Shown: positions 1 to 60,000 of the stretch, piece after piece
Layout of the letters: each line of letters begins with the position of its first letter
Position numbering within the stretch: the first letter of the stretch is position 1
NCBI RefSeq assembly: GCF_037042905.1
Contig: NC_087251.1
Span: 7,132,001-7,192,000 of the forward strand
DNA length: 60,000 nt
Reading direction: 5' to 3'
Origin: Lytechinus pictus
Lineage: Eukaryota
The notes under the pieces: model-generated
The model's input: only the letters and a program-made list of their open reading frames with translations
Told to the model about the DNA's origin: nothing
Databases searched by the model: none
Made by a program: the position numbers and the translations under genes

Positions 1-1395
1 CAAAGAAGAGAGAGGTAGACTGTGAGAAAAGCAAACATGGAAGCATCTCTGTAGTGATGTTATATACCTGCAAGTTCATTGCAATAAACAAGGGACAATG
101 AAAGGATGTTTGCTCCAAGTCTAAGAACAAAAGAAAGGTTGTTTCTCAATATAAGAATGTGTTTGCCAAGTAGATTTGGACAGAAAATGAGTTGGCTTGC
201 TCTGTGAATGTACAGTATTGTAGTACATACACATGGCGTGAACAAGTGAGAATATATGAAATTGGAAATAAAAGAAAGAATTTATATACATATACAGAAT
301 GTTGAAATATAAATGAAAATATATACAAGGAAAGAATATATAGATGTAGATATATAAAAAGATATAGTCAAGTCACTACAAAGGCATTCATTAACAGAGA
401 AATGTTTCACCTAAATAAGGCAAATCTTTAAAATGTCATATTCCTTGTCCCATTTTGATAAAATTTGCAGTGTTTTGTTTGTCTGACTTTTCTCTGTCTG
501 TTCTAACCATATTATTTTCAGCTATGGCGAAGTACCCCTTTAATTCATCTTGATTCGTTAATATTTTTCCCTTACCAAATTTGATTTTGTTTGGATGAAT
601 TAAAATGGGAGGAACTAAAAATCACTGAATAAAAAAAGTCGATTAATCAAATTAATTTTTGCAATTTATATGGTTACATACATGGAAGGTCGTGATTTAT
701 TTCTGTTAAATTCACATTTATTGGAAAGAAGATGTGTTTGCATATCGATCGGAAGGAGACTCACCCGAGGGAGACAGAGGGGCAATAATTGATCTGAATA
801 AACATACACCCAGCGGAACTGCCCCCCCCCCCACTCAGTGTTATTTAGGGTACGCCTATGCTTGTTTCCTCTCTTTGAAAGCACCTCCCTATCTCATGTC
901 TGCCAAAATTTCTGAACCCCCCCCCCTTTCGCAGGCTTTTCCAGCCTTGGAGACCCCCTATATAAATCCGGAACACTGCTCAATGCACACCCCTATCTCA
1001 GGTGAACTCTCATTTCAACCCCCTATCACAGCCTCAGGACAGACAACCTCCCCCCCCCCCCTTCATCTCAGGTAAGCTGTCGTCACAATAGAGGTTCCCT
1101 GATGTCATGATGGAGGACAAAACAATAGCAAAACCATGAAAACAATTAATTTTCATAGTATGATGCACAGTGGGGGGGGGGGGGGGCTGACCATGCAAAT
1201 AAATCACAATCATATGGTCATTTTTACGTTTTTGTACACGGTTTTGTAAAAAAGTGGGGGGCGTCAGCCCCCCCCCCCCCCGCTTCCACGGCCCCTGAAT
1301 ATGGCTGCTTGTGGGAACCCTCTATACATTAGGAAAGATTTTAAATTTCTCAGGAGTCCAAAGTGAGAGAGAGAGAGAAAAAAAAAACTTTTTAA

Positions 1396-2007
1396 AGATC
1401 AAGTCCACCCCAGAAAAATGTTGATTTGAATAAATGGAAAAAAATCAAACTAGCATAATACTGAAAATGTCATAAAAATCGGATGTAAAATAAGAAAGTA
1501 ATGACATTTTAAAGTTTCACTTATTTTTCACAAAACAGTGATATTCACAACTCGGTGACATGCAAATATGACAGTCGATGATGTCCTTCACTCACTATTT
1601 CGGTTTGTTTTTATTGTTTGAATTAAACAATATTTCATTTATTACAGATTTGATAATAAACACCAACTTGACTGATCGAAACATATAATATTTAACAATG
1701 TTAATGCCACATTTTCAGGGAGGAATTAATCATTGTTTTACTTAACACTGAGGAGAAAATTCGAATATTTCATATTTCATATAATAAAATACAAAAGAAA
1801 TAGTGAGTGGATGACGTCATCAGTCTCCTTATTTGCATACCGACCAAAATGTGCATATTACTATTTTGTGAAATTAGGTGAAATTTAAAAATGTCACGAC
1901 TTTTTCTTATTTTACATCCGATTTTGATGAAATTTTCAGTAATATGTTTGTTGGATTTTTTCTCTTTTTATTCAAATCAACTTTTTGTTGGGGTATAGAC
2001 TTGTCCT
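1396..2007. mobile_element. TTAA-flanked MITE with long TIRs (Kolobok/T2-type), copy A
   Basis: TTAA|AGATCAAGTCCACCCC ... GACTTGTCCT|TTAA with ~200-bp inverted arms. Homologous copies at 19311, 51510 and 58320. Confidence 0.85.
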
Positions 2008-2818
2008 TTAAAGAAATCTCCGGGTGAAAAGTCAAATACACCCCCTTTTTTTACAATTCGCGGGCCGGACTTGTCCCGCGAAAAAGTACCCCTTTACCAA
2101 ACATTTTGGGAACATGTATGCGGTCCCTCCGACCCCGTAGTGGGGGGGGGGGGGGGCGGGGGAACCGGCTCCTGAATCATAAACTAATTTGATAGCGAGA
2201 ACTTTGTAGGTGCAGATGTAACAGATCTGTGCAACGGATCCGCCAAACGCTGAATCCCCGACTCCATCAACTGCAGTATTTGTTTTATTTCCAATTTCAC
2301 ATATAGTCATGTGTTTATAAAGATGATTGTCAAACAGTCATAGTGATGTAGGCAAATGGGCCCATTAATTATTGGAGGTACTACAATTAAGTGACTAGAG
2401 AAAAGAAAGCACGGACGAAAGTACCCCATTTAACGTTCGTGACGTTTCTTTAAAGTCTTTTTTTTTTTAGAGAGAGAGAGGGGGGGGGGGCGGCTGATGG
2501 ACAAATATCTCATGTCGCGTTTTATTATTTTGTCCTTCACTATTATAATTATCTGTTAACATCTATGTAATAATCTCTTATCCGTAAACATCACATCCCC
2601 GGCACTTTCACTCCCCTCCCAATATTTATTTGTTCCTTCTTCTTTTTTTGCCACGTGGGGGTGTTCGAACCCCTTCGAACGGGGGTGAAAAGTTACTTAA
2701 TTCTCAGAAACGGACTAGAAAAACTATCGATTAAAAAAGAAAGAATGAAAAAAATGAAAAAATGAAATAAAATAACTTTCACAAGAATTCTGCTAATTTA
2801 TTTGGAATGGCATGCAGA

Positions 2819-3461
2819 CCCGGGGGGGGGGGCACTTACATTGACGAGTGGATACCATGCGCGACCAAGAAAACACGTAAAAATGATGTCCTTTTCAAGA
2901 TATGGCACGTTACGTACGTAACGTGATAAGGGTGTCAAAAACACAAAAATAATGTCTTTTTCAAGATATGGCACGTTACGTACGTAACGTGATAAGGGTG
3001 TCAAAAACACAAAAATAATGAAAAAAGGGTATCTATTTCGCTAGGAAAGCTACGTGTTCAGGGTCACATTTGCGGGGATGATAAAACAAAATTAAAATGT
3101 TGTATAAAGGATGTCCTTTTTGCCCTAACACTACGTGTTTAGAGTCCCGATTTGCGCGAGGTGAGGAAGATGGGACCTTACTAAACCAAATGGTGTGTAA
3201 ATTAGGTAAAACCATAGGTCCATGGTAAAACCGACGACCGACGGACCCGTGACACAACAATAAAATATACTTGTTTAGGGGTTCATTTCAGGGAATACTT
3301 GCCAAGAGTGTAGTTTTGTTTCCAATACTTGTTAAGGGTAGGGTTTCAGACGCCAATACTTGTTAAGGGGTGCATTTTCAGAACATGGAAAATGCGTGTT
3401 TAGCTAGGTGCTTTTCGAGACCCCGTGGTCGCGCATGGTATCCACTCGGGTATCCACTCGC
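2819..3461. mobile_element. CCCGG(G)n-terminated non-autonomous DNA element, copy 1, with an internal 66-bp tandem duplication
   Basis: TIR core GAGTGGATACCATGCGCGACC / GGTCGCGCATGGTATCCACTC; second copy at 55981; duplicated unit ~2888-2953/2954-3019. Confidence 0.8.
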
Positions 3462-4960
3462 AGATGATGCAGTAACGTGTACTTGACTGCCGTGGAATGG
3501 TGGTACTGGGAATGATTGCTCACACAATATTTCCTCATTAAAACTAATACAAGCTTTGCACGACGGCACTGGGAAGGGCAGGGGTGCCTATTCACCTTTG
3601 TTTCTGTTTTCCCAAGAAGTGAAAACAAAGAAATCAGGAAAAATAGGAAGGTGGAGAGAAAGAAGGGAAAAAAGTATTAAAAAGAGATAAATTGATTGTA
3701 TAACTTTATTACGTCTCGCCCCCATTTTTCAGATGATCCCGGTTGCATCCTGAATTGCCTTCGTTCAAGTTTGTGCCCTTGCATTAAAATAATGTGTTTA
3801 GAAAATCTAGTATAATTTTACAAGCTGGATTTAATTTTCAAAGATGGAAAGGGAATACGAATAGCAGTAGAAACAACATTCGTTATTAAGAGGGCGACAG
3901 AATGTGATGATCGGCTGTATCTTGTTGTCTGATGATTAGTGTGAATTTATTATTACATTATATGATGACTGAATAAATTGATCCTCGACTGCCAGATTCT
4001 GGCAAACGTTTGTCAGGGAAAGACTTGGACGGAAGGGGGAGCTTTGGGCATCTTGTGTTTTCCTACGTCTATCTAGAATTCTTCTCCAGAGCACTTCTGA
4101 TTTTCCCAAAATGTACATTTGTGACATTTGTACAAACAGACTTGCTTTTGGTTTGAAATAAATTCATTGTATTTTTTTTTCAGACTAATAGCTTAATTTT
4201 ATCCACCGAGAAAGCATCATTGTTTTATATACACAAGAATGATCATAATAATATGCAAGCATGGAGGTGTGGTTCTTCTTGACAGGATATTATTAAAACC
4301 TATGTATTGTTTTGAAAATTTTCACTTACTGTACATAGATAACTTCAGTTAATATTTAATTAAAAAAAATGTTCTTAAAAGTGATTAAAATATGCTCAGT
4401 ACTTGCCCAGTGGAAAAAAAATCTTGAAACAGCCAGAAACTGGACATTAAGACTCACAATACATTAAACACTAAACAAGCTGTTCTTTTTTCCCTGTACA
4501 TTTAATTTTTTTTTATAAAGACAAACTTTAAAACAAACAATTGCATAGATACCTTTACAAAAATTACAATATAGCATGGTTCAATTAAGTATAAAATCTA
4601 CAGTAAATTACATAATTTGTGAGGCACATTATACGTATAATGTTAATATGAAAATTAAGTGACAAATAATACCAACAAAATTTCTGAAAAGAAAAGGAAT
4701 ACTCCAGATGAAATTCATAGTTTTTGTAATCCTCCTGGTAGGTACTGTACAAAGGCAAACTTATTATGTGACATATATTTCAAACATTCCATATGCAGCC
4801 CACTCATTTGCAACAATGCTTTACTCAAAATACTCCCAACACTAATTTTTTTCTAAATTTTCATCCCAATTCAAAGAGATTTTCACTCTTTGCTTGTTTA
4901 ATTTGACTCTCTTTATTTAAAACTTGATTTCCAGATCTAATACAGGTGAGCTGAAAGTTT

Positions 4961-5100
4961 CAGGGGCTGCGGAAGTGGGGCTTAGCCCCCCCCCCCCACT
5001 TTTTTCCAAAACCATGTACAAAAACGTAAAAATGACCATATGATTGTGTGATTTTTTGCATGGTCAGCCCCCTACTTTGAAAACCGTTCCGCGGCCCCTG
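4961..5100. mobile_element. Short hAT-like MITE (CAGGGGC...GCCCCTG)
   Basis: TIRs CAGGGGCTGCGGAA / TTCCGCGGCCCCTG; the internal part recurs inverted at ~1170-1297; no clear TSD. Confidence 0.65.
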
Positions 5101-5667
5101 ATTTTAAGCACTAAAATTTTGGAGAAATCATTTGCATAGCAATTAATCAAAGCTTTTTATATTTCATCAAATGCAAATAATTGCAGCTCTCTTATAAAAG
5201 GCACTAGAATCATAAATTCCTCATACATTTACAGACAGTTGTTAAACTTTTGTTACCTAACAAACAGTGCACATTAATAAAACATGTATGACACTTTGTT
5301 CAATCACAGTTGTTAAGGCTTGTGTAATACTGAATTAGTGAAAATGTGTAGATATTTTAGTATATAAACCTTTGTTGCAATGCTGCTTTGTTGTGTTCAT
5401 TAAAACTTAATCTATGGCAAGCAACAGTTTCCAAGACACAAAAACCCATGTTTCAATGTGTGGGAACATTAGTCTTGATTCATACCTTTCAGAAACTGTA
5501 GAGTTTAATAATGATAACTAATAAGGATTGTCCCATTAATTATTAGAAAACTGGAATTTGTTCAATAATCTTTTTGTTTCTTGGAAAATTAATTGTGGTA
5601 TTGACCATTAATGGTGTAAAGACTAAAGAGTGGCATAAAAATTATTGCATTGTGGGTAAGGAATCTT

Positions 5668-5849
5668 CAGGAGTGTGAGTGATCACAAATAAAAAGATCT
5701 GAAAAAAGCTGAAGTGTTGAAAAAGTCTGAAATAGAAAGAGCTCCCATACTTTTTGTACAGAGGAAAGCCAAAAATAAGCTGAAATTAAGCTGAAAATCA
5801 AAACTAAAAAATTTGAAATCAGATAAAAATCTGAACTCTCACACCCCTG
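5668..5849. mobile_element. ~180-bp MITE with GCTGAA subterminal repeats
   Basis: CAGGAGTGTGAG / CTCACACCCCTG inverted ends flanked by AATCTT on both sides. Confidence 0.6.
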
Positions 5850-6014
5850 AATCTTAGACAGGTTGAATAACTCATGTCTGGAGCTGATGCTATTCAATAT
5901 CAGTGGTCATGGTATATTCCCTTTAAACACTGTCACCAAAAACTACATTATGTCATGATACACAAATCAAGCTCATGATAGCATAATTCATATGAACATA
6001 GGAAGATCAACAAG

Positions 6015-6540
6015 CAGGGTTGGGCTCAATTACTGTCTTCAATAACAATTATGTAATTGAAGAATTGTTCAATTACAATAACTTTTCCATTAAATTACGT
6101 TTTTTTCAATTACAATTACCAATTAGTTTTGTCAATTACAATTTCAATTACTTTCTATAAAAGTCATGAATGAAATCAATTTGTATTCTGGATCTGGATA
6201 CATGTACAGTACTAGCACCACCTATATGTAAATTGCAGAGAAACTGACAAGATGAAGGTTTATGTTTAACAAACTAAATAAAGAGCATGGATTCTGGCTA
6301 TTACACTCTTTGATACTGAAGCAGTTGACATGAAAAAGGTCATGAAATTAAATCAATGAAGTAAGTTTATTGTTTAGTAATTGAATGTAATTAAAAGTAA
6401 TTGACGGTAACTGAAGTCAATTACATTTTTTCAATTACAATTACTTTCTCTTTCAAAATTTCAAATACAATTACAATTACTTGAAAAAATGAAATTAATT
6501 ACATAATTGATCAATTACCATGTAATTGAGCCCAACCCTG
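6015..6540. mobile_element. hAT-type MITE with CAATTA subterminal repeats
   Basis: Perfect 19-bp TIR CAGGGTTGGGCTCAATTAC and perfect 8-bp TSD TCAACAAG (6007-14, 6541-48). Confidence 0.92.
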
Positions 6541-7300
6541 TCAACAAGTGCTTAATTTTTTCTATGTGAGTCTGTGAAAATATATTAACATCGATCAAGA
6601 AGTAATTTTTCAAATAGACTTTTATCCAACAGGTTTTTTTTCCTTAATAATACATTTATAAACTTGGATAAGGCAGAATGAGCTGACAACACATCATAAA
6701 TTCCCAATTCTTTCAAAAAAGAAGTCAGTGTGGTTTCAGTTTCATAAATGATCTGAGTTCAAATTTGAAAAAAAATAAACAAAAGAAAGAGTACTACTTA
6801 ATAAAATATTGATACATGTAATACTGATAAAGAGGAAATTCCTAAAAATAGATTGAAAAATAGAGTAGAATCTTTCACACTTTTTCATCCACTCACATTT
6901 TCCCCATAATTATTTAAAATAATTAGATGATGAAGGTACATGTAATTGTCTTTATTTGGGGCAAACTCCTTGTACATTTGTTTATATTTGTTCAATCATC
7001 ATGCACTGTCACACTTAATCAAAGCCTGATTTCCATTCAAACCAGACAAACACTTGTTGTTACCTACTTTATACATATATAAAACGAGTCTTGCCTCACA
7101 TGGACTAAAGATTGGTGTAAAAATAAGCATCAAACATCTTGGTGACTTTCATTTCACATTCGTATTCAAAATTGTTTTCATTTTAAAATATCTTTTATCA
7201 ATTTGTGCGGTAATAGTCATCTTAATCCTTGAATAAATTTACATGTGTTACATAGAGCTGGCCACGGTTCATTTTAATATTGTAGTTCACTATCAACCTG

Positions 7301-7525
7301 TTATCTCTTAACTTGGGCACTTTTGAGAGTTTTGAGCTCCTTTTCAATCTCGATTCTACGAAGTTCTTTCTGGTACTTTGAGAGTGTGAGACTGTCTGCC
7401 TTCATCCCAGAAATGCTCTTGCGTTCCAGGTACATGCCTTTCAGTTCTCTGTGAGGTAATGATATACTCCGATTCCAGTATGGGTCCTCTACGCCCAGCA
7501 TGTCTCTAATATTCCTTGCAATGAA
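7301..7525 (-). CDS. SAMD15: SAMD15-like terminal coding exon 3: FIARNIRDMLGVEDPYWNRSISLPHRELKGMYLERKSISGMKADSLT...KR*
   Basis: Pyrimidine tract plus TAG acceptor (7528-7526), in frame with exon 2, ending at TAA. The RSISLP-x-R-x3-G-x-YLE-x-K-x3-G-x-K-x-DSLT motif matches the SAMD15 C-terminus as I recall it. Confidence 0.9.
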   Translation of the reverse strand, partial: FIARNIRDMLGVEDPYWNRSISLPHRELKGMYLERKSISGMKADSLTLSKYQKELRRIEIEKELKTLKSAQVKR

Positions 7526-7955
7526 CTACAGAGGGGGTAATAGAAGAAGAGAGAGACAAAGATAGAGAAAGTGAGAGAGAGGAAGAGATGAGGGGGATTT
7601 GAATCATTAATGATATTTAAAGATGAGCTTCCCAAGAAAATGTTGAAATAATTATTTAAAAAAAGAATAATTTACAATGGAAGAATCTTAAAAACATTTT
7701 TATTAGTGAAATAATTTTATAAATAGCATACATCTGGTAATAATTTTTTTGAAACTGATATAAAATTGTGAAAAGATGAGATTATTCACAAAATCTAAAA
7801 ACTTACCGTATGCATTCTGTAATCATATCATCTTTTTGGCAATTTCTTTATTAAATTGTTGGTTGTACAATGTATGGTAAATAACTTTCCTCAGATCACC
7901 CTTCATTACTTGCAACGTCAATGTATACTGAATAGATCTGATCCCTGAAACTTAC

Positions 7956-8054
7956 CTTTATATGATCAAAGTCAGTAATGCCAAGCCTTGGTAAAGTTGA
8001 GGCATCAACGATAATAAGCTTTCTACCAGTGATCAGATTAGTTGTGAAGCAGGC
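7956..8054 (-). CDS. SAMD15: SAMD15-like coding exon 2: ACFTTNLITGRKLIIVDASTLPRLGITDFDHIK
   Basis: CAG acceptor at 8057-8055 and GTAAG donor at 7955; 99 nt, phase 0/0. Contains the SAM core (F-x2-N-x-I-x-G-x2-L ... L-x2-LGI). Confidence 0.92.
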
Positions 8055-8607
8055 CTGTGATAATGAGGTGAACATAATCATAAAGATTCATGTCAGAGAT
8101 CTTACTCATATTTGTGTCCATTGCATAGGTACAATGACAGGTAAATCATAATTCATCCATACTCCAAAAGTCTCCTAAGACCATGATTCATGATATTCTA
8201 GATAGATTCTACGTAGTCATAGTAGAATCTCCTAGTATCTATTTTATTGTGTTAATCCATAATAATTCATGTACAGTACTTGTTTAGTTATTTTTAATTG
8301 GTATGTAATTGATTACTTGATAATAATCAAGACGTCTTTTTATGTTTTCATGATTTTCACACACAAGTCACACAAATCATCAATACATACTTTTCTTTAA
8401 ATGGTTGATTAATATAAAAAACACAAGACCAGACCAAGTGAATATTAATTATTTAATAACATTCCACGTTTTTTTATTGTTGAAATTCACTATTGCCAGG
8501 TCCTATTTCAAGATAAAGAATAACCATGAGACCTAGTATTGTTGTAGCAGCCACCCCCTACGGCTACACCTTCTCCACCAAGATAGGGTGATCATCTTAG
8601 GGACCTT

Positions 8608-9432
8608 GGGTGTGTTTCACAAACATTTAAGTATGACTTAAAGTCGCTCTTAAATACCGAGTTGCTCATGGTATGAAAGGCTTGACCACATTGGTCAGAT
8701 TGTGTCATGAGGACAAGCATGATGGGGTGTCCAAACTTTGCAGACATTTAAAAAATATTCATTATGCTAAAATTAGTTTTAAAAATATTTACATTTTAAT
8801 CAAAATCCAATTAAAAAAATAGAATTGACGGCAAGATTGTAAACTATAAAATTATTGACGAAATGTGAAGTAGGTCAAGGGGTTTTGCCGGTATCGCGAT
8901 CTCAAAATTATTTTCCGATAGACGAGTGCGCTGGAAATCAGTTCTGAAAAAGTGTGACATAACTTCGTGGACCAAAGTTTTTGTGGAGATTTAAACAAAA
9001 CTCAGGCTCAATAGGTGAGATATTTATATCAGATTGACGGCAAAATGCTTTAGAATCAGTCAGTACCACATTAAACTCACATTTTTTATATCTGCTTGCA
9101 AAATGATGATATAGTGATGCTTGTTGAGAATGTCAGATTTCTTCAGAACGGGCACTAACGGTGACAAATTTGCTGATCTTTTGTCAACGTTTTCATGATT
9201 ACTGAACTCATCCCAAAGAAACTTACACCAAAGGGTAATTCTAGGACGCTTTTCACGTTGATGTCAGATTTTAAGGATATTGGCTAGTTTTTTAGATAAT
9301 GACCGTCCGCGAAATTTGGACTCGCTGCCACACTACTGCGTATCTATCAATAAGATCGCGCAATGCATGTCATGTACATGTCGGCATTTAAGTGTGACTT
9401 GAGTCATACTGAAATCTTTGTGAAACACCCCC
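8608..9432. mobile_element. PIF/Harbinger-like MITE containing a nested element (8720-9330)
   Basis: GGGTGTGTTTCACAAA / TTTGTGAAACACCCCC ends. The inner element has imperfect TIRs (GTCCAAACTTTGCAGAC / GTCCGCGAAATTTGGAC), TG...CA ends and CA on both flanks. Confidence 0.7.
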
Positions 9433-9664
9433 CTGGAAGACCCCAAAAGAACATAGATCTACCCAGAAGCTGTGTGTCCAGATGATCGATTTTAAACAGC
9501 CATTTGAAAAAGTTAACAAAGTTTCATCAATTTTAGTGCAAAGTGACTTGGGCAATATTAATTATAGAGAAAAAAACTGAAAAAAGTTACCACTAGAATC
9601 TAGATATTGAATTAGAATAATATTTTTTGTGCAATCTGTAGCACCCTTTTGGTGCTACATAATT

Positions 9665-11237
9665 TGTAATAGTAGTGAAAAGGATAAAACCCTTGTAATA
9701 CCTACCCCCCCCCCCTTGTATGGATATTGAACATCCATAACTAGATGGTCAGAACAGAGAGTTTTATGACCTCTGTACAGACTGGGAGAGAGAGCGAAAG
9801 AGAGAGCCAGTGGTCAGTTCTGGGGAGTATGAGTCAGGGTCTGGTGGTCATTATTCTCAGAAATAATGACGTGAATGATATAGAAGTATTTTGAGGAAAA
9901 GTTGATGGACTCTTCCATCTTTGCTATCCTAAAGGGGAGAGCACTTATTGTTTACTGGTTTTTGTTTGTTAAAAGAGATGATTAAGGATCAACAAGTATT
10001 ACAAGTTATAAATATACACACCCCTTCCCAAAAATAATGGTATTGTCGAAAATACCTTCATATAGAACTTCTGGAGGCATCCTCTTTACAACTTTTGAGA
10101 TGGAGAGGAAGCATCCCCCATAAAGTTACTCTAATACTTGTAACTTTTCTTTTTCCTGATTCTCAGGTAAGATCCGAAGTCATCCTTCCATATTTCAGTT
10201 TATAAGATAATTTAAGAACTGATCTTATAGATTTATTTTTTAGTGTTAAGTTACTTTTCCAAAATTCTTTTTTTTACAAATTTTTTGTGTTATCAACCTT
10301 CGATGATTGAATAATATTTAAAGTTTAGTTTTAGTTACATATCTGATGATAGATATTATTCTATAATCTACTTCTTATTGAATGTTTCAATTTCTTATAA
10401 TTGTTACTAACCAGTTTTGGTTATTGTTCATGGTGAAGCACTTGTTGTTTATGATTGTCTAGCAGCGTGCGAGTTTTATAGTTGAGCAGTTTGAACTTTG
10501 CGAATTATAAAATTTAAACAAGTCGCGAATCCAAAACAGCTGAACAGTATTATTCTGGTCAAGCGGATAGGCCGAGTTCCCTATCTTGCCGCGTTAATAC
10601 TGTGCGGACTCTAATGTATCTAATTAAAGATTTTCCTGAATATCATTGTGCTAAATCATTCTATTTTATTATTAATTTGATGTATTATTATAAAATGATT
10701 TACTAATCCTAGTAATAAAAGTATTGAGATAAAGTTTGATATTTGATATTCGAAATAATTAATCACATTTTGATTAAACTCATACACAACATTTGAGATG
10801 GAGAGGAAACATCCCCCATAAATTTACTCCCATGTAACTTCTCCTATTCCTGATTCTCAGGTCACTGGTCATCTGACCATGAATGGCATCCACATTTTAT
10901 TTATTTCTGCACTGAGACCATCAATGTCTTAAATTATGTTAGTCTTGTTAACAGTAGTTGTTCAACAACTATTTGAAAGAAATGTCCAGTTACATGTAAT
11001 TTAGTTTTATTAAGTATCATTTGAACTATATGTTCATACTCTTTCAAACAAGTATGTAACCAGAAGTTACATCATCATTCTTATTGTTGTAAATATCATG
11101 TATATTATATTCATTTATTAGATTAGAATTAAAGGAATATATATCCTTTATATAATGAGTATGTTAGTTTATCTTATTGGGTTTTATAATTTACATTAGT
11201 TTGATGGTGTTTGATTCTGTGATGTGTGATTATTACA
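9665..11237. mobile_element. Possible long solo LTR-like element
   Basis: TGTAATA...TATTACA inverted ends with flanks TAATT/TAATA and an internal ~80-bp direct repeat; no coding remnants. Confidence 0.3.
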
Positions 11238-11409
11238 TAATAAAATAATTACAAGTATTTATTTAATTTCTACCTCTGTAGACGGACAGGGTGGGGATTC
11301 TTTGTTTCAAATCCTTCCGCTACACTGTTGTTGTTATTGTCAAGTAAAAGATCCTCCCCCACCCAAAACGGTCCCGTGCTACAAATCCAAAGACAAAAAA
11401 GATTTCAAA

Positions 11410-12429
11410 ATTAAATTAAAAGTGTCCGGACACTGGATCCCCCCCCCCCTAGCCTCCTACCTAGAGAGTAAAAATCATTTACTAACGTATGCTTACTCTC
11501 CACGGAGCCAGGGATTCTATTTAGTATTGCATTCATCTACACATACCGCAAAAAACCCTCAAACTTTCGCCCCCGAGACTTCTACTTTCCTTCTAAAAGA
11601 TCTAGCCCTAAATCATGTAAATGGGATACAACTTCATTTCCGACATTTCTACGCTATCGATTTCATTTTTAAACAAGAATTCATTAAAAAAATGAGAAAA
11701 ATATTATGAAAAGACGGGGAAGACTTGCCCGAATACTTACACCGCTACCTTGTTTCGCATTGTTGATCGCTAACATTACGGACACCGCGTCCGTATAACG
11801 TTAGCGATCAACAATGAGAAACAAGTATTACCGACCGACCTTGTATTACCGAACACGCGCATCGTAGCGTCAGAAAATAATTTCATACGCTCAAAACTTT
11901 GCAACATTCTTCCATTTGAAGGGAACTTGAATAGAAAGATGATGAAAAATGGTCAAAAGCACATTTTCAAAGTATTAATATTCTAAAAATAATAAAATAT
12001 GGTAAAAATAGCTCATCAGTAATTTTGTTGTTTTCTCAACATTTCCCATAAAAAAACACACGTTCGGTAATACGATACCTTTTTCAAGTGACCAAAATAT
12101 TACATGCGAAGAGGGGTCCGATTGGATGCTAATATCGTAAAAAGGAAAAACGATTTCGGCAAAAGTTTTACATATTTATATTTTGTAGGTAGGATGGGGG
12201 GTTGGGTGTCCAGACACGTAACAGAAATGAAGCCTTGTTTTTATCTCAGGAATAAACCAAAAATATAGGTTGAATAGTTTTTTTTTTCACCATCAATATT
12301 TGTTCTTTATAATATTTTCTTATATTCTGTGCTAAAAAGAATTAAAGACATTGCTTGTAAACTTTTCAAAATTGAGAGTAAAAGTCATGTGTCCGGACAC
12401 CCAACCCATCCGGACACACAACCACTGGG
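11410..12429. mobile_element. Relic of a long-TIR DNA element with GTGTCCGGACAC motifs
   Basis: Terminus ...TCCGGACACACAACCACTGGG|TA. The 12185-12429 arm recurs inverted at 29730-29975, and a partial inverted arm lies at ~11420-11462. Confidence 0.55.
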
Positions 12430-12646
12430 TATATTAATGGTAATTGTGTTTTAGACTAAAGACAAAGTACCGTACCGGTATGGTGAAAGTTTGGTGAATT
12501 TTATGAGAATAATCAATAATGTGTTTGATAAGATTGAATTCATGAAAAGTTATCAAACGATAATACGATTTATAATACGATCCACACTACCATAAATGAT
12601 TTTTACTCTCTAACTGGAATAGGACTAGTCTAGGAGAAGCCTCCTG

Positions 12647-14686
12647 GGGCCTGTTGCATGAAAGGGTCTTTCGTAGAACCATTCTACGTAAGAACGAGAT
12701 ATCGCTCAACTGTTTCACAAAGCCGATTTGGGCGATACGAAGAATGGTCCTTGGAAAGACACCTCCAGACATGTCCTACGTAGGCATGATCTTCTTTGCA
12801 CACCGCCCGCCACCGTCGGCATTGAGAGAAAATGCGTTTACGGCAAGCCACACTGACATATCACCTTTAAACATTTTTTGGGGGTTGCACACTGATGCAT
12901 TTTATCTGGGATGGCGCCAAGTTATTTTTTATATGGGGGATTGTTGTCATCAATTTCAGGTCGTCTTTTTGCACGGCAAGACGACCAAAAACATGTCATT
13001 TTGACTTCTCCGGGCATTATGTCCGGGGGTAATGCAGGCTAGGCCCAAATATTTTTTTTAATATGTTTTCTTTTATTCTCCGTCCTATCCCCACACCATT
13101 TCCATTAATTTTTATTTGAAATATCGAAATGGGCTGCACTCTCTCTCTGACCCCTCATGCTTTCTCATAGATAATTAAACAACATGAAAACAAATTTCTT
13201 TAAAAGAAATGATGTAAGGTAAAAAACGTGTTTATAACCTTCAGCTAAAACAAAACACGATACAAAACTAAAATGTTAAACATGGTAAATCATTCATTTA
13301 TTTTTATTTCATTTTCATTATAGGCCTAATTATTTTTTGCTGAGATTAATTTTAATCAATGAAAATTAATTGTCAGATTTGGGCTAACTAATTGAGATGT
13401 AAAACAGTGAAACAAAACAAAAAAGAGTCTGCATTAATTAACAAAATAGCTAATTGAATTTAAGATACAGATTTGGCCTATAGCTTACGAATCCGTCACA
13501 ATTATTACAAATGAACATAATTCATAAGCTAGTTCATTAAAGAAAAGATTATGGAAAGTCCATACGGAGAGGCGCATTTTAAATCGTAGTGTAGGCCCCT
13601 TTCGGCCCCTATGTAATGTTATAAAGCAATAATGTAGTCTCTACTCCTCAACTTTGAAATGTTGAACATATATATTTTTTATATTCTTAAACTATATTCT
13701 TATATAAGCTTCCATAAATTAAGTGATCAACTTTAAAGATGACCAACGTTTATGATCATTGTAATATTTAGCATTATTTCTGTAAATAGTATTTTTTCCA
13801 TTGCGGATTGCACACCTTTTTCTATGTTTTAATTGTTATTTCAAAGCACTACTTTATCCACTTGGACACGTTTGCAGCAATTTTCATATTTTCCTTGTCT
13901 TCGGTTACTCATCATGCAACTGAGGTATGTTTATACTCTAAATACTCACATTTGTATTTCTTGCGTTATATCTGACAAATAAAATAAATAAATTAGATTT
14001 TTCACAGGCAGCCTCTCATATTTTCCATTTTAGTCTCATACAATCAGACACTGTTGATTTTGTTTACTCCATTCAAACCCTATTTTTACCTCAACAGATG
14101 ACATATTAACGCATAAGTTGCAAAATCATCATTAGGCCTATATATATACCGTATAGGCCTATGTATAAAAAATCAGTATATTGAACTAATAAAAAGTCGA
14201 AATTACTTAGTTAAATCAATTTTTAAGTCGGACAAGGGTCTCTTTCGTTGAAATATCAATGAAAGGTGTCTCTAAAACAAGTAAAAGGACACCGTGTTCT
14301 AATAAGGGAAATAATGAAAATTTAGATTTTATCCAGTTATGTTTGTGAATCTTGAAAGTTTTTTCTCTTTTTACCTCATAAAGTACGCTCCATACATCAA
14401 TTCTACAATCAGTAATAAATAAAACATTATTTGATCCCCTTTTATTGAAATAGGGCCTAGGCCTATATGATTTTATGAAAAGTCGTCATTCCGAAATAAA
14501 AGGTTCAGGTGACGATAAAGACTAAATATTTTCCCGATACTATCGATATCAAACGATGTCGCGGACTTGAAAGACAAAATTGCCTTCGTGAAACGGAAAG
14601 CGCTGATTTGTCGCCAATCTTCCTATCTCGGAAGAATGGTCCTAGGACGTTCCTACGTATCGCTCATCTCGTCATGCAACAGGCCC
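12647..14686. mobile_element. 2-kb non-autonomous PIF/Harbinger-like element in SAMD15 intron 1
   Basis: TIR GGGCCTGTTGCATGA / TCATGCAACAGGCCC; 3-bp flanks CTG/CCG; shared subterminal GAAGAATGGTCCT motifs. Confidence 0.85.
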
Positions 14687-14881
14687 CCGGCTACTTCAAC
14701 TTCGGTCTTCGTCTCAAACGGTCACTACCCTTCACCGCTGCCTAAACTCTCCCGTACCATCGCACGCGCGCCACGCACAGCCCAGTGACATCTCGGACTC
14801 AGTTCCCAACCAAAGTTAGGATCATTGATTACACCTTGTACCCCTTGTATTAAAAAAAATATATATATTAATTCGACTTAC

Positions 14882-14971
14882 TTTATATTGTGGGAACCCA
14901 AGTTCAGCAATCCAATCTGCTACTTGGTCACATGTCCAGTACAAACAAATCGGATCGCCAGGCCCCGCCAT
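14882..14971 (-). CDS. SAMD15: SAM-domain protein (SAMD15-like), coding exon 1: MAGPGDPICLYWTCDQVADWIAELGFPQYK
   Basis: ATG at 14971 in a strong context (ACTATGG). The 90-nt exon ends at a phase-0 GTAAGT donor. It encodes the SAM N-terminal motif W-x3-V-x2-W-I-x2-LGFPQY. It is not in the ORF track and was found by manual translation. Confidence 0.9.
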
Positions 14972-14996
14972 AGTGTTCGGTGTACCTGTGCTCTCT

Positions 14997-15081
14997 GTTG
15001 CTATGCAATTGCAAGGGGAATTCCGGAAGTGGATCGAGAGCGGGGGGGGGGGGGGGGGGGGCAGTGATTGGAATTCCGCCC
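14997..15081 (-). promoter_or_regulatory. Proximal promoter of the SAMD15-like gene: RFX X-box, ETS site, G20 tract, CCAAT, GC box
   Basis: GTTGCTATGCAAT (14997-15009), CCGGAAGTG (15023-15031), G20 (15042-15061), ATTGG (~15067) and CCGCCC (~15076) lie 26-110 bp upstream of the ATG in a CpG-rich patch. Confidence 0.6.
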
Positions 15082-15963
15082 ACCGAATGAGCCGTACTTT
15101 ATATGGGCACTTTTAAAGTGTAATAAAAACGGGACTTTCTAAACACCTTTTTGATTCATTAACAGGATAAAATTAAAAAAAAATGAAATTCCGACCTAAA
15201 AAGTTTTTAAAATGAAGAGCAAGATAACGTATCTCAGTAAACATTGCGAGAGAGAATACCCAGACAAATATTTTTTAATTCACCTTTTGTAATCATGAAA
15301 CAGATGGTTATCTGCAATATAGCTGGAACAAATAAATGATAACTTGAAACCGATTTTGAGTCCCAAGTTCTTGCGCAGATCAACGAGTTCAACTGGCACT
15401 TGAGGATGGGCCTGTAGGGCTGTATAGGCCTAACAGTGGGTGGGTCATGCAGTGGTGGATCCAGGATATCGCTCATGGGGGCATTTTACAGAGTTTGGGA
15501 GAGTGGTGATTTTTTATAATAAGCTTATTCGATATAAAGGGAGTTGTATATTCGACAAGGTTCTATACGATAAAGAGGTTTATAAATTGCATCACATTTT
15601 GGAAAATAATGGTAAATTAAAATGTGATAGACATTTTAATTTGAATATAGAAGCAAATAATATTGAAAAGATCAAGCATATTCATGCCTATTTACCCGTT
15701 AGTTGGAAGAACAATATCGAAATAAATGAAAAACATAACTCTGGAATCGATTTCAATTTGGGTAAGAAAATCAAAAGAAATATACGAACAGCTGTTGTAA
15801 ATTTAAATCAAACCCTCTATTTTCGACAGAATTAGAATACGGATTATGATCTTTTCAATAAGGAAATAGAAAGCATATATTTTAAGACTAATATATTGCA
15901 CACTGAATAGTCGATTAAGGTAGTTTCAGTATAATCTCTTGCATAATATTATATACATACCAC

Positions 15964-17665
15964 CACTGGCGTAAATCCGGGGGGGGGATGGGGGGATATA
16001 TCCCCCCACTTTTCGAGGAGGGGGGGGGATGGCCTGTACAAACACCCCCCCCCCCACTTTTTACGAAAGAAATTAAAAAAAAATCACAAGAGATAGTTTT
16101 ATTGGTGAAAATTCTTCCTGAAATACCGCTTAACAAATAAAACAATATTATTGAATCATAAAATGCAAATAAAGAGCCAGTTCACCATTTCCAAACGAAA
16201 TACTTATGTCCTTATTATAACATTGAAGAGAAACTCCCGTTTCTTCCAATACATCAATGTTGGGGTCTTTGGGAAGGGATTAAGATGGAATGTCAATTCT
16301 TTTTTAATGTAATCTCTAATAAAACCATTAAACCATCATGGGGTAAAAAAGGTAATAATATTGGAGGGGTATTTGTCATATGGACATACAGTGGCGTAAC
16401 TACGGGGGGGGGGTGGGCACGTGTGCCCCCCCCCCAATCGGCTGACCAAAAAAAAAACGGGGAAAAGGAGAAAAGAGGGAGAAAGGAAGAGAAGCGTATA
16501 GTGGGAAAGAAGAAAATATTATTCATTATAATGTTATATTATGATTATGTTATGTTACATTACATAAGAAACATTTTTATCATAACTTCATGAAACATAA
16601 TTTGCCCAGGGCCTACGTCTTCATTGCTCCTGGTGCTTGCATTGTCTGTTATCGAGATATATAATCCTTTTGTACTGAAACATCCCGTTTTCAAGTCAAT
16701 ATAAACCAAATCTATTTCCTAGCACTTGAGTTATCATAGTTTTATGTAGTGACATATGCTTCTTTTTCATGACTCAAAAAGTGATTGCCCCATGTTAAGG
16801 TCTTCGTATATATGAAACATTTCCTGTCCGTGATTACGTTCGCATTAGTGGATTGGTGTGTCTGCTCTTCATGAATTCCTAAAATCATGCAGTCCTTAAA
16901 ATGTCCCTTCTTCTGATCTGAATATCAAAAATTTTCAGCTCGCGCTTCGCGCTCGCATCATTTGGATATTGACAAACGTATGGTCCTAGTTAATTCCTAC
17001 AAAGAAACCTTAGAATGCCCCACTTTAGGTCTGAATTATCTAAATTTTCAGCTCGCGCTTCGCGCTCGCAATATTTGATTAGTGAGATGCGTATGATAAT
17101 CATGATTGCAATGACTACAAAAAGTGTTTCATGTGTTCATATGTAATTCTTATAAACCAGCAAGCGCTTGGCACTCGCATTAGATGACTATGGTGAGATA
17201 TGCATACTCTTAATGGATTCCTAAAATATATTCCTCAAAATTTCGCTGTTTGGGGTCAAAATATACAAAAACTTCAGCTCGCGCTTCGCGCTCGTATTGT
17301 TTAGCGAGACAGGTACCTATCATGATTACACAAATTTGATTATAATGTCTCTTTTTAGGTGTGAATATATATAAAAAAAATTCAGTTCGCGCTTCGCGCT
17401 CGCATTATTTGATCAGTGAGATGCATATCCGTTTAATGACATTGTCCAGAAAATGTCTCTATTAGGTCAGTATAACTGGCAACTGAGCGCGCTCACTCAG
17501 TGATTCAAACATTTTGCTGGTGCCCCCCCCCCCATGCCGTGACCCACGGTACGCCACTGTGGACATATCAATGACAATTCCTTGCATATCTTAATACATG
17601 ATTGCAAAAAAAAGCCAAAATATTTCAGTCATCCCCCCACCCATCAACACGGATTTACGCCAGTG
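15964..17665. mobile_element. hAT-type MITE (outer) inserted in the LINE
   Basis: Perfect 16-bp TIR CACTGGCGTAAATCCG; perfect 8-bp TSD CATACCAC (15956-63, 17666-73). Confidence 0.92.
16389..17559. mobile_element. hAT-type MITE (inner) with repeated CAGCTCGCGCTTCGCGCTCGCA motifs
   Basis: TIR CAGTGGCGTA / TACGCCACTG; perfect 8-bp TSD TGGACATA (16381-88, 17560-67). Confidence 0.92.
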
Positions 17666-19310
17666 CATACCACCTTTTCCGTTTTGGTCTTGTTTCGACC
17701 AATATCATTGATGCTCATTTTGTGAAAAGGAAGAAGAAACGTATATGAACATTTATTTTGTACATGTGAATTTTCTAAATCACTTTGGAATCTGTACGTG
17801 TGCGAGAAGTTTAAATTTTGAAATAAATAAATCTAGTTGGCAAGAAATTCTTCTCGGGAAGCAGGAGAGAAGTAAAGGTAAATATCAATTAATTAATCAT
17901 GTTTTGATTATAGTTAAATATCTTATTTACAAAAACCGAGAATTAAAAAAGCATCCTTCATTGAATGAAATAAAAGATAGTATTAGGGGGATCAAAGAGA
18001 AGAAAAGAAATTGGCAACAAAGAGAGGGACTCTTACAATCCATTTCAATCTCTAATTGGAACCCAGAGCCAGCTCTCCACCGGATAGGGGATGGGGGTGT
18101 TTTAGGGAGGGGGGGGGGTATAGGGTCCAGGGCTGAGTTTGTTGTTGTGATAGAAACTATCTGAGTGAAGAGGCCGAGGTGATAGGTTCTTTAAAAAATG
18201 CTGATGGCTTCAATTCGTTTAGGTTTTATTAATGATTTATTTTTGTGTATTTGGAAAATCTCATTCATATGTTAATATTTGGCACTCGAAAAAAAATGAA
18301 TATGTTGAATTTATTGTATAGAAGGTTCATTCTTAATGCATGTTATTATCATCATTGTTATTCATAATTATGTATTGGAAGATGTATATTGTGTTTTATT
18401 ATAACACTGAAGGAAAAAAATATTGTTAAATTCATGAGTTGTCAAGGTATTCATCAATTTGTAAAGACATCAAACTTGTATTTTATTTTGTATATGAATT
18501 GAAGTTGTCAATAAAAACTACTTCATATAAAAAGAAATTGTCTATTTCCCCTTTATTTTCCCATATTCTGTATCCCCTTTACCCTTTTATTTCTTTCTTT
18601 TTCTTTCTTTCTTTCTTTATGTTGGTACATAGATATTGCCAATAACATTTGTTTTTTTACCTTCCGTCTTCTTGAGTTTGCATTCTATTGTTTAATTTTT
18701 TTATTAAAGTATAATAGGCCTAAAAGGGGATTGGGCAGGTCTTAAAATGCCGTGTAGACTGTTTTACATGTTGTGGATTCAAAATCTTAATTATAATTCA
18801 TTGTGTTATGGGGAGTGCGGGTGACTCTATCCTCGTGCTGAAGGAACACGCAGAACATTTTTATTTTCTAATCTTTTGCATTTTGTTTGCCAATATAGGC
18901 CTATACGCAGTGTTGAATCATGTCAAGGGACCCTGATAGAAATAAAGTTATCAATCATGCTTATGTTGGCTATCTTATCTTCAGTTCGTTAGTCGATTCT
19001 CCTGTATCATATTATTTTGATAAAGGGCTTAGATCTAGTACTTTTTTTTCCCTCCAAGATTCGTCATTGCACAATAAACCAAACCAAAATGTATAGCGCC
19101 AGCTTGCATAACTTGCTCACCTGCAGACTTCATGTGTGATCGTCGAATTGGACCGGGTACCGGCGGTATAAAACAGCTAGCTGATTAGTAACGCCAGTAC
19201 CAAAACGGCTCCGAAAGGAGAGCTGCCGTTTGGTTCCACATTTGTCAACATTTTCTAAGGTAGTTAGTATTATTATTTACTTTGATAAATGTTTCAAAAT
19301 CTGTATCTTA

Positions 19311-19877
19311 GTGTAACTCCAACAAAAAGTTGATTTGAATAAAAAGAGAAAAATCCAACAAGCATAACACTGAAAATTTCATCAAAATCGGATGTAAAAT
19401 AAGAAAGTTATGACAGTTTCGCTTAATTTCACAAAACAGTTATAATTTATGCACACCCCGGTCGGTATGCAAATGAGGGAACTGATGACATCACTCACTC
19501 ACTATTTCTTTTGTATTGTATTATATGAAATATTTTAATTTCCTCCTCATTGTCATGTGAAACAAAATTTTATTTCTCCCTGAAAATGTTGAATTACCAT
19601 TGCTTAACCTTTTATGGTTTAGTCAAGTTGGTCCTAATTGTCAAATCTGCAAAATTGAAATAAAAAACAAAATAAATAGTGAGTGAGGGACATCATCGAT
19701 TCTTTTGTTTGCATGTGACTAAATTGTGTATGTAACTATTTTGTGAAAAATAAGCAAAACTTTAAAATGTCATAACTTTCTTAGTTTACATCCGATTTTG
19801 ATGAAATTTTCAGCACAATGCTTGTCTGATTTTTTCTTTTGATTCAAATAAAAAAAATTCTGAGGTGGACTTGACCT
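19311..19877. mobile_element. Same TTAA MITE family, copy B (opposite orientation, left end eroded)
   Basis: Aligns by eye with copy A; ends GGTGGACTTGACCT. Confidence 0.8.
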
Positions 19878-20249
19878 TTTATGGAAATTCAATATTTTTT
19901 TTATCATATAACTGATGAATTCTATAATTCTGTGGATAAAATGTTTTAGAAATATGAGGTATTCAGTCTCATACAAGAAGGATTTTTTTTTGCACGTGTC
20001 CATGGTCTTGTCAGACGGAATAGTGTGCAAAAATATGGGTGATTTTAATGTCCAGTGCGAGGATATCCCTTATGACCTGAGGAATGGAGGGTACCGGATA
20101 CACATGTCATTATTATTATTATCATTTTTATTATGATTATCATAATCATTATTAATATCATTATCATCATCAGACGCGTATCCAAAATCAGAGTTGGGGC
20201 CAAAAAAAACCCCAAAATTTCCCGGTCATCATAATGGTATGAACAGGCG

Positions 20250-21338
20250 TAATGGCGTAATGAGGCAAAAATCTTGAGGGGGCCAGATATGGCGTATCGG
20301 GCAGAATTTAATTTTTTTGACATTTTTATTGCATTTTTTTGGGGGGTATGTTCGTCACTGTGAACAGGATTTTTTTTAATGATAGTGTGCGAAGCTCTAT
20401 GCGGCAGTAGCGAGGAGATTTAAAAAAAAACAAATTCTAATTATATACGTAATAGATTTTTCGATTATATTCAGCAAATAATATATTTCATTGTCCATTA
20501 ATTTCATTAAATTGCCTCCTACATTTTTTTTATATTTCCCCTTGGGTGTGGAACCAAGTCCCCCTCCCCCTGTGATTGAATGTAAAGCTTAAAAAAGGAA
20601 GGGTCCATACAGGGGGATGTTATAGAACCCTTTGACGGTTTTACATGAAGACCCCCTTCTGAGTGGGGTCTGGAGCAGAGCCCCCAGTAGCTTTGGAGAT
20701 TTAGCCAAAGTCAACATTAAGATACTTTTTAATGATAACTCTTGCCAGCATAAAGTTTTACCTAGGTAGGTACATAATTATGACGTATAACAGGAGGATT
20801 TTAAGGCCTTTGGTTAAGGTCTTTCCGTCCTGATTGCGACCGTTAGTGTATAAATTTTAGCGAGCTTACAATAATGTTGCAAGCAGTCCATCTTCCTTCC
20901 CGCTCTTTATTTTCAATCCTCGGCAGCCCGGTCGTGTTATCAATTTTTTTTTTTCTTGTCCCTTTTCTTCGTTTTCAAATTTAGCATTTGGGTAATTCCA
21001 TTCTACCGTCATTTCCCGCTTTTGTTTGCCGTTTTGTCATCTTTTAATTTATTTCCCTTTCTTACTAATCATGCTAATGTACTAGTAGGCCTATTTCGCA
21101 ATGAGTTGTTCTTTCTCACATGTTCTTCTTTCGTTCCTTTTCCCGTTTTCCATTTTTGAATGTTTTTTCTTAGTTTTCTTTTCTTTTTTCCCCTTTCCTT
21201 TTTCTCTTTCATTTTTCCCTTTCCTTCCCTTTCTTTCTCCCTCCCTTTTCTTTTTTCCCCGTTTTTTTAATTTTCCCGGTGAAATCCGCCAGGGGGTGGG
21301 GGCAGCCTGCCCCCCTGCCCCCGCCCGTTACGCCACTG
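20250..21338. mobile_element. Degenerate hAT-like element with a long pyrimidine tract
   Basis: TAATGGCGTAA / TTACGCCACTG ends with GC-rich subtermini; no TSD found. Confidence 0.45.
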
Positions 21339-21498
21339 GGCTTGGCTCCAGGCACAGCTGTCCTCCATTGTTTAATCACTTGTTAGAATAATTCGTAAAT
21401 TCCCGTTATGATTCTCAAATCGGTAACTGTGTCTGTTTTGTGGATTTGGTTGATTTGAAGGAGCCAATTGGTTGAAAATGACGACTAGAATATCACAA

Positions 21499-21762
21499 GT
21501 GTGTGTGTGTGTATTTGAGTTTTGTCAGACGTGTATCAATCGGGGGAGCGATTCATGAAAGGACTTGTCGGACGTTTTATCCGACAAGTCCTGTTTTATC
21601 CGACAGTTACCATATAGTAACAGTGCCTCACAGCCAAAGATGTCAGAAAGATGGAAAGATGTCAGATGTGACAACTTGTCGGACAAAAATCTTGATGAAA
21701 CGCTCCCCATATATGATTATTTACGTCTGGGACCGACCTTTTACGTCACCATCCGAAAGATG
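21499..21762 (-). mobile_element. SINE body/3' tail (interrupted by MITE 21544-21707), probable continuation of the head at 22841-22923
   Basis: Minus strand reads TCTTTCGGATGGTGACGTAAAAGGTCGGTCCC...CTCAAATA(CA)n; same strand as the head and separated from it only by a LINE fragment. Confidence 0.6.
21544..21707. mobile_element. 164-bp Harbinger-like MITE with TGTCGGA/TGTCAGA repeats
   Basis: GGGAGCGATTCATGAA / TTGATGAAACGCTCCC inverted ends. Confidence 0.75.
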
Positions 21763-22840
21763 AGGCACAATAGATTAAAAATAAATTCTACAAAAACAGT
21801 ATGTATGTGAATTGGTACAAAACGTATATGATTCGAATTAAAGCACGATGAATTAAATCTAAAAATCCACGATATCCGTATCGAACAGGTAAAGTATCTT
21901 GGTATTACCATTGATTCTGAGTTAAAATGGAATGATCATGTTTTAAACCTTTGCAAAAAGGTCAGTAAGATGATTAGTTTTCTTGGTAGATTCAGTTCTT
22001 TTTTGAATGAGTCAACTCTGAATCCTTTATAGAAGGCTGTAATTATGCCACACTTTGATTATGCCGACATTATCTGGTCATCAGCAACTAAAACTTGTTT
22101 GGGCATGTTGCAAAAACTGCAAAACAGTGCAGGTATGATTATTTTAAAAACAAAATTGTCAGAGCACAGGCCAGTGCTAGAGATTCATGATATTCTGGAA
22201 TACTCTTCAACAACGTCAAACTTTCCATACTCATTGTTTATTATATAATATAAAATATGTCATCATGATACGTCTCCTGCCCACTTAAAAGAAGAAGAAG
22301 ATTTTTAAGACATTGAGGTACCCCACAAGAAAAGGAAATCAAGTTATAATGTCTAAACCAAAGACTGAAAATTGTAAGCGCACTTTCATATATCGTTATG
22401 GTAAATTATATACAACAATCTACCTCTTAACATAAAAAAATGAAACAACTTTTCAACCTATAAAAGAGAAATCCTATAGAAAAAAAATCAGAACTGTGTA
22501 ATGACGATTTCATGGGTGGGGGGGGGGGGCCGGGGGGGGGGGTATCTGGGCTTGCACTGCAAGTTCATGCACCCTAACTTTTGTATCTCTTTATATTAAT
22601 TTGAAGTCATAGAAATTGTAATGTTAATTCATATCATTTATTTCCAGGGACCTCGGGGAAGAACGGATGGGCTATATTAATAGCCCATCTGAAACGAGTC
22701 ATCCCTACGATATGTATAAGTTTTATATGTTGTATTATACTCATTATTTATGTTATGACTCTGTTGTAATAAATTGATCTTACAATTTATATTTTGTTTA
22801 TATTTATATATTTTTATCGTGAATAAACCAAACCAAACCC
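21763..22840 (+). mobile_element. Decayed L2/CR1-group LINE 3' fragment
   Basis: KYLGITIDSELKWNDHVLNLCKKVSK...KAVIMPHFDYADIIWS...LQKLQNSA and later KPKTENCKRTF, with stops and frameshifts; ends AATAAA(CCAAA)n. Confidence 0.85.
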
Positions 22841-22923
22841 GACTTGACCAGGGCTCGAACCTCCCCTCTGCATCAATAACTTCCCCACAGCTTGGATTAC
22901 AGGCGCACGCCACAACACCCAGG
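22841..22923 (-). mobile_element. SINE 5' head: 7SL/Alu-domain-like sequence followed by a Pol III B-box
   Basis: Minus strand reads CCTGGGTGTTGTGGCGTGCGCCTGTAATCCAAGCT...GGTTCGAGCCC, compared with the 7SL 5' end GCCGGGCGCGGTGGCGCGTGCCTGTAGTCCCAGCT. Confidence 0.7.
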
Positions 22924-22925
22924 GG

Positions 22926-23105
22926 TGTTTATTTATTTATTTATTTATTGATATATTCATATTCCACAATCATCAAAGTACATTTATAATAAATCATTTT
23001 AACACTGAAAAAAATGCATAACACACAGGATTGAAACGTAGCAATGAAATGAAAAAAGTGGAGGGCCTACTAAAAAGCAAAGCTTGTAAAATGTAGACCC
23101 CCTAT
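22926..23105 (-). mobile_element. LINE-type 3' UTR fragment with stem-loop and (TAAA)n tail
   Basis: Minus strand GGGTCTAC...GTAGGCCC hairpin followed by a TAAA microsatellite tail. A plus-strand 3' end with (CCAAA) tail lies at ~18925-19090. Confidence 0.5.
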
Positions 23106-26100
23106 CAAAATTTTATACATTTTTTTACAGCGGATCTGAAGAAATCACCTACACAAATCGGCTATGACGATCACACCACCCAACAAAATCCGGAACAAAT
23201 CGGCGGGTAAGGAGCACTAGTCTGCTATGCAGACTCTGAATGGCTCGTGAAGTGGGATCTGCCAGCCTGAAAGGGCGAGCGAAGCTCTAGTAGACCTATG
23301 GGGTGTTGCAAGAAACTTGCGATTGAACGCAAATCGAACGCAACTCCCAAAATTGAGCGTAAGTCCTCCGATTAAACGCAAATCTGCAATTGAACGCAAG
23401 TTACGTTCAATCCTGTTGCAAGAAGAAGTTGCGTTTGATCAATTGAACGTAGATCAAGCGCAAGCTTTGCAATTGATTGCAAATCGAACGTAACTTATGT
23501 AAGATTTTGGAGGATGCGCAAAATTTGCGTTCGATTTACGTTCAATTGATTGTCCATAGGCTTGTGTACTAAAAATTCTGCAAAATTTTTTTTTTTTGTA
23601 TTTTGTTTTGAAAACTTGTGTAAATTATGCCATTTTCAATTTTCCATGGGTTTTTTTCAAGAAAAACTTGAAATAATGTTATTTTCAATCTTTATAGGCC
23701 TCTTCAGCAATTATGCCATTATTTTCACACAATTTCAGTACATTCTCTCCTAATATCATTTTAAAGTGTGTCAATAACCAAAAATATTCTGCTCTTGTTA
23801 TCAGAGGTCATGGAATATTCAAATTGTGATTTCTGAAATAATTTGTATGAAGAAATGTTGAAGAAATAATAACTCTCCATAGGCACAAAAGCCACTCTTT
23901 ATTAAAAACACTTCATGCACTGGCAAATGCTTATCAATATTTCTGAGCGTTTGCAGTAAATACACCTCAGAATATGTTTTGCAAGAGCACTAAATTGCTT
24001 AAATGCTTTCATTCATACATATCATAATGAATAACATGCCCAATTAAGTTATTTTAGTTTGATTTTCAAATAAAACATACATTTCAGGAGATTGCTACAC
24101 TTCAAAATCTGAAGCTCTCTTGTTTCTCTCTCTTTAATCATGAGATTGCATCGTAGATATATATCACACTTGCATACAGGGATGAGGTCGAGGCTGATTC
24201 TTCCGAGTCATGAGGCAGCTTGAGAGAACTTCCCATAGATTCTGTACAGTGACTCGGACCAAGGCCAGCAAAATGTTGCCTCGAGGTCAGCATTGACTAC
24301 ATCCCTGCTTGGACTTGAAAAGATCCATTGATCTGTGCACAAAAAAGAACACTGCTCAAGACATTCATTATTGATGGACCTTTTATTTTCATTTTTCAAT
24401 GTTTCTTGCTCTCGAGGAATTACTTCTGAGATTCAGTTATATGAAATAAAAATTTCATATCATCTTCATCAAGTGTTTCACCACAGAATGTCTTGTTTGA
24501 AATTGATGTGTCTCATGCAGAAGACCACAGTCCTTAAGGTTGGCATGAAGAATCCATAGAAGTCCAGTCAGGAAAGCCACAATCGTCTCTGCTTGAAGGA
24601 ACAAATCTGGTTTCCAGAAGCAGTCTAATTTGAGATAAATTTGGAGAGCTCCATGGAGTGAAGTTTTTAAACAAGCAACGCCCTCATTCTGAAGTCCACT
24701 CTTATAATGATGTTACTACAGACAGGAGCATCTCTGAATTCAGTTCTGATAATCAACCTGTTCATAAACAAATAATAATATGGGAAATAATGCAAGCCCA
24801 TAACTATACATAGCTTGGGTTAGTTCAAATTTTGTCCTTTCAGTGCAAGAACGCCCTTAGCAAAACATTTTTGTGCACCCATCGGTGCAGAAATGCCCCT
24901 ATGTCTGCTGGTAAGGACCTTGTTTGCATTCAAATGATGATATGATAGAGGGATAGTGGCTTACTCCTGAGACCATAGTAATTGGCAATTTGCCATGATG
25001 TAATCTAAAAAAGTGTGAACTGATTGTTTTTCCCCAAATAAAAGAATCATGGAAATTAAAATATGCAATAAATTAAATCAATGAAAGCAAAATACACACT
25101 TTCATACAGTACATCTTGGATGAGCACAACCACCCCCTCCCCTCCCCCCATCAATGGGATGTCTTCATTGCTGAGAAGTCCAGTCAAGATAGAGATTTGT
25201 GTTAGCCTTTTTCATTTTGCATTATCCTTGGGTCAATGTGTACATATTTCACCCCCATCCGCATTACGATCATGGTGAATTATTAATAATAATACAGTTT
25301 ACATGTAACCTACCATTCAAGAGTTGATAAAATGAATCAATCAGCTGGTTGCAAGAACACACATTGTAGCAGACACAGTTATGGTGGTTCTGAGGTTCCA
25401 GACTTCTTTGTCATAACTGTAGTAAGCAATTAAAAGCAAAAAGCAAAGAGATAAAACATACTCATGAAATTAATATACAAGCTCAGTTGCCAGTGTGTTA
25501 ATCATTATAGTAGTCCAAGGGTGTTTTGATTAAAGTCACTTCTGGCCTGGGGAGGGGCACTATGGTTCCTCAGCCATGGGCGGCGCAATTAAAAAATTAT
25601 GAAATCATACCTTTTGCTTTAATTTACTAAAAAAGCTCGTAATAGAATGCCAAACTTTGGTGTACATATTCCTTTCTAGAGCAATCCTAACAACTTTACT
25701 TTAAAAAATCTGGTATCAAAATAAATTCCTTTCAATTCATGGTTTTTTTTTAAATATTTTTTCTTAACTTCTTAAATTTTTTTTTATTGTTATTTTCAAG
25801 ACAAAGTTCATCAGTGACATTAAATTACTATTGTCAATAAAAATTTTTTACCCAGTTATGAATATTGACTTTTTACATGTAATCATGTTTTTGTCTGACA
25901 TGTACTTAAACAAACATAATGTTGCAAAATTTCCTGACCCTGTACCTGGGAATGGCAAATTAAGTATCAAAAGTTGTGTGAGACTTGAAAGTAAAACGTC
26001 AGTCAGCGGTGCGGGAATAAAATTTTGAGTGGCAGATTTATTCTGAAAAATGTCAAGGGGGACCATATGCCATATGCCCCCCCCCCCCCGAGTATTGTGC

Positions 26101-26302
26101 TTGATGTAAAAGGATGTAAAAAAAAAATCATGATTATGCATTCAATATTAATAATGATGCACCATCTGAGACACCCTTTAACTGAAAGCACCTGGAAAAG
26201 CATCGTAATCATCCATTTAACAATTTAAAGTGAAAAAAAAATCTGTCATCTATATAGCACCTCATGTGCTTGCATAAAAATCAAGAGTCAGCTACATAGT
26301 AG

Positions 26303-26723
26303 CCCAGGGGGGGGGGGGGGTACTCACGAGATAAGGCATATGGGGATATGCCGCAGGAATGGGTCGCCTTTTTTGAAGAAATCCCTAAACATGGCGTATG
26401 GTTTTATGCTGGAAAATCCCTAAGCATGGCCCAATTATTAGATAATGTCCTTAAATATGGGTCCATATTCTACTCCAATGTCTTAGGTGCAAATACAAAA
26501 TGACCTTACATTTCGGGCGATAACCTTTTTTTTTTTTTTTGCTTGTCAAGTTTTCCAGGCGAAAATGTGCCCCCCCCCCTTTTGGAAATCCTGGATCCGC
26601 CCCTGTAATGAATCCCTAATAATGGGTACCTTTTTAGCCAAAATGACCTGTAAATATGGGTACGGGTTTCAAACTTACAGCCGCACACCTTTGTCCAAAC
26701 CAAATCTAAGTACCTCCCCCTGG
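26303..26723. mobile_element. CCCAG(G)n-terminated MITE nested in the 5.2-kb element
   Basis: CCCAGGGG...GTACT / AGTACCTCCCCCTGG ends with direct repeat CATAGTAG on both flanks (26295-302, 26724-31). Confidence 0.75.
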
Positions 26724-27193
26724 CATAGTAGATCTACATATTGAATCTAAAAAATAAATGTATTTACATGTATATCTTTTTATATTTATATGAGATGGAT
26801 ATTAAAAATGTGACTCATACGGCACATCATTACAAATCAACGACACAAATACTGTCCTTGCAAAGAACCTCTTGTGCAATCTGCAATTTAAAAAGAGCCC
26901 TGGGCAGGCAACATCCTATTCAATGTCAAAACTTCCCCAAGAATGTGGCAGATGTGGACAATAGATTCTGAAAAGTAGCCCAATACATGTAGACCCCCTA
27001 TACCTTTGTTTCTTTTTCTTGTCTGGCGAGATATACGGAGTCTGGAGAACCCCCCCCCCCCCCCCAAATAAAAAAATAATAATAATAAAAAAAAAAAATT
27101 TATCCTCCAAAGACAAAAGTCGAAACAGCAAAATTTTCACTTTATCCCAGGCCAGGCCAAGGAAAGTCATAAAAAGGGAGGTTAACGGTAGAC

Positions 27194-27816
27194 TACCTCG
27201 AGCGAAGTTCGTGCAGGCTCCACTCCACTTCACTACCGCTACACTACGCTCCACCTACCCAAACTTCGAGACCGTGAACTCTATCTGATATTCCGAGTGA
27301 CAAAGGTGGGATTTTATGGGGGAAAATATAAAATTCATGCAACATCACAACCTTTAAAAACAATTGAATTTAATATTCTTACTTTACACCAAGTTTCACT
27401 TCTTTTCCATGCTTCTATAGTATCAGTCTAAAAATGGGTGATTTAGAGCCAACATGAAGTTCCTCACACGTATAAATAATTCGCTGCCGATTTCAAAACA
27501 TTGCATGCACGCGCGATACGGCAGCGAATTATTTATTTGTGTGAGGAACTTCATGTTGGCTCTAAATCACCAATTTTGAGACTGATAGAAGCATGGAAAA
27601 GTGAAACTTGGTGTAAGTAAGAATATTAGTTAGGCCTAATTGTTTTTAAAGATCGTGATGTTGCATGAATTTTATATTTTCCCCCCATAAAATCCCACCT
27701 TTGACTTGTCACTCGGAATATTATCAGATAGAGTTCAGTCTCGAATTTCGGGTAGGTGGAGCGTAGTGTAGCGGTAGTGAAGTGGAGTAGGGCCTGCACG
27801 AACTTCGCTCGAGGTA
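27194..27816. mobile_element. 623-bp foldback element (~300-bp inverted arms, ~29-nt loop)
   Basis: TACCTCGAGCGAAGTTCGTGCAGGC / GCCTGCACGAACTTCGCTCGAGGTA; 9-bp TSD ACGGTAGAC/ACGTTAGAC (1 mismatch). Confidence 0.9.
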
Positions 27817-28619
27817 ACGTTAGACAGACTCTTAAAAAAGAGAGACAAATGGAGAGGAATCTTCTTTTGTGGATGAAGTCTTTAATTTCTATTTACTGGA
27901 TGGCTATTCGCCGTTGAAACCGATATAACTTAAAACATCATTTCAAATAGGAACAAAAATAATCTTTATAGGTCATTTTCGATGTTTCATACATAATTAG
28001 AGCCTACACATTTACTTGCTTCTGGGTGATTTTTAACAGCACTGCACCGGCAATGACCTGCCGTGTTGTTGATACAACCGTGCATTACCGACACAAAAAG
28101 TCAAGTGTGGGACTGGGATTGAAATTGTACTGTAGAAAATTTGTTGAAGGTGAAATTTCGACCGGCGATAAAGATTTATTTTCACTTTTTTCAAAATAAT
28201 TTTTTCCCTGGCAGAGGTCTAAAATATATAAATTCTCTAAAAACATACATAATGGAGAAAGAATTGTCTGAAAAATGAATATTTTCTACTTACTCTCTTC
28301 CACAAACAGGATTGTTGCAAGCCATTATTTTGCTTTTTCGGCTAGTCTTGTGCTGCAGACCCTGTTTACAGCTGCAAATCGTCTGCAGATCAGCTGCAAC
28401 TTGCGTTCAATCGCAAGCCTTTTTCTTGCAACGCAAATTGGCGATTGATTGCTAGTTGCAGTCGATCGGAATCGGCTGCAAAGTTGCAGTCGATTTGCAA
28501 TCAATTGCAACGTAACTTTCTTGCAACACCCCACTAGTCTGCTATGCAGACTCCTTGAATCAGCTGTGATACACACACTGCAGATGTGGGTCTACAATTG
28601 TAGACTAAGGAGCACTGAT

Positions 28620-28987
28620 CTCTCCTCTACAGTGGTAAGGAGCCGCCGATTAGTTCCGCCGGTACCAATAGACTACCCGGCTAATTCGGCTATCACACCC
28701 GCATCGATGAAAGCACACAACGACTCACAACTACACTACCAGTGGACGCGCACATAGCTAGTTTGGCCTGGTTTGGATGCGAAGACACCTGCACATAGCA
28801 GGTGCATGACAAGCGCCGCGCGGTACGGTGAACATGATGAAGAGGACAGACTGAGAACCATTTTCAAACCAGTCGCATGTTCACTCTGTCACGCTTTAAA
28901 TGAGATGTGGATTTTCCCGGAATATTTTTTATTAGTTTGTTAAAATAATTTGATGTTCTGCCAAAGACATCTCGAATAGATCCAACA
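28620..28987 (+). promoter_or_regulatory. CpG-rich promoter/5'UTR of the Ig-domain gene
   Basis: Local CpG/GC enrichment and a CCAAT immediately upstream of the ATG at 28988; exact TSS unknown. Confidence 0.45.
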
Positions 28988-29018
28988 ATGAAGACGTTTC
29001 TATTTCAATGCCTACTCG
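28988..29018 (+). CDS. PTK7: Ig-superfamily receptor (PTK7-like), coding exon 1 (signal peptide start MKTFLFQCLL)
   Basis: ACAATGA start in a CpG-rich region, with a phase-1 GTGAGT donor at 29019. Splicing to 35211 gives MKTFLFQCLLVVCVLRSGES-LEF, a plausible signal peptide. The symbol is tentative. Confidence 0.7.
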
Positions 29019-29729
29019 GTGAGTATCCTTGTCTGTTGTCATTTTATGCGCAATACTGCCGAACGCCAGCGAAGTGCTACTCCAGTCCAGGCCGGCGGAG
29101 AAGGCTTGCCTCGGTGGTGGAGAGTGTCGATGGGTACGATTCCGTGCTCGTCCATCACTCTCCATGTCGATTTTTTTTCACTTCATCACGGTGATTTTAT
29201 CTGATCGGATTTTAAGTATTTGTTAAAATGACATCGCAATGAATAAGTTGGATTTACATGCAACAAATTATGTCAAAATATGCCCACGGGTCATGCAGGT
29301 CACTTTTTATGTGATGATTCAGTGGATCATCTAGTTTCGTTCAGACTTATGCTTGGATTACATTAAGTACTACTAGTAGTAATGTCATAATGTTTTACAT
29401 GTAGGTAGGGGTGCTGGGCCGGGGGGGGGGGGGGGGGGTGTATGACGGACAGCGTAGGATTACAACACTTCTGAGATTTTACTAGTATCGGTATTTGATG
29501 TATATTAAGTTATCTGTCAGTTTATGATTGTACAACTACAAGCCACTGGGAGAATCAAATAAAAGAATATGGGTCTACTTTAAAACAAACAACAAAAACA
29601 AAAACTATCAGTCTGGACTGTACCAGTATGCTGTAATTACATTTTTATTTTGTCCTTTGGAACATGTACATTATCAATCTTTTGAAATCCAATGGTACAT
29701 GTTTGTAGAATAAGATTTCATCTCTTATA

Positions 29730-29975
29730 CCCAGTTGTTGTGTGTCCGGACAGGTTGTGTGTCCGGACGATCAGTTTTAGAAAGTCATTTGGAAAAATTT
29801 ACAAGCAAAGTTTCATAAAATGTTTAGTACGAAATGTTAGGCAATATTATAGTCTATAGAGAACAAAACAGAAGATGATTACAACTATTGAATTCGTATT
29901 TTTAGTGTAATCCAAAGACAAAAAAGAAGGCTTCAAAAATATTAAGTGTCCGGACACCCCACCCCCCATCCTACA
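29730..29975. mobile_element. Single arm of the GTGTCCGGACAC element
   Basis: TA|CCCAGTTGTTGTGTGTCCGGA...; inverted homologue of 12185-12429. Confidence 0.6.
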
Positions 29976-30919
29976 TAATTTTTGGGTTTTGTGTTATCTT
30001 TCTCCTACATGTATTTGTCAAAGGGAAGAATTTTCCCCCGTTTATTTATGATTGTAGATATAAAGCCTCTCCTCACCCATATACTAATACTAACCTCGCA
30101 ATACGTGTGAGTGATATAGCCCCTATAACTTTAGTTCTCTGCGTGTATTCCAGTTTGATAAGGCTTATAAAATGTGTACATGTCCCAAAACTGTTCTTAG
30201 TGTGGATGTTTCCCAAACAGATTCAATGTATTTTACAATTTTCAATGAACATTTATTTTGGTCCTAATACAAATTTTTCAAGTGAATAAAAATAAAGTAA
30301 TGTTCGAAAATGAAAGTGATCATGATGTTTGTTTATTTTCGGTATAAACCATTTTTGGCTTGGAGTTGGCTATTAGTTTTGTGATAAAATCTTTGAAGCT
30401 TTCTGTGTAATCAATAAATTTGTGTCATGAGTGTTAAAAGTGCCCTTTGGCCCCTTTAAATTTTAATGAAATATACAAATGTCTCAAGAATGGTGATGCT
30501 CATTGCAAATTTTCTCAAATATGAAAATAAATCGGAATCTTGTTATTATACTCAATAATATTTTGGTCACTCTAAAGCAGGAGTGCACCTGAGGGTGGGG
30601 AATCTTGTTTACATGTATTTCTTTGTAATCAGAATTGGCTTTGAACTTTGACTTTTTTTGTTTCTTCCTTTTCTTTTGCTTGTTAGAAAATTGAAAAAAG
30701 GAAATGGCTTACACAAATGGACTTTGACCTTTGACCTATTTTTTGTTGCTTGCTTGTAATAATTTTTGTTTGCTCTTCCTGACAAGGTTTGCCAAACCTG
30801 TTCATGACATGTACTCAACTGCACTAGACTGCAGTATGAAGAATCATAAAAATGGCAAATTTTGATTCTTGTAGTATATTCAAATCCATGACGCAAGCTG
30901 TGACTGCAAAGTATTCCTG

Positions 30920-31947
30920 GGGCCCGTTTCTCAACACCGTCATAAGTCTAACTTCTTGACTAAATCAGAGATAATGAGCTACTTGTCCGCTAACCGTTTC
31001 ATGATGCCCTCTTTGCCAAGATCGGGTACAACAACCTCACTAAATATCCGTTTATGACACCTAACCTGTCATAACTTCTTTCTTAATGACGTAGTGGCAT
31101 CACGTGGGTAGACTATGACAAGCAAAAGTGCCTAGATATTTGAAAACAATAATCTTACGTAATCAATCATAGAGGTTGAAATTACATCACAAAACAAGTG
31201 GGATAATGCATTCAATGATAATTCTAATAAAAAGAAACTATAAAAACTATTGGTAAAACGCCACAAAACCATTCAGTTTGAAATAGTAAAATGATTTAAT
31301 CGATAAAGATTCTACCACGTCAGGCCATCCATAACTGGACTCGTATTTGTCGTTTTCAGACCCCTATTAACATTTGGTTAAATTTTATCTCTAATTTATG
31401 CATAGAATTTGACAAATCGTATGTTTCAGTTTCAAAGATTTATTTTTGTTTTTGTTAAACTATATTTTGATGATGTTTGGAATCGTAGAAGGGCGTATAA
31501 TTATCATCATTTCACAAAGAAAACCGTTATGGTTTACTTTCGTAAACTATTAAAATTTGATGTACCGGGGGTACCCATCTCAACGTCCACATGTGATTTT
31601 CTAGTCATGTAATGATTTATTCATAATTTAATTTTCACAGCAATTGAATGCTCCAATCTTCATGGTCTAAGTATTATGATGCATAGTTTACATGTGCTAT
31701 TATTTTGAAAAGATGTATTTCCCAATTCATCACAATATTTGCAATTTTGTCATAATTTTTCATTTTGAAAAATATGCTATTTTGTGACTAAGGCTACGTC
31801 TCGTCTGCTCTTTTTACTGATAGTATCGATATCAAGGTATTCTAGTTAGGAAGCCTTTCGAGAAACAGGTTTAGTAAGATTGGAACTATCTCCGTGGTTG
31901 GTGGATAAAGATGTGACTAACTTGTCCAGGTGTTGAGAAACGGGCCC
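30920..31947. mobile_element. 1-kb PIF/Harbinger-like element in intron 1 of the Ig gene
   Basis: Perfect 19-bp TIR GGGCCCGTTTCTCAACACC; 3-bp TSD CTG. Confidence 0.92.
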
Positions 31948-34234
31948 CTGATGTTTTTCCCCTTTTCTTTCTTTCTAGCCCATTATTGAATTAACTCTGA
32001 TCCTGAAATGTTTTTCTCATGTTCAAAACTGTATCTATCAGCATTGAAGGGAGGAAAAGAATCCAAGAGGTGTGGTATGTCATTACCAGCTTGGTCATAA
32101 CTGAAGAGGAAAACCAATTTAAAAATAACAGTCCTACAATAAAATATTATAATTATTATTTTATAGGCCTATAGATGATTAGAATGTATACATCCATGAC
32201 AAAGTGATAGTTGAAATGTTTTGGTTATTACGAACAAACTATATTATAAAAAAAGAGTGTAGTGGTTTCAACATACACCATGTATCTTTCGTGGGCTGTG
32301 TTATCTACAGTATGTTGTATCATTCTATGTTGGTCTGAACAACAAGAGCTCTTATTTATAGAGTCCTGTCCCAGTGCACCATAGGCCTTAATACTCAGCA
32401 GATCTTAAAGGAATTACTACCGGTACTTGATGTCATGATGAGTGTGTAGTAGACTTGCAAGAGAAAAGATATTCAATTCATTGTGATTGTTTTGTAGTTT
32501 TAATGGATAGTCCTTGAGTGTTTCACAGTTTTGTTTTTGTTTCAGTAGGTTTTCATTTTTTAAAGACTGTTTGACTTGCTTTGATCAAACATTCCTTCTG
32601 AAATGCCAATATTCCTGCACCAGACTTCCAAGCTGCATTGATTAGCAACACAAATACTCACTTATGTCATCAATAACATCTAGCCCAGTCCATTCTTCCG
32701 CCATGTCTATTTAGGACTCACAGTCCGACAAAGAGCACAACAGATGAATGGTCAAGCAGAACAGCCTTAGAACGACAGACTAACAATGTTCACCCCAGCT
32801 CTGCTGAAAATATGTTTAAAAAAGAGGTCATGCTTATTTCTTCCTTTTCTTCCATCCTAGTCTTCCACTGTTGCTGTCTCTGTTGAAGTTAGCATTTTTA
32901 TGTCATACAAAGGATAATGTTTCCCCTGAATTGGCCTTTCCATGGCACATATTACCTCTGGTGTGTTGTGAATGGTGGACCGTGGAATGGTTCAGTTTTT
33001 AGTATTGTGGGGGTGTAGTATGTCCTATTGTTCACCTGATTGAGGCTCTGTGGTTTGCCTCTTTTGTGACCCTTTGTACCTACCATTCACAGACTACTGC
33101 TCTGTCTGTAGGCTTTGGATTGTACAAATGAGATTTTACTCTTACTATTTTGTTATGAATTGATAGATTGTGTGCTACAATAGGAAAGAGAGTGAGAGAG
33201 AAAGAGGGAGGGAAGGAGGGAGAGTGAGAGATCAAGAGACCTGAGAAGGGGATGCGTAAGGGGGGGGGGGGCAAAGAATATATTTAAAAGACAGTAAACA
33301 TATTTGAGGCCTCAACCTTCTGTCATATCCACAAATATAAATTTATTCTTCATTTAATGATTAATAAAATAGAAAAGAACCAGGATGTGCATATTGTTGT
33401 ATTGTGAAAAGAAACAAACTTTGAAGTGTCACAATTTTGATGAAATATTCTGTAATATATATTTTTTCTCTCCATTTATTCTAATCAACTTATTGTTTTT
33501 TGGGGGTGGACATATCTTAAAAATACCAAAATGAAGCCAACAAAGGTAGCATTTCAGCATATGTATGCTGTACTTTAAAAAGTGTCACCTGACTGGCAAA
33601 AGGGCAGTAAGTTGCTTGTGCATGGCATGTTTATTAATTCTTGTGCGGATGGTATTAGGTCGTTAACACAAGTGCATAACATGAGAGTTACATGTAACAC
33701 ATTTTTGTCTGAACAACAGGAATGTAAAAATCCTAATGCCTTTCTGCAAGCCAGGGGACTGAAATGTTCAAATACAAGACTGCAGTCTTTATTGCTAGAT
33801 AGCATTTATAGCCCTCCACCTTGATCATAAAGATCAAATGCTAATGGTCAGAGGACAAAGACAAAGACACAATCTGTCAAGATATAAACTGTTTGGACTG
33901 GTCGCATTACTCATTCTTATTGACTTATAAGAAGCTGAGTGCTTCTTTGTATACATCTTACCATGCACATGTAGATAACGATAAAAGCCTGGGTCAGTCT
34001 AGGCAGATACAGTAGACAGTATACTGTAGATGGTCTGTTGGATTATGTTTCATGCATAGTGACTGAGTTTCAAGTGTATCCAGGATTATTTTAGAGATTC
34101 ACTTCAATGTCTACAAACCAGTAGACTCATCCCAGAACCCAAAATGGGCACATGCCTTCTTCTTCTCTCTCACGATTATGAAATACTTCATGTATCTTTG
34201 ATTTCATTGATAGAGTATGTGTACATGTAATTAA

Positions 34235-34838
34235 AGAGGTACTCTAGGCTGGAAATCAGATTTAAATCAATACATGTGATGTAGAGTAACAATCAGACAA
34301 ACAAAACAATGGAAATTTCATCTAATTGAACAAATAATTATTAGAAAGTTATAGCAACTCAGAGTCTTGCACTATGTTGGTGAAATAGACCTATGAATAT
34401 TGTCCACATGAATATGCAATGGGCAAGCAGATGACCCCATATCCCCACTAATTCTTTTGTATTTTTTGAAATTATGTCTATTCAATCATTCTCCTCCAAG
34501 AATGTGAAAATAAGATTGTCTACTGATGTACTGTGTGAAAAGATAATCATTGCTGAAATTTACTTTGTTACATTTGTACAAATATATATATAAAAATATC
34601 AAATAAATGGATAGGACCCCCCCCCCAAAAAAAGAAGTGGGGACATGAAATTATTGCCCATTTATTGCATATCCATAAGGGCATGCATATAACTGTTTTC
34701 ACAAATAAAACCAAGGTTTAAAATTCAATAAATTCATTATTTTCATTTTTAAAAATCAGATTTTGATGAAATTGTCAATGTTTTGCTCATTGAATTTCAC
34801 ATTGTTTATAAATTCAGATATTATGCCTGGAGTACACC
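34235..34838. mobile_element. Diverged relative of the TTAA MITE family
   Basis: TTAA|AGAGGTACTCTAGGC ... GCCTGGAGTACACC; shares the GAAATTTCAT / TTTTGATGAAAT arm motifs. Confidence 0.55.
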
Positions 34839-35210
34839 ATGCAGAATGTTGCATAATTTATGTTGGTATAGAAATTCACACTCATTTTTATAGTTACATT
34901 TCATTTCATTAATTTCCAATACATATTAAAATAAAAGAATAATATATACATGTACTGTACTGAATACAAAGAATTTGGGGGAGCCAGCAGATGATTTGAC
35001 CTTTCAAATGCTTGGTTCCAAGTAACATGATAAATCATACAAAGCAGTATTGCATTTATACAAGAATGAGAGATTATATGTAAAAAAAACTTGTTTGAAT
35101 TGAAATTTATGTGGAATACATGCACATGTATGTATGTATGTTCCATAATATCTGTAAGTGTACCAAACAAGTATGATTTGCATTTCTCTTGCTTTTCTTC
35201 CTCATAATAG

Positions 35211-35513
35211 TTGTATGTGTGCTAAGGAGTGGTGAATCCCTGGAATTCACTGATCAGCCACAGAGCATGACCATCCCAGAAGGCACAAGTATCATCTTAT
35301 CCTGTGATGTAGACCAGACACAGAATGTGGCCTTCTCTTGGACCCGCAATGATGTCCCTGTAGAAGATTCATCAAGGATCTTCATGGACACCAGTAACAA
35401 TCTCAAGATTGGTGATGTATCCAGGGAAGATGCTGGCAGCTACAAATGTGTAGTGCAATCAAGCTCGTTATCTGAACCAATCACAAGTCAGCCAGCTGTC
35501 ATCAATGTCACTT
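35211..35513 (+). CDS. PTK7: Ig-superfamily receptor (PTK7/off-track-like), exon 2 encoding the first I-set Ig domain
   Basis: Pyrimidine tract plus AG at 35209-10 and GTAAGT donor at 35514; 303 nt, phase 1/1. Contains F-x2-QP-x-S, LSC, W-x2-N-x2-PV-x-D-x2-R-x-F and D-x-G-x-Y-x-C. The Ig call is secure. PTK7 identity rests on recalled similarity to PTK7 Ig1 (PVQDTERRF) and is only moderately certain. Confidence 0.8.
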
Positions 35514-38500
35514 GTAAGTATATTCTTCAAAATCCATATTATTTCATTGAAATAATCTACTTTCTTCTCCATGATCATCTTTGACAATTTTCAGGTACAT
35601 TTCTGTAACACTCTTGCTGTTATATTGATTACCAGAAGTTTGTTATCTAGATGTTATTGCCTCCATGCAACCATGGACCCTAGTAGCACTCTACTATACC
35701 CAATTTAGGTTCCATAATGTGATAAACTTCAAAAGGCACGGTTCGTTTGTTGCTATTGTGTTTAGAAGGGCATACTGCTTATATTCATAATTAGTAGGCC
35801 TATTTCCTCCCAAAATGAAAAGATAAAATAGAAAAATACTACAAAAGGTTGATTTATTGTTACTATTCTTTCCAATTAAATTTCACTCGCTAATTGTCTC
35901 AATAAGAAGGTTTGGAAAACAAAAGATTGTTGTCTTCTCAGGTGGCGGAGGTAAATGGATTATACTTGTAATTGCCTGTTTCAGAATTTCCTGTATGGAA
36001 AATTAACTCTTGATGGATTTAGTTGGAATACTTTGGAGTAGAGAATTAGTCCCAGGATTCGGGGAACACTGTCGTATGACAAAGTTCAGTGAACTGAATT
36101 TTCTGGGTCCTTTTGTCCAGCTTATTAAAAAATAATAATAAAAAATAAAATGTTTATTAGCGGACACGAGATGATGATCACTTCAAGTAGAAATGAGAGC
36201 TGTTTAAATAATTAAGTTTTAAATTTTGCTTGATATTGTTGATGGCATTTCTCTAAATATTCTGAGTTAAATTCGGAAGGTAGTGAAATATTGAATGAAG
36301 ATACATTGGCTTGATAAGTTTTCTGACTATTCCTAGTCAAATATACATTTTTTTGCAAAGGAGTATTTATTTTGAATAAGCTTTGCCAAGACAGATTATA
36401 TGGACCATGTTTAAAACTTTCATCAGAAAGACAATAATTTGTTTTCTTCAAACATGATACAGTATTGTATGTGATTACAGTCTTGTTGGATATTTTCTTA
36501 GTCTTGTATGTATTTACCAGTTCAATTTTATTCACCCTCCGACCCTTGATTTGAGCCTAAGTCAAGTTCATGTCTGACTCACTGGTATGCTTGGCAAGGA
36601 ACCATCGTTTATTTATCCAGTACTCCACAAAGAAACCAAGTCAGGTAGTAAAAATTGATGTGACAATGCCCAGTGCTGTGAGGTCATGTTTGTCAAAATT
36701 TATTTGGGGGGGGGGGGGGTCCAATAATTCATTTGTTTTGTAGGATGTACAGCACACATACTAAAATGTTCTCATTGTTTTGATAATTTATCAAAGAGTA
36801 TCATGTTATATCTTACCCATCAAGTGGCATTTACAATAATTAGTTGAAAAATACCTGACTCTTGCTGGGAACTATGAGGTGATGTTTCTCTTAAAATGTG
36901 ATCAATGTGTTTTTTACACCATTTTTTTCCACAGCACCAGACTCTATTAATGGTACATATGTAACCATATTGTTTTGTTTTCATCCATTTACTTCTGCCT
37001 TTTATTGCTTACCTGTAGCTCAGGATTGCTAAAGTTTCTAACAGTGTTTTGCGGGACAAGCTATCTTTTGGCTAGCCTACTTTTGCACACCCAAAGAAAA
37101 AGATATAGATTGGTCTTCAGATTGTCTTAATATCCATCACTTTAATAGTACTGGACTAAGCACAAATGAGAGTGTAAAAAGCCAGCTTGGAAAAAGTAAC
37201 AGAGAAATGCTCATGAGAGAAATTCAAATTGAGATGCAGAAAATTATTCTGATATTCAGAAAATATACAAACACATGAATATGAATGTATATATGTAGCA
37301 AAAAAAAGAGAGAAAATATGATTGATTGTGTTGGTTCTTTTATTGCAAAGCACAGAGAAGGAAGTCAATAGTGAAAAAAGGTGAGACAAGGAGTAGAAGA
37401 AAAGGTAGCTTCTTCCTTCAGCTTTGTACAATATCAAGTTGATAACTGATCCAGAGGCAGTGCCTCAAGTTCACAAACATCCATATATTGCAGAGGATGA
37501 AACACAAAGATCCCTCTAATTAAAATCAATACGAGCGGACTTCTCTGAATAATTCAGTGTTACTTGAATCCAAGTCTGCATCCCTGTAGCAATCGCAGAT
37601 TAATTTCGGAACTTTACTTTATGTTGTGAGAAACAAGATAAGAGAATGATGTCTACTTTTCATAGGAATGACGTCCAAAGAGGCTTATTTTACTACCTAA
37701 AATACAATTCACTGCCTCTAGATTAAGAAAATAGCTGGGAGGGAGACAGGGCTATGCTTTCTTTAGTTATTGATTATCTTACTTGGTGTGAGGAATCTGA
37801 GGATGTTTGAGGGTGGGGTGAGGAAAGGAAGATGTGACATACTATCTTTTCATGTGTACCAAATTTAATTCATATCTTGCTTTAATTGACATGATTATCT
37901 TCAGGCATATGTTTACTCAATGACTGCTAACTTCTTTATTAATGTTTCCATCTCGTTCCCTCCCTGTCGTGATACATGGATGTTCCCTCTCATATTGTAT
38001 GGGTCGAACTTTTTTAGAAGGTGCTTTTATTTTCACTTGTTTCACATCAGAGAATTCCTTCTGTATTTACACTCCTGCTCATGACAATACTAGAATCTTG
38101 AAGAAAAAAAATACAAATAAGGGAAATGAGTGAAAAAATAATTTGTGGAAAACAGTATTTTGAAATTTTGAATCTGGGCATTCAAGTTTAGCCATCATTG
38201 CAAATGAAAGCAAATCCAAAATCTCAAACTCTTAAATTTCATCAAGACATGTACATGTAGGTATAATGAGATGTGAGTATTTCAAGATAAGCTTCTCCCC
38301 TTCTCAATTATGTTAAAAAAATTCATGTACATGTAATTCATTAATATAGACTACAAAACATCTATTATGTCTCCTAACAACATTTGAATGATTCATGATT
38401 TTTATTATTTTAATTTAGAATTTGCTCTTGATCACAATATTGTTAGGGTAATTTGGATATGAATATATTTAGGTCATTATAGAGTATAAAATAGAAGCAG

Positions 38501-39221
38501 TCAGGAGCATACTGCCTCAATTATCGTGCAATTGAAAACATGAATAGAGCAGGAAAGCTTGTAATGAAGCATGATGATGAAGATGTTCTGTCATCTTATG
38601 AGTGTTAATGACATGTAGAGCAGAGCAGCAGGGAAGGTTATAGCCAAGATGAACTGGGTCTTCAAGGAAAATCAAGTAGAGCGAAATGAGACATGAAACT
38701 TCAAACTGTGCTGCAGCAGGTGAACTTCTCACTAAATTTCATCCCAGGCATTTGAATCTTGGCAAGAGTAACAGCATGAGTACACAGCATGCACTAAATA
38801 CGGATGAAAACATTGTACAAATGTTGAACTCTCTATGTGTGCACCATCCTTCTTCTTGTCATCTTCATTTTGTTTTGTTTAATTTCTCAGTTTCAAATTT
38901 GGGAAATTTGAATTAGTATTTATATGTATTTGTAGCACTGACCTTTGACAAGTTAAACTGGAATTGAAATGTTTGGATTTTTATAGTGACATTTCTGGAA
39001 AAATGAGTCTACTACGCTACTTGTACAGTCATTGTGTGTGTTATCCGTCCTTGCGTCTTACTTTATATATGAAGCACAAGGTTCTTTTTAAATTGACTTG
39101 AATTCTCTCATGTTAGGGCTACTATCTCAAGTAGATATGAAGCGTAGTATCAATATGAACTATGTACATTTAGTTACATGGATGTGAGATAATGAAATAA
39201 TACATGTACATCAGTCTAATA

Positions 39222-40053
39222 GGGCATTAGTAAAAATTACCGACCCAAAGAACCTTTCCAGAACAGTTCTACCATGCTTCAGGCATATTAGAGGGTACTT
39301 GGACTGTTATGTGTGCATTATTATTTGTTAAAATGACAGTAGCGTGGATTCTTTTTTTAAAATACTTTCTTCTCAAAACTTTAACAGGTCATAATCATAA
39401 TAGAGACCTTTCGTTTTCTTTGACGAGCCACGTGGACGTACGAGATTAAGGAATTTTGGGAGCGCTGCGCATGCGCGAAGTAATCTGTGACGAGCCTTCT
39501 CGTTCACTGCCCAAATCTGTGACTCGTATTTGAGGGTTTTGACGTTCGGTGTCATAGTGCTCGAACGAGTGCTAGTTCGTACATGATGACGTCATCCAAG
39601 CTTAGCAAAAATGAATTAAGCCGCATCAACATTCGAGTTTCGTTGATTCAGCAGGGCTGGTAAACTGCAAATTACTGCTTGTTACCAGCTTTTCCATTAC
39701 ATTTAGTGTGTCCTGTTTACAGACACTACATATCCAATAGGTAATTGATGTTCTATTTCCAAACAACTGTGTTTTTTTTCGGCTTTTTCGCAAGAGTGCA
39801 AATGTTGCACCCACAGTCGCCCCACGTAGCGTGATGCTTCGCCTGATTCTCCGGCCGAGCATCGGCCCACGGCCCGCTCGCTATCAAGCTGGTATATGCT
39901 GTGGCCTGGTACGGGTACGTCGACTTATAATCGAAACTGTTTTCATCAATGTACGAACGTGATACTGAACTAGCGGTGTCACCACTTCCGGTGAACTAGG
40001 ACTACGATGCAGTCGCAGACAATCGAAAGCTTGGTAATACTTTACTTATGACT
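39222..40053. mobile_element. CpG-rich element with imperfect TIRs
   Basis: GGGCATTAGTAAAAATTACCGA / TTGGTAATACTTTACTTATGACT; sharp CpG contrast with the CpG-poor flanks. Confidence 0.45.
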
Positions 40054-41912
40054 GACCTCACTTTAGCAAATAAATGCCTGCTCACATGTGCACTCTCAAC
40101 TAACTACTTCAGTATCTTATTATAAATGACAGCTTCACATCTTTTCATTTTGTCATGGAAGATATTTTTGATTTAAGGATTTATCTTGAAGAATTTCAGC
40201 TGGGTATGAAAATCTCATCGTATCTCTCCTTCCTTTAGTACTTGCCTTTCAGATGGGTTGTAAAGATGAATCTTGTTTGTCCATTTTATGTAGCTCACTG
40301 CAGCTGCCTTATCTCACAAATCAGAGAACCAAGTTCATGGTTGACAGACTTACACCCCCATTCAGACTTATTTTTGTTGATATGAAAATTAGAAAAGGCG
40401 CCCGAAAAAGGAAGAAAAATAAGAAACAACAAAAAAGTATAAAAAAATGCAAACCAAAGCAACCTTTAATTACCACAGAATGGAGATACATCATATTCTG
40501 ATGTTTCAACGAAAAGATTATGAATGGAAATTACATTTTTTTATCATTCTGACTGGTTTTGCAATGCTAGTATTTATGCAACTATTTTTTTAGTTGAAAT
40601 AACAGATTTATCTCTGGAGAGTTTGTGTACATTTGTATGATATTTTCACTTATTTTAGGCTTTTGTAAAACAATCTTTGTTTATTTGAGCCTCTCTATTT
40701 CATTTCTCTCCACACTGAAAAGGCCAACCGGTTACATTACCAGTCCACCCCCCCCCCCTTTAAAGAGAAAAACACTGGAAAGAACAAATGGGTACTCCAT
40801 GGTGTGAATTTGATAGAAGAAATTTGCCTTTTGTTGAAATGCCTGAATATAGACTATATGTGAAAAGGGATTGCTGGGATGTGAAAATGAGAGATAAAGA
40901 CATGTGATAAATAATGAGAACTGGCCAAACAAGATGTCAGACTCTGTTACTAGATGATAGATGACCTATTGACATGGTTGTTTATAATCCAAGGTCTAAG
41001 ATATTCTTTGTATCTGCTGGGTGGATCCTCTTCAGGGCAAATTTTTCTGTCCTAAAGTGTTCTGTACATCTTGTAGACCTATTTACAGGGCATATGTGTC
41101 CCAAAACAGTCCAAAATTGATAGAATTTTAGAATCCTACACTATACAATGGATGTTTAAAGGTGATTTATATCTCCATCTTAAATTTTCGAGCATTTTAC
41201 TGTTCATAGCATTTAACTTTGTAGCGTACAATGTATGCTATGCTTGAAGTTAGAACTTATTCCCTAATAGGCAGTTGAGCTGATAAGTAGTTGTTAAACC
41301 AAACAGTTTTGGTTTGATCTCTGAGGAGAATGCTTTGAAGTTAGATCCAATCCAATGATGATTGTGAAGAGATAAAAGCTTTGACAAGCAAACATGAGAT
41401 GAGCTGCCATGCATACCTTTCTTACACCAGTTGGGTAGGAGGCTTTTCATTTCAATTATCATTCCGGTCTGTTGATTCTTACTGGAAGGAACCAATGTAT
41501 TAGATAGGTGGCTGTGTTATCAGAAAGCTAGTCGTTCCCCTCACAGACTCGTCAATTTCATGTCCAGCCTACAAAAGATGCATCAAATTATCATTGATTC
41601 AAAGCTACATGCTCATGTTTAGAATTCTTTAGAAATAATCTTAAAGTACTTGTAACTCTGTTATGTCAACTGTGGACAAAGCAGAAAAACAACCAAATAA
41701 AATCATGGACTAGAACAAAAATTTTGGAAAATTTTGTGTCAGTTATGTTGAGAAAGAAAAATAAGCATTAAAAAAAAAAGCCTCTTTCTAAAACTTATCC
41801 CATCCTTTTTGAGATTTTGCTTACCCTGGTATTTGGTTATTTTCAATTTGAATATTGCCGTACATGTAGTAGACTGTTACTAGTCATGTGTACACGTCAA
41901 GCGAAATCTTAA

Positions 41913-42298
41913 AGGTAAAAGAAAGTACTTGCAGCAAATAATTATTTCATGAGAAAGTCTTTTAAATCAAGGTTAATTGTCACCATATCATATATCTAGA
42001 TCTGGGACATCGATGTAAATTTACTTGTAAAATCATGAGATCTTGGCTCAAAACCGATAATTCTGATGATCACTAAAAACAGAAAAGCATGTGGGACAGT
42101 GCATTAATATTGCTTCGAAAAATACCAGACATTTGATGGAATTCTGTGCTTATTTTGCTAATTTCTCAGCAATTACGCATTTTTACCACAGTCATTTGTC
42201 ACATATTTTTTTATTATACATACAAGCACTTGGATGGTAATTTTATTGGTTTCTGTTCGAACTCATTTTGAGATTGTTACCACAACTGATATTTATCT
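41913..42298. mobile_element. Second TTAA-type (Kolobok-like) MITE
   Basis: TTAA|AGGTAAA...GTACTTGCAGCAA with an imperfect inverted end TTACCACAACTGATATTTATCT. Confidence 0.5.
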
Positions 42299-43990
42299 TT
42301 CAATCTTTAGCCAACAGGAGCAGTCAACAAAGTTGATACCATGATCAGAAGACGTTGATACCATTTTTGTTAAAACTCCCTAGACTCTCTGGTATATGTA
42401 GCTTGGTCCAGTCTCAGAATTGCCAGAGTATTCTTGTTGTAATAGCCCATACAGCTGTCAGATTCAAATCCATCAGTCAAGGCTTGTTTCCTGGTCATCA
42501 ATCATCATGTCCAGTCAATTACAAGAATCATTTACACTCATTACTCTAAGGTGGATATATATACACAGGTCAATACACAGAGGTGTGAATGAAAGGAGAA
42601 TAGATTGGTGAAAATATAAACTCTTTCAGACACCAACTACTCTAAACAGACAAGATGATTGATGATTGAAACATCTTGTTTGACATTCATGTTCTTACAC
42701 TCAGACAGTTTAAAGAATACTATTCTTTATCATCAACAACTTCAAATATTTTGAAAAGCTATTCATTCATTGACTAACCGAGTAAAGGTTATTGCTACAT
42801 TCATCTTGAGAGAGATTGTTAGAAGTTGTGTGTGTGTAAATCATCAAACAGGTTTTTCACAGAGATTTAGTTGGATGTTAAGTTACATGGCAAGTATCAA
42901 GGTAATAATAAGAACATTCAAACTGCATGTAAGGCATGTTGCTTTAGAAATTAGAACTTCACTTTTTCAAACATCCATGTCCACAAGATTACTGCTGCTT
43001 TGGAGAAAAACACATAAAAAAAAAATAGAAGTTGAAACTGTTGGCCTATTACATTTGAGAAGTTTTATGAGTAGGCTTAAATTTTTTTTCTCTCTGCTAT
43101 ATAAAATCTTCACTTATCCTCATTGTACATTGTACAACTATTGCAAACAAATGGTTATTTTAAGTGTAATCAGTTAATTCCACTTATCAATCTGATTTTT
43201 TATGTTTGCCAAGATATGAACTTCCCAGACCCTATCTCGGGTGTCAAATTGAGCTGACATAATGCGTGGTTAAAGCACTCAGTATATATGTGATTGCCCA
43301 ATATTTCATGCCCCATCTCAACCGATAGAAAGCTAATGGAATGAATGGCAATCATCTCTCCTCTGATTATAGAAGCCAGTCTAGTTGTTGTTTGCAGATC
43401 CTTATCAAATATTTATGGAATAGTTACAGTATGGAAGAATAACCCAGTAATGAAGATGGACATGGTATTCCGAAATATGAAATATCTGTAAGAATAGATA
43501 TATACGTACTTCTACATGTATGACCTATTTTTTATACGCCTGCAGCTATCTTTTTAAAATAAATAAAAAACTTTTTTATGACAAAATATGTTGCAAGATA
43601 ATAGATATCCTCTAAACGGTTGTTTGGTTTGTTATCATCATGTTCATTCCAAGGTAATAGCACATACAGTAGGCCTAAATCTTGCTAATATTTGCACCAT
43701 TTTTGTCAAACCAGCAAATATTTTAATTGCTTAGTATCAGGGATCCACAAAATTGATTTTTTACTATTTAAAATAAATTCTTAAAGGCATGCACAGGAAG
43801 CCGTTGTATTGTTTTTAACAATGGGCCTATGTCTGGTAAGGAGAAAAAACCCACATTTTATCAAAGTTTAATAGGCCTATGTATTTATGTCTTCTTTCAT
43901 ATTAAAAAACAGATATTTTTTAGCATGAAACTGACATCAGATATTGTTGCCATTGACAAAGATTTATCATTAGACAAACTTGAAATTATA

Positions 43991-44973
43991 CAGTGCGTAT
44001 CAAAAAAAAGTTTACACTTAAAAAAAATCCTGTAAAATTATACATTTGTAATATCCTGAATATTTTTCTACATTTTAACATTGGTACAGATCCATTTAAG
44101 CAAATGACGATATAACTGTTGAAAAATATTTCTGCTTGAGTGAGCACTACTTACTTTTGAAAAGTTACTGAAAAATGATTTGTGCAGGACTTTGAAATAG
44201 TTATGCGAATAAAAGTAGACCTTAATCATAAAGAACACGTGGAATTTAGCTAGTAAAATTGATTTGAAGATATCTTTTACCTTTTTAAACTTGTTTCCTT
44301 GCCCAAAACACTTCGAAGAGACATTGAGCCCCACCCCACTCCCCCAAACACCGAGGCCATCATGACAGTATTTGCTTTACACTGAGCTGTGATTTACATG
44401 AAATGGCTTAGGCTTGATTTTCATTTTGTTAATCATTGTCAAGCTTGGAAAAAGTGTGGAGAACCAAGTATCAAATGAAAAATGAAATGTAAACCCACTT
44501 TAAATGATAAAAACTTAGTGAAAAAATGCTGGTGATGTCTGATATAAACTTTTGTTCAGATTCAATTATGTCCTCAGATCCAGCTGGCACAAAAAGGGTA
44601 AAGGTTGTGGTTACTAAGTGTTGAAATTTCAATTTGGGTGGCAAAATTGTTACAAAATGCTTGAATGTATCCATTTTATTTCAATTGACTAAAAGTGCAA
44701 GGGAAATGTATGAGAAATGTTTCGCAGGTTAAGTTTGATTTCGCCCTTTTCCCTTGACACAGCGTGAAAATGAGCATTTCTGCGCAAACAGATTTCTGCA
44801 AGCTTTACAAAAATGGACAGTGCTCACTCAAGTGTAACATTCTGTCAAAACTTTTGCTTTCATTGGATAGATGAGACCCAAACCCAAGATTATATGTGAA
44901 AAAATTACTCACATGTATATTTTTTAATCCCCAGGGCTTTTTCAAAGTGTAAACTTTTTTTTGATATGCACTG
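43991..44973. mobile_element. Tc1/mariner-type non-autonomous element
   Basis: TA|CAGTGCGTATCAAAAAAAAGTTTACACTT ... AAGTGTAAACTTTTTTTTGATATGCACTG|TA. Confidence 0.92.
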
Positions 44974-45475
44974 TAGAGCGTGGCTAATGCCTTTTGAATA
45001 TGAAATTATTATAAATCCCTGGTTGAAAATCCTGTCCAACAGACAGAATAAAAGGACTTTTATTAGCAAAAAGCCTTATCCTGGCAGCTAACATCAAAAG
45101 TAACCATGATGAAATATTAGCTGTCCCTGTCTATCTGAACTTTCTCCCATATGCTATTCCCATCTCAACATTCTTGGTGCGCAAACATGGAGTTTGTAGC
45201 CAACCTCTCCTCCAGCCCATACAGACAGATTTGATTAGGGGTTGAAAAGTTGGTTCTTTGTCTGAGTAGACTTGTTCACCAGCCCCTTGTATCCAGTCCT
45301 AATTCCTGGCCCTCCTTCCTGCTTACCATTTTATTGGTAACCTGAAATGTTATGAGGTACAATGTGATTTACAGATGTATTTTAAAGCTTCAATAGAAAG
45401 GCCGCAATAACAACAAATAAGCTGGATATCAAAACCAGTGATCTTCTTTGTATCACCGGTGGTATGGATATTCCG

Positions 45476-45620
45476 GGGCCCCGTTGCATAAAAGTTGCTA
45501 TTATGGTATACTTGCATGGAATCCTTGATTCTGATTGGCTGTTGATCAGCATTACCATGGTACATGTAGTTACCATTGGCTGGAAAAGTTACCATGATAG
45601 TAACTTTATGCAACGGGCCC
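45476..45620. mobile_element. 145-bp Harbinger-like MITE with CCAAT and GTTACCATG motifs
   Basis: CCCGTTGCATAAAAGTT / AACTTTATGCAACGGGCCC; related fragment at ~57380-57480. Confidence 0.75.
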
Positions 45621-48600
45621 ATACCAGGCCTGGTACCAGGTATGACGATCTCCCATATTTAAAAAAAAAATCTTCATCATTGCAGTTTTGCATTATGAGG
45701 GTGGTGAAAGAATAGATGTAGGCCTACTAATAAACAATTCCCATCAGGAGGTATGTGTTTTCTCTAGTGGTTAGGCCTATATACTCTTATCATAAAAGAG
45801 CCAAAGCTTCACCCTTTTATTCAAAACGGTAGATGAACAATTTTTTTTAAATAAAAAATGCCACTTAAACAGATAGAGTGGTATGAAATTTGGTCATTCA
45901 TTTTGCCTTTCAAATGTTAAGCATACTTACACATCTTGTCTCCAACATGATTTGTACTCGTATGATTAATTTTGGACCTCATTTCTCATACATTATGAGA
46001 GATAACATTAAAAAAATCAGAAATCTTCTCCAGTGGATTGCTTTACCCTCAAATAACATGCCTAATTACATGTACATGTAGTAGTAGGCTTATTGTCTTA
46101 AGTCACATACACAAACCCCTACCCATTCATCTCACTTTGAACACAACAGTGAAAGAAGAAGAAGTAAAGAAAGAAAAAATTGGTTAGGTATGTAACTATG
46201 TTTTTCCTTGTTATATACATTTGCCTGATGTGGGATTAAGAAAAAGAGATGGAAATGTACTGACGGACAATGAGACAAACATACAAGATGATGTATTGTA
46301 GGTGATGGATTCGAAGAAGTTAGGAGTCCAGAAAAACATTCCAGAGGATTTGCCATATGTTGATGCATGTATCATCATGTATCTCATATTACTGATGCAT
46401 GATGGTCTTAGATGCACCCAAGAGTACCATGATTGATATTCTTCTACCTCATATCAATGATACATTGGTCTGTATGGTGTCCTAAATCTTCATGTGTAGG
46501 AATACATTAGATGATTTATTTTTCCTTCAAAAGTTGCATTTGTGCTTTGCATACAAAGGACTGAGGCCAGTTTTATCTCATTGTGCAGTAGAAACTAAAG
46601 TAACTTAATTAAAAAATAAAGTAACTTTTTTACTGATTGCACTGACATTTGCAAATAGGCCTAACCACATTAATTATCACTGATACTAATCTTTTTCAGA
46701 GACAAAACTCACTGTAACTGTCAAAATAGATGAAATTAATAGTTGATATGAGTTGATATGAGTTCTGTTTGGTGTTTTTATGGCTGTGACCTTTTGAACT
46801 ATTCAGCTCAAAATGGGTCTCTAGAGCTCCTGTACAATGATGATTTGTACACTTTACTTTTCTTTTATCTCAGAATGTTATGGCTGTTCTTGATTCATGT
46901 TTATTCAAAAGAGTTTGTGCTCTTGAACTAACATTTAGATTGATGAGAATCGGAAAACAGAATGACAAATTGTGTATGAAAATATATTATATTGATATTT
47001 TTTCTTTTGCACGGTATGATAGTCATTTTTTTTATTAAGCTGCCTCTTCATGGAAGTAGAATGATTAAAGTTGAGAATGAAAAGAAATATATGTTTTTTT
47101 TTTTTTGGGGGGGGGGGGGGGGAGCTTGATTTTTAGGCAAAGAAGCACTTCAGAATTTAATTTTTTTTCTCCAAATTTTGATGAACTGGCATACATTATT
47201 TAGAGTGCACATAAATCTTTTAAAATAAGCCTCCAAAATTGTGAATTTGATGAAAGCATCTGAATTGTGATAGGAAAAAAATTATTTACTTTCTGATTTT
47301 TATGCATTTATCAGTAGATTCTGTTCATAACATTTCTTTAAAAAATTATATTTACACGTTTTGAAAAGAAAAAAGAGTTAAAAATGAGGAAAATTGATAG
47401 AATATCTAATATACATGGAACACTTGGGCTAGACTGATACAAGCAGTGTACCATCAAGATAACAATCAAATAAGCTGCATGTAGGTAATGGGTTGAGCCT
47501 TGGGGTGTTTGTACCCATTAATCAATTATGAGGTCAAGTTAGCAGGGTCAGTCTAGGTGCATATGAGGTCATACCAAAAGGCTAATGTTACATTGAGTTG
47601 ACCATGATTGCTGGTTTCTAATTACATGCTTCATTCAATCTTTACAAAGTCTTTTGTTGGTTGGCTGGTTTGTGCTATGCCAAATGCTAACAAAGGACAT
47701 GTACTCATATCATCTAAAGTGGCTTATTTGAAGTTTGATGTTTGAAAATTGTATTTTTGACAAATAAAATTCACAAGGAACATTAATTTACTTTGATGAA
47801 AAGTCTTTTGTCTTTTTATTTTCAACTGCATAAGCTGCATGAAGTTTAATTTGTAATGTTTTTCCTATTAAGGAAAAACCCCCATATTACTGTATGAACT
47901 TTGTAAATCATTAGCAAAGTACATGGGGCCTACAGTAGCCCTTGTATTTTGAGGCCAGTTTTTATCTGTCAAAAGATTATTTTCATCTTTGAATCGTAAT
48001 ACAATATTTCTCTCTTTCATATTCATGTTACATTAATTGTCAACATGAATGCAATGGGGCTGAAATATGGATGTCTGGTATGTCACATCATGTATTGATT
48101 ATAAGAATCTAATATAGGCTGCATGTATGATATGACTCAACCCATTTATGTGGATACCCCCCCCCCCCTCTCTAGTTCGTGTAGGCAAATAGCATTTCAA
48201 CTATTATTAATAATGAATGATTCATCCACTCATGTATCACAGTCTTCTAATGATCAGACATCAATATCTAATAAGTACATGTTTTCTTCTCTCTTGCTGT
48301 GGTATGTGTCTGGTTATGTCCATGCATCCATTTTCCTCCTGAGGATCACAGTTTTCAAAGACAAGTTTGTTTTTTTGCTGGTTGCAATTAAAAAAATCTG
48401 TCTTGTCAGAAAGAGAATGGAATTCCAAGTGAATGCTGTAAAAGATGCATTTTCAAGATGAATTGCTGAAAATCGATTGAATGTACATGTATCATATTAG
48501 AATGACTATTCATGTTCATTTAGTTGACCTGTACATCTTCATAGGGTCAAACTGATTAATAGTTTGTGCAGAGGCATGTCTTAATATAAACATGTATGGA

Positions 48601-48639
48601 GAATCAGCTTTGATGAAAATCGCTTGAATACTTTCTTCC

Positions 48640-48987
48640 AGTAACTTTCGCCCCGGAACATACCCTTCGGGATAAGTTCCTGAAGTTACGAACATGCGCA
48701 GTATATGGTCTGATAAGCAAGCAAGGCGCGAAATTCAAAATCGCTAGCTCAGCAGCCACCCACGGCACCTGTGCCCTAGTACATGCTGTGTTATAAGTTC
48801 CTGTAATTTGCTTTCACATTGCCAAAATACCTGTGACCTTGGAAAAATCCCCGCGAAAGTTCTCGTAATTTTGACAAGTACCTACTATTTAGCAGGTATT
48901 TTCTTTCGGGGATATTACACGTAATTTGCTTTCACATTACCAAAATACCTGGAACTGACGAACTTCAAAGCGGTCTGAATCCACCTT
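48640..48987. mobile_element. Truncated DNA-transposon fragment with an internal ~31-bp direct repeat
   Basis: GTAATTTGCTTTCACATT(G/A)CCAAAATACCTG at ~48802 and ~48921; ends GCGGTCTGAATCCACCT; CpG-rich. Confidence 0.45.
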
Positions 48988-50121
48988 ATAAGGCCTTTCA
49001 GCTTTTTGTCCAGAGTCTGATCACAAATGACTGAATAATAAGCTTCTCATTTACTGTGGAAAGTCAAGAGGTCTTCATTTCTTGGAGTACAAAATGATCA
49101 TATCATACAGATGCAAACATATCTTACCATTAATAATTCCTTTTGATTTGGACCATCATCTTTAACAAAGATATTTAAGTCTGTTTCAAAGTAATTTTAG
49201 CATCTCCTTGGCGTTTCCTGAGAGTGATGATGTGCAGTTTATTTTGTGTAATAACTAATATCAATGTGGTGACCGATGTAAGCCCCCCCTGTCTCCTTTC
49301 GAGCAGGTGAAAAACCACACACATCAGCCGACATTGAGATTAATTTGCTCATAGAACAACATGAACAGCTCCTTACACATGGACGCTATCATCAGTTACT
49401 GTTGGACAGCATCATCCAAATATGATAACAGAGGTATCTTATTGATGTACCTCAGACTTTCAGTTTCAACATCATTGAAGAATGTTGCATTACACAGGTC
49501 AAAGGTCACCAGTAATGTAGTTTGGAATTGAACATTTCTGGTTTGAAATGACTTTATGTGAGTGAGAAGCATCTCAGCACTGTATAGGCCTATATGGTGC
49601 TATGTCCCTACTATACCTGTATGGCTGACCAACATCAACAGAAGTTTATTTAGTATTCTACATGGTAGTTAACTTGTTTTTGGTTTTCATTTAAAACATG
49701 AATCCCCCAAAGAATGATTATTTCATATTCTTCTTTCTATTATTATTTCATTTCATTTTCGTTTATCTTTTTAGCTCCTTCCTTACAAACTAATGTAAAA
49801 ACTAAACTATATTGCTCAATTTTCTCTTCCTTTTTTATTTGTTAATTATTTATTCATTCATTTATTTGTGTATTTATTTATTCGTTCATTCATTCATTTT
49901 TTTAATCTATGTATTTATTTATTTATTTCATTTTTGTCTCGCCTACAAAGCAAAGCGAGGCGCCGCTTTTCCGACGGCGTCAACATCAATTCTTAACCTA
50001 AGGATAAGTTTTTGAAATGACATCATAACTTAAAAAGTATATGGACCTACATGTAGTTCATGAAACTTGGTAATCAAGTATTACTGAACATCCTGCCTTG
50101 GTTTCAGGTCACACGACGAAG

Positions 50122-50912
<791 letters not shown>

Positions 50913-51509
50913 CGACGAAGGTCAAATGCCATTTAGGGTCAATGAACTTAGACCATGTTGGGGGAATCAATATAGAAGTCTTAACCTAAGGTTAAATTTT
51001 TTTAATGTCATCATAACTTAGGAAGTATATGGACCTAGTTCATGAAACTTACACATAAGGGTAATGAAGTATTACTAAACATCCTGCCTGAGTTTCAGGC
51101 TACATGACCAAGGTCAAAGGTCATTTAGGATCAATGAACTTTGGGCATGTTATGGGTATAACTTTAATTTTTTTTAGCTAGTTCATAAAACTTGGACATA
51201 AAAGTAATCAAGTATCACTGAACATCCTGTGCAAGTGTCAGGTTACATAACTAAGGCCAAAGGTCATGTTGGGGGTATTTGTTGAATTACCATCGCAACT
51301 TTGAAAGTTTATAAATCTAGTTCATGAAACATAGACATAAGTGTAATCAAGTATAAATGATTGTTTCGCACACATCTTAGATCACATGATCATGGTTAAA
51401 GGTCGTTTGGGTCAATTGACATAGTATTTTATTAGATGTTTTCTTTTGTGAATAATTATTCAATAGCTGTTTTCAAAGTCAGCATTGCTGCTATATCGAA
51501 TCGCATTTA

Positions 51510-51796
51510 ACTATATGGTTCAGTGAGTCAAGTTGGTCCTTATTGTCAAATCTATAAAAAATGAAATATTGTATAATTCAAACAATAAAAAACAAAAGAA
51601 ATAGTGAGTGATGGACATCATCGACTGACTCACCTAATTGTGCATATGTATCACTGTTTTGTGAAAAATGTGCAATACTTTAAAAAGTCATAACTCTCTT
51701 ATTTTACATCTGATTTTGATGAAATTTTCAGCACTATGCTACTTTGATTTTGATATATTTATTCCAGTCAGCATTTTCCTGGGGTGGACTTGACCT
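51510..51796. mobile_element. Half copy of the same TTAA MITE family
   Basis: One arm only, ending GGGGTGGACTTGACCT|TTAA. Further eroded fragments at ~425-543 and ~33380-33520. Confidence 0.75.
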
Positions 51797-54031
51797 TTAA
51801 ATATGAATAACAGACAAGTTGCTATCAAATGGTACACTTTAAAATAGGTGTTAGCATGTATTACAGTATCAGTTGCATAATATAAAGAATTACAGATTAA
51901 TGCATCTTGTCCTATTCCATTCTTGTTTATGATTCATTTCATCTTCAAGTAGACCTATTATTTTCTGTGTAATAAGTTCCACGTACATGAAGGAGAATTG
52001 AGCTGATGAGCAATTTATGCAGCAGAGCCCTAAAATCATGGGCATAGTCCACGGTAAAAACGTAAGAGACATTTATTGGGAAAGATGAATCGTTTCTGCT
52101 TGGATAGGAAAGAATTGGATTATCTTTGTAGCTACTTGCACCAAGCTACTTATTGGATTTACTTGAAGTATGAGTGGGTGAAGGAAGTGTGTCCATATAA
52201 AATTGGCTTTGGACACAAATCTCAACCTAAACTCAATAGAGAATTGGTGTGCTACGTGTATCTCTTTATCAGCAGTAGATGATACATGGAAGTATTGATC
52301 ATGACAAGGCCTAATTGTGGCACCAACTGTATGGATGAAGATAATAAAAGGGTGTGTGCTATTTGTATAAGTTTTGGTTAAAATAGTAATAATGGAGAAA
52401 AAATTGAATATAAGAGTGGTTAATTGCATGTTACATGTTGATGAATTGCAAATTGGACATCAAAAGTAACATTACTGTCATAGAATCTTCAGCATGTGCA
52501 TCATTAGGAAAGGATATCTGCTTAAATTAATTAGTTGCAATGCCTTTGATTATATTTACAATTTGCAGTAATGTCTGCTTTTTTTTAGAGACAACAGAAA
52601 AAATACAAAGTCGTATTTTTGGCAATTTCTAAGCAGAAGACCATTTAAGGCTCGTCTTTTGTGAGTCATACTCAGTTCAAAGAAATGTGCTGTGAATTTG
52701 TCTTATAATATTTGCATGCAAGATGAAGGACATGGTATCAAGGTATTAAAAGCAAATAAACTCGGCATGGAGTATTTAGGAGGGAAATTTAAAGGGCATA
52801 CTTCATTTAAACTGTAAGAAAAAAAAGAAGAAAAAAATGGAAAGTCAGGAAAGGGGATATGCCTAAATGCAGTGAGTTTTACATCTTCTTTCCAGAGGAT
52901 GTAATGAATTGCCAAAAGGGAAAAATATATATCCATGTAAAGGGTCTGTGGGTTGTGATATCAAGTGAAAGGATGGTATCAATAATAAATCTAGAAAAGT
53001 ATATGATAATAGGGCTAAGATTTTCATTTAGGCTTGGTCTCTTTAATAGATACTGTCTCTGTTATATAAACTATTCTATTCCTATCTTTATCAATTATAT
53101 CAATTATATCTGTCAGTTTTGCGATTCAGTGTATTTCATTCTTCTGTGTTCTATGAAGCGGAGTCAAAGTCGAGGCCTACATGATGGTATGGTATATGAT
53201 AATAAGTTAAAAGGAATGGCTAGCTCACTTGCTTTTATCTCTTGACCTCACACATTACTCTCTGTCCATATTGATGAGTCTCTTGGCTCATGCACCTTAC
53301 TACTTGCAGAGGGTTTGCTTCATGCAAGTAAAGAGCTCATGAATGCGTGCAGAAGAGTGGTGTGGAGAACTCCCCAGGTTGGCTTCATGTATGATGAAGA
53401 GCTCTACCTCATGCTTGCAGAGAGGGAGTGGAGGTGAATATCATTCGGGAGTGAATCTACAGAAAGAATGACAAATTAGCAAATATTCAGGATGAAAGTA
53501 AAAATTGTGGAAATGAAAGGGAATACAATTGGAACAAAGAGAAGGAAGCGACAAAAGTTGACACATGCTCCTATTAAAAAGAAAATGTTATTTTGTGATT
53601 AAAAAAATCATTCATTCTATTTATCATGAAGGTGGTTTTTTTTGTCTTTAATATAATTTAGTATTATCCTGCCTTACTACAGCATGTTTGGAGAATCATG
53701 GGAATCATTGTGTGGTCAATTGTGGGGAACAAGTTGCTTCCTCAATGTTCGACCAATGTTCATAAAATTTGGCATACATGTCACTTTTTAGGATGTTGAG
53801 TGCAAAGCATACTTTAGAAAAAAAAGTAAGATTTTATTACTATGGTAACTACACAGAGAGGGGATGAGATGGGGAGTGATAGGTGTGGGGGGGGGGGGGA
53901 AGTTGAGATGGATGCAGAACCATCTATGTAAGCTTGGTAGTGTATACACCAGAGAAGTTTGAAGATGAATCATCCTTTACCCATCCTCTCTCTATCTCTC
54001 CCTCATCCTTCATCTCACTCATCCATTTTAC

Positions 54032-54650
54032 ATTGAGCACTTTTAGAAATGTACGTCCACATAGTTAACTGGTACGACATGACGTCATTTTTTGGCGTTC
54101 CATATGCCTCAGGTCCTCACACACGTCCACTATCAGAATCGAGAACCTCGCCACATCCATTTTGTGGTTCTCCTAAATCATAGTGGACGTGTACGTGAGT
54201 GACGTCATTTTGACCGTTCAAGCCCAGCATGAAGATAAACCTTTCCCTTTTAAAACACAGTTTTTAGTGACTTTTCACAAAATTAATGTAAGTTGTATGA
54301 TGCATTATGTTTATCATATTTGGAATTGCTTTCTGACCTCCAAAATTTATATTGATATATATCCTAACTCTAGTAAAAAGGAATCAAAGCAAGTGAAAGG
54401 GCACGTGTGCACAAGTTGCACTTTCGCATCACCCGACCGGGTCGCCAGGCGATGGTACGCCAGATCTTCCGGGACGGGCAGCGTGTCATGACCCGCTGGT
54501 TATCGTGCTGTGTGGACGTACGTACACGTACAAGTCGAGTGAAATCTAAAGTATTCGCAATTGTAGTGAACAAGGGCAGACGACGACGTTGACTCAAACG
54601 ATCAGACGACTGCTACGTCGTTCTCGTTCACTGCTCCTAAAACTCTCCAA
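54032..54650. mobile_element. Unclassified CpG-rich DNA element with short imperfect TIRs
   Basis: TTGAGCACTTTTAG / CTAAAACTCTCCAA; recurrent ACGTCCAC, GACGTCA and GACGAC motifs. Confidence 0.45.
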
Positions 54651-54756
54651 TGATGCAAACTTGAACTTAAGTGTGTGCCTTTGGTATCTATGTAAGCCTT
54701 CACATATCCATTGTAATGAGAACAAAAATCAGTATATATAAAAGTGCAATGATATA

Positions 54757-55944
54757 CAGTCCAACCTCTCGTAGAGGCCGTTCTCATTACACTTTCTAAA
54801 AATAGTTTACTGGAAACCGATTCAGGAAACCACTTTGGAAGATCGCTTTGCTAGCGTTCCCACTTGATCACACGAAAGTGGTTTTCAAAATCACTTCACG
54901 TAAAGCGCTCTTGTTGCTATGGAAACGCTCTCAGTGGGGTGACCCGTTTCGCGCGAAATTCGAAACTGCAGCATGGCCATTCTACACCTGTCGTGTGGAG
55001 TAGCGCGCTCAAAATGTGCGAAGATCGCTTCCCGAAGAACGGTTGTGTCCTCACTTACGCTAAAACCAGTTTAACGAGGCAAAGCGATCTTGAAAACTAC
55101 ATCGCGAGGTGGTTTTCCAAACTGGTTTGGAAGATCGCTTCCAAGACCGCTTCGACCTACGCGTTAAACTAGTTTCCACTAAACTAGTTTCCAGTAAACT
55201 AGTTTTAGGAACATAGTGAGAACAGCCTCTTATCCAGACAAGTTGGGACCAGCACCAATCCGGATAAGGGATTTTATCTGGGAGACCCAATATTAAAGCC
55301 TCCCCTATGGTAGCTACACGTAATCTATTGTAGTATTCACTGCAGTGCCAGTGCAAATTATAGGCGTTTTTAACGGAAGTGAAATCGATTGGTTACCAAA
55401 ACTCATTGGATAATTTACCTGCCGAAATGATTGAGGTATACAAATTGAATAAATCGAAATTGAGCATACCTCGAAAGAAAGAGAATGAATCAATGAAACT
55501 AAGTTTTAAAATTGGATCATCGCGGCGAGTGTCGCAGCTTCGCAAAGTCAGTCATTGTTATGACTGTAGGCTCAAACATGATAGATGGCGCTGTCTGTAT
55601 ACAGGCCTAAGCGCTAGCTAGTGAGACATGTGTTGTTTTTCCCAGAAAAAAAGAGAACATGATAAAATGGCTGAGGTGCGCCCTGATTTACTGGAAAATT
55701 ATCCTGTCTATGTTCTTTCAGTGAATTGGGTAAGATATTTTCATGATAAATAATGTGGTTGTACTAGGTAGACTATATTGGAAAATGTATATAATCAAAG
55801 TGAGTTTGTGTAGGAATTTTGAGTAAAGAGTGAGATCTCATTTCCCAACGTACTAGATTGAAAAAAAAAAAAAAATTGGGAAGTGTGCGTCTGGATAATA
55901 GAGAGATCCGGATAAGGGGAGGCCGAATAGGAGAGGTCGGACTG
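54757..55944. mobile_element. pogo/Tigger-like MITE with its left TIR interrupted by a nested element
   Basis: TA|CAGTCCAACCTCTC ... GAGAGGTCGGACTG; subterminal CCGGATAAGGG repeats. Confidence 0.75.
54774..55229. mobile_element. Harbinger-like MITE nested in the pogo-like TIR
   Basis: GAGGCCGTTCTCA / TGAGAACAGCCTC ends with 3-bp flanks GTA/TTA; AAACTAGTTT subterminal repeats. Confidence 0.8.
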
Positions 55945-55980
55945 CATATGACTTTGAAAGCATGTCCATGTAGGAAGCAT

Positions 55981-56483
55981 CCGGGGGGGGGGGGGGCACT
56001 TACATTGACGAGTGGATACCATGCGCGACCAAAAAAACACGTAAAAAGGATGTCTTTTTCGAGATAGGGCACGTTACGTACGTAACGCAATAAGGGTGTC
56101 CGAAATGCTAAAATAATGAAAAAAGGGTCAAATTTGCGAGGGTATAAAAAAATTAAGACTAAAATCTTTTATAAAGGATGTACTTTTTGCCCCAAGAGTC
56201 AACACTACGTGTTTAGATTACGATTTGCGCGAGGTGTAGGAGGTGGGGCTGTACTTAACCCAATGATGTAGGTAAGGGTAAAACCGACGTCCGTAACGTA
56301 ACAATTGAAATATCGCTGTACTTGTTTAGGGGTTCAATTCAGGGAATACTTGCCAATAGTTTTGTTTCCAATACTTGTTAAGGGTAGGGTTTCACACGCC
56401 AATACTTTTTAAGGGGTGCATTTTCATAATATGAGACCCCATGGTCGCGCATGGTATCCACATTCCACTCGTCAATGGAAGTG
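55981..56483. mobile_element. CCCGG(G)n-terminated element, copy 2
   Basis: Collinear with 2819-3461 but lacks the 66-bp duplication. Confidence 0.8.
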
Positions 56484-58319
56484 AAAGCACAGAAATAAAA
56501 CTAACTTAATATTACTGTTTAATTTGCAAAGTAGCCGCTGGTGTCAGAATTTGTAAGGAGGTGATATTTATGCCTGCCCTTGACACTCTTTTTTATTTAC
56601 TACACAATATAATCACTGAGTGGATTTGATATTCATCCATCATCTCTATCACAAATATCATCCCCTTCCTTAAAAAAAAAGAAAAAATGGAATAATTGGA
56701 TGATCGAAAATACAATTGGGAATGAATTAAAGAAGAAATTAGTTCTAATTCATTCACAAAGTGTAATGTCAGTTGCTGACTTTTTATTCAAATGTAATTA
56801 TTTTTTCCGGGTATTGCAAAATAATTCGAAATGTTCTTTGAAGTCTATTAAAAATGCAGAAAATAAAACTATTGAGAGAAAGGTGGGGCTATTTGAGGGG
56901 GGAAAGGATAGCTGCACAAAAATAAGATGGAGATGATTTGATTGTCTTGATAGAGAGAGAGAATACTCCCTTCTATTTGTCAATGTCACTCGCATTTCAA
57001 TTTCATTGATTCAAATTTGTAGGAAATTGTGTAATGCGCACATTTTGAAGTGTATGGTTGATTTGCATCCATCCATCCACCCATGCTTGGAGAATAGATG
57101 GAACGAGTGACGGTTCTCTCTGCAACTAAATTACATTCTAAACTCAATCATGATTTGTTAAAAGAGGATACAGGGATGTAAATTGTCTTGGGATAGGATT
57201 CATATCTTGTGGAGGAATAGGATCCAATAGATTGTTCATGACTGTCTTTTCTGACTTCAAGTCTTATTCATGACTGGAGGTTCATTATTTTATTTTACCA
57301 ACTGCACTTTTAAAGGAAGAATTACTGTTGAGACAGCATTTTTTTTTCATTCAGAAACTTTTATCTTAATGCTATACAGGGGTCTGTTATAGTAACAACT
57401 ATGGTAACTTTACCATTATAGCAACTAACTATGGTAACAGGGCTCAGCAGCCAATCACAATTAAGATTTTCATGATAACAATTTTGAAAATTTCCAGCAG
57501 ATGTTAGTCTACGGGCATCTGATTTATAGAAGTTTGGGAAAATGCTATAGATCTTGACCTGACCTGAGATATATTGTGTGCTTACACTTCTCTTCAAGCA
57601 GAAATAATTAATGAATAAAAATCACATCATATAAGGAGGTGTGGATGAGATGTATAGCCAAAAGAAATTGAAAAAGAATTTGAACTTATGACCCAATGAG
57701 GTGTGATTTATCAATTTTACAGCTAATTTGGCAATGCAAATATCTTTGCTCAACTCTTATATGTTTGTACTACTTTTGTAGCATCAAGTGCCTTTGAATC
57801 AGGAGTATAGTGGATTATCATGGTTCTGAGTAGGTGTTTGGGATTAACAGCCAGTCTCAGTTTGGTGAAGTCTTACTGAGGGATTTATAAGCAGAATTAT
57901 GCACATAAAATCACAAGGGTTTTAAAAGACATACAGGATCTACAAGACCTACAACTCCATTGCATAGATTATTTACACTGATATAGGCAAGCGAGAAGAA
58001 AATATGACTTACACGGACTTTAGTCGTCCATATGTTATTTTTTTGCTGTACTTATTTATTTTAAGTTAATGATTTCAACTGTCATTCATTTTGTAATAAT
58101 AAAGTGGGGGATTGCAAACATGTCCCCCAAGTATGTAGGCCTTCACATTAATAATTCCAAAATTGAATTGTAAAAAGAAGAGATAATAGTTATAATGAAA
58201 ATACAATACCTGTACCTTGGGTGATGCAATTTGTTACATTGTTTTGTATTTGTGTTGGTGTGGTAGGTCTCATAGGCCTATTTATTTATTGGAAACCAGT
58301 AAACTTGATGAAAAATTGA

Positions 58320-58895
58320 AGGTCAAGTCCACCCCTGAAAAATTTTGATTTGAATAAGCAGAGAAAAACCAAACTAACATAAGGTTGAAAATTTCATCAC
58401 AATCAGATGTAAAAGAAGAAAGTTATGCCATTTCAAAGTTTTGCTTATTTTTAACACAACAGTGATATGCACAACTCAAACGAGGCAGTCGATGATGTCC
58501 CTCACTCACTATTTCTTTTGTTTTTTATTGTTTGAATTATACAATACTTCATTTTTTACAGATTCAACAATTTGACTGAACCATATAGTATTAAATAATG
58601 CTAATTCCACATGTTCAGGGAGGAATAGATTGTTTTTACACTTGACAATGAGGGGAAAATGAGAATATTTTATATAATAGAATCCAAAAGAAATAGTGAG
58701 TGTATGACATCATCAGTCTCCTCATTTGCATACCGACCAGAATGTGCATATCACTGTTTTGTGAAATTAGGTGAAACTTTAAAATGTCATAACTTTCTTA
58801 TTTTACATCCGATTTTGATGAAATCTTCAGTGTTATGTTTGTTGGATTTTTTTATTTTTATTCAAATCAACTTTTTGCTGGGGTGGACTTGTCCT
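58320..58895. mobile_element. Same TTAA MITE family, copy C
   Basis: TTGA|AGGTCAAGTCCACCCC ... GGGGTGGACTTGTCCT|TTAA; collinear with copy A. Confidence 0.85.
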
Positions 58896-60000
58896 TTAAA
58901 TAATATTTTCACGACTATCATTTGTAAGGCGTAACTTACAACAAGGGCTTTTAATTTTGGAATCAAATTGCCCTTAGCCCCAGGTATTTCCCCTTCTCCA
59001 AACATAATTGATTATCATTGGCTAGAAATTAAAGAAAATCATTATAAAATTTTATTTCCAATTCATAAATCTCGTCTTCATTTTGTTAAAATCATTTTGA
59101 AATAATAACATGATCTGTTCCTTAGTATTCCTTTTATTTATGAAATACTCATCGGGCGGTATGATAGAGCGTTCTTTGAAGGGATCATATCCAGACAAAG
59201 TATTGCTTGTCAAGCCGTCTTTTATTGGTGTTTTTAGAAGACCCGGTAGCCATGTTGTCTTCAGGGGCTTTACTGCATTATCATACAGAAAGGGATGATT
59301 CACCCAACCTGGATCAAATTCTTTCAAGATTGCATCCTTTCCATGCCGCACCCTGTTTCTTCCTCTCATCTCAACCAAGATTCCATCCTCTCTCTGCATC
59401 CCTGAACCAGTGAGACCTTTACATGTACTTTCCTCAGCTAGGAACATCTTTTTATCATATGCTGTTGAGATACAATCCTTTTATGGATATGAATATCAAT
59501 CAAAGAATGACTTATTCTACAAGGTTATCATAGCAAGTGTGAAGGATTGGTATATCCAGCATCGTTTATTAGTCTTTTTGCCTTAGTATGTAGGTCTGAT
59601 TATACGAATTTAGCAAAAATTGAAAGATTGTCCAATTTCAAAAATGTTAAAGCAGTCTATATCATTGTGGGAGTAATATTTTATATTTCTTATACTAGCG
59701 CATTTAAAAATTGTTTTTTTAAAGAAAAGCAAAGAATAATAACTACATGTACACAGTGTACATTGCACATCTACTGGTATAATGTATGCCCCAGTTGTCA
59801 AAAACTCAAAAGTTTTTAAGTGTGTACTGTGTGTCAATGTAGTCAGCAGTATTTAAACAATCCATAAAACAGAGTTGAAAAATCAATAAGGTTTACAATG
59901 GGAGACCTATTTAGTGATTGCATAAGAAAAGACAGGATATGTATACACATTGACTACCTTCCAGAGACAAGATGTCTTGCATGAGTGAATGTGTGGTGGG

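What the first reader, a model, noticed from the sequence alone, without database searches (positions are those of the whole stretch)
21499..22923. 7SL (Alu-domain)-headed SINE in an invertebrate genome, split by later insertions
Seen: the minus strand at 22923-22841 starts CCTGGGTGTTGTGGCGTGCGCCTGTAATCCAAGCT, closely matching the 5' Alu domain of 7SL RNA. It then diverges from 7SL into a tRNA-type B-box (GGTTCGAGCCC). Removing the L2-like fragment (21763-22840) and the MITE (21544-21707) joins it to TCTTTCGGATGGTGACGTAAAAGGTCGGTCCC and a (CA)n tail, giving a ~180-nt element. Known: 7SL-derived SINEs are classically the Alu/B1 families of Euarchontoglires, with only a few reports elsewhere. 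From memory the central motif resembles the Deu/Nin-type SINE core. Inference: this is an independently born chimeric SINE (7SL head, internal B-box, conserved core).
Basis: partly seen in the sequence, partly recalled or inferred. Interest (0 to 1): 0.75.

Follow-up and report, generated by a model that had tools for sequence, protein, structure and literature searches.

The report
Split SINE copy with 7SL head
This is one broken-up copy of a short jumping element whose front end looks like the start of the signal-recognition-particle (7SL) RNA, grafted onto an older tRNA-type element; heads of this origin are reported only from a few vertebrates, and this genome looks like a marine invertebrate's.

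Summary
Observation confirmed, with a 2-base shift of one boundary. The first 43 bases match only the 5' Alu domain of Rfam Metazoa_SRP (model 2-43, E 8e-4, below gathering score; 33 of 42 positions identical, 11 of 13 pairs standard). Three metagenome contigs hold the same body and tail uninterrupted (3 of 4 hits; 43-47 of 48 identical). A profile built from them alone ranks the 21 bases abutting the LINE's 3' end first of 119,960 sites, so head and body were one ~176-nt element before an antisense L2-type fragment and a MITE split it. The relatives keep the tRNA-type B box but 0 of 3 have a 7SL head: a head swap onto a Nin/Deu-like tRNA SINE. Unlike all published 7SL SINEs it lacks the 3' Alu strand, keeping about the 46-nt minimal domain shown to drive Alu retrotransposition. 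Not tested here: copy number, the host's 7SL gene, Repbase/Dfam, the host lineage. The scan noted this element many times elsewhere in this genome (unchecked notes, 1,000+ copies claimed).

The parts
22880..22923 (-). 7SL (SRP RNA) 5' Alu-domain-like head: both hairpins, the U-turn motif between them and the closing pairs; holds the 7SL-type A box region
   Evidence: Rfam Metazoa_SRP model 2-43 at 22922-22880, E 8.3e-4; 33 of 42 positions identical and 11 of 13 pairs standard, read by eye from that alignment
22862..22879 (-). 18-nt linker of unknown origin
   Evidence: outside the Rfam match; only 2, 2 and 5 of 18 identical to the matching stretch of L003, L005, L006
22841..22861 (-). tRNA-type B box and the 10 bases that lead into the body
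   Evidence: 12, 15 and 13 of 21 identical to L003, L005, L006 in exact register; top of 119,960 sites for a profile built from those three; its first 17 bases equal the T-arm of ARAGORN tRNA-Asn genes in 9 of 10 phage loci
21761..22840 (+). later insertion: 5'-truncated, decayed CR1/L2-group LINE 3' end (ORF2 C-terminus, 3' UTR, AATAAA, short repeat tail), antisense to the SINE, with a 2-base duplication or microhomology
   Evidence: translations (at least 4 stops and 4 frame switches in about 240 codons, by eye); junction frame; Atlas
21711..21760 (-). SINE body; 21760-21729 resembles the 5' end of the Nin-DC/Deu domain
   Evidence: 43, 46 and 47 of 48 identical to L003, L005, L006; nhmmer E 3e-17 with a profile from the relatives; 25 of 32 columns identical to Lsa_Nin_1 by eye
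21541..21710 (.). later insertion: MITE 21544-21707 with decayed 3-bp target duplication at 21708-21710 and 21541-21543
   Evidence: inverted repeats; 3 of 3 relatives have CTG at the empty site and each flank differs from it by one base
21499..21540 (-). SINE 3' tail ending in (AC)7 at 21512-21499
   Evidence: 36 of 40 identical to L005 and 25 of 27 to L006 (BLAST); nhmmer E 4e-5; alignment
22924..22950 (-). upstream flank: (TAAA)n tract ending in a few AC-type bases; possible target site, duplication not resolvable against the (AC)n tail
   Evidence: read directly

Best explanation
A single, now dead copy of a non-autonomous retroposon (SINE) of about 176 nt. SHOWN: its parts are a 7SL-like 5' Alu domain, a short linker, a tRNA-type B box, a short Nin/Deu-like body and a tail ending in (AC)n, and these were contiguous until an antisense L2-type fragment and a MITE inserted into them. 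The B box, body and tail are shared with SINE-like elements that have other, tRNA-like heads. INFERRED: it arose by a head swap, most simply a template switch during reverse transcription from a tRNA-headed SINE RNA to 7SL RNA, which replaced the 5' half of the tRNA head and kept its B box. The 7SL part supplies the A box, the tRNA remnant the B box (about 57 nt apart), so pol III can transcribe it. The folded 5' Alu domain binds SRP9/14 and brings the RNA to ribosomes, where it meets the newly made reverse transcriptase of a partner LINE that recognises the tail. It belongs to a multi-copy family (inferred, about 75%). Partner LINE not identified; a Nimb/I-type partner is a weak lead (about 30%).
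For: Head = SRP model 2-43 only, with a U-A for C-G double change in the closing pair and an intact U-turn motif. Join: profile from relatives only puts the segment abutting the LINE end first of 119,960 sites, score 15.2 against 11.3 for the next; about 2e-6 per site from the shuffle rate (my arithmetic). Empty MITE site in 3 of 3 relatives. Relatives have a B-box-like motif at the same offset (-22) in 3 of 3 and no SRP match at E<=10 in 0 of 3. Precedent for head swaps: 5S rRNA + partial tRNA heads on Deu SINEs (PMC4824008 passages; PMC4758252 passages) and hagfish SINE1-1_EBu (PMC7245038). Mechanism: a 46-nt 5' Alu domain binds SRP9/14 and suffices for one round of retrotransposition, and the 3' Alu part is needed only for its B box (PMC11760393 abstract and Discussion).
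Against: No second 7SL-headed copy was seen by any search: none in the window, 0 of 3 true relatives in metagenomes, none in viral or prokaryotic collections. The Rfam score is far below the gathering threshold and would be about E 0.03 if scaled to the whole window (my arithmetic). The B-box profile score alone is not rare: 64 of 300 shuffled windows reach it somewhere; only its position makes it significant. The 7SL overlap (43 nt) is under SINEBase's 60-nt rule. The relatives' heads are tRNA-like only by box motifs; ARAGORN and Rfam call no tRNA in 3 of 3. No clear target-site duplication around the element.
Confidence: 0.72

Rival explanations
1. One-off chimeric retrocopy: a single template switch between 7SL RNA and a tRNA-headed SINE RNA, inserted once and never amplified (like U6/L1 chimeras).
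For: No second copy seen here; 0 of 3 relatives carry the head; such dead-end chimeras are described (PMC11760393 Discussion).
Against: The chimera keeps a complete two-box promoter layout, and its linker and B-box segment differ from all three relatives (2-5 of 18; 12-15 of 21), as expected for a separate lineage rather than a fresh switch; these relatives may come from other species, so this is weak.
Confidence: 0.12
2. The head is not from 7SL: a drifted tRNA or other GC-rich head that resembles the SRP 5' end by chance.
For: 24 bits against a gathering score of 70; only 42 model positions matched.
Against: 33 of 42 identical, match begins at the model's 5' end exactly where the element begins, both hairpins pair, one double change keeps a pair, three of nine differences are CpG-type; no tRNA model hits.
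Confidence: 0.07
3. A lone 7SL pseudogene fragment and an unrelated SINE body that happen to flank the same LINE insertion.
For: About 1.08 kb separates head and body; 64 of 300 shuffled windows contain a segment scoring as high as the B-box segment somewhere.
Against: The segment abutting the LINE's 3' end is the best of 119,960 sites and restores the relatives' spacing to the base; head and B box are contiguous in the window.
Confidence: 0.03
4. Mammalian Alu contamination or transfer.
For: The head resembles the Alu 5' end, as any 7SL 5' end does.
Against: The head runs directly into a B box, body and tail shared with non-mammalian contigs in 32-42% GC context with nested invertebrate-type repeats; no 3' Alu strand or A tail.
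Confidence: 0.01
5. Real family, but already catalogued (for example a Repbase or Dfam echinoderm SINE, perhaps labelled SINE2), so only the 7SL reading would be new or nothing would be.
For: Repbase holds several sea-urchin SINE2 families, one with a Deu/Nin domain (SINE2-3_SP); I could not see their sequences.
Against: [quoted passage not shown]
Confidence: 0.15

Closest known systems
SINE1-1_EBu, hagfish (Kojima 2020, PMC7245038; parts 1-3 of 4 of the text read, supplements searched)
   Same: 7SL-derived head joined to the 3' part of an older tRNA-headed SINE; short-repeat tail instead of poly(A); non-L1 partner likely.
   Different: EBu keeps 5' 96 nt plus the 3' end of 7SL (whole Alu domain, 7SL's own B box) and has an RTE-derived tail; this element keeps only about 43-46 nt of the 5' domain, takes its B box from the tRNA head, and carries a Nin/Deu-like body.
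Alu / FLAM / B1 / Tu and shrew-mole Urop (PMC13023118, passages and section 8 read)
   Same: 5' Alu-domain hairpins at the head; presumed SRP9/14-ribosome route.
   Different: All arose by a ~183-nt central deletion joining the 5' and 3' ends of 7SL and use L1 through a poly(A) tail; here no 3' 7SL strand was matched and there is no A tail. In Tu-type dimers the tRNA unit is leftmost; here the 7SL part is.
5S rRNA + partial tRNA headed DeuSINEs (AmnSINE1 / SINE3 group; as described in passages of PMC4824008 and PMC4758252)
   Same: A different pol III RNA grafted by template switch onto a tRNA-headed Deu/Nin SINE.
   Different: Donor is 7SL, not 5S; the tRNA B box is kept and still needed; only ~32 nt of the Deu/Nin domain remain.
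Nin-DC / Deu-domain SINEs of invertebrates (Lsa_Nin_1, Pan_3, BivaMD-SINE1, SINE2-3_SP; supplements seen; SINE2-3_SP sequence not seen)
   Same: The 5' motif of the domain (25 of 32 columns to Lsa_Nin_1, by eye).
   Different: The rest of the ~120-nt Nin domain is absent, and the motif follows the B box after only ~10 nt.

Membership tests
SINE1 (7SL-derived SINE) | 5' head homologous to 7SL RNA | tested here: met
   Rfam Metazoa_SRP model 2-43, E 8.3e-4, 33 of 42 identical; below gathering score
SINE1 (7SL-derived SINE) | Both 5' and 3' strands of the Alu domain, joined by a central deletion (all published SINE1) | tested here: not met
   local cmscan match ends at model position 43; no match to the model's 3' end; the following B box and body are shared with non-7SL relatives
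SINE1 (7SL-derived SINE) | Head closest to the host's own 7SL gene | not testable with these tools
   no genome held; no 7SL gene in the window
SINE (SINEBase definition, PMC3531059 passage) | At least 100 interspersed copies | not testable with these tools
   no genome held; 1 copy in 60 kb; no read-level count obtained
SINE (SINEBase definition) | At least 60% identity to tRNA, 5S or 7SL over at least 60 nt | tested here: not met
   79% identity but over 42-43 nt only; the B-box segment adds tRNA-like sequence separately
SINE | Internal pol III promoter, A and B boxes | tested here: met
   B box identical to a tRNA T-arm; A box region of 7SL (positions 6-15 per PMC7245038) inside the matched head, about 57 nt upstream; transcription itself not tested
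SINE | Target-site duplication and simple-repeat tail | tested here: inconclusive
   (AC)7 tail present; upstream flank ends in similar bases so a short duplication cannot be told from the tail
SINE | Tail shared with a partner LINE | tested here: inconclusive
   no match to the inserted L2's 3' end or elsewhere in the window; loose by-eye likeness to the BivaMeta-SINE1 tail, a group linked to Nimb LINEs
Deu / Nin-DC superfamily | Conserved central domain (~120 nt Nin; 70-nt short forms known) | tested here: inconclusive
   only the 5' ~32 nt match (25 of 32 columns to Lsa_Nin_1, by eye); downstream part absent; no computed alignment was made
PIF/Harbinger-type MITE (insert) | Terminal inverted repeats and a 3-bp CWG/TWA duplication (rule recalled, not from a call) | tested here: met
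   31-nt arms; CTG at the empty site in 3 of 3 relatives, flanks one base off each

The most novel reading that the evidence does not exclude
An independently born, amplified 7SL-headed SINE family in an invertebrate (probably an echinoid), the first outside vertebrates, built from only the ~46-nt 5' Alu domain plus a borrowed tRNA B box. It would be nature's own version of the minimal Alu construct, show that the ~183-nt deletion route is not the only way to a 7SL SINE, and give a same-body pair (tRNA head versus 7SL head) for testing whether SRP9/14 binding helps a SINE that relies on tail recognition by a non-L1 LINE.
Probability: 0.6. Interest if true: 0.75.

Novelty: new variant of a known kind. 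Interest (0 to 1): 0.62.

Why it matters
Papers from 2020, 2024 and 2026 list 7SL-derived SINEs only from supraprimates, hagfish and a shrew mole, all keeping both strands of the Alu domain, and argue that this fold is required. A cell assay found that the 5' 46 nt suffice if a promoter is supplied. This element has that design: 5' domain only, B box from a tRNA SINE. If it is a family, it extends 7SL SINEs to invertebrates and makes the role of SRP9/14 in SINE success testable against siblings with the same body and other heads. This particular copy adds the nesting order (SINE first, then LINE and MITE), which shows the element is older than a heavily decayed LINE insertion.

Tried and rejected
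Whole genome: not held. Second copy in the window: none for head, body, MITE or LINE at word size 7. Viral contigs: body motifs gave 2 chance phage-like hits and 0 hits twice; the B-box motif gave 10 loci, 9 in phage tRNA-Asn genes, mostly near-identical and so not independent, none a SINE. Prokaryote genomes: 1 chance hit (L007). Metagenomes: 1 of 4 hits (L004, 68% GC coding DNA) dropped as chance. No read-level result was obtained. Rfam and ARAGORN on the three relatives: no tRNA or SRP call. Folding of body, tail and relatives' heads: no z-score beyond -1.83, no structural claim made. Host lineage through the Ig exon at 35225-35512: no informative relative, not pursued. Idea that the bases 5' of the body (21768-21761) are a long target duplication: rejected, they continue the LINE reading frame. 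Idea that the segment after the B box is the 7SL 3' end: rejected, it is shared with non-7SL relatives. Look-alikes in other genomes of the scan: none.

Full report
Observation. The window is AT-rich (30-42% GC per 2 kb), has scattered exons (an Ig I-set exon at 35225-35512, E 1.5e-15) and many dispersed inverted and direct repeats. That it is an invertebrate, probably an echinoid, rests on my recall of such repeats and on unchecked notes of the scan; two protein searches did not settle it.

Head. cmscan of 21400-23100 returned 7 matches at E<=10; the best by E-value is Metazoa_SRP at 22922-22880, model positions 2-43 of 299, 24 bits against a gathering score of 70, E 8.3e-4. No tRNA family is among the 7, and ARAGORN finds no tRNA in the window. 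Reading that alignment by eye: 33 of 42 positions are identical to the consensus; 11 of 13 pairs are standard, one is G-G as in the consensus and one is broken; the closing C-G has become U-A; the U-turn motif between the hairpins is intact; three of the nine differences are C-to-T at CpG. The match starts where the element starts and stops at model position 43. Nothing matches the 3' strand of the Alu domain. Against: the score is low, and scaled to the whole window the E-value would be about 0.03.

Relatives. A body motif found 4 loci in metagenome contigs. One (L004) is chance coding DNA; 3 of 4 (L003, L005, L006) hold the same body and tail without interruption: 43, 46 and 47 of 48 bases identical in the body, 36 of 40 and 25 of 27 in the tail for L005 and L006. 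All three have a B-box-like motif 22 bases before the core. None has an SRP match at E<=10 (0 of 3), and neither Rfam nor ARAGORN calls a tRNA in them; their heads are tRNA-like only by box motifs and differ from one another. Viral and prokaryotic collections gave no true copy.

The join. A weight matrix made only from the 21 bases before the core in those three loci was run over both strands of the window. The best of 119,960 sites is 22861-22841, the segment that abuts the LINE's 3' end (15.2; next 11.3). The score alone is not rare, since 64 of 300 shuffled windows reach it somewhere, about 2e-6 per site; the point is that it lies exactly where the join predicts and restores the spacing to the base, with a 2-base word present on both sides of the insert. 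An nhmmer profile from the relatives finds the two body and tail pieces (E 3e-17 and 4e-5) and no other copy. At the MITE site 3 of 3 relatives read CTG, and the two flanks in the window each differ from that by one base, a decayed 3-bp duplication; I recall this as the PIF/Harbinger signature. The element before both insertions measures 176 nt.

The B box. Its first 17 bases occur exactly in 10 viral loci, 9 of which place them in the T-arm of an ARAGORN tRNA-Asn. These loci are near-identical phage genes and not donors, but they show the motif is of tRNA type. The 18 bases between the SRP match and the B box resemble none of the relatives (2, 2, 5 of 18); their origin is unexplained.

The body. 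The tail does not match the inserted LINE's end; it loosely resembles the BivaMeta-SINE1 tail, a group linked to Nimb LINEs (PMC11481361 passage). That is a lead only.

The inserts. The LINE fragment (21761-22840, plus strand) reads as a CR1/L2-group ORF2 C-terminus with at least 4 stops and 4 frame switches in about 240 codons (by eye; clade from recalled motifs; Atlas neighbours are eukaryotic hypothetical proteins, one cluster with PF09004 in 20% of members; Pfam uninformative). Its decay looks heavier than that of the SINE body, so either this copy is older than 'young family' implies or the LINE template was already defective; I cannot tell which.

How it works. Shown: anatomy, contiguity, shared B box, body and tail under other heads. 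Inferred: a template switch from a tRNA-headed Nin-type SINE to 7SL RNA replaced the 5' half of the head, as proposed for 5S-headed Deu SINEs and hagfish SINE1-1_EBu. The 7SL A-box region (positions 6-15 per PMC7245038) and the tRNA B box lie about 57 nt apart and would give pol III transcription. PMC11760393 (abstract and Discussion) reports that a 46-nt 5' Alu domain binds SRP9/14 and supports one round of retrotransposition, and that the 3' Alu part is needed for its B box; this element supplies exactly that missing part from a tRNA SINE. This copy is dead, since its B box is cut from the body.

What is open. Family status, the host's 7SL gene and Repbase/Dfam status therefore remain untested. 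The scan's earlier notes (110 of 273 notes in this genome fit the first look-up) describe 167-208-letter copies at many other places and claim 1,000-1,600 young copies with a head from the host's 7SL. They agree with my reading, which I had written before seeing them, but they are unchecked and I do not count them as support.

Literature. Eight searches listed no paper reporting a 7SL-derived SINE in an invertebrate; the library lacks most subscription journals and Repbase Reports. Seen: PMC7245038 parts 1-3 of 4 and a supplement search; PMC13023118 passages and section 8; PMC11760393 abstract and Discussion; PMC4824008 passages, section 10, supplement 2 search and part 1 of 4, file 1 not searchable; PMC4758252 passages, supplement search and file 4 part 3 of 5, file 1 not searchable; passages only of PMC5804259, PMC11481361, PMC10886601, PMC3531059 and PMC8615465. 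SINEBase's supplementary alignments could not be read and may hold sea-urchin consensus sequences that bear on novelty.

Verdict. A real, split copy of a chimeric SINE that works like a 7SL SINE but fails two strict membership tests (no 3' Alu strand; under 60 nt of 7SL overlap). New variant of a known kind; best explanation 0.72; interest 0.62, rising to 0.75 if the family and the host lineage are confirmed.

Noticed in passing
L003:510-684, L005:520-690, L006:170-372: Three metagenome contigs carry the same short Nin-like body and tail directly behind a B box but under three unlike heads, a head-swapping SINE group; L006 has a short duplication in the body and an (AACC)n tail.
   Followed up: partly
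window 21761-22840: The LINE fragment looks more decayed (at least 4 stops, 4 frame switches) than the SINE body it sits in (1-2 differences in 48 from L005/L006); unexplained. Its 3' UTR holds a long G/C run at about 22516-22545.
   Followed up: partly
window 22862-22879: 18-nt linker between the 7SL match and the B box matches neither the Rfam model nor the relatives.
   Followed up: partly
window 35225-35512 (+): Exon encoding one Ig I-set domain (Pfam E 1.5e-15); from recall it resembles PTK7-type receptors; no close relative found.
   Followed up: partly
window about 14894-14998 (-): Short exon-like frame that resembles the start of a SAM-domain protein (recalled likeness).
   Followed up: no
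window 1382-1994, 19301-19885, 51512-51803, 58316-58909: At least four copies of a ~600-bp element with long terminal inverted repeats, 80-90% alike.
   Followed up: no
window 27194-27816: Near-perfect nested inverted repeats (79 nt at 95%, 69 nt at 94%): a young palindromic MITE-like element.
   Followed up: no
window about 23300-23565: A second MITE-like element with internal short repeats lies 380 bases upstream of the head.
   Followed up: no
window 15434-15835 and 17712-18164 (+): Open stretches that look like decayed non-LTR retrotransposon ORF2 ends (recalled likeness).
   Followed up: no
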